Shown: positions 1-64,000 of the stretch, one piece after another | Layout of the letters: every line of letters starts with the position of its first letter | How positions within the stretch are numbered: position 1 is the stretch's first letter | Assembly: GCA_965603825.1 (NCBI GenBank) | Contig: CBFDEM010000012.1 | Location: 62,001 to 126,000 of the forward strand | Length of the DNA stretch: 64,000 bases | Direction: 5' to 3' | DNA from: Blepharisma stoltei ATCC 30299 | Lineage: Eukaryota; Protista; Ciliophora | The notes under the pieces: model-generated | Database searches by the model: none | What the model was told of the DNA's origin: nothing | What the model saw: only the letters and a program-made list of their open reading frames with translations | Position numbers and translations under genes: made by a program

Positions 1-91
1 AACTCCGGAAATAGCCTGCACCTGCTTCTTTTTATTTTATAACTCCTTTCCTATTCATAATTTTTAATCTTACTCCCATTATATCATAAAA

Positions 92-1654
92 ATGAATTTC
101 ATTTTTCTTTGCATCTCCCTAGCATCAGCTACTATTTCTCTCAATCTCCACTCAATTTACAAATCCAAGGAAGAAGCCCTTGAAAAACGCTTCAAGCGGT
201 ATGCAAATTCCAAAAGATTTCTGTCGGCATCATCTGATATCACTAACTATAAAAATGTAACCCACATTTAGCTCCAATATTATGCAAGTTTCACATTTGG
301 GACACCAGCTCAAACCTTAACATGTCTTCTTGACACAGGAAGTACATGAATTTGGGTGCCACAAAAAGGCTGCACTACTTGTGGGACGCCAGAAACTTAT
401 TATGATCCTTCGAAATCCTCAACATATTACAACACGACAACCTACACTTCATTGACTTATTTGAAAGGGTCTTCGACAGGGTATATAAGCACTGAGACAA
501 TTGGTTTAGAGGACGGGACAAAAGTTACAGGTCAGTATTTTATTTCAGTTTATGCAGAAACTGATGCAAGTGGATATATTCCTGATGGACTTGTAGGTTT
601 AGGGTTTGACGTACTAAGCGATGGATACCCATCACTTATGACAACCCTAAAAGCCCAAGGATTAATTTCTAAGCGCCAATTCGCAATATTCCTTGGGGAT
701 AACGATTGGGGTGCCAGCAGCGAATCGTTGGCTTCAAATATAATGATTGATGGGTACGATTTAGCAAAATACTCAACGGTTACTGAATTTCATTATATTC
801 CATTAGCTGTCAACAGAGGCTATTGGGAAGTTGACTGCGACTCTGTAAAAGCGGCTGGAACCAAAATAAGCTCTTCTACGACTGCAGTTATTGATACAGG
901 AACAAGCCTTATATATGGCCCTTTAAATGACGTTAATGATTTCTTATATATGCTAATAAAGGACTACAATTGCTATAATACGAATATTGGCGTTGTCTGC
1001 TCCTGCAATCATATCAGCAGCTTACCTTCAATTACATTTGAATTGGATAACATAGACTTTGAAGTTACTGCTGATAAGTATATGGTAGAAGAGTATAAAG
1101 GCTACTGCGTTGTAGAGATTGGAGGCTCATCAAGTTTAGACTTTTGGCTCTTAGGAGATATTTTCATAAGGCAATATTATATTAACTATGATATGGATGG
1201 AAAAAGAATAGGCTTTGCTATAAAAGCTCCAAGCTCATCATCATCGTCATCGTCGTCGTCATCAATTGCTGGGTGGAAGATTGCTGTAATTGTATGCACC
1301 ATTGGAGGAGTTGCACTTATTATTGCAGTTATAGTACTGGTTACGTGCATAAGACATAGAATAAACATGAAAAATAGTAATGCAGGGGGAAGAGAAATTG
1401 TGGTGAATGCTACTGTTAGCCAACCACAGATGTATCAAAATCAGCCACCTCAGGCAGGAGGACAGGCAATTATAGTAGGTCAGCCAATACCAGGAGGTCA
1501 AGGACAAGGACAGCCAATGCAGTATCCGGTCTCATATCCTTACCAACCTTCTGGACCTCAGGGAATAGTACAAAACCAACAATATGGGGCCAATGGCCAA
1601 CCTGGATTATTTCAGCCAGTAGTAGCCCAACCAAATAATCAAAATAGCATGTAG
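92..1654 (+). CDS. Pepsin-like (A1) aspartic protease with signal peptide, C-terminal TM helix and Q/P-rich tail; intron 257-271
   Basis: ATG at 92 gives hydrophobic MNFIFLCISLASA. A 15-nt intron (gtaacccacatttag) removes an in-frame TAG. First catalytic motif LDTGST[TGA 347-349]IWV, second VIDTGTS, then LLGDIFIRQYY and a TM segment. Confidence 0.92.
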
Positions 1655-1882
1655 GAAACTCAGCCTAAACTACTATAATATTTAGGTTAATTCTCACTAT
1701 ATTTAATTATTTTATTGAATTTTTACACCCTATTTGAGTATTTCACTGTAGAAATATTTTTGTCTTAGAAGCTTTAAATTTTCTAATTTTTCAAATAAAT
1801 GAATATCATATTTACCTTTATGAATGTTAAATCATAAAGAGCTCCTATTCTTCTAATTTAATTTGCTTATACAGCATTACTC

Positions 1883-3065
1883 CTACTCATTTTTTTCCAC
1901 ATTTTGTTTAACAGTCTTCACCATCACCCCAGAGTGCTTCATTTCGCTCCCTTCTCCTGTAAAATAAACTCCTGGAAACTCAAAAAACGAGTGTATTTCC
2001 AGTCCTCCCTTCATTTCTTCATCACTGATCTCTCCATCCTCCAAAACTTCTTCCCTTTCTTCCTCTTCCTGTGTATCCACACTTTCCAGCCCTTTAAACC
2101 TTTTCTCTATTTTTGGCTCAGATTTGCATCTAAATAAAGCTGGCGCTAACAAATCCGGCCTTTTAAACAGGGATGAATAAGGGTGTATATCCACTTTCCC
2201 TCCGATATTATAATTATCATAATTCCTCATGATTTTTTCAGCGTCTTCTAGGTTTTTTACTACAACAATTGTACAGAGCGCACTATTGATTTCTCTGAGA
2301 GGCTCAATTCTGACTGATAAGTCGCCTAGTTTTCACTTGATTATTTCGATGTTCATGTGTTTGGAAATTCCACGGAGAATTAAAGCAGTTCAGTCATTGC
2401 TGGGGTCAAATACTTTGTAGTTCAGCCATCTTATGCTAACATTTAGCTCAACTCCAGGGATTCGATGCAGGATTGCGGCCAAGGTCCCTTTTTCTTCTTC
2501 TTTTTGCAGCTTCGTGTACAGGCTTTGTGCTACATTTCAATTACCGGCTTCAATTGTTTTGATATAAGCGACAGCACAGTGAACTGGCGATGTGCAGGTG
2601 GTTGGGTAAAAATCCACACAATTGGTTCTTAGTAGAGAACTGGTGAATTTGGATAAAGCAGAAGCGACGTGTCAAGCGCTAAGTCAAGGGTCCAGATTGA
2701 AAAAAATCAAGGCTGGTGGGTGATATGAACTAAGATCATATTGGGTCTGTGTGTGGAAATACTGTGATCGAAGTATTAATTGTATCTAGAATTCCTGTCA
2801 CAACATGCTTTACTGAAGGAAAGCAAGAGTCATCGTCCGATTCTTCGTCGCTTGAAGGGTTTTCTAAAATAAATTTCGACTTCGGGCCTATTGAGCGAAG
2901 TTGATCTACTAAAGGTTTTAGTGATGGAAGTTCCTTTAGAAGGGTAAGAGATGGACGTAGAGGCACTGGACGATTTAAAATCTGAGTTACCTTCTGGGTG
3001 TCTAAAGACCCGAATGCTTCTGATGCTTCACCTAACAATTGATCGAAGTCTGAAACCATTTCCAT
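1883..3065 (-). CDS. Hypothetical protein, possibly RRM-like; intron 2747-2762 and optional intron 2530-2544
   Basis: ORFs 2736..3065 and 1883..2230 join into one frame after removing gtatttccacacacag (16 nt) and reading 4 TGA as Trp. The 15-nt gtaattgaaatgtag fits the intron consensus but is not needed for frame. Confidence 0.6.
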
Positions 3066-3541
3066 GTAAATTATTAGGTATTGCTCAGGTTAAAAAAGAG
3101 ATAAAAGGGTTGATTTTTGTATATCGGCGAGGTTTTATTATGTGAGGAGGAGTTAATGTGGATGATTTTGATAAGCAAATGTGGAGTTATCAGATAAAAA
3201 TGAGAAGAATTCCATTTATATGTGGAGTGATCTAAAATATGAAGCTTCATTATTAATTTCTATTTATTGACCTTTATAAAATAATAAAAATGCTTGTAAA
3301 AACCTGGTTTTATTAAAATGGCCTAATAAGTCCCTATTAGCGCATCTAAGATACTTTTTTGGTATACTTATGATAAATTAATAATTTAGGTAAAAGGACA
3401 AATATAAAAGAAGAATTTAATTGTTTTTTATTCTTTTGTATCTACTCTCATCAATAATCAATATATAAAATAATCTTATTTATGAAATAGCAGACTGATT
3501 TTAATAATGGCTGCATATATTTATATTTATGCAAACGAAAA

Positions 3542-4597
3542 TTAATCATTTAACTGTGAATGACTTGAAACTCTTCTAAAATAATTTTTTCTGCCTTCAA
3601 TAATTTCTTCTAGCAAGCAGCTGTTTCTTCTAGATTTCTTAATAGCAATAGACAAAGGGCTTACGATGTCTAAATGGTCAGTTTCCATACTACTTGACCT
3701 TCTTTTTTTCTGTCTCAGTCCTGAGCTTCCAAAAGAAATATAACCTGAAGTTCTTGGCTTGCAAGAGCTTCTTAAGCTTCTTTTTTCTTTTGAATTTATC
3801 AGCATATCGATTTTTTTCGATAAAATGTCGCTGGATTTTTCTCTCCTGTAAAGATTTCCTTTTAAAAGCCTTTCAGAGACTTTTATGTTCCCAAATGGAG
3901 CTTTAAACATTGAAGGAATGTTTAAGGCTTGGTATGGGATTTCTTCAGGTTTTAAGTACTGGATCATCCAATGTGAGTATTGAGGCTTGATGCCTTCTCT
4001 GTAATGTAATTTTCCAGTGAGATGAATTTGACTGAATCATTGGGATTTAATTAAACTTCCATGTATTGTTTTCATAAGACGGACATATTCTACTGATAAG
4101 CAACTTCGCGTAAAAGTATCTAAGCATTCGAATAATCCATCATAAAAATCAGCTAGTCCTAGACATTCTGAGTCTCCAAAATCAATTTTCATATCAGTCA
4201 CCGCCATTGATTTAGCTGAGATTTCTTCTGTGGAAGCATTTAATATCTCAAGATATATGATTTCATATAAACTAATATAAACTTTTCTGGATATTCCAGG
4301 CATCTTATTTGGATTGATGAGGTTTCAAAAATTCAAAAAAGACTTGAATAAATTTTCGTTTCTCTTCAGCATTAGCCGCTTATAGAGCTGGCTAAATAAA
4401 TAGCCATCAATTATGTTTAACTGTTTTTGAAAAATAAGTGCTATCATGTCATCTCCATTTGTCGGCTGGTAATCAATTTTATAAGTAGGTGGAGACATTG
4501 CAGGTTTTCTAAAAGCTCGTCATTTAGTTTTGTTTGTTCGTGATGGGGAATATTCTCTTGCTATTATATTTACTTCGGAAACTAATGCATTTTCCAT
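3542..4597 (-). CDS. Hypothetical protein (~351 aa)
   Basis: ATG 4597 (MENALVSEV) is continuous to TAA 3542 when three TGA are read as Trp; this merges ORFs 4037..4303 and 3542..3967. Confidence 0.75.
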
Positions 4598-4999
4598 TAG
4601 TTAGGCTTTATTGTTAATTTTGAAATCTTTTTAATTAAAAAAGTTATTATTTAATTTCTCTGCTTTTGATTATTTTATTTAACAAGCAGCTTATATTTCT
4701 GAATTTTATAGCAATAGAAAAGAGTTCAACTTTTAATGTTATCTATATTTAGCTATTTATGCATCATGCTGAATCTTTATATATCTAAACATTCATTTTT
4801 TATTGACAATTTGCTAATAGAAAATTAATTATTACATTAATATAAGCATCTTACATACTTATGAATATTATCAATTATTAAATAAGTTTTCCTAAATTAT
4901 CGTCTCAATTTGCATATCCTAAAGCAATCCTAAAGGGTAGTCTTTATTCATTCCAAAATCAAGCGAAAAATGGATTATTATTTATAACGATATTTTTAA

Positions 5000-6703
5000 A
5001 TGCGACCTGACTTGCAGGATTTTGTGAAAGAAGGAAGCCAAGTAGTCAAACTCAGCCTAGAAAGCGACAGCCAGTCCCGCTTCTTCTGGGTAAGCTCAGA
5101 AACCAAAGAAATAAGATGGAGTAAAAGTGCAAAAGCCCGAAATTTTTATCAAAAAATCGAAATTGATCGACTTTTCGGAGTCAGAAGATTTGACCAATCT
5201 AAGGCTGGAAACAGCGAATATGGGTTTATTTTAGAAACAAAAAACAAAGAAATCAAATTTACAGTTGAAAGCTACGAAATTAGAGAAAAATGAATTGAAG
5301 CATTAACGGAAATCATTGTTAACAAAACCAATATCTCCAGCTCTACCCCAATTGCAGCTGATGAAAATGATGGCTCTCCTTGGCTTATGAAAAGAAGAAC
5401 TGTCCCTCCCAGTGTACTCGGCGACTACAACTATGAAATGCCTGTGACAGGATCCAGAGAACTGTTTGCTAAGACCAATCAGACTAAACACCATAAAGAA
5501 ATCCTTGAAGAAGTCCGTGAGCTCTTACAGCAACAAACAGGAAAACAAATCTCAATTGAAGATTTGCCAATAGTTTTAGATGAAATCATCCAAAACAACC
5601 AAACCAAGATTTGGGAATCCAAGCAAGAAATTTTGAGGCAAAATGAAGAAAATGACCCCAAAAAATTGCAAAATAAAGTAAGCAGCTTGAGGAAGAGGAT
5701 AAAAATGCTAGAAGTGGAGCAGGAGCAGATTGACGCACAGGCGAATTCAATTGAAGAGCTGAATAGAGATATAGCAAGAGAAAAAAAGCAAAAAGAAGAG
5801 CTTACAAATAAAATCCATGAAATAACACAGGAAAAAAATAAATATGTCAAAGAAGGGTCCATTTATAAAGCAGACCTAGACGCAGCGATAGAAAAAAATG
5901 CTGTACTAGAAAAAGAGCTATACAGAAGAGAAAAAAAAGATAAAGAAGAAGACCCAAGAATAGATTTATTAAGAAAAGGGTTCCATGGATATTTACTTAC
6001 CATCGCAAACCCAGAGCTTGCAGATGACTTAAATTTAACACCTAGAAGACCTTATGAAGATGGTGTCTACAAAAAACGTCTAATTACGCTGAACCAAGAT
6101 TGTTCACAATTAATATGGAAGCCTATCAGTTTATTCAGCAACAAAAAAGCTGTTTTAAAAACCTCAGACATTACAAGCGCTTTAGAAGGCACAGAAGACC
6201 CACAGAGACTAGAACCGTTCACAAATAATCGATATTTAACCATTTTAGCGCCTGGGCTAACATTGATTATTTCAGTGGAAAAATCATTTGGCTTTTATTT
6301 AGAGGCTATAAAAGATTTATATTTGCAGGTAAATAGCATTCCAATATCACCTTGTGATATCCCTGCTCATGACTTATATCAGCTAGGAAATGACCAGCTG
6401 CAAAGCCAGATGGTAATTTATGACCGTTTAATAAAGAGATATAAAACTTCTCTTACTGAGTCAATCTGTTATGTAGACAAAGGTTCTGCTTCTCAGCAAG
6501 AAATGCTCTTAAATGAGCTTCAAACCTTAAAAATCCTTAACGAAGATATGATACAAGGCGTTTTGACTTCAGATATAGAAAACTATTTTCGGCACGAAAA
6601 AGCTGTCCTTTTAGAGCGCTGCTCAGTTCTTGAAAAAATTCTTGCCCAAGCTAAAGAAGAAAAAGACGCTATTGAAAAAGCCAGTGTTTTATCAATAAAA
6701 TAA
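5000..6703 (+). CDS. PH-like domain + coiled-coil + second PH-like region protein
   Basis: ORFs 5000..5293 and 5387..6703 are in the same frame through TGA 5291. REK[W]IEAL places it at the conserved Trp of the PH C-terminal helix. Central E/K-rich heptads. Confidence 0.8.
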
Positions 6704-6705
6704 AT

Positions 6706-7446
6706 TTATCTTATATAAATTTCTAAATCATCAATTCCCCAGCTGACTTCGCATGAGTCTCTATCCAAAGTTGACGAAAATTCTAGGGTTACTGAGTCGG
6801 CACTGTGAACTCCTGAATAAGTAACAGGATGCCCAATCCTGTCAGGATAGTCGTCTCCACATGAGTCTATTCCTTTATATTGGCATAATGTGCTATGTAA
6901 GTTATTGCAAGCTTGGTAGCTTTCATTTCAGACGATATTGCTGTCTAATTTCATATATACACTTTCGCCTTCCCATCTGTCTAAAAAGTTCACGTTAAAT
7001 GAGACCTTGATATAACTGTGGGAAGGAATTGTAAAGGTCTTGGATACAGAAACGTCAGAATACTTGCAATGGCCACCAAGGAAGATATTTGGGCTTGATC
7101 CACAATTGCTGACTGAGGAATCAGACCATCCTGATAGTTGGCCTTGGAAATCTTCAAGAGCTACAAGCTGCCATTGGTCGTAATTTTGGATTTTGATAGG
7201 GGCATTAGATGCCAATAAATCTCCATGAACCACAATGCGGCGGTTTGCAGTGATATTGCAAGAATCTGATTGAGTAATTGTGAGTAAATTGTTATTAGAG
7301 CTGTCTTCAATTGTAAAATTTTGACTGTTGACTACTGAGTAGTCATAGTCTCCAAGGAAATAAACGGTTGCGGATGGGCCATCTAAGGTTATTTTTGGAT
7401 GTTGTGCAAGCCCAAGGTTGAAAGTCAGGAAAAGCAAATAAAGCAT
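6706..7446 (-). CDS. Secreted Cys-containing extracellular protein
   Basis: Signal peptide MLYLLFLTFNLGLA, motifs FLGGHC and FLDRWEGE; reads through TGA 6928 to SWGIDDLEIYIR-TAA at 6706. Confidence 0.8.
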
Positions 7447-7691
7447 AATAACGAATATCAAAATGGAATATAAAAATATTTAAACAATATATTTTTAAAT
7501 ATATTGACTTAAATTTTGGACAGTATTTAATAAATATCTTATAAGGCGATTAGCCATATGATTTGCTGCTTTAAAAGTAATAAAATTGTACATTTAAAGC
7601 ATTGGGGTGAAAATTATTAAAAGAGAAATTTTGATTATAGTTTGCGATTAAATATCTGGTACTCAGGATGAATTTTTAACTTAAATGTAAA

Positions 7692-8351
7692 ATGGAATCT
7701 AGACTGAAAAAACCATCCCAAGAAAATTTTAACGCCAAAGCAAAACAAGTAGTTTCTCGATTTAATTCAAAAATTGGCCACATCGCATCCAAATCCATGC
7801 TTGATAAGCTTCCAAAAGCTCAATCATCATTTCATTCTAATTTATCTCAGACTAACAGTAATCATCCCCATCCAACAGCAATTCCTTCATATCCCCGTAT
7901 ACAAAAATTATCAGTATCCCAAAGCTTTAAACAAAAACCTAAGACCTTACAAACCGTCAGAAGCACTTCCCAAGAGTCAAAACCAAGCCTAAAGCTAAAT
8001 CTCAAAGAAATTTTAACTAAAAAAGTCAATGAAAACCTAAAATCTGATAGAAATGGATACATAAAGCCTATCCCAAAGCCTGCAGCACATAATAAAGCCA
8101 TGAGTCTAGAAAGCTCATTTTCAGGACAAACGTCAAAAAGGTGCAAAACAAGCAGGGAGTTTTTAGATACCTTAAAAGAAGATAAAGAAAATTTTGACGA
8201 AAATTCATCGAGAAGTGTATTATCAATCATATCTAAAGAAAAATTATTAAAGTCACCGAATATACAAGCTCTTTGTAAAAACAGTTTTGAGATGTCCTTA
8301 GACGACTTAGAGGCCAAACTTACGTGCTTTTATAAAAGCTTGCCTCAATAA
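7692..8351 (+). CDS. Hypothetical basic, low-complexity protein
   Basis: 219-aa ORF with AAAATG start context and TAA stop. Confidence 0.65.
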   Translation: MESRLKKPSQENFNAKAKQVVSRFNSKIGHIASKSMLDKLPKAQSSFHSNLSQTNSNHPHPTAIPSYPRIQKLSVSQSFKQKPKTLQTVRSTSQESKPSLKLNLKEILTKKVNENLKSDRNGYIKPIPKPAAHNKAMSLESSFSGQTSKRCKTSREFLDTLKEDKENFDENSSRSVLSIISKEKLLKSPNIQALCKNSFEMSLDDLEAKLTCFYKSLPQ

Positions 8352-8443
8352 ATTGTAAGTAGTTAACGTTTTTTGCTTTTATTGATTCTTAATTTATTTT
8401 GGTCGAGTTTAAGCTAGAGATAATTTTATCAAGAACATTTGAG

Positions 8444-8713
8444 TTATCTTTTAAGCTCTTTCCATCTTTCGTGCTCTTCTCTTGTTCTTTCTTTTTCTCT
8501 CTTCCAAATGTTTTCTTCTCTTTTCTTTTCCAGCTCTTTCATTTTTTCGATTTTGGCTCTTTTCTCATGAATTCGCATTAAATACTCTTCTAATTTTTTT
8601 TCTTTGGCTTTAGAGATCCTCAATCTTTTAGCTTCTTGTTCTTCTTTATGGCTGTTTACCATCATTAAGATTTCTTGGTTTTTCTCTTCAAGCGTTTTCT
8701 TTTGATCTTCCAT
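8444..8713 (-). CDS. Small E/K/R-rich coiled-coil protein
   Basis: MEDQKK start at 8713 within ORF 8444..8767; charged heptads. Confidence 0.45.
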   Translation of the reverse strand: MEDQKKTLEEKNQEILMMVNSHKEEQEAKRLRISKAKEKKLEEYLMRIHEKRAKIEKMKELEKKREENIWKREKERTREEHERWKELKR

Positions 8714-8982
8714 AATTATTATAAGACATAAGTAGGATAATAAATTTCTAATTTGAAAACGATACATTATATAAAATTATACGAATTTTGTATAATTTAA
8801 TATATTATTTTAACAAATAGATTAGCATGTCAATTTATATCCTCAAAAATACTGCAAATAATAAAACTTATAAATGATGATAAAATAGTTTTGAAATATA
8901 AGGTTTACTAGGATTTATTTTGAAAATTGCTCTGAAATATTAAACTTTTTATATCTTTAATAACAGAAAGCTATATTTAATT

Positions 8983-10164
8983 TTAATTCTTTTTTCCTGA
9001 TGCAGAAAGAATATAGAGAAACAGTATGATGATATCAGTATACAAAAGTACAGCCCCAATAACATAATCATCATATGTTAATTCTCGGTATCTTCCTCCA
9101 GCAATTAGCTGAGTATCATACACTAAAAAGTACCCATATAAAAGTATAACAATAAGGCAAAAAAATGAATATAGAGCGTTGCTATAAAGCCAAATCATCC
9201 AAAACCCAAACATAGCTAATGATAAAACAGTAACAATAATACAACCTCTAGTCGTAGTAAAATCACTTCTGGTTCTCCAAGCGTAAATTGTTAAAGTCAA
9301 TGTCAATGCAAGAGTGCTTACAGCAGCAAAAAGAACTATTAGTGGCTCATAATAGGCACATACAAAAGCTACTACATAAGATTCAAATAAAGTAAACAGA
9401 AACAACGCTAAATAATTATATGGGTATCGTTTTGAGTACTTTTTACTATAAAAAATCGCTATCATGATCACGACTGTCAATATCCAGCAAACTATTACTA
9501 AAGGCTTTAAGTCTTTTATCCCATCTCTTAGTCTGCTAACTCCACAGACTATACCTACAAAAACAGCTGTGAAAATTAATTGGCAGCAAAGCAATGCATA
9601 GACTTTTACAATAAAAGATTTTCTGTCATTATTTGCTGTTTTCATGCGCGAATTCTCAGATACATTTCTTAAAAATCCCCATCTTCCTTGATTTTGCTCC
9701 TGATTTAAAGGCCGTGGATATACAACTAGAGGATTTGCAGGAGGAGGGTTATAGGTTTGAGGATATGGGTAAGGTTGATTTACTACAGGATTTGAATTAG
9801 CTGGAATTTCGATTGGGTAATTCGGAAATTGTTGATAAGGCTGATTATATTGAGAAGGATAATTTACTTGAGAAAAATTGGAGTATTGAATTGGAGCAGC
9901 ATTTGGAGTTGAGTAAGGCTGGTTTAATTGATAAGGTGGGTATATTGGAGGAGGATAGGGTTGATTTACCATTTCAGGCTGGATGTACGCTTGATTAGGC
10001 TGATAATTGACTGGGATAATTTCAGGCTCAGAAGATTTATTGCCATAGCTTAAATCATACCCTTCATTTTCTTTAACTTTTTCATCTGGGTATGCTTGGT
10101 TAATTGGTGGGAAGTCACCTTGGATCTGCTTTTCTTGTTGAGATTGATCATTATAAGTCGTCAT
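8983..10164 (-). CDS. Bax inhibitor-1/TMBIM (lifeguard-like) protein, copy A
   Basis: P/Q/Y-rich N-tail, RKSFIVKVY, YPYNY, YDTQLI, DDYVIGAVLLYTDII. Start MTTYNDQ chosen by comparison with the paralogue. Confidence 0.92.
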   Translation of the reverse strand: MTTYNDQSQQEKQIQGDFPPINQAYPDEKVKENEGYDLSYGNKSSEPEIIPVNYQPNQAYIQPEMVNQPYPPPIYPPYQLNQPYSTPNAAPIQYSNFSQVNYPSQYNQPYQQFPNYPIEIPANSNPVVNQPYPYPQTYNPPPANPLVVYPRPLNQEQNQGRWGFLRNVSENSRMKTANNDRKSFIVKVYALLCCQLIFTAVFVGIVCGVSRLRDGIKDLKPLVIVCWILTVVIMIAIFYSKKYSKRYPYNYLALFLFTLFESYVVAFVCAYYEPLIVLFAAVSTLALTLTLTIYAWRTRSDFTTTRGCIIVTVLSLAMFGFWMIWLYSNALYSFFCLIVILLYGYFLVYDTQLIAGGRYRELTYDDYVIGAVLLYTDIIILFLYILSASGKKN

Positions 10165-10214
10165 CAAAATATGAGTTTCAAAATTATAAATTTTATCTAT
10201 AATTATGGCAGTTA

Positions 10215-10610
10215 TATTCTCCAAATAATTCTTATAAATTGGGTTCTTGCTTCTTTCACTTCTTTCACTTCTTTTTTCTTCAATTTCTCCTTTAGCTTCT
10301 CCTTAGCTTCTCCTCTATTTCTCTTTCAGCTCATTAATTAACTCATCTTTCAGTCCCTCTTTTAAGTCTATTTCTAATTTCTCTTTTTCTTTGACTTTCT
10401 CCATCTAAGTCTTGGTTTGCATAACTCTCGTTAATTTTGTCTATCTCTTTTTCCTTTCAACTTTAATTTTTTTCTCCTTGAGTTTTCTGTCTCTTCTGTT
10501 TCATTTTTCTTTTAACAGCATTTTTGCATTTAGTTTTTCCAAAGGTTTTGCTATAGATATCAACTTCTCTTGCTTCTTCTCCATAAGTTTCGGTCCAGTT
10601 CAGCATGATT
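10215..10610 (-). pseudogene. Stop-ridden E/K-rich coding-like relic, possibly a decayed copy of the 8444-8713 gene
   Basis: Purine-rich minus strand translating as MEKKQEKL...KVERKKR*...MEKVKEKEKLE with several TAG/TAA; sits in the same position relative to a BI-1 copy. Confidence 0.3.
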
Positions 10611-10689
10611 ATAATTATTTTTGAGTCTTATGCAGTTCTTTAAACTGATAAGCATTTCATTCTGATATTTTGGTCAATATTGAAACTGA

Positions 10690-10766
10690 ATTATTAAGGG
10701 TGGTATGCAGAATTGATTAATTGGTTCGATCTGCTTTTTGTTGAGATTAATCATTATAAGTGTCAT
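10690..10766 (-). pseudogene. 5' fragment of a third BI-1/TMBIM copy
   Basis: ATGACACTTATAATGATTAATCTCAACAAAAAGCAGATC versus copy A ATGACGACTTATAATGATCAATCTCAACAAGAAAAGCAGATC, with indels. Confidence 0.7.
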
Positions 10767-10993
10767 AAAAACAGGATGTTTAAAATTATTGATTAGAAAT
10801 TAAGAGGGCTATGAAGTGGGACTTCACTTAAATTTTATTATTTGTATCCGTCTCAAATGCAATTGAACTTATTTATTATCTGAGCAATTATAGACTTAAA
10901 AATGATATAAAAATTGGATCATGCTAAACATTAATTTATCATTCTTTAAATTATGATTTATTATATAAGGCCTTCTAAAGCTTATTTGCGCTA

Positions 10994-12196
10994 TTAAATT
11001 TCAAATACAGGTGGTTGATTATTCTGCAAATTATCTTTATTATCCCCTAAGGCAGCAAGAATATACATAAACACTATAACAATGTCTACATACAAAAATA
11101 GTGCCCCAGCTATGTAATCATCATATGTTAATTCGCAGTATTTTCCTCCTGCAATTAATTGTGTATCAATGACTATAAAATAACCAAACACTAGTATAAC
11201 TATAAAACAATATAGCGTATGCAAAGGCTTACTATAAAGCCAAATCATCATAAACCCAAATATGCACAATGACACAATACTTACCACTAATGCACCTCTG
11301 CCTTGAGTAAAATCTCGCTTGGTTTTTCACGCATAAATTGTTAAAGCGAATACTATCACAATTGTGCACACAGCTGCACAAATTATTATAATTGGTTCAT
11401 AAAAAGCACATATAAAAGCTACCATATAAGATTCAAATAAAGTAAATAGTAATAAAGCTATATAATTATATGGGTACATTTTTGAATACCTTTTATAGCA
11501 AAATATCAAAATCATTATTATACAAGTCATACCCCAGCATGCAATAACCATCCATCAATATTTTTTAATTTTTTCCCGCAAATAACTAATTCCACAGACA
11601 ATGCCTACAAAAACAGCTGTTATGATTAATTGGAATAAAAGAAGCGTGTATACTTTTATAATGAAAGATCGCCTGTCGTTTCTTTGAGTTTTCATGCTTG
11701 ATTTGTCTAAAAAGCCTCTCAGTTGTGGTGGCTGCTGATTTGGCTGATTAATGCTGATTACTGGAGGATTTGCGGGGGGTTGATTTAAATAGCCGGCATT
11801 GGCCTGAGGATAGGCTATAATTTGGTTAGTTTTATCCGCTAAGCTCTCAGGATTTTCATCTAGGCATGCTGGTGATTTTTCAAAGCTCTGCTCATTATGA
11901 CCAGAAATAATCGGATGAGTTATGCTATTTGAATAAATGTATAGGATGGTGCCACAATCTAAATTTTGTTGGCTTAGCTCATCAATTTGGCACTGCAGAG
12001 GGGGATTTGGATTTTCAGGGTTATTTGCATGATTCTTCTCAGATTCGTTTGGAGTTTCTATATTTTCTAAATTTTTTGAACTGCAAATGATACTATCTTC
12101 TCTATTTTCAGATATAATTGAACTAGGGTGTTCTTTTGAGGCTGATGTGAGTATATTTTCAGGCTGTTCTTGAGATTGATTAATATAGGTCGTCAT
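10994..12196 (-). CDS. Bax inhibitor-1/TMBIM protein, copy B
   Basis: Three ORF pieces join through TGA 11555 and 11327. IYA[TGA]KTKRDF aligns with copy A IYA[TGG]RTRSDF. Confidence 0.9.
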
Positions 12197-12501
12197 TTAA
12201 TAATCGTTACAATAATATAAACATTAATCAATTTCTTATTAAAAGGATAAATTCTGATAATAACTGGTATATATTATATGATACAAGTACCGGTAGTTTC
12301 AATATTCGAATTAGACTAAATTAATTTTGGATTTTTATGAAATTATAAATCAATTTTGTTTAAGTTTATTCATTATCTAAAATTTTGAGAGGCTTGTGAA
12401 AAAGTCTTCTAAACAGAGTTATATTGGCTTTTTAAAATAGTTCATTGATTTAGCTGTTTTAGTAGAAAATCTATCATATAATCTAAATTAAGATAAGTTT
12501 A

Positions 12502-12615
12502 TTATTTAATAATTGCAAAGAGTTGAGAAAGAAGATATTATATTACCTTAGGGCAAAAATTAATTTTATTTAATAATTGCAAAGAGTTGAGAAAGAAGAT
12601 ATTATATTACCTTAG
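12502..12615. repeat. Perfect 50-bp direct repeat x2 (12502-12551, 12566-12615), 14-bp spacer
   Basis: ttatttaataattgcaaagagttgagaaagaagatattatattaccttag occurs twice. Confidence 0.95.
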
Positions 12616-12627
12616 CTCAATCAAATA

Positions 12628-13072
12628 TAAAAAAATTTTTTAATAACTCTCGTACAAATCATTTTTTTTGACACGCTTTGGGCAAATCGAATCCCTAAAT
12701 GATCTCTATAAATTGGTCTATATGTCGTGCACAGGCTAAAAGGCTTAACACCCTAACGCCTAATATATAAAAAATAATTCCTCAAATGTTTGACATGCTA
12801 TGAGCAGATAGCATAGCTTGAGAGTTCTATATCCAGTATGGCTGTCGCCCACGGGCTAAACCTTTACGAGTCGCTTTGGAAGGCTTGGGTTGAAAACCCT
12901 TTTATGCCATTTTTAGGATTTTTCCGAAGGAAGCCAGGCCTTCCAAAATCACTCAAAGCCATTTAGTCTTGGACGACATATAGGCCAATTAAAAAGTTCT
13001 CATAGGTATCTGAACTGCCCTAGCAGGTAAAAAAAATTGACTTTTGAGAGACTTATTGAGAAATATTTTTTA
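12628..13072. repeat. Fold-back element with ~120-bp imperfect terminal inverted repeats (MITE-like or structured ncRNA locus)
   Basis: 12711-12746 versus the reverse complement of 12956-12990 matches 31/36, with weaker similarity out to about 12629 and 13071. Internal hairpins at 12796-12815 and 12875-12949; no ORF. Confidence 0.7.
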
Positions 13073-13080
13073 AATTTTTT

Positions 13081-13616
13081 TTATTCTTCATGCTGTGCTT
13101 CTTGATTGAAAGCTTCGTATATTGCATCTCCTAGGATTCTGACGTTATGAGATATAGATCCTTCGTCAGGAAGAATACGACCACCATATTCAGAAAAATT
13201 AATTCCATGCAAAACTTCCTCTAGCCACTCTGGAAAAGCTTGATAATAAATAAATCTTATCAAAGGTACTTTCACTTTTTCTTCAGAAAACATTTTAGAA
13301 GCATTTGCACCTCTATGTTTGATTTGATATCAATCATGCTAGAATTTTCTGGTAATTTAAAACTCTCGCTAAGATTAGTAATAAATTCTTTAATGTTCGG
13401 TACATGCCTTAATACATAAGAATTATCACTTGCATAAGTTGGAACGTTTTGCAATAAAGAATAGTAATCTTCTATATAACTACTTAAATTGTATACTTTT
13501 TCTTCACCCTCTGATAGATATTTTATAATAGGAGTTTCTATTGAACTCTCTAAAATTAGCCTAGCTTGTATAAGTTTATCTCTAGTTTCGATAAATAGTT
13601 CTCTACCACTTTTCAT
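13081..13616 (-). pseudogene. Hypothetical gene split across two overlapping frames
   Basis: ORF 13272..13616 reads on to KWKYLW-TAA while coding-like sequence continues in another frame (13081..13293). No 15/16-nt GT-AG intron repairs it. Confidence 0.4.
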
Positions 13617-14030
13617 ATTATTTTTTCCTTATTAAATTGATATATTAATTATATTTTATTTTATGGATTTCCCATGGAATAATGTATGAAAAAGCTTTAA
13701 GACTTCAGACAATTTGCATGACTTTCACCTTTATTCTTTTCTATTACATCGCATGCTTCTTCTCAAGCCTCTTCATACACTTTTCGCTTGCTCCATCTTC
13801 ACTAGCTTTTTCATCTCAGCTAGAATATAGAGAAAAAGCATGATATAAAAAAATCATTATCCATTAGCTCTCTACATCTTTTCTTTCAATAATTGTTTGC
13901 ATATCATAAACCTTGTTTTTTATATTTTAGAATTTGCAATGTGGTGAGTTTTAAATTAATTATTTATTCCCAAATCTAATTTCAATCATAATATTTACTA
14001 TATTCTCTACTCAATCTATATATCATAAAA

Positions 14031-14600
14031 ATGCAAGAAAAAGTTGACTTTCCTAATAGAAAAGCAACACGAAAATACACCTCGCAAGCAGGCGATCTTG
14101 TGATAGGGAGAATAATAAACAGAGCTGGAGACTATTATCGAGTTGATATCGGTGATAGGTTTGATGGGATGCTGCAATACTACGATTTCGAAGGAGCAAC
14201 CAAAAGAAATAGGCCACAAATTGATAATAACTCTTTAATCTATGCAAGAGTTCAAGAATCAAATCTCCATATGAACCCTGTTCTGACCTGCAAGTCAAAT
14301 TTCAATAAAAAAACCTGGTCATCTGGTGAAGCTCAATTTGGGCCAATTTTAGGTGGATATGTAATGGATGTGCCAATCCCACTGTGCCAAAAACTGCTAA
14401 AAGAAGAGGGGATCAGTATTTTGCAAAGCTTGGGAAATGCTATTAAGTTTGAGATAGTCATTGGGTATAATGGGAAAATATGAATTAACTCAGGAAATTC
14501 TAAACACACAATATTGCTTGCAAATGCTTTAATGAGGGCTGATACAATGAGCCATCAAGAGTTCAGAGATTTAGTGGAGAGAATAAGAAGGATTTCATAA
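14031..14600 (+). CDS. RRP40: Exosome complex component Rrp40 (S1+KH)
   Basis: GDLVIG, YRVDIG, FEGATKRNRP, IGYNGKI[TGA]IN; ends at TAA 14598-14600. Confidence 0.92.
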
Positions 14601-14866
14601 GAATTATATAATGGCCATAAGACATAAAAATAAAATAATTTGGATTAAACGTTGTATTTGCATAAATAAGTTATAGATGCTTAGTAAAAATTGATAAATT
14701 ACATGATAAAGAATAATTAGCTATTTATAAATAATAGAAGGTTCCATCAACATAATTTCACCTTCTACGATAAATTAGACTCAATAATATTGCTTTTAGA
14801 ATAATACTCTAAGACTATATTAACCATAAGAGAATTTATGCAAAATCCATTTATAATTGGCTAATT

Positions 14867-16606
14867 ATGGTAGAACAAATCAAGAGCCTCGTTATAAAAT
14901 GTGAAAGCATCAGAAACATTTCAATTTCTGAAGATGCTGTAAATGAGATCAAAGAAATTTATTCTGTAAGCAAAGAAATCAGTAATAAGCTATATAAAAA
15001 GCTAATTAGCCTTATTTGGGATGTCGGTGATATAATCATATATCAGCAACAGCTTAAAAAATCAAGGGACTGGAAAAGCTGGTATGCAGCTGCTGAACAA
15101 ATAGATAAAATAGAAGGCAAAGAAGAATGGAAAAAACGAGAACAAAGCCCATTATATGATTACAGGCTACTACGGCGCAGATTGAAGCTAATTCGAAGTC
15201 TTCGACAGCAAGACGATATTCCAGCCTTAGTCCATCACCTTCGCTCAGGCCTGCTTCGAGGCTTAGGCGGTAGCTTGAATTCTACGTTATATACCAAGAC
15301 TCTTGTGGATACCAAATATCTCATAATGGAATACCAAGATGAAGTTTCTAATGCCTTACGGCACGTACTGCATTCTCAAAAATACCCACTTCTTGACAAG
15401 GTCAAGTTTTTCTCAGCATCCCGCTATGCGTTTGGAAAAACCGCACTACTTATGAGTGGTGGCGGAGGATTAGGAATTTACCATTTGGGAGTAGTAAAAG
15501 CTCTGTATGATCAAGGATTGATGCCAAGAATTTTATGCGGGACTTCAGCTGGGTCTATGGTGGCATCATTTATAGGAACCACAAAATGGGAAGAAATCCC
15601 TAAGTGGTTTGAAAAAGGAGCTTTAAAATATGGACCTTTTGAAGGGCTAGCTAAAGGATCTGTGCAGAGAAAAATTAAAAGACTGTTTAAACAGGGACAT
15701 TTGATGGACAGTAAAACACTTGAAGTGTTTTTGAGGGCAAATCTAGGAGAAGTGACATTTGAAGAAGCTTATGAAGCAACGGGAATTATTTTAAATATTA
15801 CTGTCAGCGAATCAGGAAGCTTTGACGATTTCCGATTGCTGAACTATTTGACAGCTCCTCATGTCCTCGTATGAAGCGCTGCTTTAGCGTCTTGTGCAAT
15901 TCCATTTGTATTTCAAAGTGTAGAGCTAAAATGCAAAGACCATAATGGCCAGACTGTGCCTTTCCATCCAAGTGGGCTTAAGTTTATAGATGGGACAATC
16001 AAAGCTGATTTGCCGACACAAAAATTGGCAGAAATGTTTAATGTGAATGCATTTATAGTTTCACAGACAAATCCATGGGTTTTGCCATTTTTAACGCCAG
16101 AGGACGGAGGCGGCACTTGGGGTGACAGCTTTAAATTCAAGCTTTTTAAAGCTGTTAAGCGATTAATTATGATGGAATTCAGACATAGGGTCCAGCAGCT
16201 AAATTTACTTGATTTAAGCAGCACTTTGACATGGTTTTTAAGCATTTTTACCCAGGAATATAGAGGGCATGTCACAATCTGGCCTATTCCTTCTTTAAAA
16301 GACTATGTAAATATCTTATCAAACCCTACTGATGAAGATATCCAAAGATGCATTAGAAAAGGCCAATTGAGAACTTTTCCCAAAATAAATATGCTGAAAT
16401 CGATCATGGCGATTGAAAAAACTTTTGAGTCTTGCTACCATGAGCTGAGGGATAGAGTTCACTCCCAAGAGAAAAGAAAGTTCTCAATGGATGGGCAGCC
16501 AGATGAAATTATTCTTAAAGAAAGCTTGTATCAGACTGAACTAGATATTATCCCTGATATCAAGAATAAATTTGAGAATCAAGAAGTCATTGTAGATGCT
16601 CTATAA
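14867..16606 (+). CDS. Patatin-domain triacylglycerol lipase (TGL3/4/5-SDP1 family)
   Basis: MSGGGGLG, GTSAG nucleophile motif, LNYLTAPHVLV[TGA]SAALASCA, IDG, FNVNAFIVSQTNP. Confidence 0.93.
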
Positions 16607-16676
16607 ATAATAGATAGCTATTATATATGAATAAAAGCTAATAAAATGATTTATGCGAATTTCAGTTAAATCAAGC

Positions 16677-17039
16677 TTAATTAATGCCCAAAGCTACACG
16701 CTCTGGCTTAGACAAGTGTCTGACATACTCAAACTCGCGAAATTGGTCCTCTCCAAGTTTCCGATCGACAACTCCAGATGCAGGGTCAGTTCCAATTGGC
16801 CTTCTAAATAATAATACATGAGGCTCTGGAGGGTGAGAGCCATAATGATACCATCCTTTCGACATCTGCACTCCATACCGTCTCCATTCTTCATCAGGCA
16901 TCAATCCTCTCTCTATCAGCCTCATCCCCCATTCCTTCGGAAAAATGACCTGCCGATATTCATAGACTGAGTCATAGTATTTTTCAGAGTACTCAATCTT
17001 TGGAGGCTCTTCTTGTTTCTCTTTCTTAGCTTTATTCAT
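16677..17039 (-). CDS. CKS1: Cyclin-dependent kinase regulatory subunit
   Basis: IEYSEKYYDSVYEYRQV, EEWRRYGVQMSKGW, HPPEPHVLLFRRP. Confidence 0.95.
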   Translation of the reverse strand: MNKAKKEKQEEPPKIEYSEKYYDSVYEYRQVIFPKEWGMRLIERGLMPDEEWRRYGVQMSKGWYHYGSHPPEPHVLLFRRPIGTDPASGVVDRKLGEDQFREFEYVRHLSKPERVALGIN

Positions 17040-17283
17040 TATAGCCTAGGATTATCGTCGAGCTTATATAGACATCATTTCTTCAGCTGAAGATTTACTT
17101 CAAGGTATATGGATTCCATGCTGAAATTTATTTATAAAATAATGAATTTTAATTTTAATTTTAAATTTGAAATCTAGCCTAGATAAGGTTTGCCTCGAAA
17201 AATAATTTTTTTGAATTCCGTTTTAATATGATTTCTAAAAATCATTTAAATTATAAAACTTTATATTAATCTTTTCTTATAAA

Positions 17284-17929
17284 ATGGCCTCTAGTGATCA
17301 ACAACCAGACGCTCTTTACAAACTCCTCATCATTGGCGACTCTGGCGTCGGAAAATCTTGCTTCCTCTTGCAGTTCACAGAAGGCGATTTTAAAGAAGAC
17401 CACAACGTCACCATCGGTGTCGAGTATGGTGCCAAAACTCTGAAAGTAGCTGAGAAAAACATAAAACTCCAAATTTGGGACACAGCTGGACAAGAGTCCT
17501 TCAGGGCTATTACCCGTTCTTTTTATAGAAATGCGCACGGAGTAGTCTTAATGTATGACTTAACACGTTTAGAAAGCTATGAAAACCTATATGACTGGCT
17601 TAAAGAAATCAAGCAAAATTCTGATTCAGATGTCGTCATCTACCTTGTAGGAAATATGCTAGATTTAGCTGAGGACGAAAGAGAAGTCCAAACAGACATC
17701 GCACAGGCGTTTGCTGAAGAAAATAAGCTGGATGGGTTTACTGAGGCCTCAGCGAAAACTGCTGAGCATGTTTCTGAGGTAAATTATAACTAGGGTTTTT
17801 CAAAAAATAGCAGAAGTTTTGCACAAGAAAACACTGGAGAAAGCAACCAAAGAAGAAAAGCCAGCCCCTGCTCAGGCTCCAATTATAGTGCGTCCGACAC
17901 AGCCAGCAAAGAAAAAGTCATGCTGCTAA
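17284..17929 (+). CDS. Rab GTPase (Rab2-like); 16-nt intron 17779-17794
   Basis: GDSGVGKS, TIGVEYG, WDTAGQE, EASAKT. The C-terminal KKKSCC-TAA prenylation end is reached only by removing 16 nt. Confidence 0.92.
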
Positions 17930-17957
17930 ATAGCTTAATATTTAAATCTTTTATAAA

Positions 17958-18248
17958 ATGGCATATTTTCACGGAATGACAATAGATGGTGGAGTCCAGC
18001 GCTGTTATCCTGTCTGGTTGAAGTTTGAAGAATGTTTTAAAGGTGAGACTGACCCAATGGAAATCTGTAGAGACCAGTTTGACGACTATGCAGAATGCTA
18101 TAGGAGAAGAAAGGAAAAAAGACTGAATTATCGCATTAAAGAAGAGCTGCACAAGTGGAAAGTCTTGGCTATTCCTCAATATAACGAACTCACTGATTCC
18201 TTCGAGCCAGTAAGGCTTCCAGCAGATCCAGACGCCTATTTTAACTAG
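17958..18248 (+). CDS. Twin CX9C protein, complex I NDUFS5-like
   Basis: RCYPVWLKFEEC...ICRDQFDDYAEC. Confidence 0.75.
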   Translation: MAYFHGMTIDGGVQRCYPVWLKFEECFKGETDPMEICRDQFDDYAECYRRRKEKRLNYRIKEELHKWKVLAIPQYNELTDSFEPVRLPADPDAYFN

Positions 18249-18281
18249 TCTAATGGCCCAAATAAGTCTTAGTCTTATAAA

Positions 18282-20702
18282 ATGGAATTAAGCCTTTTCG
18301 AAAAAAGTGAAATTGAATTGGTAGACGGTGCTTTAGAAGTAAAAAATAGCTAGGAAATTGAAGAAAATTTCATTTATGTCCGCGACCTCATTGGCCTCAA
18401 AACAGACGAAAGCGAAATTCTAGCGATTTTACAAACGAGATCGATACAAGGAGAACACGAGATTATTAGTAGAGGCGTTTTGTATGGGATTCTGACAGGG
18501 ATGGACTGGCTGAGCTATTTGTTATTGACTTCTCGAGATAATTTCCAAACGGCTTGCAATACTCTCTCTATGATGCTGCCTAAATTGAAATCGACACAGC
18601 GAGCTGTTTGGCTGTTCACGCAGCTGTGGAAAACGGAGTCTCCAGCGTTTACAGGGCTTTTTATGACGATTTTGAGAAGTCTGGATTTGGTGAACGAGAT
18701 TAAGACGCAGCTGGATTGGATTAATACACAGCAATTCGCCTCTTTGGTGTTTTATAAAGTTCTGAGGGGTGCTTCACTTTTGGCGGCAGAAGGGATGCCA
18801 GTGTTATTTGATCATATTCATATAATTTCTCAGATTTGGATACACAGGAGAGACGCATGCATTTCTATAGGAAGAGACTTAGTAAGAATCGTTAGTAGCC
18901 TGGCAGAGTCAGGCGGAATTGAGCATATATGAAATGATTTATTTGCCTCTGGGCGTGATGGAGCTCCATTATATTGAAGTCTGTTATGCACCCCTACACA
19001 TCCTAAGTTTCATTCAGTTTTACTTAAGCCAGAAATAGAAAATAAGCTCGCATTTATCGTAGAAAATGGCTACCAAAGCAACTATACCCGATATCTCAAA
19101 TGAATAATGGAGACCTACAATGACCACGTACTAGACGATTTAGTTAGGTTTATAGTAAATTATCCAGTGGAAAAAGAAAACGTTCACAGGTGGCAAATAG
19201 TCGCCTGGCTCCTCACAAATGAGACAGACCACCAGATTCAAGCAAGCATAAAGCAAGCCCTTGTATATGACTGCTTATTTTTTAACTCCCAGGACCAAGC
19301 TTATATAATAGAGCCAGCCATGTCATTTCTTAAGCACTCAATCACAAACTGCCCAAAAATCGCTGAAGAGCTGCTTGAATTTATGCTGACTTCGGCAGAA
19401 CTTTATGATAAAAGATCGACACCGAGGATTATGAGAAGCTTAAAAGACTGTTTTACTGTCGCTTGTACACAAGGATTTTTCCCGAGTTTGCAGTCTTTAA
19501 TAGGTGATGAAAGAATTGACGGAAACATTAGGACGAGGCTTAAAGAACTCCTAGAAGCGACTACACATGATGGAGATTTGTCACCACCTGCTGCTCTATT
19601 TGAAAAAGAAGATACATCATTATCAGCCCCAAGGTCCTTTGTTGACTATTTAGGAGAAATTGCTTTCGTTTTTGCTAATGAGCCTAATTTTGATATCTTA
19701 ATGGAAATGATTCACAAATCTCAGCTTGTCAATGAAGACTTATGTAGTTTCGTTATCAAGTGTTTGACTCATGAGTTTATACAGCCTCTAACTTTAGACT
19801 TGCCTCAAAACAGTGTGCTATATCAAATATTTTTACATAGTGAAACTAATGCTAGACTTAGAGAGCTACTAAAACTTTTGCACGCTGCAGAAAGCTCTAT
19901 TGGTGTTAGGCTACTTGTATATTCTTTACAAAAAAACTCCAAACTATATCAGCAATTTGAGGACCAGTTAGAACGGGATTTATTAGCAAGTCTTCAAGAT
20001 ATTTCCTTGGAAACTTTACATTGGGTGTTCCCTGAAGTCTTTGCAAAGCTTTCTAAGCTTGTCACCCCAAATATAATCCATTTCTTCTTACAGACCACTG
20101 ATATGAAGCTTCTTCATAAGGTTGAACAAGATTTAATGCTCGATTCTTATTCAATTCTGTCTAATAAACTTTCCCAAGTCTTGGAAAAATCTGACGAATT
20201 TTCATCATCAGAAAAAATTTACCTGTGGAAATTGATACAAGCTGAAATAAAGCCAGACCAAATTGGGAAACTTCTGGACCATTTTCAGCATTCTTTGCCG
20301 CTCGGCAACCAATGAGAAAGCTTATCAGGGCTGGTTTGCTATTTGTGCTCACATACTTCACAAATTAATATAGAAAATGTGAAACAGATATTGACACTGC
20401 CTGCAAAATATTGTAAAATTACGGTTTCTGTGGTTTTGGTAGGGATTAAGGTGGAGTTTGTAAGGTTTATTTAGATTGAAGAAGCAGTCTTAGAAATTAT
20501 AAAAAAAGCCCAATTTCAAGGACAAATTAACATTTTAAAGCACCTTAAGCATTGGATTGAGCAGGATGGAAAATTAGCTTCTATTGTAAAAACAAAAAGC
20601 CTGCAAGAGGTGCTGATAAGTACAATGCAGGCTCTTTCTTCTGATTATTTTAGGGAATTCAGCTGTCTTTTAGAAACTTCAAGGCAATTATATTCATCTT
20701 AA
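18282..20702 (+). CDS. INTS3: Integrator subunit 3 / SOSS-A homologue; introns 18339-18353 and 20460-20474
   Basis: GVLYGILT, SRD, IGRDLVRI, IENKLAFI, DLVRFIV, RWQIVAWLL, YDCLFF..IIEPA. Two canonical 15-nt introns and four TGA give one frame. Confidence 0.82.
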
Positions 20703-20836
20703 TAAGTTTATGTTTAAATTAAGTATTATTTATATATATAAAGAGAGAAGCTTACTGAAATAATGAATTTTAGGTTTATAAATAACTTTGAGGTCTTTTT
20801 AATTTCTTAGTTTAGCGGCTTTTACAGGTATAAAAG

Positions 20837-20909
20837 GTCAGAGGCCAGGATTTGAACCTGGGACCTACAGTGTTGCAATACAGTCGCTCTACCGCTGAGC
20901 TACCTCTGA
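20837..20909 (-). tRNA. Atypical tRNA-like gene 1 (8-nt anticodon loop ATTGCAAC; identity undetermined)
   Basis: Acceptor TCAGAGG/CCTCTGA, D arm GCTC-AGCGGTA-GAGC, T arm CCAGG-TTCAAAT-CCTGG, C73, downstream TTTT. Confidence 0.75.
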
Positions 20910-21101
20910 TTTATAATAATGATAATCAAACTTTCTTCAAGAAATTGACTTAGAAAGGAACCTGCAAGGTAAGATTAGTTTTTTCATTGTTAGAAGCCTC
21001 TTTAAAATTTCGTCTTACAAAAAAAAATTGATCTTTTTATTTATATTACTGCAATTGAAATGATTTTTAAAAATAAGAATTGATCAGAAACACATTCAAA
21101 A

Positions 21102-21173
21102 GTCAGAGGCCAGGATTTGAACCTGGGGCCTCCGGTGTGTCATACAGACGCTCTACCACTGAGCTACCTCTGA
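21102..21173 (-). tRNA. Atypical tRNA-like gene 2 (loop ATGACAC; nominal GAC/Val)
   Basis: Same body as gene 1; anticodon stem TCTGT/ACCGG with a T:C mismatch; TTTT terminator. Confidence 0.75.
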
Positions 21174-21422
21174 TTATATATTAATATTTGAGCAGCAAGT
21201 GATCTTCAAGAAATGATAAAATTGTATTTGCAAATAAATTATCAGAAATCAAAAGCTATCAATAAATCCCATAAGCATTTATTGTAAATAGGTATATGAA
21301 ATAAAATAAATATAAATTAAATATTATATCAAAATGCTTAAAATACTTATAGAATAATGGGTTTTAATTATTTGAATAAATAAATTTATTGATCAACATT
21401 AGCTTTTAAATAAGTTAAAAAT

Positions 21423-21495
21423 GTCAGAGGCCAGGAATTGAACCTGGGACCACCGGTTTGCAGTACAGATGCTCTACCAACTGAGCTACCTCTGA
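21423..21495 (-). tRNA. Atypical tRNA-like gene 3 (loop ACTGCAA; nominal TGC/Ala but no G3:U70 and no U33)
   Basis: Same body; D loop AGTTGGTA; T5 terminator. Confidence 0.75.
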
Positions 21496-22618
21496 TAATT
21501 TTCTCTGTTTTCGCGACATTTTCATCTCTTGAAAAGTCTACCACCCTATAAAATAATCATTTTCCTCATGAAAATATGACTATGTTGTTAATTTGTTATC
21601 GAGTAATTCTTGTTATAAGCAAGAAAATTTCAATATGGATTAAATAATGGTCAGAAAAATTCTTTTGTCATAATTATTATAGCAAATAACTTTACCAAAC
21701 ATGAATTTGAAGATATCTTCAATAAAATTAGGAAGTTTGGAGCTCTTAAAGATTTATTACTCGATCAAAATTTGGATTTTTGGACTTTTTTATAAATTTT
21801 AATTTTAAAGAAAGTGGCCTCTATTTGAAGTTAATAATAAAAATTCACAGAAATCCTGCAATTTTAAAGTGGCAAGCACTCTAAAGAACACAAAATAATT
21901 CATGAGTCAAAATATTTGTTATGTATAGAATCATTCTTATTGATACTCAAAATTAATGAATCTTTACTATAACTCTATTTCAATTTTTAATTTTAATAAT
22001 TTCTTTAAATAAAAATCTTTTTGTCTTGAAAGCTTCATTTTTTGGATATCTTAGCATCATTTCTGTCAAAAATAATGATGATTTTATTAAGAGCCCATTA
22101 TAAAATGGTGAAGTATATACAATTTTATAATTTATAAACAAATAAAACTAAAGATTTCGACTGCACATTTATTTTATTTAAGCAATCAGAAATTTATAAA
22201 ATAAATATTAATTTCAAAAAGAAAAATATATCCTATCACTGGCACAGTGCTTGTTGAAGTTTCAAATTCCATATTTAATCTAATCGTATTTATATGCTTA
22301 ATTATAACTATTCTAACAGATAATTATTTAAAAAAATCCCAGCTCAAGATATTTTAGGATTTCCAGAGAATTTCATTATTTTTTACAAGTCTGTAAAGGC
22401 CTAGAAAATTATTTTTCATACGTAATGTCATATTACATTTCTGATCCATTTCTGTAAAGAAGCCATAATTTTCACTCCATTTTCTTATCAATAATAAAAA
22501 ATACCTTAAAATACAAAAACTTAAAGTTTTATTCATATTAAGTGCCGATCCATTTAAAATTATTTAACTAAAGCTGGCTTTTTATCGATAAACGAATGGC
22601 GCACATCGAATTCTAAAT

Positions 22619-25504
22619 ATGGCTAATAATTCTCAAATGATGGATAATCTTTCCCTTAGCGGAGCACAGGTAGATGAACTGGAAAAGGAACTTGAAGAAA
22701 ATCCTTTTAATATCCGAGCCCTTAGTGAATTGGCTCAACATTTCGCAAGTCAAGGGGACTATGCATCAGCATGTCAGCACTACGAAAAAATAGTTAGAGT
22801 AGATGAAGAGAACGGTAAGGCCTGGACTGCCTTAGGACACTGTTATCTTCTAAAAGGCGAATATCAGAAATGTTTTACCGCTTATCAGAAAGCTCTTTAT
22901 ACTATGGAAGATAACCGAGATCCCCAGCTGTGGTATGGCATCGGGCTCCTCTATAATAAATTCGAAAGTTATGAATACGCAGAGCCTGCTTACCAAGCAG
23001 TTTTAAGGATTGACCCTAATTTTGAGCAAAAGCATGAAGTCTTATACAAATTAGGGCTCATCTATAAGAAGACAAAATCTTTTGATAACTCCATCACTTA
23101 TCTCAGAAATGCAATGGCATGTGAAAATGTCCCGATTTCAAGAAAAGTTGATGCATTGTGCCATATAGGCAACTGCTATGAAAAACAAGAGAAAATGGAC
23201 GAAGCGATCAGTATTTATCGAGAAGCCCTGACCTTAGATGAAAGCAATTTTAAAACTATGGAATATCTAGGATGGGCCTTAATGAACCACTCGGCCCATG
23301 AGCAAGCTTTAGAAATTCTCAACCGAGCCTTAGAGTTCGTTAAGGAAAATTGCGCAGAGGCTGGTGACATCCATTACCTTGTCGGGAGATGCTACTTGGA
23401 CTTAAAAAATTACCCAGAAGGCCAGTCAGCATTTCAAAAAGCCATTTATAAAAACCCAAATGCGTACATATATTGGTGCAGCATCGGCATTTTATATGCC
23501 TTAGCAACCCAACCTCAAGACGCCTTTGAGTGCTTCGTAAAAGCCTCCAACATTTCTCCAGAATGTGGAGATGTCTGGTTTAATATGGCTGTTCTATACG
23601 AGCACTGCAAGCAAAAACAAGAAGCAAGTCTTGCCTATCAGCGTGCCTTCAGCTTAGACAGTTCCAATAAAAAAGCTATTGATAGAAAAACCAAACTTCA
23701 AGCTGGCGATGAAACTTCGCCGATCCCTGATTTTATTCACCCTATTTTTGAAGTAAGTGACGTCCCATTCTCAATCAAAAAGAACGACAAAGCCTTAAAA
23801 CCATTAAAAACGCTTCCTGACATTAAAAATTTCAGAAGAGATGGAGAAATAGAAGAAGAGAGGTCTGAAGGTCCTCAACAGGAAGAAGAAGAAGAAGAAG
23901 TAGACTTAGAAGCAGAAGAAGCAGAGGAGCCTTCAGAAGAAAAAAAAGTTAAAAAAGAAAAGATAGAAGAAGAAAATGTAGAAGAAGGAGAGGAAGAAGA
24001 AGAGGAAGAAAGTGAAGAGGAAGAAGACGAAGAGGATGAAGAAGTTTCCATTAAAAGCTATGAAAATTCAGGATCTGAAGCATCGTCAACAGAAAAAAGA
24101 AGAACTGAAGGGCCAAGGACAAGAAGAAGAGACTCTATGCAAACTAGAAAAGCGTCGGCGCCACAAGCGGTAAGTCAGCCACCATCTCAGCAGCAAAAGC
24201 CAAAACAGGCTCAGCCACAGCCTCGACCTTCAACCCCCGTGACGAGCTCAGTTACTCAGCCTCAACCTCAACAATCCCCAGCTTCTCAATTTCAGTCAAT
24301 GCCTCAAATGATTTTCCCACAACGACCATCTACAGCTAATCTCCCTCAGCCATCCCCTAAAGTTGCAAATACAAACCTTCCTCAAGCAATTCAAAATAAA
24401 GCTCCACAAGTTCCAACCCCTTCAAAGCCTCAAACAGCGCCAATTTTCCCATCAGGCATGAGTCCATTTGGAGCAATGCCAAATTTCCCAATGCCACCAA
24501 ACATGCCAGGGATGCTAAATCACCCCCAGTCAAATATATCACAACCAGGAATGCCAAATTTCCAGCTTCCACCTAGCATGCCAAACATGCCGAATATGCC
24601 AAACATGCCAAATATGCAAAACATGCCCAACATGCCCAACATGCCCAACATGCCCAACATGCCCAACATGCCCAACATGCCCAACATGCCCAACATGTCC
24701 AGCATGCCTAACATGCCAAGCATGCCAAATATGCAGAATATGCCAAATATGTCTGGGCTTTCTTCACCAATAGCAAATTTACCACCTAATCAATCTTCAA
24801 ATGTCCCTACATCAGGAATGCCAAATATGAGTGCACTTCAAGGAGGAATGCCAAACTTCAATATTCCCAATATGCCTTCAATGCCAAATAACCCAAACCC
24901 TGGAAATATGCCAAATTTCCCTGGACTTTCAGGGATGCTAGGCATGCCTGGTGGACCTAGCATGATGATGCCTGGAATGATGGGGATGCCTGGCCAGCCA
25001 GGAATGATGGGAATGCCTCCTCAGTCAGGTATGATGTCTATGCAAGGAAATTCTCCACAGCCACAACAAGGAAATAATCAGCCAAACCAGCCTAAAGGTC
25101 CAGTTCAAGGATTTAACCCTTATCAGATGGCAGCATTAATGATGAATCCGATGTTGGCAGCTCAAATGATGTATGGGATGGGCCAAGTGCCAGGGATGAA
25201 TCCTATGATGCCACAGATGGGAAATATGCCAATGGGAAACATGCCTGGGTACCCAGGAGCCATGCCAGGAGGTATGCCAGGAAACCCACCTCCAAACATG
25301 AATATGGCAAACTGGATGCAAAACATGAGGATGCTTGCTCAAGCTAGACAACAAATGAACCCTCAAAATCCTGCCAAAAAAGAGCACGACGAAGACCTTG
25401 CAGAAGCTTTAGCAAATTTGAATGAAAAAGGAGAAGATGAAGATGGCGCAAGAAAGCGAAGAGGCGACGACAAAGACTCAGCAAAGAAGAAAAGAAAAAG
25501 ATAA
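22619..25504 (+). CDS. Ssn6/Cyc8-like TPR corepressor with acidic tract and Met/Pro/Asn-rich tail
   Basis: About 10 TPRs including WTALGHCYL, DPQLWYGIGLLY and YWCSIGILY (Cyc8/UTX-type TPRs); basic C-terminal NLS-like end KKKRKR. Confidence 0.88.
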   Translation: MANNSQMMDNLSLSGAQVDELEKELEENPFNIRALSELAQHFASQGDYASACQHYEKIVRVDEENGKAWTALGHCYLLKGEYQKCFTAYQKALYTMEDNRDPQLWYGIGLLYNKFESYEYAEPAYQAVLRIDPNFEQKHEVLYKLGLIYKKTKSFDNSITYLRNAMACENVPISRKVDALCHIGNCYEKQEKMDEAISIYREALTLDESNFKTMEYLGWALMNHSAHEQALEILNRALEFVKENCAEAGDIHYLVGRCYLDLKNYPEGQSAFQKAIYKNPNAYIYWCSIGILYALATQPQDAFECFVKASNISPECGDVWFNMAVLYEHCKQKQEASLAYQRAFSLDSSNKKAIDRKTKLQAGDETSPIPDFIHPIFEVSDVPFSIKKNDKALKPLKTLPDIKNFRRDGEIEEERSEGPQQEEEEEEVDLEAEEAEEPSEEKKVKKEKIEEENVEEGEEEEEEESEEEEDEEDEEVSIKSYENSGSEASSTEKRRTEGPRTRRRDSMQTRKASAPQAVSQPPSQQQKPKQAQPQPRPSTPVTSSVTQPQPQQSPASQFQSMPQMIFPQRPSTANLPQPSPKVANTNLPQAIQNKAPQVPTPSKPQTAPIFPSGMSPFGAMPNFPMPPNMPGMLNHPQSNISQPGMPNFQLPPSMPNMPNMPNMPNMQNMPNMPNMPNMPNMPNMPNMPNMPNMSSMPNMPSMPNMQNMPNMSGLSSPIANLPPNQSSNVPTSGMPNMSALQGGMPNFNIPNMPSMPNNPNPGNMPNFPGLSGMLGMPGGPSMMMPGMMGMPGQPGMMGMPPQSGMMSMQGNSPQPQQGNNQPNQPKGPVQGFNPYQMAALMMNPMLAAQMMYGMGQVPGMNPMMPQMGNMPMGNMPGYPGAMPGGMPGNPPPNMNMANWMQNMRMLAQARQQMNPQNPAKKEHDEDLAEALANLNEKGEDEDGARKRRGDDKDSAKKKRKR
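24623..24694 (+). repeat. Coding minisatellite (ATGCCCAAC)x8 encoding MPN, within a longer degenerate tract
   Basis: Eight perfect 9-bp units. Confidence 0.95.
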
Positions 25505-25547
25505 TTTTAGTGTTATCCTTATAATTATAAAATGATTAGTTAAACAC

Positions 25548-28500
25548 TTATGAAAGATGAAATGCTTCATGTCCTTCCTCAATCGCATATTTCAGGTTTT
25601 TCTGCAAGATTTCTAGCGACGAGTAATCCGGGATTTTCAAATAATTTTGGCAAGTCATAACAGACGGCAAGTACTCATCATCAGAAATCCCTGGCATGCT
25701 TGCTTCTTTTCTGACAACAGTTAGCTTAGGGTTCAGCCCAGAAAAACCTCCTGGAGGTAGCCTTGGAGATCCACTGATAAATTGCATGAAAAGTCGTTTT
25801 TCTTTGAAGGTGAACTGTGACATGAGGTAAAGAAGGTTTTTAAAGGTAGGAGACGTGCTGGTATAGCCATGGTCAGGCTTGATGTTTAGCTTCAGCTCTT
25901 CAATGTCCCATTTCTCGTCCGCTTCTCCACAAATGAGGGTTTCAAACTCACTTCCCATAAAGGTTTTGAGAGTGTCACTAGGAAACAAAGACTCAAGTCC
26001 TATTCGGAATGCTTGAGCTTGGGCGTTCATTAGCAGCGTGTTTTGGGCAGCGAGGCTGATATATTCTTCTAAATTATCTAAAGTTACAAAAATATTTTTA
26101 CCGTTTCTCTTTAAACCAATAAAATCATAGCTTGGAAGTGTAAAATTGAGCGCAAGATCTTCAATAGCAGACCCTCTAAAATTCACTTGTGGAGCCTTTT
26201 TCTGCGAAATTAAGTTATGCTTTTTATTGAGTATTTCTTGCAGCTCCAACAAAAATTTACCTAAATTTTTATCAACTAAAAATACGTCAGCAAGCGTTAT
26301 TGGCTCATTTAGCACCAATTTCCAAAAAATAGGACTCAGCGGGATGTCAATATACCTTTTATCAATAAGCGCTTTTGCGACAAATCTACCTAAAAATGTA
26401 AAATAATCTCTATACCTTTCATCAGAAGCTTTAAGAGGGCATGGAAAAAGTCCTGACTCTTCTCCTTGGTTTCTTCAAATGTTAAGGGCCTTGATTTCTT
26501 TTGCAACTAAACTGTAAAACTCTAAAGTTGGCCCTTGGCCTGTCCCTATTTCATTTTCAAATTCTATTTCTAATATTCCTTGCTTAAGCAGCCTAATATC
26601 ACTCATAATTACCATTGCACTTTGCAGGAGTTTTTCCCTTTGGATTTTTACTTTTTGCTTCTGTTTTTGGACTCGAAATCTTTCCTTGTTTTGGTTCCTG
26701 TCTAAGAAATATTGTAAACTTCTGAACCCGCCAAAGCCAGTGGCTTGAATATATTCAGTTCTTAAGGTATAAGGAAATAAAAAATTGCACTGTTTAGGGA
26801 GTGTCAATATTTGGTTTTTTGAAGTAGTAGAAATTGAGTCTTGTAATTGCCGAGTCAATAATGCTGAAAGTTTTTGGCTTTTAAAAGACTGGGATTGCAC
26901 CTTAGAAAGCTTCAAAGAATCAGAAATTGAAGGAAATAAAAGCGAGGACGTTGATATTATTTGTGGAAACTGCTCATTTAGCTTGAAAATAAGCTTTAAT
27001 AGCCGAAGACATGGGTAGATTTTTTCTGAAGAGTCTATACCAATAAGCTGGCTTTCCTCTAAAATATTATGATAAATTTCTATTGGCGTTTGCAAATAGC
27101 TGCTACCTTTAATTGTCAATGCAGACTTAGAAAACCTAAACTTAATAATTGGCTCATCACTATTATCCTGCCTATTTATGATTTCAAAAACTGTCATACC
27201 TTTAGTGATTTCATTTCCTTTTCAATACAAATTAACTACCAAATTTCCATTGATTTCGCTGGCTTTTCGTTCTCTAGGCATTACAATTTCAGTATTGAAT
27301 TCTTCTAGGTCATTATCAATGTCCATATCAAGAACCATAGGATTTGTGACTGTGCCGAACTGAAGATCTCTTATTTGCCGCCTTAAATTTGAAGGGTTTT
27401 CTCTTCTGAAGTCAATATTGTGGTGAAACGCTTCTTGGAAATAAAGTAAATCTTCTTTTGATCTTACTCTGAGTAAGAGAGATTTTACTGAGTCAAAAGT
27501 GTTGAACTGCTCGATTGCAATGCTAAAGTCATTTGTGGTGGAGAAAAAGTTATGTCTAGTCAAGTATTCAGTCGATAAATCATAAAATGCTACAGGATCT
27601 ATTTCATCAGGACAATACTGAAAATGCAGCCTTACCCTCTGGCTTAGAGATCTAATTCCAGATAAAGTAGTCAAACTATTATCAGGTGGGCTTACTGTAA
27701 ATCCATGCAAAAACTGTACAGCTCCTAATAGCAGTGTAATAAAGCTTGCTATATGGGTTTCATTTTTGCTGCTACTTTCAAAAAATACTCTTAAAAACTC
27801 TTCTAGCCTTTTTAAACAAACACTATTTTTTGCTTCATCTCTCATTTCAGGCAACTCTAATCATTTTCAAATAGCTTCTGGAAGCCCTGAATAGCTAATT
27901 TCAAACTGGCTTATAGCTTCATCACTTTCTATCAGCATAATCAATTTCCTTCAAATTTCAGCAGCACTTTCCCCATCCCCATTCTCCAATTTATTTGCGA
28001 GCTCTTTTAATTGTTTTTGCTTATTAACTGCTCTTTTATTTTCATAATTTTTACTTTTATCTAAAGCTGACTTGCATAAGGAAATGATGTCTTTTTTTTG
28101 GTCATGCGTAATATCCATGCTTTCTGATCTGTATCTTCGTAAGCTTAAGCCTTCTGAAGGGTCTTCGTGGACTGAATAAGATCTTTCTAGCCCATGGGAA
28201 AACCTAAACATCATTAAAGGGTCAGCATATCTTGATTCTTCTCTTGCTCGGTTGACCCTTTCTGTATACAGATTTCTTCAGTCTGCACTGAGTTCTCTGA
28301 GTTTTTCTGCACTTTTTAAATTTTGGACTCGGTCAAGGACACCTTCTCGTATGAAATTTGTGGAGACCTGGTCTGGGATTTTTTCGTAGAGGACGTTGAC
28401 AATTTTGAGGGCGTTTTTGATGGTATAGAGATCACGAGAGGATAAAAGCTCAGCTATAAAGGTCGAGAAGTATTGGGGAGCTACATAAGTTAGCATTAAA

Positions 28501-29912
28501 TCTGGTGGGGACTGCTCTAAAATTTTATCTAAAATCGTGATAACTAAGCTTTTCATTTCTTTGCTAGCAAAATGCTCATAAAGCGATATAATCTGAGGCA
28601 AAATCGTATCTCCAAGAGTCTGCAAATATTGTGGGTGCCTTGCAAAAATTTCAATTTTTTCTTTTTCTATGATATCATCTGAATTCACTTTAGGAATTAT
28701 TGTTTCAGTCAAATGTAAAGCTTCCATGATAGAATTTTCTGATTTTTCATTTTTTTCTTGTCATTTCAATAATGTTTCTTTTAAGCTGCAGCTAATTCCA
28801 AGCGACAGCAGCATCTGAGTTGCTGAAGAAGCGTTTTTACATAAAATATGGAGCAGCTTAAAAGCTTTTGAAACTAAGCCCGGGACATGATTCACTATTT
28901 CATAAAGAGCCTTTATCAAGCCTTGGTCTATCATAATTTGCAAAAAATACCTCAGTTTTTCATAATCAGTACAACACATCCTTATTAAACTTGTCGTCAA
29001 AATTGTAAAAAAATCCAAAGTTTTTTCATTCTGCTGCACAAAATCGGTTCCTCTAAATCCCAACATATTCACCAGACTTTGCAAGCTGGGTGCTACATAT
29101 TGTATAAAATGATCTTGCGAATTCAAAGTTCTCGCCACATTAATCGCAAAAGTCAAAATTTTTTTCTGGATTTCTGCTTCAAAGAAATCAATTGTCCCAA
29201 TCATAAGCCCAAAAGCGCCTTCTTTAATAATCGCTGCGGCATGCTCATAAGACATTTTTTCAAGGGTTTTGATAGCGTGTTCAGCCATATCTATAAATTC
29301 GAAATTCATCAGCTTTGAGCATAAAATTCCAATTCCTCCACTCGCGACAATGAGTCCTGCAATATTCGGGATTGCGTCCAGGATATTCGTAAGTGAGTTC
29401 ATTGCATAAAGCGGGATGTCTTGCAGCGTATCTTTACTTAGGCAAGTAATTAATGCGTTTACTAATTGTTCAACTGGAAGATTTGACAAGAGGTCTTCAT
29501 GTATCATGGCAAGGTCCATAGACAGCTGAGTCAAAGATTGGAGTATCTGTATGTCGTCTGAAGCTTCTAAGCCTGATAATAATGCCTGAAAGCTGGGGTG
29601 AATCGAAGTGTAAAGCGACATCCCATGAGACTGATACATTGGCTGGCTTGGGTGGTCTTCACTGCTATCTTGAGAGTCGGAAAGTTTGGCTTTCTTCGTT
29701 TTGGACTGAGATTTGGGAGGAATCGAATAAGAATGCCTCGTCAGAATGTTTTTCTGACGGGTCCGACGAGAGTAGCGACGTCGTTGAGGAGAAGAGATGT
29801 CGAGAGAGTTAGGACTTTCTTGAGGGGATGATGCCTGATTTGATTGTTGCGGGGACTGGGAAGAATCTGAGTCAGAATTTGAATGAGGGCGTTTGGTTGG
29901 AATCTGTTCCAT
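25548..29912 (-). CDS. HECT E3 ubiquitin ligase, UFD4/TRIP12/UPL3 type (~1454 aa)
   Basis: Six ORF pieces lie in one frame through 7 TGA. ARM-like N-region, EFENEIGTGQGPTLEFY, LPSVMTCQNYLKIPDY, FHLS-stop. Confidence 0.93.
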
Positions 29913-31220
29913 TTTGAATGAGCTGCTATTTAGTCAATTACTAGTATGCACTATAATTTCTTATATATTATGACATTTTTGCAATTAAATTGAAGAAGTT
30001 TGGGCTTGGGATATTTAAGGCTGGAAAGTGGATTTTATAAGGATAAAGAGGATAAGGCATATTTAAATTCGACATTTTTTAAATTTAAGAAGAGGGCTCG
30101 TTGGAATTATTTTTATTTTAATTAAATAGAGAGGACGACAAAACAAGAAAAATTATGTTTCCTTGAATAATTATCTTAAGAAAGGTGATTTATTATAATT
30201 ATCTATAAATTAGTGTAGTTTCGGCAAATAAATAAGGGATTTAAAATAATTAAAAAATTTCATAAGGAGCTATATAATTTTTATTTAAAATATAAATTTC
30301 ATGTGCTAAATATGGGAATTTTAGATATTGACTTAATAGATCTTTATGTCCCAGAAATGATTTTTGATTGAGGAATTCCTGCTACTTATGCTATTTAAGG
30401 TAAATGTGTAAGTTTTCCACTTGAAAGTACAAATTTGAAAAAACTGGAAGGAATCTCGGCTACATTAAAACCCAAAATCGTTGTGGAGGTATAACAAATT
30501 TCATTAATTTTAAAAATGTTTAATTATCTGCATAATCTTAAACTGCATTTATCATATATAGCATGATTTTTAATTTTCATTGTATCACAATTCTATAGAT
30601 AAGATTAAATTTTTTGCATATTAAGTAAAAATATCCTTTATAAATTTTATTTTCTTGGAGTATTGATAATAATTTCTTATATGAATCCTATTCTCTAATA
30701 TAATTTATGTAAATTATTTTTCTATATCCTGAAAGATCATATCTTATAAAATTAGTGAAATTTGTTGTTCTAGTCACCATTTATCTGCTTATAAAACCTT
30801 GTTAATACATATTAAATAAATTCATAAAAAGTACGATAAAGCATAGTCATGCCTTTTGCAAGTTTATTGCTGATAGGCAGGTGGAGTTTAAGCCCCTTTA
30901 AATATTATCTTATATTTAAGCATAATATACTTTTCTTCAGTGCCCAAAGACACACTGCATTAATTTGGCATTATAAGTTTTGTAGCATTATTAATTTTGA
31001 GCGCTTTAGTTACTATAAGGCTAGAATAATTAAGCTCCTATATCATCTACTGAATTTATAATCGCTCTAAAAATAATGCAGATTCATTTATTTTTCTTTG
31101 CAAACAATTTCTTTTGCCTTGCCATCAGCTTAGTAAAAATCTATTTTTCTTTATTATTTTAATATGATATTCTTTATTATTTAGTGATTTCTCAAGGTGT
31201 ATTGAGTTCGAAATAGGGTC

Positions 31221-31303
31221 TATATATTATTATTACAGGAAAAATCGAATTAAGTCTTAAACTAGTAATTAAACTTAATAGTTAAAAACAGGAGGAAGCT
31301 TTA
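31221..31303 (-). pseudogene. Degenerate copy of the glucosidase II 3' end and 3'UTR (source 33111-33203)
   Basis: cttaaactagtaattaaacttaatagt...aaaaacaggaggaagcttta versus cttaaactagtaattaagcttaatagt...aaaaactggaggaagcttta, with a 14-nt deletion. Confidence 0.8.
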
Positions 31304-31403
31304 TTCATCAAATTTATATTTAACTGAAAATTATAAGAAGAGAGTAAAAAGCCTACGTTTAAAATTTAATTAGCCTGCTTCTTTTAATCACTAAGCTTTT
31401 ATA

Positions 31404-31868
31404 TTAAAGATTAGCTGATGCATTTGAGACTTCGTCTCTAAGCTGGAGGCCAACTTTTTTCAAAAAATCAATATCTGCTCCTGTTTCTCCTATTGGCTCA
31501 TTAGCAAAAACATCACTCTTCTTTAAAGCATCCCAGTCCAAGTCACCTTTTTCAAAAGCTTCAAAGAGGGCAATATCAACTGAATTGTCAGTGTTTTTCT
31601 GAAGGATGCCACCAACATGGACTATTTTCTTGCTTTGGCCAGCTTTGAAGTGAACTTCAATAAGTCCAGGGAGAAGGGTGGTCTGATATGTCATATGTTG
31701 GGCATTCATGACTCCTTTGCCACCATCTAATGTTTCAAAGTAGATTGATTCAATATCAGTAGCGCCGTTGAAGATGCTGGCTGTAGGGGTGTACATTTTG
31801 ACAACCATATAATCGGTTTTGACGACTTCTGCGAAGAATCTACGAGCTACTCTGGAGAGATGCAACAT
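31404..31868 (-). CDS. ATP16: Mitochondrial ATP synthase F1 delta subunit
   Basis: Presequence [12 protein letters not shown]; YTP..IF; GVMNAQH...LLPGLIEV; VGG; EAF pattern of the F1 delta/bacterial epsilon fold. Confidence 0.75.
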
Positions 31869-33147
31869 TTATTTAATAAAAATATGATATCCTCCAGCCA
31901 CTAAAATACTCTTTGGAGGTAGCATATATTCTATCAAAATCAAAGCCGAGCTAATCTAAGTAATCATCAAGAGAAAAGCACAAATCATAGAATAATAAAG
32001 AGAATAAAACATATTCACTTTTGAGGCACATCAATAGAAGAATTGCTAACTTTTGATATGTCTTTCGAGGAAGATAAATATTATCAAATGTTAAATTCTA
32101 GAGGAAATCTATAAAGAACGCTTATAATTTTTGAATTAAAAATAATACAGCTAAGAACCTAAAACAAGAATTCTATCTTGCCTGATATATTAAAATTTTA
32201 CAATTTTACTTAAAATAGAAGTATAAGCAATTAATAAGGGTTAAAGCGAACTTTTTTTGTTGTGTCCTTATTTCTTATAATAACTCTGATTCTTTAATTT
32301 TGCTTCTATTTTTTAATTTTACTTGCTTTTCCTCTCTGACTTTCTTACCATAACCTTTAGTTGTTTTGGGTCGAAAACGATTATAATGAGCTCTAAAATA
32401 TAATATTATATTTATTGAATCATTTGGATCAATATTATAATCTTCTAGTGTAGCGTTATAATTTTTATAAGTATATTCTTGTCGCACTGCATGTAAATGT
32501 TGTATCATCGATTTCGTATATACTTATCAAATATCGAGATGTGCAAAAGCAATACTATTCATTGAAAGACCATAATCATAATTTGTGGCTTTAAATCAAA
32601 ATTTTTGAGTTTTTAAATCTGCCACATAAGCTATGATAGTTAATCGAACATAACGATCTGGGATAATCGTCAAGCGTGAATCTATTTTCTATCTATTTTA
32701 GCAGTTATAGTGCTTGGTCGACTATATTTGTGTGTTTGATTTATATAGGCAAATTCATTGACTGCTCCTGAGTTTCTACCTCCTATTTTTGTAATATTCT
32801 TCGAAATATTGGGTTACTTCATGTTTGTTGGGCTCATCATCCAAATAATGGTATGTATCACTCCCGATAATAGCAAAGATAAAACAAGCTCTTATATTAT
32901 CAGTTGAGTTCTGCAAATATTCTATGAGATGAGGCAGGCTTATTTTATTTTCTTTTGCAAGCCATGTAATATTGCGACTTCCATATTCCTTTATTCCTCC
33001 ATCTGTATACTGAAAATCTATTTTTTATTTTTGATTTAAAACAATTAAATTTATTATTTGACTTTCTACAATGATTCTAATGATGAAAATGACTTCAACA
33101 ATTGGATTCATATATATTATTACAGAAAAATCTAAATAAGCCTTAAA

Positions 33148-35941
33148 CTAGTAATTAAGCTTAATAGTCCAATTCTCATCAATAAAAACTGGAGGAAGCT
33201 TTAAAATAATATGACTTCCCATATCATAAAATCCTACTCTGCTCGATCCTTTCTCAGTTTCTGCTATAGCACTCTTAGGCTTATCTTTCAGCCCTAGAAT
33301 AATTATCTTTTCAATCGAGTTATGCATACTCATCTTACTCTGGACCTGATAAACCAAAGTTTTCTCTCTAAACTCGATTCTCCCTAACAAAAATTGCCCT
33401 TTCAGGTACAAATTCGTATGAGTATCATCAGCATACAAAATTCCTTCAGCTGCCTCTTTCTCATCGAGCGCAATTACTAAGGTGTAAGGATCATTTATCA
33501 TCATTTGACTGCTTCTACGTGGCCTATCTTGTCTTGGCACAATATTTCCTCCTTTAATAAACACAGGAATCCAGTTTTCGACTGTCTGATATTTCAACTC
33601 TCCAATCTCCACAGTCGCAAAAGTATGATAATCATACCATTTTCCTTCAGGAATATACACATCGACCTTATCTTGGTTTGATTTTATAATAGGTGCTACT
33701 AATAATGCAGGGCCCAGATGGTATTGTCTATCTAATGCAGCTGCTTGATTATCTTGTGGATAAACAGAAAACATTGGCCTCATAACAGGAACTCCATTAT
33801 TTCTATATTGGAAGAATAAAGAGTACCAGTAAGGCAATAACGCGTATCTTTCTCTTATGGAGTCCCTAATCCTGGACAAATAAGGCTCACCATAAAGCCA
33901 AGGCTCTCTTCTTTTGGTTTCTATATGGGCATGAGCTCTAAAGAAAGGAGTATAAGCCCCAGTCTGATACCATCTGACTAACAGTTCTACTGACGGATCT
34001 CCAAAAAATCCTGCAACATCTGAGCCACAAAAACTGATCCCGCCTACAGTGACACTTAAACACATAGGTACCGAATATTCTAAAAATTCCCATTTAGCTG
34101 CATTATCACCTGTCCAAATAGCTCCATATCTTTGTGTCCCTGCAAAAAAGGCTCTTGTCAATATAAATGGTCTCTCCATATCCCCACTTCTTTTCATGAG
34201 TCCTTTATAAGTAGATTTGTGCATATACATGCCATAAATATTATGAAGGTCCCTGTGCTCTATACTTCCATGCAAATTGCTTTTAGGCATTGTTATTTCT
34301 GGTCCTGAAAATACTGAAGGCTCGTTCATATCGTTCCAAATAAACAAATTGTCAGCAGACGCAGGGTATTTTTCATAACTGAAATGGTTTGCCCAGTACT
34401 CTTGGACTTCTGGTCTTGTGAAATCTGGCCATGATGAGCTTCCAGGCCAGCAGTGGCCTTCGAAGTCATTGCCATTCTCGTCTTTGACGTATAAACCTAA
34501 ATTAGTAAATGCCTGAACTTTGGGAGCAGGTTATAAATGAGCAATACCAACCTTGTTTACAATCGTTATGGACACTAAAGGAATCGGTTCTTTTTATATG
34601 AGGATCTACAATGGTCACGAGTTTTCTACTGGTAGAGTTTAGTGTTTTTAGCATCTCAAGAGGGCTAGGGAATTTGGTATAATCCCAATTGAAGTATTTG
34701 CGCTCAGGGGTATGCTCAATGTCAAGCCAGAGGACGTCGAGTGGGATATTATGCTTTTCGTAGTTTTTGGAGACTTCTAAAAGGTCATCTTGACTGTTGT
34801 AGTTCCATCTACATTGGTGGTAGGCTATAGAGAAAAGAGGAGGAAGCTGCGGAGGGCCTGTCAAAAGTGTGTATTTTTGTATTATTTGAATTGGAGATTC
34901 TTCTTGGAACAAGAAAAATTCAATGACACCTGATTCTGACATCCAATGAGAAAACTTACCATTTGGAACAGTTGAAATATCAATCCATGTCTCTGATGGG
35001 TTCAGCCAAAAGACACCGCCAGATTTTGCCTTACTTGTCCTGCTAAGCATAAATGGGACAGCCCCATAAAGAGACATACGCTCATCAAGCTCAAATTCAA
35101 AGACATCCAAATTGTAAAGTCTATAAGGATGATCACTATCTTTTGTGTCCTGAAGAGCCAAAGAGTCAGCATGCTCTGGAATACCATATACATGGCTTGC
35201 ATCAGGGAATCCAAAATCCATCGCAACGCTGCTCGGTCCTTTTTTCTTATCATCAGTCCAATCTCTGAATTTCTCTTTCCAAAGCCCATCAGGATATTCT
35301 AAATTTTCACCCTTTTCAAAATACACCCCAGCGGCGTCAAAGATTTTAATTGGTGCATCAGCACTTTTGACTTGGCCACTTGGTCTTAAATCCTGGTCTA
35401 AACTTCTATACCTTTCAAAGTTCATCAAAGATTCTCCATTTGTTTTAATTGTAATGTCGCCAGCAAAATATCCATTAATTGCAAAAGGTTTTGAAAAAAG
35501 CTCGTATCGGTAGTCACCTAAGGTCCATATAACTTTGTCTTTCTCGATCCTTATGCTTGTATCAGCAACTTTGTCTAAAACTTGACTATTAAGTACATCT
35601 TCTCTTGGAGTCCTGTATCTTGGATGAAGTGGCTGGATTTCATCGATATATGTGTGAAGAACTCCTGATGTGTACATTATGATCTCGCTTTTAAGGAATG
35701 GCAAGTCTTCAAAGACGCTTCCTATTGTAAAGGAGACACCTCCTGGGATTCTAGAAATGCTGCCTTGCTTGATTTCATAATCAATGTCGAAACGAAGACC
35801 TTCAGTTTTAGTGTGGACGTGATTTTTGGCTAGATGTCTGTTTCTTGCACAAAAGTTGGAATCAGAGCATTTCTTGAATTCGTGACGCCTCACAGATAAT
35901 GTCAAGACTATGAGCGCCAGTAATAAAAAAGGTTTGATCAT
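33148..35941 (-). CDS. GANAB: ER glucosidase II alpha subunit (GH31); one intron ending at 34497
   Basis: Signal peptide, FKKCSDSNFCARNR, YNLDVFE, YHQCRWNY, WLDIEH, GHCWPG, catalytic WNDMNEPS, WTGDN, PFFRAHAH. Confidence 0.95.
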
Positions 35942-36514
35942 AATTTTTATTAATTTTTTGGTTCAACAATTAAATGTTAGCTTCTCAATTAAATATAAGG
36001 TGTCTTAATATTAAAAGATTTTGCTCATTTAATCATTATTTAATTAACTCAATATAATATTAATATCAAGCTAATTTTCTTATTATAGCAATATAACAAA
36101 ACTTTGCTAATAATTGCATCATGCTTGTGGCTAAGTAATTAAATAATTAACTGCTAAAATCAATAACAAAATATTTCGACAATAAGATGCAAAATTCAAA
36201 TTCTTACTTTAACTCAGACTTTGCATTATAGTTTCTGTTCGAAATTCATATTTCAGAATAAAGATTAACAGCCTATATGTCATTTTTATAAATACTCTTA
36301 TAGAAAGAATTATGATTAAAGCTAAGCTTTAAAATGTGCCTAATTATTGCTGGCTTAGAATTCATTATCTGTCTACATTAATTGGGATAATTTATTTAAA
36401 TTTTGTAAAAATATATAATGTATTAACTAGATTTTTTTTATTTTATAAATATCGTTTATTATGGTTTCAGCGTTTTATAAAGAAAACATCAGGAAATCTT
36501 AAAATAATCATAAA

Positions 36515-37627
36515 ATGGACGCAGTGCGAGACGAAAATTTGGAAGTCATGGTCAATCTTATCAATAAACCAGACAAATCCCTCGAGGAAATCGAAAAAAT
36601 TGATTTATTTCTTCATCATCTAAAACCTTTCCAACGACTGATTGAGCATCTTCCACCTAACATCCGACAACAAGTAATTGGCTGCTTGCAAGCTAAAGAA
36701 TACCATGAAGGAGAAAGGCTATTTACTAAAGGAGACCCTAGTAACTGTCTTTATGTCGTCATGCGTGGGACTTTGCAAATGTACAACCATGCCACAAAAG
36801 AAAAAATTGACATGATTCCAGAAAATGTCCTAGGAAAAGGAAAAGTTTTAGGCGAAAGAGGCATATTAAGAAATGGTCCACGCAGTTTAACAGCCGTTGC
36901 AAGAGAGCGCTCTTATGTCCTTATATTGGATGCAAAATACTTTAAACTTTATTTGAGCAATGAAATGTACATAACACTCGAGACAAAGAAAAAAATTGTC
37001 GATAAATTCATTCCTGGGCTTTCACAATATCCAGGAACACAAAAGGAAAGGCTGGCTTATATGCTTGAAATAGAAGACTTTGATAGAGGAGCGATTTTAG
37101 CTAAACAAGGAGTTTCGACTGATAAAATGTTAGTTATATTGGAAGGCGAATGCATTATGACATATAAAGAAGGACTTATTAAAAGAATTGTGGCAAGGCT
37201 AGAAAAAGGGGCGATTATTGGAGAAGAAACGGCGCTGTTTGATAGACCTTCAAGCTTTACTGTGACTGTAACTTCAAACTCACTAATGGCAGGGAAGATA
37301 AAAAATGCAGACCTTCAGACTCTTTATCCAAATAAAGTTATCTCGATGATGAGAAATTATTATTCGGAAAGAAATTTGACAAGGAAAAAATTAGTTGACT
37401 TCACACATCCATGTCTTACCTCGTATGAACCAGTTTTAAGTCCTAGAAACTTCCCTTTAGCAAGTCCTAAAGCCAAAGAGCATATGACAATTATCATGCA
37501 AAGAAACCCTAGCTTTTATAAGGAAAGCCTAAGTGAAAAACTGATTAATTTTTCATATAAAGGAAGGTTGGAAAAACTTAGAGACACAGCAAATAAAAGA
37601 ATAAACAAATATTTGTCAGATGATTAA
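36515..37627 (+). CDS. Protein with two cyclic-nucleotide-binding domains
   Basis: LFTKGD...LGERGIL..PRSLT and LAKQG...IGEETALF. Confidence 0.85.
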   Translation: MDAVRDENLEVMVNLINKPDKSLEEIEKIDLFLHHLKPFQRLIEHLPPNIRQQVIGCLQAKEYHEGERLFTKGDPSNCLYVVMRGTLQMYNHATKEKIDMIPENVLGKGKVLGERGILRNGPRSLTAVARERSYVLILDAKYFKLYLSNEMYITLETKKKIVDKFIPGLSQYPGTQKERLAYMLEIEDFDRGAILAKQGVSTDKMLVILEGECIMTYKEGLIKRIVARLEKGAIIGEETALFDRPSSFTVTVTSNSLMAGKIKNADLQTLYPNKVISMMRNYYSERNLTRKKLVDFTHPCLTSYEPVLSPRNFPLASPKAKEHMTIIMQRNPSFYKESLSEKLINFSYKGRLEKLRDTANKRINKYLSDD

Positions 37628-37742
37628 GGCTTAGATTATGCTCGTATGGAAATTGTTAAATTTCTAGGAAATTTAATAGATTTTGCATTGTAAGAAGTTT
37701 TTAATTCCTTTTATAGATATGAACTTTCTAAGATCACAAGCT

Positions 37743-37782
37743 GACTGTTTGGCCGAGTGGTCTAAGGCGCCAGCTTCAGGCG

Positions 37783-37817
<35 letters not shown>

Positions 37818-37822
37818 AGTCA
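37743..37822 (+). tRNA. tRNA-Leu(CAG)
   Basis: Type II cloverleaf, anticodon arm CCAGC-TTCAGGC-GCTGG, long variable arm, A73, T6 terminator. Confidence 0.97.
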
Positions 37823-38232
37823 TTTTTTATATTTTAAGTAGTCTAATTCTATTATAATAAAAAATAAGTGAAATTAAAGTAGTATAATAAATTTCAAAAT
37901 TTTAGCTGCTTATATTTCTTAATTCATTTACTCAGCATATCAAGCTAGTGCTTTTCTTTTCCTTCAGTAAAATTTTCTATTTTGAAAATAACACAAAGAG
38001 TTTGCTTAGAGTTATTTTAATAGCTAATAAATAAAACTCATTTATTTAAAAATAGTTATAAGACCTTAGATTCTAAGGCTGCTTTATTGAAAGAGGGAAG
38101 CATATTCATCTCTAAATATACCAAATAAAAAATGTGAAAATCATATAAATCAAAATTAAAAATATATTTAGAAGTATCAATATCATATTAAAATTTTCTT
38201 AAAAACGGACAGGCTTGTTTCATAATTTATAA

Positions 38233-38745
38233 ATGGCAGGCAGACAACCAGCAAAAGGATCCAATGCTTTTAACCCAAAGCAATATGAACGCCCAGGACT
38301 CACTGAAGACGAAATTGAAGAAATCAAAGAAGCATTCGACCTCTTTGATACTGATGGGTCAGGGACAATTGATCCTAGAGAATTAACTTCAGCAATGCAA
38401 TCACTTGGCTTTGAAGCCAAAAATCAAACCATTTATCAGATGGTCAGTGATTTAGATAAAGACGGCTCTGGAGCGATTGACTTTGACGAGTTCCTTGACA
38501 TGATGACTGCCAGAATGAGTGATAAAGACACTAGAGAGGATATTCAAAAGGTCTTCAGGCTATTTGATGACGATAAGACAGGAACAATCAGCATCAAGAA
38601 CCTCAGAAGAGTCGCAAAAGAGCTAGGAGAAACCATGACAGATGAAGAACTCTTAGAAATGATTGAAAGAGCTGATAGTGATGGAGATGGGCAAGTTTCA
38701 TTCGAAGACTTTTATAACATCATGACTAAAAAAGCCTTCCCTTAA
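38233..38745 (+). CDS. Centrin (EF-hand)
   Basis: [37 protein letters not shown]. Confidence 0.96.
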
Positions 38746-39139
38746 TTTAACTAACCACTAAACAATAAACATTAACAAAAATCAAAAGGCTTCTTAAGAA
38801 AGAATTTGGACAAGTATATAAAAAACCCTATGGAAAAAAATAAGGATGGCTTTTATATATAAAATTGAGAATGATTAGCAATGTAAAAATTTATTTAAAA
38901 AAGCACTTAAAATACCGAAAAAGTTCTGAAACATTAATTGTTAAGCTTTACTAAATTTGAGAATTTGATTTATGTCACCATATATATAAAATTAATTATG
39001 AGCCCATTTCTCTATTCATAGGAAACTCATACAAATTCCAAGACTATTAAAACTCAAAATTAATGCTTTTTTATGATCACTGTTAGACATACAGCTGCCT
39101 ATTGTTGATTGGTAAAGTGTTTATGTAAAATTCATAAGT

Positions 39140-39343
39140 TTATTTTAATCTTCTGGCTTCTCTTTCGCTCTCCAAAAGTGCAAGCATATCTCCTTCTTTG
39201 ACAGGCCCTTTCACATTTCTAACAAGGGTTCTTCCACTTTCATCGCCATGAAGGACAACACGGACTTGAGTGATTCCACCTCTTGACCCAGTTCTTCCTA
39301 ATAATTTTTGGACTGTCGCAAGTATATGGCTTTGCTCTTCCAT
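39140..39343 (-). CDS. RPS28: 40S ribosomal protein S28 (eS28)
   Basis: [15 protein letters not shown]...RNVKGPV...[11 protein letters not shown]; start MEEQSH at 39343. Confidence 0.97.
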
Positions 39344-39581
39344 AATTATAATTCTAAAAGAGAACTTATAATCAATAGAAATGGTGGATGACGGCGGACT
39401 CAGCCTGCCAGTACTCATAGAATGGGTCGTATTAAACTCAATTTTGATTATTATATCAGTTGTTTTAATTATAAAACATTACCGAGATAAAAGAAAGAAA
39501 AGATTAACAGGGCAAGACAGTCTGCTTGGGAAAAGTAATGTAATTTCTTAATGAACCATAAGTGTCGCTCATGATAAATTA

Positions 39582-39878
39582 TTATTTTTGCTTTAGATTT
39601 TTGGTGATTTTTTCTTCTTCAGCTGTTTTTATCACCCACTCTCCAAAAGTTTTATCAAGTTCTCCAATTCTAACAATTAACTGATCTCTATATTTTTTAA
39701 CAGTTGGAAAATGCTTTATTGCTTGTAAAAGTACTTGGCATAATGAATCTTCATCAAGATAGCTTAAAGCTTCTTCTAGGGCAGCTTTTCTTAAAAGCTG
39801 CTCTTCAGTTTCTTGGAACACTCCATTTTCAGTATCATGATGATTTGATATGTTTTCATGAGCTACATAGCCTGACAT
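39582..39878 (-). CDS. Hypothetical protein
   Basis: 98-aa ORF with good start context. Confidence 0.6.
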   Translation of the reverse strand: MSGYVAHENISNHHDTENGVFQETEEQLLRKAALEEALSYLDEDSLCQVLLQAIKHFPTVKKYRDQLIVRIGELDKTFGEWVIKTAEEEKITKNLKQK

Positions 39879-39957
39879 TATTTTTTATTATTTAATTATT
39901 TTAATGATTAGTTGAAAATTAGCCTAAAATGTATTAAAAAGCAATTTTTAACTATAA

Positions 39958-40764
39958 ATGTCAAGGAGAATTTCATACTCAGCATCTTCATCCCCTTCTA
40001 AAGAAATTGTAAGACCTTTTACAAGCATGAATTTTTCACCTCTACCAAGCTTAGATTCTCACTTTGAAGCCATAGACGACATATATCAACAAGAATTGCA
40101 AACATTTCATAATGAAAATGGTCTAAAAGAACGAAAAAGGGAGGTATATTCATCGATGTCCTATCCTCATTCAGCTAAAAGAACTCCTCGATCCCCAACC
40201 GAGTTTTCTCCCAGCAGTGATTTTCCACTAAAGCATCTACGTAGAAAAAGCAATCCAGATGAATATACAAAAACCGCAATAAATACTCCTATAAGACCTT
40301 ATTCTCAGCAAAGTGATTATTGCTCTATGGCAAAAGAATGCTTAATAAAGCTTCGAGGGAAACATAAATCATTTGACAACAATAACAGGCATAAAATTTC
40401 GCCCAGAAAACAAAAATTAATACAGGCAAGCATCGATTATAATCGAAATTTAAAATGCAGCATGGCTACGAATTTAATGGAAGCCTGCAAAAATTTCCCA
40501 AATTCTGAAGAAATTAACACGAAAATTGATAAAGAAAAGAAATATATGAATAGTTGAAGCAAATTTATTGACTCAACGTCTGAAATCTTGCAAAATATTG
40601 ACTACTGTGATAATGTGGTTTTAAAGCATTTGTTTTATTTTAATAAAAATGCAATACAAGATATGTATCAAGATAGCCAAATTATAAAGCAGGGAACTAA
40701 ACATAAGCCGTTTAGGCTAAAGTCAAAAGCAAATAGGAAGCACAATCTTGCAACAGCTTTATAA
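39958..40764 (+). CDS. Hypothetical protein (~268 aa)
   Basis: ORF reads through TGA 40555 to TAA 40762-40764. Confidence 0.7.
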
Positions 40765-40864
40765 TTTTGAATTCGTAATTTTTCAGGGAAATTTTATTTA
40801 TATAATTTCCATTTAATTTGATTAAAATTTGACTTTCATATTTTTTAAGATAATAAAGGTTAAG

Positions 40865-42943
40865 CTAAGTCTTTTTAACTTGCTTGACTTTTTGAAGTAG
40901 AGGTAACCAATGAGGCTTATCGTAAACTCCATCAGCCTTTTCAACTTGTTCTATTAATTTTGCATAAACTTGCCCATCAGCTGCTCCTAAAACTGAACCG
41001 TGAATAGAATCTGGAGGCGCAATTGCGTCAATTACTTTAATGCATACTTCGGCTAGCTCTTCACACAATCTAACCATGCTGTCTCTTACAACCTTGGCTT
41101 GGTGAGCATTCATTGCACTATCTTGGAAAGAAGCTAAGTTTCTTTCAATTATTCCTACACTAAAGAGAATAAAAAGTTTTCTTATAACTTTCCCTGTCTT
41201 TTCGCATTTTTCCTCCAATTCTCTTACAAATTTCGCATACTCTCTCATCATAATGTATTCTCCGTAGGCTTTCGCTAACTCTTGTATGTAATAAACTTGT
41301 GATTTATTCCAAGCATCAAACATATCTTTTGAGTTCCCTGTGACTTCTTGGAGTCTCATCATGCTCTGATGGAGAAGATAATTTAATCTAAACTCTATTA
41401 TCTCAAAAAGAATACTTTCGTTCTCAAGTTGCTCAGAATTTTCAAATCTAGCTTTGAACTGCATCACTTTTTCATGGTCAACTTGTATACACTTTAGTGT
41501 TGGAGCATCAATTATATGACCTTTAAAGGTCCTTTGAATTTGCTTAAGTATAAATTTTCCTGTTTGCTGAATCAATACCCCATTATCACCTTCCCATGTA
41601 ACTCCTACACTCGCATTCATCATAATTCTCCCTAAATTTGCATATGCAGAGTAGCTTAGCCCTCCAGTTGCTTCTCTACATTGTATCACGCATGAATTAG
41701 CATACCAAGAAGCTACCCCTTTGCATGCTGAAAGAATTGCATGAAATTCTGAAACCTCAAGTCCTTCAGGGTTTTCATCAATTTTTTTTTGAATAATTGG
41801 CATATTTTCATTGAACCATAGAACAATTGATCTGATTGCAAAGATGCTTGCAAGGTGGGGAATTAATTTATATTGCTGTAAAGGGTAATCTAGAACAGAA
41901 TTTTCCGTTTCAGTTGAGCTGAATTGCTTTCTTACGGCTGAAAATCTTAAAGCAGCAGTTAAAGCACTTTTCATATGCTGTTCAGCAGCACAGACTACAG
42001 CGACTCTTCCTCCAATCAGCCCAACCATCATGATTCCAAGCCTTTTTTCCTTATTTTTTATGCTACTTTTAAATTTGCCATCTTCAGTAATAGAACTAAA
42101 TTTATCTAGTAAAGAGTCATAAGGAACTCTATAATTTCTAAATAAAATAAATCCGTTATCAATCCCATCGAGCCCAATTTTTTTCCCACAATCACCTATA
42201 ATGACTCGAGGAGGACAATCATGGGTTTGATTATCACGAATTGGTATAACAAAAGCATTGATACCTTTATCAACTCCTTCAACGATTAACCTTGCGAATA
42301 TAACTGACATATTCGAGGTTTTTCCTAATCCACCGATCCACCATTTTGCTGATGTGGCAGTTGGGGAATTTATTACAAATTCTCTTTTGATATGGTCATA
42401 CGTAGCAGTCGTTTCTAATTTTGCTACATTTGAACCATGGCCAAGCTCTGTCATCCCAAAGCAGCCATAATCCAATAAATGATAAGCTCTTTTAATATGT
42501 TCTATATGCTTAGAGGTCCCTAAGTTTTCGATCGCATTTATATATAAAACTAAATGGATAAGTAGTCTTGTGGCTAGTCCAATGTCATAGTCACAAAGCG
42601 TATAAAGAAGTTCATACTTCTTCAGAAATTCTTCTTTGCATGATTCATAGGATAGGTTAGCTTTAAAATAAATGCTTGCAATTTGCTGGATAATTCGTTC
42701 TCTCTTTCTTTCTCGAGAAAATTCAGCCTCGTCGTTATGGTTAAAGACTGGATCATTTGCCATATGGTTTCGATAGGCCATAATTCGTTCATATGAATCA
42801 CGAAAGAAATGACGCAGCAAAATTTCTTTATTTACGTCCTCTCCTTTTTTGCGATAATTATCTAAGGATTCGTCATAAGGAATTGGTGGAAATTGCGACG
42901 ATAAGTGATTATTTATGAGGTTCAGTCTTTTCATTCTAGACAT
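40865..42943 (-). CDS. Peroxisomal acyl-CoA oxidase, copy 1
   Basis: GCFGMTELGHGSN, KWWIGG, GLDGIDNG, CREATGG, TWEGDN; N-terminal RLx5HL. Confidence 0.95.
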   Translation of the reverse strand: MSRMKRLNLINNHLSSQFPPIPYDESLDNYRKKGEDVNKEILLRHFFRDSYERIMAYRNHMANDPVFNHNDEAEFSRERKRERIIQQIASIYFKANLSYESCKEEFLKKYELLYTLCDYDIGLATRLLIHLVLYINAIENLGTSKHIEHIKRAYHLLDYGCFGMTELGHGSNVAKLETTATYDHIKREFVINSPTATSAKWWIGGLGKTSNMSVIFARLIVEGVDKGINAFVIPIRDNQTHDCPPRVIIGDCGKKIGLDGIDNGFILFRNYRVPYDSLLDKFSSITEDGKFKSSIKNKEKRLGIMMVGLIGGRVAVVCAAEQHMKSALTAALRFSAVRKQFSSTETENSVLDYPLQQYKLIPHLASIFAIRSIVLWFNENMPIIQKKIDENPEGLEVSEFHAILSACKGVASWYANSCVIQCREATGGLSYSAYANLGRIMMNASVGVTWEGDNGVLIQQTGKFILKQIQRTFKGHIIDAPTLKCIQVDHEKVMQFKARFENSEQLENESILFEIIEFRLNYLLHQSMMRLQEVTGNSKDMFDAWNKSQVYYIQELAKAYGEYIMMREYAKFVRELEEKCEKTGKVIRKLFILFSVGIIERNLASFQDSAMNAHQAKVVRDSMVRLCEELAEVCIKVIDAIAPPDSIHGSVLGAADGQVYAKLIEQVEKADGVYDKPHWLPLLQKVKQVKKT

Positions 42944-43362
42944 TTTTTTATAAGCGTTTTTTGGTGTGAAATGGAATAAGATAAAATGATGTCATTTATA
43001 TTAAGTGACTCATCTTATTCCATTTCAATAATAAAACTTAAAATCGGAAAGGAAATTTTTTGAAATAAAATAAAAATAAATTCAGTTGTTTTAAAATTGG
43101 CTTGCTCAATTTGAATTTTTTTCTACTTTCTATTAGAAAGAAATATAAAATATGAATATTATATATTTTAAAGGGATTGGCTTTTTATTTTCTTTCTAAA
43201 TTTAAAAGCTATATACTAATAAAAAATCTTGGAGGAAGTATATAATCTAATATTTAATAAATTTAATAGTTTTTTGGGATTATAAAAAATTAAAGACTGC
43301 AAGCTTGAAAACAATTAAATTTATATATTTATAAAATTTGTTTGAACGAGGCTAAAATTAAT

Positions 43363-45441
43363 TTAAGTTTTTTTAATTTGCTTAATTTTTTGAAGCAGTG
43401 GAAGCCAATGAGGTTTATCATAAACTTCTTCAGCTTTTTCAACCTGTTCAATTAACTTTGCATAAATTTGCCCGTTCGCAACTCCTAGCACTGATCCATG
43501 AATAGAATCTGGCGGAGCAATTGCATCGATCACTTTAATGCTCACTTCAGCCAACTCTCCACACAATCTCACCACACTTTCTCTTACTACTTTAGCTTGG
43601 TGAGCATTTATTGCACTATCTTGAAACGAAGCAGAGTATTTTTGAATAAGTCCAACACTAAAAAGCACAAAAAACTTCCTCAATACTTTTCCAGTTTTTT
43701 CACATTTTTCTTCTAATTCTTTTACAAATTTCGCGAATTCTCTCATCATTATGTATTCTCCATAAGTTTTCGCTAGCTCTTGTAAATAGAAAACCTGCGA
43801 TTTATTCCAAGCTTCAAACATATCTTTGGAATTTCCAGTAGCTTCTTGAAGTTTCATTAAACTTTGATAAAGGATATAGTTCAGCCTATACTCTATGAGT
43901 TCAAATAAACTATTTTCATTTTCAAGCTGTTCTGAATTTTCAAATTTTGCTTTAAACTGCATCAATTTCTCATGGTCAACTTTTATGCATTTTAGAGATG
44001 GAGCATCTATAGCATGACCCTTGAAATTTCTTTGGACTTGTTTAAATATAAATTTTGCTGTTTGTTGGATTAAAACGCCACTATCTCCTTCCCAAGTCGA
44101 GCCTATATTATCATTCATAATAATTCTGCCTAGAGTTGCATAATAAGAATATCCCAATCCTCCACATGCTTCTCTGCATTGCTGCAGACAGGAGCTTGAA
44201 TACCAAGAAGCAACCCCTTTGCATGCTGAAAGAATTGCATGATATTCTGAGACTTCTATGGCTTCTGGGTTTTCATTAATTTTCTGCTGAACTATTGGTA
44301 AATGTTTATTGCACCATAGAAGGATTGAACGAATAGCAAAAAGACTTGCGAGATGAGGAATTAATTTATAGCGCTGCAAGGGGTAATCTAATATAGGATT
44401 TTCTATTTCATCTGAACTGAATTGTTTCCGAACAGCTGAAAATCTTAAAGCGGCAGTTAATCCTATTTTCATGTGCTGCTCTGCGGCAGAAACAACAGCG
44501 ACTCTTCCTCCGATAAGTCCAACCATCATCGTCCCGAGCCTTTTTTCCTTAACACTAATGATGCTTTTGAATTTTCCATCATTAGTAATAGAGCTGAACT
44601 TATCTAACAAAGAATCATATGGAACTCTATAATTTTTGAATAGCATGAACCCATTATCAATTCCATCTAATCCTATCTTTTTTCCACAGTCTCCTATTAT
44701 AACTCCAGGAAGAGAGTCATGGGTTTGATTATCACGAATTGGTATTATAAAAGCATTGATTCCTTTATCTACACCTTCAACGATTAGCCTTGCAAAAAGA
44801 ACTGACTTATTTGAAGTTTTTCCTAATCCGCCAATCCATCATTTTGCTGAAGTAGCAGTCGGCGAATTTATAATAAACTCTCTTGTGGAATGATCATATG
44901 TAGCAGTTGTTTCAAGTTTTGCCACATTTGAACCGTGTCCAAGCTCTGTCATGCCAAAACATCCATAATCTAATAGACTATAAGCTCTTTTAATGTGCTC
45001 CAAATGCTTAGAAGTGCCTAAAGTTTCTATCGCATCTATATATAAAACCAAATGAATAGAAATTCTTGTTGCAACAGCTATATCATAGTCGCATAGAGCG
45101 TATAAAAGTTCATATTTTCTTAATGGGCCTGCTTTACAATACTCGTAAGATATTATCGCTTTAAAATAAATACTTGCAATTTGCTGGACAACTCTTTCTC
45201 GTTTTTTACTGCGAGAAAACTCAGCCTCATCATGGTGATTGAAAATTGGATCATTTTTCATATGATTTCGGAAAGTTATAATTCGTTCATAGGAGTCACC
45301 AAAAATATGACGTAATAAAACTTCTTTATTTATTTCTTCCCCTCTTTTGCGATAATTATCTAAGGATTCATCATAAGGGATTGGTGGAAACTGAGAAGAT
45401 AGATGATTATTTATGAGGCTGAGTCTTTTTATTCCAAGCAT
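43363..45441 (-). CDS. Peroxisomal acyl-CoA oxidase, copy 2
   Basis: Same 692-aa length as copy 1 once TGA 44839 is read as the first W of KWWIGG. Confidence 0.93.
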
Positions 45442-45835
45442 TTTTATAAGCGGCTTTAAAATGAAATGTAAAATGATAAAAATAAGGCCATATAAAATAT
45501 ATGACGTATCTTTGATAATTTTTAAAAATCAATGAAAGTCTAATATTAAACGCATTGATAAATTTATTTGACTCTATTAAATTTCAAACAATGCTCTAGG
45601 CTTTTTCAAATAATTAAATAGATTTAAGATTTTATATTGATTCTTTTGCAGATGATAATGAAATTCGAGATTTTTATGGAAAAATTACTTTTATCTGTGC
45701 ATGGCTATTCATTTTAAAATATTAAGAAGAGAACTATATTAAGTTTATAGGAATAAAAAGAAATATCTTTAAGATTTCAAATTTTAAATATTAATTATAA
45801 CGAATTAATTTAAAGATATTCTCTTTAGAAGTAAT

Positions 45836-47898
45836 TTAAATCTGTTTAATTTGCTTAACTTTTTGAAGTAGTGGAAGCCAATAAGGCTTATCATAAACTT
45901 CTTCAGCTTTTTCAACCTGTTCAATTAACTTTGCATAAATTTGTCCATTAGCTACTCCTAGCACTGATCCATGAATAGAATCTGGCGGTGCAATTGCATC
46001 GATCACTTTAATACTCACTTCAGCCAACTCTCCACACAATCTCACCACGCTCTCTCTTACTACTTTAGCTTGGTGAGCATTTATTGCACTATCTTGAAAC
46101 GAAGCAGAGTATTTTTGAATAATTCCAACACTAAAAAGCACAAAAAACTTCCTCAATACTTTTCCAGTTTTTTCACATTTTTCTTCTAATTCTTTTACAA
46201 ATTTCGCGAATTCATTCTCCATAAGTTTTCGCTAACTCTTGTATGTAAAAAACTTGTGATTTATTCCAGGCATCAAACATATCTTTGGAGTTTCCAGTAA
46301 CTTCTTGAAGCTTCATTAAACTTTGATGGAGAATATAATTCAATCTATACTCAATTAGCTCAAAACGGTATTTTCATTTTCAAGCTGCTCAGAATTTTCA
46401 AATTTCGCTTTAAATTGCATCACTTTTTCATGGTCTACTTGTATACACTTTAGTGTTGGGGCGTTAATTACGTGTCCTTTAAATGTTCTTTGAAATTGCT
46501 TAAGTATAAATTTTCCTGTTTGTTGAATCAATACTCCATTATCACCTTCCCATGCAACTCCTATATTCGCATTCATCATAATTCTCCCTATATTAGAATA
46601 CGCTGAATATCCTAATCCTCCAGTAGCTTCTCTGCAGTGCTTTAAACAAGAATTGGCATACCAAGTAGACACTCCTTTGCACGCAGAAAGAATTGCATGA
46701 AATTCTGAAACTTCCAGCCCTTCTGGATTTTCATCAATTTTTTGTTGGATAACCGGCAAATTTGTATTAAGCCATAGATATATAGACCTTATAGCCAACA
46801 CGTTGGCTAGATGTGGAATTAGTTTATATTGTTGTAACGGATAGTCTAATACCGCATTTTCGGCTTCAGTTGAGCTGAACTGTCTTCTGACAGCTGAAAA
46901 CCTCAAAGCTGCAATTAACCCAGTTTTCATATTCTGACCAGCTGCACAAACAACAGCGCTTCTCCCTCCAATAAGTCCAACCATCATAATTCCAAGCCTT
47001 TTTTCTTTATTTTTAATACTACTTTTGAATTTGCCATCTTCAGTGATTGAGCTGAATTTATCTAATAAAGAATCATAAGGGACTCTATAATTTTTGAATA
47101 GAATAAACCTATTATCAATTCCATCTAATCCAATTTTTTTCCCACAATCCCCTATTATAACGCCAGGAAGAGGATCATGAGTTTGACTATCACGAATCGG
47201 AACCACAAAAGCATTGATCCCTTTATCAGTACTATTAATAATCAATCTGGCAAATATAATTGACATGTTTGAGGTTTTACCTACCCCACCAATTCACTAT
47301 TTGCTGACGTGGAAGTTGGGGAGTTTATAATAAACTCTCTTGCAGAATGGTCATATATAGCAGTCGTTTCTAATTTTGCCACATTTGAGCCATGGCCAAG
47401 CTCTGTCATGCCAAAGCTGCCATAGTCTAATAAATGATAGGCTCTTTTAATAAACTCTATATGCTTAGAAGTCCCTAAACTTTCTACTGCATTTATATAT
47501 AAAACTAAATGGATTAAAAGCCTAGTACCAACACCAATATCATAATCGCCTATCGCATAAAGAAGATCATATTTTCTGAATGGAAATTCTTTGCAAAGCT
47601 CATAGGACAAATTCGCTTTAAAATAAATGCTTGCAATTTGCTGGAAAACCCTTTCTCGTTTTTTACTTCGAGAAAACTCAGCCTCTTCATGATGATTAAA
47701 AACTGGATCACAGGCCATATGGCTCCAGAAAGCCATTACGAGCACATAGGATGCTCCTATAAAGTGACGTAATAAAATTTCTTTGCTTATTTCGGTGCCT
47801 TTTTTTCGATAATTATCTAAAGACTCATCATAAGGAATAGGTGGGAACTGGGAAGATAATTGGCTATTTATGAGGTTTAACCTTTTACTTCCAGACAT
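45836..47898 (-). pseudogene. Acyl-CoA oxidase copy 3, disrupted
   Basis: 1-nt deletion plus TAG at KWWIG (~47298), 1-nt deletion ~46362, and 14-nt deletion in GEYIMMRE (~46214) relative to copy 2. Confidence 0.88.
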
Positions 47899-48123
47899 TT
47901 TTTTATAAGCGTTTTTTTGAATGAAATTATAAAAAAAGCCATATATATAAGCAAAAATCCTTTTTTAATAAGATGAATTTTTGACGCTCTTAAAATTTTG
48001 ATTTTATTTAAAATACATTCAAATTGTAATTATGATTTTCGACTGTAGAAAAATCAATTCTTTTGAGATTATTGCCTAGACTATCTTATTACAAAATTTA
48101 AGAATATAACTACAATAATTTCA

Positions 48124-49179
48124 TTATCTTGGGGATGAATTTTCTTTTCTTGAGGATTTTCGCTGCGAAAACCCTGCCTGGACAACTTTAAATATAGGAT
48201 CATAGCCATTGCTAAATGCATTATGACTGAACGCAGATACTTTTACCCCAGGGGTTTCTGACCTTCTCCCTGCAGGAATTGGTGTTTTTACAGCCCTTTC
48301 AGCTGGTGTCGATAACCTTTGCTTTGGATGAAAAATTCATTTCGGTGGAGATTCATAATCATTTACCTCTCCTACAAAAAAGTTCTTCGTCGAAATAGAC
48401 TCTGGCTTTGACCTTAATCTATATCTATACAAATGTCTTTCTACTTCTGACTGGATATTCCCAATTTCCTGCTTGATTTCTTCACACCTTGAAGTTTTTT
48501 TTTCGTGCTCCTTTAAAAATTCTTTCAAAAAGTCATCACTGATTTTATCTGGACATACACAATATACACTATTACAATTTTTGCATTTTGCCATCCTTTT
48601 TTCGATGCTCAATTTGGTAATAAAATCTTTATATTGATACCCCAATATAGATCGATCAGAATTAGACCGCTTTCTTTTAGTTGGGGATACTGATCTTGAC
48701 GATCTTAGCTGCATATTTTTCTTTCTAGGGGCTTCTCCTAAGTTTTGATAAGCTGAAACTAGTTGTTTGAACTCCACAAGCTCTTTAGTCAGCTTTATTT
48801 TGGGGAAAACAGAAACCCTGAACAGGCTGGATTTTTCATCTTCGACCAAATTTTTTGAACATTCTTTATATATTTCTTCAAGCCTTTTGTCAGGGCTTCA
48901 AGATATTTTTTTATCTGGGCTTTTGAATTCTTCTTGGAGTAGGTCGCTATTGTCCTCTGGTGATCATTTTCACTCTTCTTTGGGCTTTTCTAATATGGAC
49001 TCTTCATTAACTTCAAATGAAGCAGGATTATCAGGAGTTTGAATGGATGCATCTTGTGTGATATTTTGCAGCTCATTGCTGTCGAAATTAGGAGAAGCAA
49101 AAATACTTGGTGTTGGCCAAGCTTTTTTTAGCTTTCGATGGGAAATTCCTTTGATACCAAAATGAGCTTTTTCTGTCAT
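48124..49179 (-). CDS. Hypothetical basic protein with a CxxCxxxxCxC cluster (~351 aa)
   Basis: ORFs 48970..49179 and 48337..48849 join and extend to TAA 48124 through four TGA. Confidence 0.72.
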
Positions 49180-49220
49180 ACTTAAAAAATATTGAAAAAT
49201 AGATAATTCTATAAGAAATT

Positions 49221-49520
49221 TTAGTTTAAGATTCCTACCAATTCAGTGTCTTTGTATATATAAAGCTTTTCTTCGTTAACAAAGACGACTTGTCCGCCGT
49301 AGCTCGGAAGAAGCACAGTTTGCCCCTCGTTTACAAGGCATTGTCTTAGTTGTCCATCCACATTTTTTATCCCAGGCCCTATTGCTAACACTTTCCCCAT
49401 AACAAGATCTTGCTCTTTAGTATCAGGAAGGAAAATTCCTCCAGCAGTTTTTTTAGGTGCCTCTAGCTTCTGTATAAGAACTCTATTGAGCAATGGAACT
49501 ACACGTTTGATGCCTGCCAT
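49221..49520 (-). CDS. HSP10: 10-kDa chaperonin (GroES family)
   Basis: PLLNRVLIQK, KTAGGIFLPD, VLAIGPG, LLPSYGG. Confidence 0.95.
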   Translation of the reverse strand: MAGIKRVVPLLNRVLIQKLEAPKKTAGGIFLPDTKEQDLVMGKVLAIGPGIKNVDGQLRQCLVNEGQTVLLPSYGGQVVFVNEEKLYIYKDTELVGILN

Positions 49521-49555
49521 ATTATTATTCCTTACAATTTAGCACTAAATTTACA

Positions 49556-51244
49556 TTAATTATCCATAACTGAGTTTCTTTTGCTAATGTATCGCTGCAC
49601 CTGGTCTCTTCTGTACCTTTGGTTGATTAATTGCTGGAATGCTTCTACCCAGACATCTCTAGGGACAATATTTTCTTTGACTAGTTCTAGATCAAGGCTC
49701 CTATCATTAGAAATCAAAGAAAAGCTGAGCTCTTCTTTTTCTGGGTGCTTAAATCTGTTAAAACAAGGCGAATTTCGTCCTTTTTGGATAGATCTTATGC
49801 TGACTGCAGCCATTGACCCTGATGGCTTTATCTTATTAAGGTTCCTTCATTCGATATACCGAAGATCAGCTGTCAAAACTACATGCTTTAAATGAGGCTT
49901 CCCATGTCTTCCATACTTCAAAAAAATTCCACCTTTGGTTAATAAATTTACCAGCCCTTCAGTTTTGCCTAAAGACGCTAAAATTGTATAAGTCCGGTGT
50001 CTTTCGTCATGGATGTTCATTTCTAGGGCTTCAGATTCTGTAATACTAATAACGCTTTCTTTGTCTGACTCTTTAGGAGTTTCTTGTTTTTGCTCTTCAT
50101 CAAGAGCATCAAAATCATAATCCCACGAAACAGTTGACTTAGAAACGTCGATTTCTTCTGAAAGCTGACTGATTTCTTGGGAAACTTCTTGTTCTTCACT
50201 TCCTTCCATGATATTTGAAATATCAGGCTCTTGAACTGCCATTTCTCCTAGAGTAAAAAAATGTGTTTTCCTATGTTTCCTCATAACTGGCAGCGCTGGA
50301 GACAGATCAGGAGAGTCAATTCTTTCAGGCAAAGCTCCATTATTTACTAATACAATTTCTTTTAGCCCAGCTATATTTTTGCAGACGGCCTTCCATATTT
50401 TATAATCCCCAGCTGTGAGTGGAAATATTACCACAGCCCTTTCCATTTCTTCATATTTATATACCACTTTAATATCCCCGTTATCTTGGTCAATTATTTC
50501 TACCACATGGTCAAGCGTCAAGCTGAACATTGGCTCAATTTCTTTTGCACTATAAAAAGCATTGAGTTCTTCATAGTCAATTACGACGTATTTTCTTGAG
50601 TATATGATCGCTTCATCTGAATATGCACTTGAGGCAAATTTTACATAGCTTCTATAAGAAGTTTTGTGTTCTATTAACTGTTCTTCTGTTGGGTTTATAG
50701 TAGTTTTTTGCCGCTTTATTAAGCTTGCCTTTTGTTTTTCTATGAATTCTTCTTCTAAAGCTTGCAGCTCAGCACGGGCTTCTCCTATTTCAGGATTTGT
50801 AGAGGAGATTTCTAGCTGAATCGATAAGGGATTTTTAGGGAAAATGTCAGAGTTTTCTGTTTGTAAAGAGTCGTTACTGTCAGTAAAGCTTGATTCGCTC
50901 GCTATTTCAGGGTTACTATTCAAATCTGCCGCAAAATCAGCTATTTGTGGAGAATCACGCATAGTGCTTTCTCTGCGGAGATCTTTAAGCTCTTTGAATT
51001 TATTTGAAAAAAGCATATCGACTCGTTCGCAGACAAAGTGTTTTAAATGTTTTGACTGTAAAAAGGAAGTGATCCTTTCTTTTTTGCATTTTGAGATGGT
51101 GTCTTTTAATTCTTTAACTTTTTTTATGATATCTTCACGGGTCAAAAAAAGTGGAAGTTTGGCAACATAAAGAGATTGAGTTGGAGAAATCGGCTGGGAA
51201 GGATTTTGGCTGTTAGAAGAGCTTGAGATAAGTTCAGTTGACAT
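49556..51244 (-). CDS. PH-domain protein (C-terminal PLC/PRAF-like PH, probable central PH)
   Basis: FLKYGRHGKPH...YIE[TGA 49847]...SFSLISNDRSLDL...VWVEAF. Confidence 0.82.
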
Positions 51245-51317
51245 TTATCCTTCTAAAGAATACAATATTTAGTATTAGAAAATATAGTTATTATTAAAGA
51301 CTGATTTTACAATAATT

Positions 51318-54300
51318 TTAAATTATTTTATTACTTAAATCCTTGAAAATAGAATTTTTGGACAGCAACTCTTGGGGAGACCCGATTTCTGCAGCAATTC
51401 CATCTTGCATAACTATGATAAGATCGCTTTCCATAACAGTACCTAGCCTATGTGCAATTGTCAGTATTGTACATCTCTCGAACCTATTTTTAATTAATTC
51501 TTGGATTTTCATGTCAGAGTCTTGATCAATCCCTGCAGTCGCTTCGTCGAAAAGAATAATTTTTGTATTAGCTAGCATTGCCCTTCCTAAACTTAATAAC
51601 TGTCTTTCGCCAGCTGATAAATTAGAGCCATTTTCTTTTATTTGGTAATCAATAGGATATCTTGACAGGTTTACTTCTTCTAACGTATTTTTTATTTGCT
51701 TTTGGCTTTTTGTGTGGCAAGGATCCAAATTATTTTCAAAATTTCCATTAAATACAAGAGGGTCCTGAGGGACTAATGTAATAGCTGATCGGAGCTTGTG
51801 CAATCCGATATTAGCAATGTTTACTCCGTCTATTAGAATTGAGCCAGAAAAAAGCTCAACTATTCTTAATAAGCAAAGATAAATTGTGGATTTCCCACTG
51901 CCTGTCCTACCTACAATTCCTATCCTTTTGCCGGCTTCTATATAAAAATTGACTCCTTTGAGTATCATTTGTGTGCTGGGCCTATACTTCATTTTCACCT
52001 CTTTAAATTCTATAGTTGGCAACTCAGGCCAGTTTTGTAAATTTTTGTCAGTTGGCAATTCTTCTGGATTTTCTTGAATTATGCTCATATATTGTCTAGC
52101 CCTTTCTACTGATATCATTGTATTTTCGTTGAGAGATAGATCGACAACAACGTAAGCGACATATAATGGAAGCGGTCCAACATATGTAAGAGCAAGCCCT
52201 ACCATACCAAGAGAAACATCATCTCGGAAGATAATAACAGCTATATATAGCAAGCAAAGCAATGAAGAACTCAATAACTCCATATTTGTCATAAGTCAGC
52301 ACTTGCAAGCTGCTATTGAATAGAGTAGCCTAATATTATTATCAACCAATTTTGAATTTTTTCTATGAAAATTTTCTGTCTGTTTAAAAGTCCTAATAAT
52401 TTTCAGTCCTGACAAAGTTTCAGTAAAATGGTTCAAAATAGGTGACATAGAAATTGCCTCAAGCCTTGTTAGCTCCCTTGATGCCCCTAAGTACAGCCTT
52501 TGGATTTTTAGTGATAAATAAAATAGCACAGGTAAAGCAATTGATATAACTGGGAAATAAATCGCAGCCATAATTACCATTGAAGAAATTTGGAAAGCTT
52601 TATTAGTTATGCTAGAAAGCGATTTTGAGACCATTTCGTCTATTGCGTTCAAGTCTTTACTAAGCCTATTAAGGAGTCTTCCTATAGGAGTAACGTCATA
52701 AAAAAGATTTACAGGAGCTCTGACGAAGACTTCGATTAATTTTGTGTGGATGTATCTAGATGCATTGATACCAAGGACTGCAAGAATAAAAAAAGCTCTA
52801 AAAAATATAAAAATATTTCCACCCACTCTTAAGGATAAATATATGGGGAGATAGAAGCGTATATCGTCTGGGTTATCACTTCATTGTTTTAGGATTATAT
52901 CACCTGACATTTTTGCAATTGTGTAGAGCAGCATCATTAGCAAACTGAGAGTTAGCGCTGCAAAACCGCCTGAGAATTTAAAATAATCCATTATTACTTT
53001 TCAATCGACTTTCCCTGTTTCTTTTTCTTCATCTTGAATTAATTTTGGCTGAGAACTGGAAATTTCTTCAATTTGAGGTTCCTGACTTACTATCAAATTT
53101 TCAGATATTTTAAATGCTTCAGGAGATGACTCTTTAGAAATTTTTCCATTTTCAAGGACAATAATTTTATCGACCTTATTCAAAATATTCAGCCTATGAG
53201 TTACCAATACTCTCGTCTTTTTTGCCAAAAGCTTCAAAAAACACTTATTCATTATATGCTCAGCCACAAAAGTATCAACCGAACTTAATGGATCATCTAA
53301 CAAATAAACATCCTTATCTGCATAAACAGCCCTTGCAAGGCAAATTCTTGCTTTTTGGCCTCCGCTTAAATTGATTCCTCTTTCTCCTATTTCAGTAAAG
53401 TCTTTATTTAGCAAGGAATTTATATCCTGAATTAAGCAGCAAGCTTCAATGACTTTTAAATATCACTTTTCAACATATGGCTTTCCAAATAAAATGTTAT
53501 TTCTTAATGTATCATTTTGTATCCAAGAATCTAGAGAAGGTGCATACGCAATTTCACTTGTTACACAAATATTTCCTTTGAGAATATTAAGCTCTCCCAT
53601 AATGCTTGCTAACAGTGAGGATTTTCCACATCCAACTGGCCCAATAACAGCCAAAAATTCTCCGTTTTTTATATTAAGATTAATATCATGTAATACAGCC
53701 TTGTCTTTATAAGCAAATGTGCAGTTCTTTATTTCGATGCATTCTGAAGATGGGAGGCTTTCTAGGTCAGGAATATCAAGGAATCCCTGGATTCTTTTTA
53801 TACTTACAAGACAGCCCATAAGCTGTGCTGCTAATCATGGCAAATCCTGAAGAGACTCTTGCAAAATAGTCACAGTCGCTAAACTGACAAATGCTTTTTC
53901 TGAAGTAAGTGGCATATTCATTACTAATGTATAATATAAAAACACTGAAGCCACTGTTATGCTTGGGATAGCTCAAAAAAAGAAAATTCATACTGATGAC
54001 AATATCATGATAAATCTCAGCTCCTTTAGCTCTTTTTTTCGGATATTATCTACATTATTTTTGAAAAAATTTTCCCAGACATAAGCTTTGACCATTTTTA
54101 TATTAGTCAGCATTTGTGAAGATGCATCTATTCTCTGGTCACGGATTTTCATAAGCTGTTCACTGCATTTCCTCACTTTTTTATTAATAAAATAGTTCAT
54201 TGTAAAACATACAGTAAGAACCCCAATTGCAGCATATACCGCATCTCCTACTTGCATGTAAATTAAAAAAATAGAAAAAAATCCTTGAATTGGACAGGAA

Positions 54301-54905
54301 ATGAGATTACTGAAATTTCTAAAGCTCTGATCTATTTTTTTGACATCAACTTGTATAATGTTGACGCCTAATCCACTTGGGATGCTTGTGGCTTTTAAAA
54401 TTTTGCAGTAAACAATATTAGATAAAGAAGTTCTCACTCGTCTTTCTATTTGCAGCTTTATTCATTCATATTTTCCGGTTAGTATTGGATTTAACATAGT
54501 TATTGTTGAAAAAATGATAGCCAAATATATACCTCATGATAAAGGCTTGTCACTTGTATTTAGATAGGCCATGAGCAATTTCATGAAAAAAGGTGACGAA
54601 AAATCTAAAAGGGCAATAACATTACCAAGAAGAACAGCTGATATTACAACCTTTAAATTTGCTAAAAATAGTGCTTTGAATAATTTGTGCCTGCTTAAGT
54701 AAAATGTTAATTTTTCATTTTCTGTAGATTCATCTTCAGGTAATTCATAGCAATCATCAATACTTACTTTAGATTTTTTGCCTATATTTAGGATTTCTCC
54801 TACTCAAGAAAATAAAAGCCTAGAGAAAAATGACGGACGAGATCGGGAAAGAGGATAGTAAGATTGGGGTCTTGGTGGCTCTTTGCCTCAAAGTTGTAAT
54901 TCCAT
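51318..54905 (-). CDS. ABCC/MRP-type full ABC transporter (~1195 aa)
   Basis: One frame via 11 TGA: FSRLLFS[W], GPVGCGKS, GERGINLSGGQ, TPIGRLLNRLSKD, GRTGSGKS, LSAGERQ, DEATA, IAHRL. Confidence 0.93.
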
Positions 54906-55070
54906 TTTAAACTGTATCGATATATGATATAAGTTCTATCTGGGAGTTATATAAATATTACTTATATAAGAAATTTTATGAGTTCGTCAAGAATCCAGTT
55001 ATAAATTACCACAAAATCATAAGCTAATCTACTCATTAATTCAGTATCTCTTATAAATTACCATCTCCGT

Positions 55071-56012
55071 CTATATGTGGAATAAGCAGAGATGCGACTT
55101 GAACATCATTTTTTCACTCAATGTTCTCGGTCTTCTTATATGCCTTTCCCTCTTAAAAATTTTAACAGGAGTTTCCGCTTTCTTTGGCCTCCTCACAACT
55201 TCCTCTTCCTCATCACTTAAGTTAATCAAAATATTATTCGTCCCATCCTCATCCACCAGCTCTGAATCTGACTCAATCCCCAGCAAACTGCTTGCAAACA
55301 GCGAAGAATCATCATCAGCTTTTAGTACTGGTGACATCGGTATAATGGAAGGCCCATCCACAAACATGCTTTTTCTCAATGCAAAAGAGTTGATCATAAA
55401 TGACATCTTGCTCCTGTCATTTTCGAAATCTCCTAAAAAGTTATTAAATTCTTCATTGTCCTCATTGGCTTCATGCACAATATGCTGAAATTTTTGCAAG
55501 GCTTGTTCTTGGTTCTGAAAAACTTTTTTCAATTCTGCAATTTGGGCTTTTAAAGCTTGGACTGTATTGGACTCGCTTTTTGAACTATCATTGCTTACTA
55601 TAGAAAAATTCTGCTCTGAAATGCTGGCAGAAGCATGGGTGCTTGCAGTGCGCTTTTGTGAGGACTGAAGCTGGTTGATATCTTTTTCCATGGCTTCGAT
55701 TTTTTGTTTGGCTGATTCATTTTCAGATAAAAATGATTCACTTTCTTGCTCAAGACTGAATAAATTTTACTTTTCAAGTTCTTTTTGATGGAGGAGTTTT
55801 TTCTGCTTTAGAGATTCAACGTATTCGTTGGCTTTGGAGAGTTTGATAGAAACTTCATCCATGGCATTTTCGTATTCGATGAGATTTTCAGGCTTCTCGA
55901 GGCCATAGTTGTCATAGAGACTGTCGCGACTGTCTTGACTAGACAAAGACTCTTTATTTTCTAGGTCATTTTCGATGTTTGGTTCAGGACAATTTTCGAT
56001 AGCTTGTGACAT
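55071..56012 (-). CDS. Coiled-coil protein; intron 55756-55770
   Basis: 15-nt gtaaaatttattcag removes an in-frame TAA and joins ORFs 55767..56012 and 55071..55691. Confidence 0.8.
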
Positions 56013-56601
56013 TTGTTAATGTTTATATAAATGTTGTTTTGGATTTTCACTGAATATTATTATGTAGGGAAAATTAAATAAAGCTAGCTAGGAAATTAAT
56101 TTTGAGACGAAGATAGGGATTGGTAGCATTTATAGCAGGGTTTTGAGGGATAAATAAAGAATGGTGACATAAATGAATCTTCATTGACGGATTTTAGTGG
56201 ATAATAATTTTCCTATTTTTTATTCTTAAATATACATGATGTGTAGCTTAAAACAGCTAGGATTTATTGTATAGGTTTAAATTTATTCTTTCTTAAAGAT
56301 TTTGCTGGTCTATCATGTATGAGACTTAACTATTTTTATCAAAAATGTTGCATTATGAAAAGGTTAGCAAAATCCCTGCCTTAGAAAATATTTAATTTAA
56401 TATTCCTTGAAAATATCATATTATGATAAAAAATTTTCAAGTAAGCTAATAAGAGGCTTCTATCTATTTTTACGATTTCACTCAACATCATAAATAATCT
56501 CTCTCTATCCCCTCAAATTACTATAAAAGTTATAAAATTAAAAAACGCGGTTTCTATTAGACTATGACTAAGATACTATTAAATTAATCCGATTATTCTT
56601 C

Positions 56602-58674
56602 TTATACTTGTCGACATATAAGACTCTTCATATTCCTTATTTGTGAGCTGATTCCTTGTCTATCATCTTCATCAAGATTAAACTCAGACAGCGTGCTATC
56701 AAACAAATCGCAATAGCAATCAAACTCCATCCCCAAAATCCCTTTAATAGCATGCGCTGCCCTCAGCTGTCTCCTAAATTCCAAATTAACTTTCCCATTC
56801 AGGATTCTAAACATCCCCACCACAATCTGTTCGAAGCTTTCTAGCTTCGAATTTTTGAAGTGTTTGTTTAATATTTCACTTGCTAATACTTTTTTGTACA
56901 ACGATATAATAAACTTGTTTCAGAAGTCGATCCCTCCGTATTTATCAATGATATCTTGCTCTTTTATTTTCGCTATTTTTACGTTGAGAGCCATTTCGTC
57001 GAAGTTGTCGACGGTTTCTGTGAAAACTTTTCGTGAGTAGACGAGTCGCTTGTCGTCGTTCATAAGGCGGTCTAAATGAGTTGTGGAACGGGATTGGATA
57101 AGACGGGGAGAAACAGGACATGGAGTGAGCGGCTCTCGTAGCGGACATTTGACGAAGTTGTAACTGTTGAGGTAGTCTTGGATGCTTTCTTCTTTATTTA
57201 GAGGGCTGAGCCTTGTAGGGGATTTTTGAGCATTAAGTCTGTCTATTTTTGCGTTAACTTTATTGAGGCGCTCCATTAGGTCTTTTTCTGATACAGGGTC
57301 GTGGTCGATTTTCTTAGGCTTTGTCCTTATTTTGAAAGGGCATGGTAAACGGGAGTCTTCTTCTTTTATTTCACACAAAGGTGAGTCATTGACACAAGAT
57401 TCCTGACGTCTAAGCTCAGAATCATTACTGTGGATGCTTGATTCTGACCTTTCATATAGATCAGGAGTCCTGGATTTATCCATCACTGCTTTTCTCCTAT
57501 TCTTTTCATGGTCTGCAGGCACCATATAGTCAACAAAATGCTCTTTGCATTCTAACAGAAACCAATTATTGTTCTTGTCCTTAATAAAATCAAGGACAAG
57601 CCCTTTAAGTCCATGATGTTTAAATACTTCCCAATTCAAAAACTCCACAATTTGGTCTACCATCAGCTCAATTTCTGCGATTTTTGCGTAGCTTTCCATC
57701 GCATAGCAGCTCTCCACATCTTTTGTAAAAACAATGTACTCTTTATTATGGTCTTCAGGACCTGAAGTATCTGTTGAGGACGTAGGAGGTTCATATGCAT
57801 CATAATTTTGTGTATATTTTGCTACAGCTGATGTGAATGATTTTTTGAAATTTGATTCTTCGCCACTGCTGTGTTGAGAATGGTCGATCATTGTGAGATT
57901 TTTTTTACTCCCAGGCGTTTTTGAGTTTGGCCTGAATGGGCAATTTGCTGATTGAGATACAGGGTTCATCATCCCAGCATTCTTGAAATCTGTTATCTTT
58001 CCTCGCTTGAAGGTCAGACCTGGAATCATGGTCACGCTTTTCTTAAGTCTTCTTGATACCTTTTTGCGGTTTGTGATAGTAAAATACTTGTTTTTCATGC
58101 CTTTCCTCCACAAAACTCTTGTAATTGTGGCAGGATTGGTCTTGCTTTGGATAAAATACTGCAAAACTGCATGGTCTTCTGAGGAATTTCATAGTTTTTC
58201 TGCAATGTCAGCTGAAAAAATAGCAATCGCATCTTTGCCTGGGATTTTATAGCAAAAGGTAGGGAAGTCTGTGTCGTTTTTGACTGTTGTGAGACTCATG
58301 AATTCTTCAAAGGTGCTTTCTTTTGATTGGACAATTTTTTCTCTTTTAGTTTGTATCATGTATAGCTCAGGGAGATGTTCGATTCTGACAAGACTTGTGG
58401 GGATATTCAAACTTAGCTTGGCAGAGTTTGCGTATTTTGCAAGCAGACTGAAGAGACTGATTTCCTGATGTTGGGAGGTCTTGGGAAGAAGATTGTTCAG
58501 CTTGGTAATCATGGTGTTTGTTGTGAAATCAGAGGTGGCACAGCTCAAAAGGGGTTTTTTAGAAGATTCTGATAGCATGGTCCTTAAATCTTCAGCAAAA
58601 TGAATGTACTCGTTCTTCTCGGTCTCATTCTGATGAATGTCATTCAGGTGCTCTAAAATCTTAGGGAGATCCAT
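56602..58674 (-). CDS. 690-aa protein: divergent ATP-grasp-like region plus C-terminal group I truncated haemoglobin domain
   Basis: Three ORFs join via TGA 58189 and 56920. C-terminus KYGG..F[W]...LYKKVLAS..LNKHF...LRAAH..KGI...EFD; central VLQYFI and LVLDFIKDKNNNWFLLEC. Confidence 0.8.
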
Positions 58675-59731
58675 TTGTGTATATTATTAAAAGTTAATTA
58701 TTGTATGCCGTAATAAGATATAGCGACAAGTAAGTTTAATATGTACAGTATTTACTACAAAATTCAGATTTTTTGAATTATGTGGAGATGCATGCATATC
58801 AACAATTAAAATTCAGCATGGCCATAATTATGATATAAAAGTGATAATAATATTGTGAAAACTTAAATCGAAAATTCTAAGAACATAATTGCACTGAAAA
58901 TAGAAAATGATTTATATAAAGCTTATAAAATAATCTAAATTGTTGCGTGCAAGCAAGTTAATTCAGCTAATCCAGTAGATAAAATGGCTGGATTATGTAA
59001 TAGATTTAAGATGGAAAGTTTTGCGGCAAAGGTGACGAAGAATTGCTGATTAAGATTATAAATAGTTTACCATAAATAAAATTTCTATTTTATTAATATT
59101 CAATGTGATTAAAATACCCTTTAAAAAGTAATTTAGATACCAAACTCACTATTTTGGCTCACATAATTTTTGGGATTATATAAGGAACTCAAGATATATG
59201 ATTAGCTCAATGCTAAGGAGATACTTCGCACCATTGCTCACCAATGCCATTGGTAAAAATATCTCTTCTGGTGCAGCAGCTTTTTTAAATCCATTGCTAA
59301 AAGCCATAATTTAATTAGTCTAAGCTCAAGTCTGTATTTCAAATATTCTGTTAATCAAATATATCAATTTCTTAAGAGTTGAAAAAGTCATTTGGCACAA
59401 AGGCTTATCAAAATGAGTTTCTTACATACTTTCTTCTTTTTATAAGCGAGATACCCAGAATAAATGGTCTTATAAAAACTAATTAATAATTAATTTTAAG
59501 AGGTGTCAAATATAATATAACAATAGATATGTATATTCTTTGCCTATAATAATGCTTATATCAGTATTGCTCTGTAAACTCGAAATAAATAAAAATAGGT
59601 ATAGTGCGATAAGTGAAAATGAATAAATGCATTTAATCGAAAACTTTTTGATGAGATAGAATTGAAGAGATATAGGCTCTCTAAACATTATTTAGCATAA
59701 TTTTATAGATGGCTAAGCTGCTTAGTTAATT

Positions 59732-60772
59732 TTATCTTCTTGGAGGATTTGGTGTGAAAGTTCTCCAGTGCATTGAAGGGGCTGGGCGATTTCCAAGCAA
59801 GTCTTCAATTCTCGCAAGAACTTCAGGTGTTAACTTTTTCATAACATCTACAGCACCAAGATTGTCATCAAGATGATGAGAAGCACTAGCACCCATAATT
59901 GCAGTAGAAACATCAGGATTTTTAATTACCCAAGAAAGAGCAAGTTGTGCTTGTGAGCATCCTAGCTCATCTGCTAAAGCTTTTAATCCAGTCAAAGTTT
60001 TAATAGCAGCTTCTTTTCTGCTTCCAATATGTTTGTCATACCATTGTCTAAACAAAGCAGTAAATGGGCTGCTTTCGAGTCTTCCAGCTGGAATATTTCC
60101 ATCATTGTATCTTCCTGACAAAAGTCCTCCACACATAGGAGACCAAACAGTTGTTCCTAGTCCATATTGGTCGAATAAAGGCACATAATCTCTCTCAACA
60201 ATTCCTCTTTCGAACATATGATACTCGCATTGCTCAACAATTGGAGGAATCCATCCATGTTTTTCACAAATTGCAAAACACTCAGAGATCTGCTGAGGAG
60301 TAAAGGCAGAAGTTCCCCAATAGAATGCTTTATCGCTCTCTATGATTTCATTGATAATTCTGATAGACTCTTCAAGTGGGACTTCTGGATCGAATCTGTG
60401 GAGGTAAAGTACATCAACATAGTCAAGCTGCATTCTTTCTAAGGAATGATCAATTGCTTGTCTTATCCTTTTGCGACTCAATCCTTGGATTCCGAATCCT
60501 GAAGGGGCTAACTTAGTAGTTATAATAAGATCATCTCTGTCATATCCCCCTTGCTTGAAATTCCTTCCAAGGACTGTTTCAGCGATTCCGAGGCCATAAA
60601 ATTCAGCTGTATCAAAAAAATTGACTCCTCGTCTGATGCACTTGTCGACGCACTCAAAGTTCCATTGCTCAGTACCATCACCCCATCCGCTTGTCATATT
60701 GCCGAAGCTGAGGACTGAAACTTTTAGTCCTGACCTTCCAAGATATCGATATTCCATTGATTCAGACTCCAT
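59732..60772 (-). CDS. Aldo-keto reductase, Kv-beta (AKR6)-like, copy 1
   Basis: YRYLGRSGLKVS, FFDTAEFY, GLSRKRI, KAFYWGTS, WSP. Confidence 0.95.
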   Translation of the reverse strand: MESESMEYRYLGRSGLKVSVLSFGNMTSGWGDGTEQWNFECVDKCIRRGVNFFDTAEFYGLGIAETVLGRNFKQGGYDRDDLIITTKLAPSGFGIQGLSRKRIRQAIDHSLERMQLDYVDVLYLHRFDPEVPLEESIRIINEIIESDKAFYWGTSAFTPQQISECFAICEKHGWIPPIVEQCEYHMFERGIVERDYVPLFDQYGLGTTVWSPMCGGLLSGRYNDGNIPAGRLESSPFTALFRQWYDKHIGSRKEAAIKTLTGLKALADELGCSQAQLALSWVIKNPDVSTAIMGASASHHLDDNLGAVDVMKKLTPEVLARIEDLLGNRPAPSMHWRTFTPNPPRR

Positions 60773-61282
60773 TTTTCCTTTATTAATTTACTCTCCCTCA
60801 ATTCTGAAGTTTTGTTAAAAAATGGCTCTATGCAACAAATTTTCTTATAATTATGACTGATCGATTAAAATAATTTTATAAAACAGTAATGATTATTTAT
60901 AGTAGTTTTATTTTGGATTTGCTTATTAAATAAAAATTAATTATCCATCTCTATTAAATTCTAATTTTCAGAAACTGAATTTTCTTATTAAGCTGCTTTA
61001 TTTCAAATATATTAAATTTTTATAATTATTTTTGCTATTAGTTAGTAAAAGCGCCGTAAGTCAATTTTTCTACCAATTCTTGATTTTTCTCATAGCATTT
61101 AAGGAAATGGCAGCTATTATAATTATAAAAATGCTAGCTTTATTAAAATTTTGATTTCAGCATATTTTTTAAAATCCATATCAAAACTAGAAACAAATGC
61201 TTATCAATATTAGATTTTCTATTATAAGTGATTTATGATTCCATTATTGATTATGAGCTTTTGATATATCTAATGTGATGTC

Positions 61283-62323
61283 TTATCTTCTTGGAGTATT
61301 TGGCGTGAAATTTCTTCAGTTCATTGATGGTGTTGGCCTATTACCAAGAAGATCTTCAATTCTTGCAAGAATTTCTGGTGTCAATTTTTTCATGGCATCA
61401 ACTGCACCAAGGTTATCATCAAGGTGTCTAGGCGAGCTAGCACCCATAATTGCAGTAGACACATCAGGGTTTTTAATTACCCATGCTATTGCTAATTGTG
61501 CTTGAGAGCAGCCTAATTCGTCTGCTACAGTTTTTAACCCAGTCAAAGTCCTAATAGCTGCTTCTTTTCTGCTTCCAATATATTTATCATAACATTCCTT
61601 AAAATAATCAAGAAATGGACTATTTATTAGTCTTCCTTCAGGAATATTTCCATCATTATATCTTCCAGACAAAAATCCTTGACATAAAGGAGACCAAACT
61701 GTAGTCCCTAGCCCGTATTGGTCAAATACAGGAGCATAATCTCTTTCAAACGTTCCTCTATCAAACATATGATATTCACACTGCTCCACAATTGGAGGAA
61801 TCCATCCATGCTTTTCGCAAATTGCAAAACATTCAGAAATTTGCTGAGGTGTAAAATCAGAGGTGCCTCAATAAAACGCTTTATCATTATCTATGATTTC
61901 GTTAATAACTCTTATAGACTCTTCAAGTGGGACTTCTGGATCAAATTTATGAATGTATAAGACATCAACATAATCAAGCTGCATTCTTTCTAAGGAATTA
62001 TCAATTGCTTGTCTCATCCTTTTACGACTAAGTCCTTGAATTCCGAATCCAGATGGATTCAGCTTTGTAGTGATAATAAGATCATCTCTATCGTACCCTC
62101 CTTGCTTTATATTTTTGCCAAGAATTGTTTCAGCAACTCCAAGGCCATAAATCTCAGCAGTATCAAAAAAATTGACTCCATTTCTTATGCATTTATCTGT
62201 GCAATTGAAATTTCAATCCTCAGAACCTTCTGCTCAACTACTGGTCATATTCCCGAAACCGAGCACTGAAACTTTTAAGCCTGATATACCAAGATATCGA
62301 TATTCCATTGACTCAGTTTCCAT
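61283..62323 (-). CDS. Aldo-keto reductase, Kv-beta-like, copy 2
   Basis: 1041 nt like both neighbours; TGA at 62234, 62213, 61868 and 61316 all align to TGG-Trp in the paralogues. Confidence 0.92.
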
Positions 62324-62768
62324 TTTTACTCTATTTTATTTTCTCCTGCTTACTAAGGCTTTGTTAAAAAATGGAAACTCGCAAGCTCATCTAATAGTTA
62401 CATTTTAATCCTTTATATATTTTATATCGTTTTGGCTATCCATTAATAAAAAGCCTTCTTTATGCTTATCATAGCAATGCTTTATTAATTAATAATTTTT
62501 AGTCAAAAATTAAAAAAATACATTTATAAAGTTGTTAATGTTTCTTAGAATGATTGCATGAATCTTAATTTTGGAAATCAAATATTCAATTAGCAAATAG
62601 TTAATCAGGTTCCACCTCATAAAAATAGAAATAGACAGCTCGCCATGAAAAGCTTGTTTACTTTTTGGCAATATTTATTTAATAAAAATTATTTTATTTT
62701 GTATTGAATTCATTGATTAGCTTTTCTAATTCATATTTTTTAGGAAATTGAATTAATGCTTACTGACT

Positions 62769-63809
62769 TTATCTTCTTGGAGGATTTGGTGTGAATGTTC
62801 TCCAATTCATTGACGGAGCTGGTCTATTACCAAGCAAGTCTTCAATTCTTGTAAGAACTTCTGGGGTCAATTTTTTAATGACTTCAATAGCGCCTATATT
62901 GTCATCCATATGATGAGGAGCACTAGCACCTACAATAGCAGTAGACACGTCAGGATTTTTAATTACCCATGCAAGTGCAAGCTGAGATTGAGAGCATCCT
63001 AACTCCTCTGCTAAAGCTTTTAACCCGGTCAAAGTTTTAACAGCCTCTTCTTTTCTGCTCCCAATAAATTTATCGTATCTCTGTTTAAAAAAATTAACAA
63101 ATGGATTGTTTTCAAGTCTTCCAGCTGGAATATTTCCATCATTATATTTTCCAGATAATAGACCTCCGCATAAAGGTGACCAAACTGTAGTTCCAAGCCC
63201 ATATTGGTCAAATAATGGAACATAATCTTTTTCAACAATTTCTCTTTCAAACATATGATATTCGCATTGCTCAACAATTGGTGGAATCCATCCATTGTTT
63301 TCGCAAATTGTAAAACACTCAGAGATCTGCTGAGGAGTAAAGGCAGAAGTTCCCCAGTAGAAAGCTTTATCATTATCAATAATTTCATTCATAATCCTAA
63401 TTGTTTCTTCAAGCGGAACTTCTGGATCAAATCTGTGAAGGTAAAGTACATCAACGTAGTCTAGTTGAAGCCTTTCTAAACAGTGGTCAATTGCTTGTCT
63501 TATCCTTTTGCGACTAAGGCCTTGGATTCCAAATCTTACAGGACTTAGCTTAGTTGTTATAATAAGATCGTCTCTATCCCAACCTCCCTGCTTTATATTA
63601 TTTCCTAATATTTTTTCCGCAACTCCAAGGCCATAACCTTCAGCAGTGTCAAAAAAATTAACACCTCCTCTAATGCATTTATCCATACATTGAAAATTCC
63701 ACTCTTCAGCTCCTTTGTCCCAACTGCTAGTCAAATTTCCAAAGCTTAAAACTGAAACTTTAAGTCCTGAATTCCCAAGATACCGATATTCCATTGACTC
63801 GGACTCCAT
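62769..63809 (-). CDS. Aldo-keto reductase, Kv-beta-like, copy 3
   Basis: Same motifs as copy 1; 346 aa. Confidence 0.95.
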   Translation of the reverse strand: MESESMEYRYLGNSGLKVSVLSFGNLTSSWDKGAEEWNFQCMDKCIRGGVNFFDTAEGYGLGVAEKILGNNIKQGGWDRDDLIITTKLSPVRFGIQGLSRKRIRQAIDHCLERLQLDYVDVLYLHRFDPEVPLEETIRIMNEIIDNDKAFYWGTSAFTPQQISECFTICENNGWIPPIVEQCEYHMFEREIVEKDYVPLFDQYGLGTTVWSPLCGGLLSGKYNDGNIPAGRLENNPFVNFFKQRYDKFIGSRKEEAVKTLTGLKALAEELGCSQSQLALAWVIKNPDVSTAIVGASAPHHMDDNIGAIEVIKKLTPEVLTRIEDLLGNRPAPSMNWRTFTPNPPRR

Positions 63810-64000
63810 CTTACTTTATAATTCTTCTTCAATCAATTTAATTGTAAAACATTAGATAAGAAAACTGAAAGAATTGTTAAAATATTTAATTTTTATCAAG
63901 GAGAAGAGCATTTTTATTTTCATTATTCAATTTTGGCATTTGCTAACTTGGTGAGGGATTTAATAAAATCTATAAAGTGAAGGCATATTAAAGAATAAGC

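Follow-up and report, generated by a model that had tools for sequence, protein, structure and literature searches.

A family of tRNA-like genes with a common acceptor end and paralogue-specific anticodon loops in Blepharisma stoltei: candidate tRNA mimics or adaptors

Three tRNA-like genes were found on the reverse strand of the window, i.e., the whole 64,000-nt stretch of Blepharisma stoltei DNA analysed here: t1 (20837-20909, 73 nt), t2 (21102-21173, 72 nt), and t3 (21423-21495, 73 nt). ARAGORN called all of them, and they matched the Rfam tRNA model (RF00005, gathering threshold 29 bits) with 54.4, 59.1, and 53.7 bits, respectively; no family other than tRNA matched in the Rfam scan of this region. 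The genes lie in a segment without a protein gene (20700-22619), between an INTS3-like gene with an Integrator subunit 3 N-terminal domain (18280-20700, + strand), located upstream of the cluster, and the gene of a TPR protein. In-frame UGA codons or tiny introns carry the INTS3-like gene past the end of its table-11 open reading frame at 20315, to approximately 20700. A canonical gene for tRNA-Leu(CAG) (37742-37823, + strand, 59 bits) lies 16 kb from the cluster.

By the RF00005 alignment, t1–t3 have the general cloverleaf features of a tRNA: a 7-bp acceptor stem, D and T arms, and the conserved core bases. The acceptor stem is UCAGAGG/CCUCUGA, with U1-A72 and the unpaired C73, and the D stem (GCUC/GAGC) and T stem (CCAGG/CCUGG) are identical in the three genes. 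Each gene contains A- and B-box-like sequences and is followed on the same strand by a T-run. A Pol III terminator-like T4 run (20832-20835) starts 1 nt past C73 of t1, a second T4 run (21098-21101) immediately follows C73 of t2, and a T5 run (21417-21421) is found 1 nt past C73 of t3. The description of these bodies in the first-pass annotation, with perfect acceptor, D, and T stems, intact boxes, C73, and a T-run, was thus confirmed by the sequence, ARAGORN, and Rfam.

The genes have been listed before. The tRNAscan-SE table of a 2023 Swart-laboratory preprint on B. stoltei ATCC 30299 (10.1101/2023.10.09.561518) contains them as Contig_2.trna6 (82909-82837, 'Ala TGC 55.1'), Contig_2.trna5 (83173-83102, 'Val GAC 59.4'), and Contig_2.trna4 (83495-83423, 'Ala TGC 55.3'). 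These sequences are identical to t1, t2, and t3, respectively, and the table coordinates equal the window positions plus 62,000, which places the window on macronuclear Contig_2. The preprint lists them without comment, as ordinary tRNAs. Their scores of 55-59 compare with 70.4 for the canonical B. stoltei Ala-TGC gene and 79 for Val-AAC in the same table.

The anticodon arm is where the three genes depart from a canonical elongator (5-bp anticodon stem, 7-nt loop, U33, purine 37). In the standard register, t1 has the stem ACUGU/ACUGU with a U:U mismatch at 29:41 and an 8-nt loop, AUUGCAAC. The stem of both t2 and t3 is UCUGU/ACCGG; it encloses the loop AUGACAC with the nominal anticodon GAC in t2, and the loop ACUGCAA with the nominal anticodon UGC in t3, where C33 replaces the universal U33. 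A U:U or U:C mismatch at 29:41 and A32 occur in each gene, so the sequence bears out the earlier report of an odd arm with a U:pyrimidine mismatch, a purine at position 32, and differing loops, one of them 8 nt long. None of the three has the full set of elongator features, and the loop is regular only in t2, which can be drawn as a nearly standard tRNA (7-nt loop, U33, A35, C36, A37, C38). RNAfold formed the acceptor, D, and T arms in t1–t3, with the T stem of t2 one pair short; the standard anticodon stem was not formed in any of them.

One reading, in line with the tRNAscan-SE labels, is that these are ordinary redundant elongators, with t2 acting as a minor Val(GAC) tRNA and t1 and t3 as minor GCN decoders, all charged by the usual synthetases. 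They score as tRNAs with both tRNAscan-SE and Rfam, and their arms match canonical B. stoltei ones in the 5′ stem strand and the 3′ loop halves: the strand UCUG is common to Ala and Val, the loop part 'UGCAA' occurs in Ala-UGC, where 'GCAA' follows position 34, and 'ACAC' follows the same position in Val. The regular loop of t2 includes A35, C36, and C38; on viral tRNA-like ends, including some with C73, these Val determinants are enough for wheat-germ ValRS. The acceptor end speaks against this reading. In t1 and t3, A3-U70 replaces the G3:U70 pair needed by AlaRS, and the canonical Ala genes of B. stoltei begin with GGG; in t2, C73 replaces A73, which an identity review lists for eukaryotic Val. 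The conflict of the nominal reads with the identity rules, already pointed out in the first-pass annotation, holds for Ala (no G3:U70); for Val (no A73) it is less firm, as Val-accepting viral ends with C73 are known. The 8-nt loop of t1 and C33 of t3 are likewise foreign to ordinary elongators, and the canonical Ala (AGC, TGC, CGC) and Val (AAC, CAC, TAC) genes already cover the Ala and Val codons with much higher scores.

The Asp, Cys, and Trp identities did not fit. As compared with tRNA-Asp, t1–t3 have C73 instead of G73, the anticodons UGC and GAC instead of GUC, and G10-C25 instead of G10.U25; only C36 and an Asp-like top half remain of the Asp features. Cys identity (U73, GCA) and Trp identity (A73, G1-C72, CCA) are contradicted by C73 and U1-A72, and GCA or ACA appears only when the anticodon is read in a shifted register.

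To place t1–t3 among the tRNA genes of the organism, the B. stoltei assembly (41,464,486 bases, 64 contigs) was searched. The exact acceptor pattern gave seven matches in 41 Mb and none for the reversed control, a difference far beyond chance. A loose version of the pattern returned mostly chance matches and no new members in the whole genome; a metagenome scan with a loose acceptor pattern gave at least 120 matches, and those listed were chance matches without a tRNA-like body. We also surveyed the acceptor ends of the tRNAscan-SE entries by fetching one representative per class. Almost all low-scoring or odd entries share U1-A72, C2-G71, G4-C69, and C73, including 'Met pseudo', 'Ser GCT 41', 'Glu TTC 58.9', 'Val CAC 51.8', 'Phe AAA 32', 'Undet', and 'Arg GCG 41'. 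This combination was absent from the canonical tRNAs, as judged from one representative per class.

The family assembled in this way has about 15 copies: 13 intact genes, one with a broken acceptor stem, and one that has no T arm. Its signature is U1-A72, C2-G71, G4-C69, and C73, with A3-U70 in all but one member, and t1–t3 match both this acceptor/C73 signature and the Asp-like T arm exactly. A T4–T6 run lies within 6 nt of C73 in all 13 intact genes. In the copy without a T arm (55 nt, G000:C45:362305-362359, + strand; L262:106-160), the acceptor stem is that of the family, C73 and a T-run are present, and the D arm is of the Val type; this copy represents either a truncation of a family gene or a variant that lacks the T arm. 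A covariance model built from the 13 members recovered these genes at 65-86 bits; the next matches were the canonical tRNA-Asp (54 bits) and the broken 14th copy (53 bits), followed by Val, Glu, Ala, and Gly tRNAs. The nominal loops carried on the common acceptor end include Glu, Gly, Asp, Arg, Ser, and Leu types, and no single standard identity explains such a set. With this added to the acceptor-end conflicts, we regard ordinary elongators as an unlikely explanation of t1–t3, if one that still carries some weight.

The helices of the family are maintained across the paralogues. Pairing in the acceptor, D, and T helices amounts to 96-100%, and 11 of their pairs have changed on both sides. With the poorly aligned anticodon stem included, 14 of 20 pairs have changed on both sides, as compared with a mean of 5.5 in shuffled alignments, and none of the 500 shuffles reached 14. 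Within the acceptor stem, pairs 1, 2, and 4 are constant and pair 3 differs in a single member; covariation is seen at pairs 5-7.

MAFFT and Infernal left the anticodon arm in a wrong register (54% paired), and a fixed-coordinate alignment was used instead. It consists of the 18 bases after position 26, ungapped, in the 14 full-length members, i.e., the 13 intact genes and the broken copy. The register, a 4-bp stem with a 10-nt loop, was chosen by inspection; in 11 of the 14 members it is simply these 18 bases, the exceptions being Contig_47:21582 (c47_21582), which is shifted by a single base, and two members whose segments are 17 nt long. In this family register pairing in the stem reaches 91%, and the stem scores 0.66 for covariation, compared with 0.24 in shuffles and 0.03-0.17 when the partners are slid. 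All 14 members have the G:C pair that closes the stem. The loop is 10 nt long, or 9 nt in two members; position 6 of the loop, which sits where C36 would be, is always C, the only invariant loop base. Read in this way, t1 has a 4-bp stem and the 10-nt loop UAUUGCAACA, and t2 has a perfect 4-bp stem (U-A, C-G, U.G, G-C), the 10-nt loop UAUGACACAC, and a 4-nt variable region. One stem mismatch remains in each of t1 and t3; the closing G:C pair and the loop C are present in all three genes. This alignment favours a family anticodon arm in which a G:C pair closes a 4-bp stem and the 9-10-nt loop contains a single invariant C.

The body of the family points to its ancestry. The acceptor and T arm of nearly every member are closest to the canonical B. 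stoltei tRNA-Asp(GUC), from which the family acceptor differs mainly by A3-U70 for C3-G70 and C73 for G73. The family loop halves resemble the anticodon loops of canonical GNN-reading tRNAs. By sequence similarity, therefore, the family appears to descend from a tRNA of another identity. We also considered a primer-binding-site role; the complement of the CCA-extended 3′ end did not exceed the control level in the MAC genome.

This ancestry bears on a possibility raised in the first-pass annotation, namely that the RCA at loop positions 4-6 is complementary to UGY and could serve UGA decoding. According to this proposal, t1–t3 would be helpers that read UGA or UGN with the anticodon placed one base 3′ (GCA, ACA, GCA), or +1 frameshift or quadruplet tRNAs acting through the 8-nt loop. 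Blepharisma provides a setting for such helpers, as UGA encodes Trp in B. stoltei and a cytosolic tRNA-Trp(UCA) is lacking (10.1101/2023.10.09.561518). Most family loops do read NCA (UCA, GCA, CCA, ACA) in the 3′-shifted register, natural 8-nt loops change decoding in yeast mitochondria (PMC3113583), and UCA reading has been raised in the preprint for a related tRNA-like RNA (10.1101/2023.10.09.561518). Among the 14 full-length members, however, only the C is invariant, and the base after it is A in nine. This frequency is as expected for descent from GNN-reading tRNAs, whose loops best explain the RCA at positions 4-6, and the UGY/UGA link was not supported. To our knowledge, there is no evidence for frameshift sites in Blepharisma genes. 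The acceptor end also has neither the Trp (A73, G1-C72) nor the Cys (U73) identity elements listed, and UGA as Trp already has a supported decoder in the published explanation, a tRNA-Trp(CCA) whose anticodon stem has 4 bp (Kachale et al. 2023). The accompanying suggestion of A-to-I editing in the 'Val' gene is inapplicable, as position 34 is G in the normal register. We find UGA helpers or frameshift tRNAs highly improbable.

The comparison with other Blepharisma species, read from the ARAGORN drawings in the preprint (10.1101/2023.10.09.561518), revealed orthologues of the cluster. NODE_46 of B. japonicum carries the t1 and t2 orthologues, with the canonical Leu-CAG gene 16 kb off, as in the window. 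The cluster on NODE_1834 of B. undulans comprises a gene of the t1 type, one of the UGC type that has U33, and one of the GAC type. The spacers of the clusters in the three species are 192, 357, and 126 nt. The 8-nt loop and the U:U mismatch of t1 are unchanged in both relatives, and its stems show compensatory changes over the three species (7:66 is G-C, G.U, or A-U; 28:42 is C-G or U-A). The t2 orthologues differ at only two loop positions. Overall, the orthologues are 92-97% identical beside flanks that cannot be aligned.

A further orthologue was found for the family member at Contig_42:127654, at the syntenic site of a relative represented by a Logan contig of SRR24908292 (L250:3653-3724, − strand). 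The two genes are identical at 66/72 bases, including 18/18 in the anticodon arm, and A12-U23 is replaced by the compensatory C12-G23. The flanking DNA is 45% identical upstream, and the adjoining kinase coding sequence is 75% identical. At the protein level, the kinase and INTS3 of this relative are 89% and 70% identical to those of B. stoltei. No tRNA cluster follows its INTS3 gene (contig L038), indicating that the t1–t3 cluster has moved or is absent there, and no tRNA genes were found downstream in the orthologue contigs of the INTS3-like neighbour (L038-L040). The contigs with orthologues of the TPR neighbour begin too near that gene to cover the cluster site. The syntenic site of Contig_42:127654 gave no match in Stentor coeruleus and three other heterotrich contigs, where about 14 kb per species was covered. 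The search for further copies suggested in the first-pass annotation yielded the B. stoltei family and the orthologues in B. japonicum and B. undulans, and none in Stentor at this one site of about 14 kb.

These data allow two readings without a function of the RNA to be weighed. The first holds that the genes are slowly decaying tRNA pseudogenes or a tRNA-derived repeat. The non-canonical, thermodynamically weak anticodon arms and the low tRNAscan-SE scores would agree with decay, and the preprint raised the possibility that pseudogenes are among the related copies (10.1101/2023.10.09.561518). Some members do decay, as shown by the copy with the broken acceptor stem and the copy without a T arm. 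For the family as a whole, this explanation is very unlikely: compensatory changes are found in all four helices, the terminator is kept in all 13 intact copies, and the near-identity of the orthologues, with the t1 loop unchanged and two differences in the t2 loop, stands beside unalignable flanks. A tRNA-derived SINE or dispersed pseudogenes were rejected as well, there being only about 15 copies, no SINE-like tails, an own T-run in each, and compensatory changes. Many decayed SINE-like copies across the genome, named in the first-pass annotation as an observation against its reading, were accordingly not found, and its view of a specialised tRNA-like family, not random decay, is upheld by the covariation and the conservation of the orthologues.

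The second reading assigns the genes a role at the DNA level, with TFIIIC/Pol III sites serving as chromatin boundaries or similar and the RNA being irrelevant. The position of the cluster in a 1.9-kb gap between two protein genes would suit such a role, as would the A- and B-box regions being the best conserved internal parts. The most conserved, covarying element is nevertheless the acceptor stem, which lies outside the boxes; the anticodon stem covaries and the loops are conserved between species, and neither is needed for TFIIIC binding. We consider this the least probable of the explanations weighed here.

The paralogues behave differently from the orthologues. The closest paralogue of t3 is Contig_47:21582, which is 86% identical; its anticodon arm is wholly rewritten, with the stem covaried and the C kept. 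Contig_2 and Contig_47 carry paralogous blocks (window 16494-25009 compared with L260, G000:C42:17000-26998), whose genes have 72-82% nucleotide identity and are about equally diverged. Contig_47 is 71.6 kb long; its block is without the INTS3-like gene, the N-terminus of the TPR protein is 95% identical, and the intergenic DNA cannot be aligned. A tRNA-Leu(CAG) gene lies 12 kb from the paralogous cluster on this contig. Loops that are kept between species yet rewritten between similarly old paralogues form the pattern expected if each loop had a sequence-specific role. Judged by these alignments, t1–t3 are members of a selectively maintained tRNA-like family and not products of decay. They are probably neither normal Ala/Val tRNAs nor dead copies.

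The family model also led to RNAs with measured expression. In the preprint, six loci without tRNAscan-SE calls have tRNA-like YAMAT-seq coverage, and among them are three tRNA-like genes on Contig_1, with about 7,700x coverage, CCA tails, and modifications (10.1101/2023.10.09.561518). The same work states that the Contig_1 RNAs resemble no other Blepharisma tRNA gene by BLASTN and describes purifying selection on the tRNA-like molecules across Blepharisma species. Two D-arm-reduced tRNA-like genes on Contig_1 (G000:C1:246555-246624 and 246761-246829; L261:356-425 and 562-630) matched our family model weakly, at 31-32 bits. Both share U1-A72, C2-G71, C73, and the T arm with the family, and in both a G:C pair closes a 4-bp stem and the sixth base of a 10-nt loop is C; one of them has a U:U mismatch, as in t1. 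A signature combining the T arm with GAC occurs nine times in the genome, in these two genes and seven family members only. From their position and description, Contig_1:246555 and 246761 are probably the expressed Contig_1 RNAs of the preprint. On the basis of the shared elements, the D-arm-reduced RNAs are more distant relatives of the family, and by analogy with them the cloverleaf-complete members are likely expressed.

The resemblance has its bounds. The Contig_1 genes share the T arm YCAGG/UUCAAnU/CCUGR with the family, among the tRNA-like molecules described for Contig_1 and Contig_39, the latter a tRNA-like(UCA) (10.1101/2023.10.09.561518). Those molecules have a shrunken D arm and were missed by tRNAscan-SE, whereas the t1–t3 family has a full cloverleaf and was listed as ordinary tRNAs. 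Expression, CCA tails, and modification signals were measured for the Contig_1 and Contig_39 molecules.

With the above results in hand, we propose, as the explanation that is on balance probable, that the genes form a conserved family whose Pol III transcripts would be tRNA mimics or adaptors with a private acceptor end and paralogue-specific loops. Each gene would most likely be an independent Pol III unit, given its internal A- and B-box-like sequences and the T-run after position 73. The transcript would adopt the L-shape of a normal tRNA, as its acceptor, D, and T arms are preserved together with the tertiary-core bases. It may then be matured like a tRNA, with CCA added. We suppose that the acceptor end common to all members is recognised by a single partner, either a synthetase-like or another acceptor-binding protein, and that each paralogue would owe its own specificity to its loop. 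A bolder form of this proposal, which we hold to be quite unlikely, is that Blepharisma uses another set of adaptor RNAs in parallel to its ordinary tRNAs. All U1-A72…C73 RNAs would be charged by one dedicated enzyme, and the loops would direct the one cargo to codons or quadruplets. Possible targets may be UGA or UGN read one base out of register, or may be independent of mRNA.

Several known systems resemble the proposed family in part. In nematode nev-tRNAs, body and anticodon disagree; these tRNAs are of Leu identity and combine standard 7-nt loops with a long variable arm. Like the present family, they pair a shared body and acceptor with several anticodons; the family loops, in contrast, are enlarged. 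In yeast mitochondrial tRNA-Thr1 and in +1 frameshift suppressor tRNAs, U33 is kept. One extra loop base, as in t1 and most of the family, occurs in tRNA-Thr1, which has an 8-nt loop and is derived from tRNA-His (PMC3113583), and in the SufB2 +1 suppressors. These are single genes with proven decoding, whereas the family is nuclear and multigenic and has often lost U33, and any decoding role is putative. From the same organism, the tRNA-Trp(CCA) of Kachale et al. (2023) has a conserved, shortened, and weakened anticodon stem, as in the family. That tRNA leaves the top pair 27:43 open and has a 7-nt loop and standard Trp identity; the family instead has an open or mismatched pair on the loop side, an enlarged loop, and an acceptor that fits no amino acid. 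The canonical tRNA-Asp(GUC), the best non-family match to the model, is set apart by its G73 and GUC determinants. We know of, and found in literature searches, no described tRNA class that matches a private acceptor identity combined with paralogue-specific enlarged loops.

Ciliates are the richest natural source of genetic-code changes, and the reading of UGA as Trp in Blepharisma is still debated. The published count of 49 distinct anticodons for B. stoltei includes GAC, GCG, and AAA (10.1101/2023.10.09.561518). In the tRNAscan-SE table of that preprint, these three occur only within the non-canonical family; the reported anticodon repertoire is therefore inflated, and the true decoding set is smaller. 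The family also ties unexplained, highly expressed tRNA-like molecules of the preprint to genes annotated as normal tRNAs. If the parallel adaptor set proved true, it would represent a new decoding or tagging layer in a ciliate with a reassigned stop codon.
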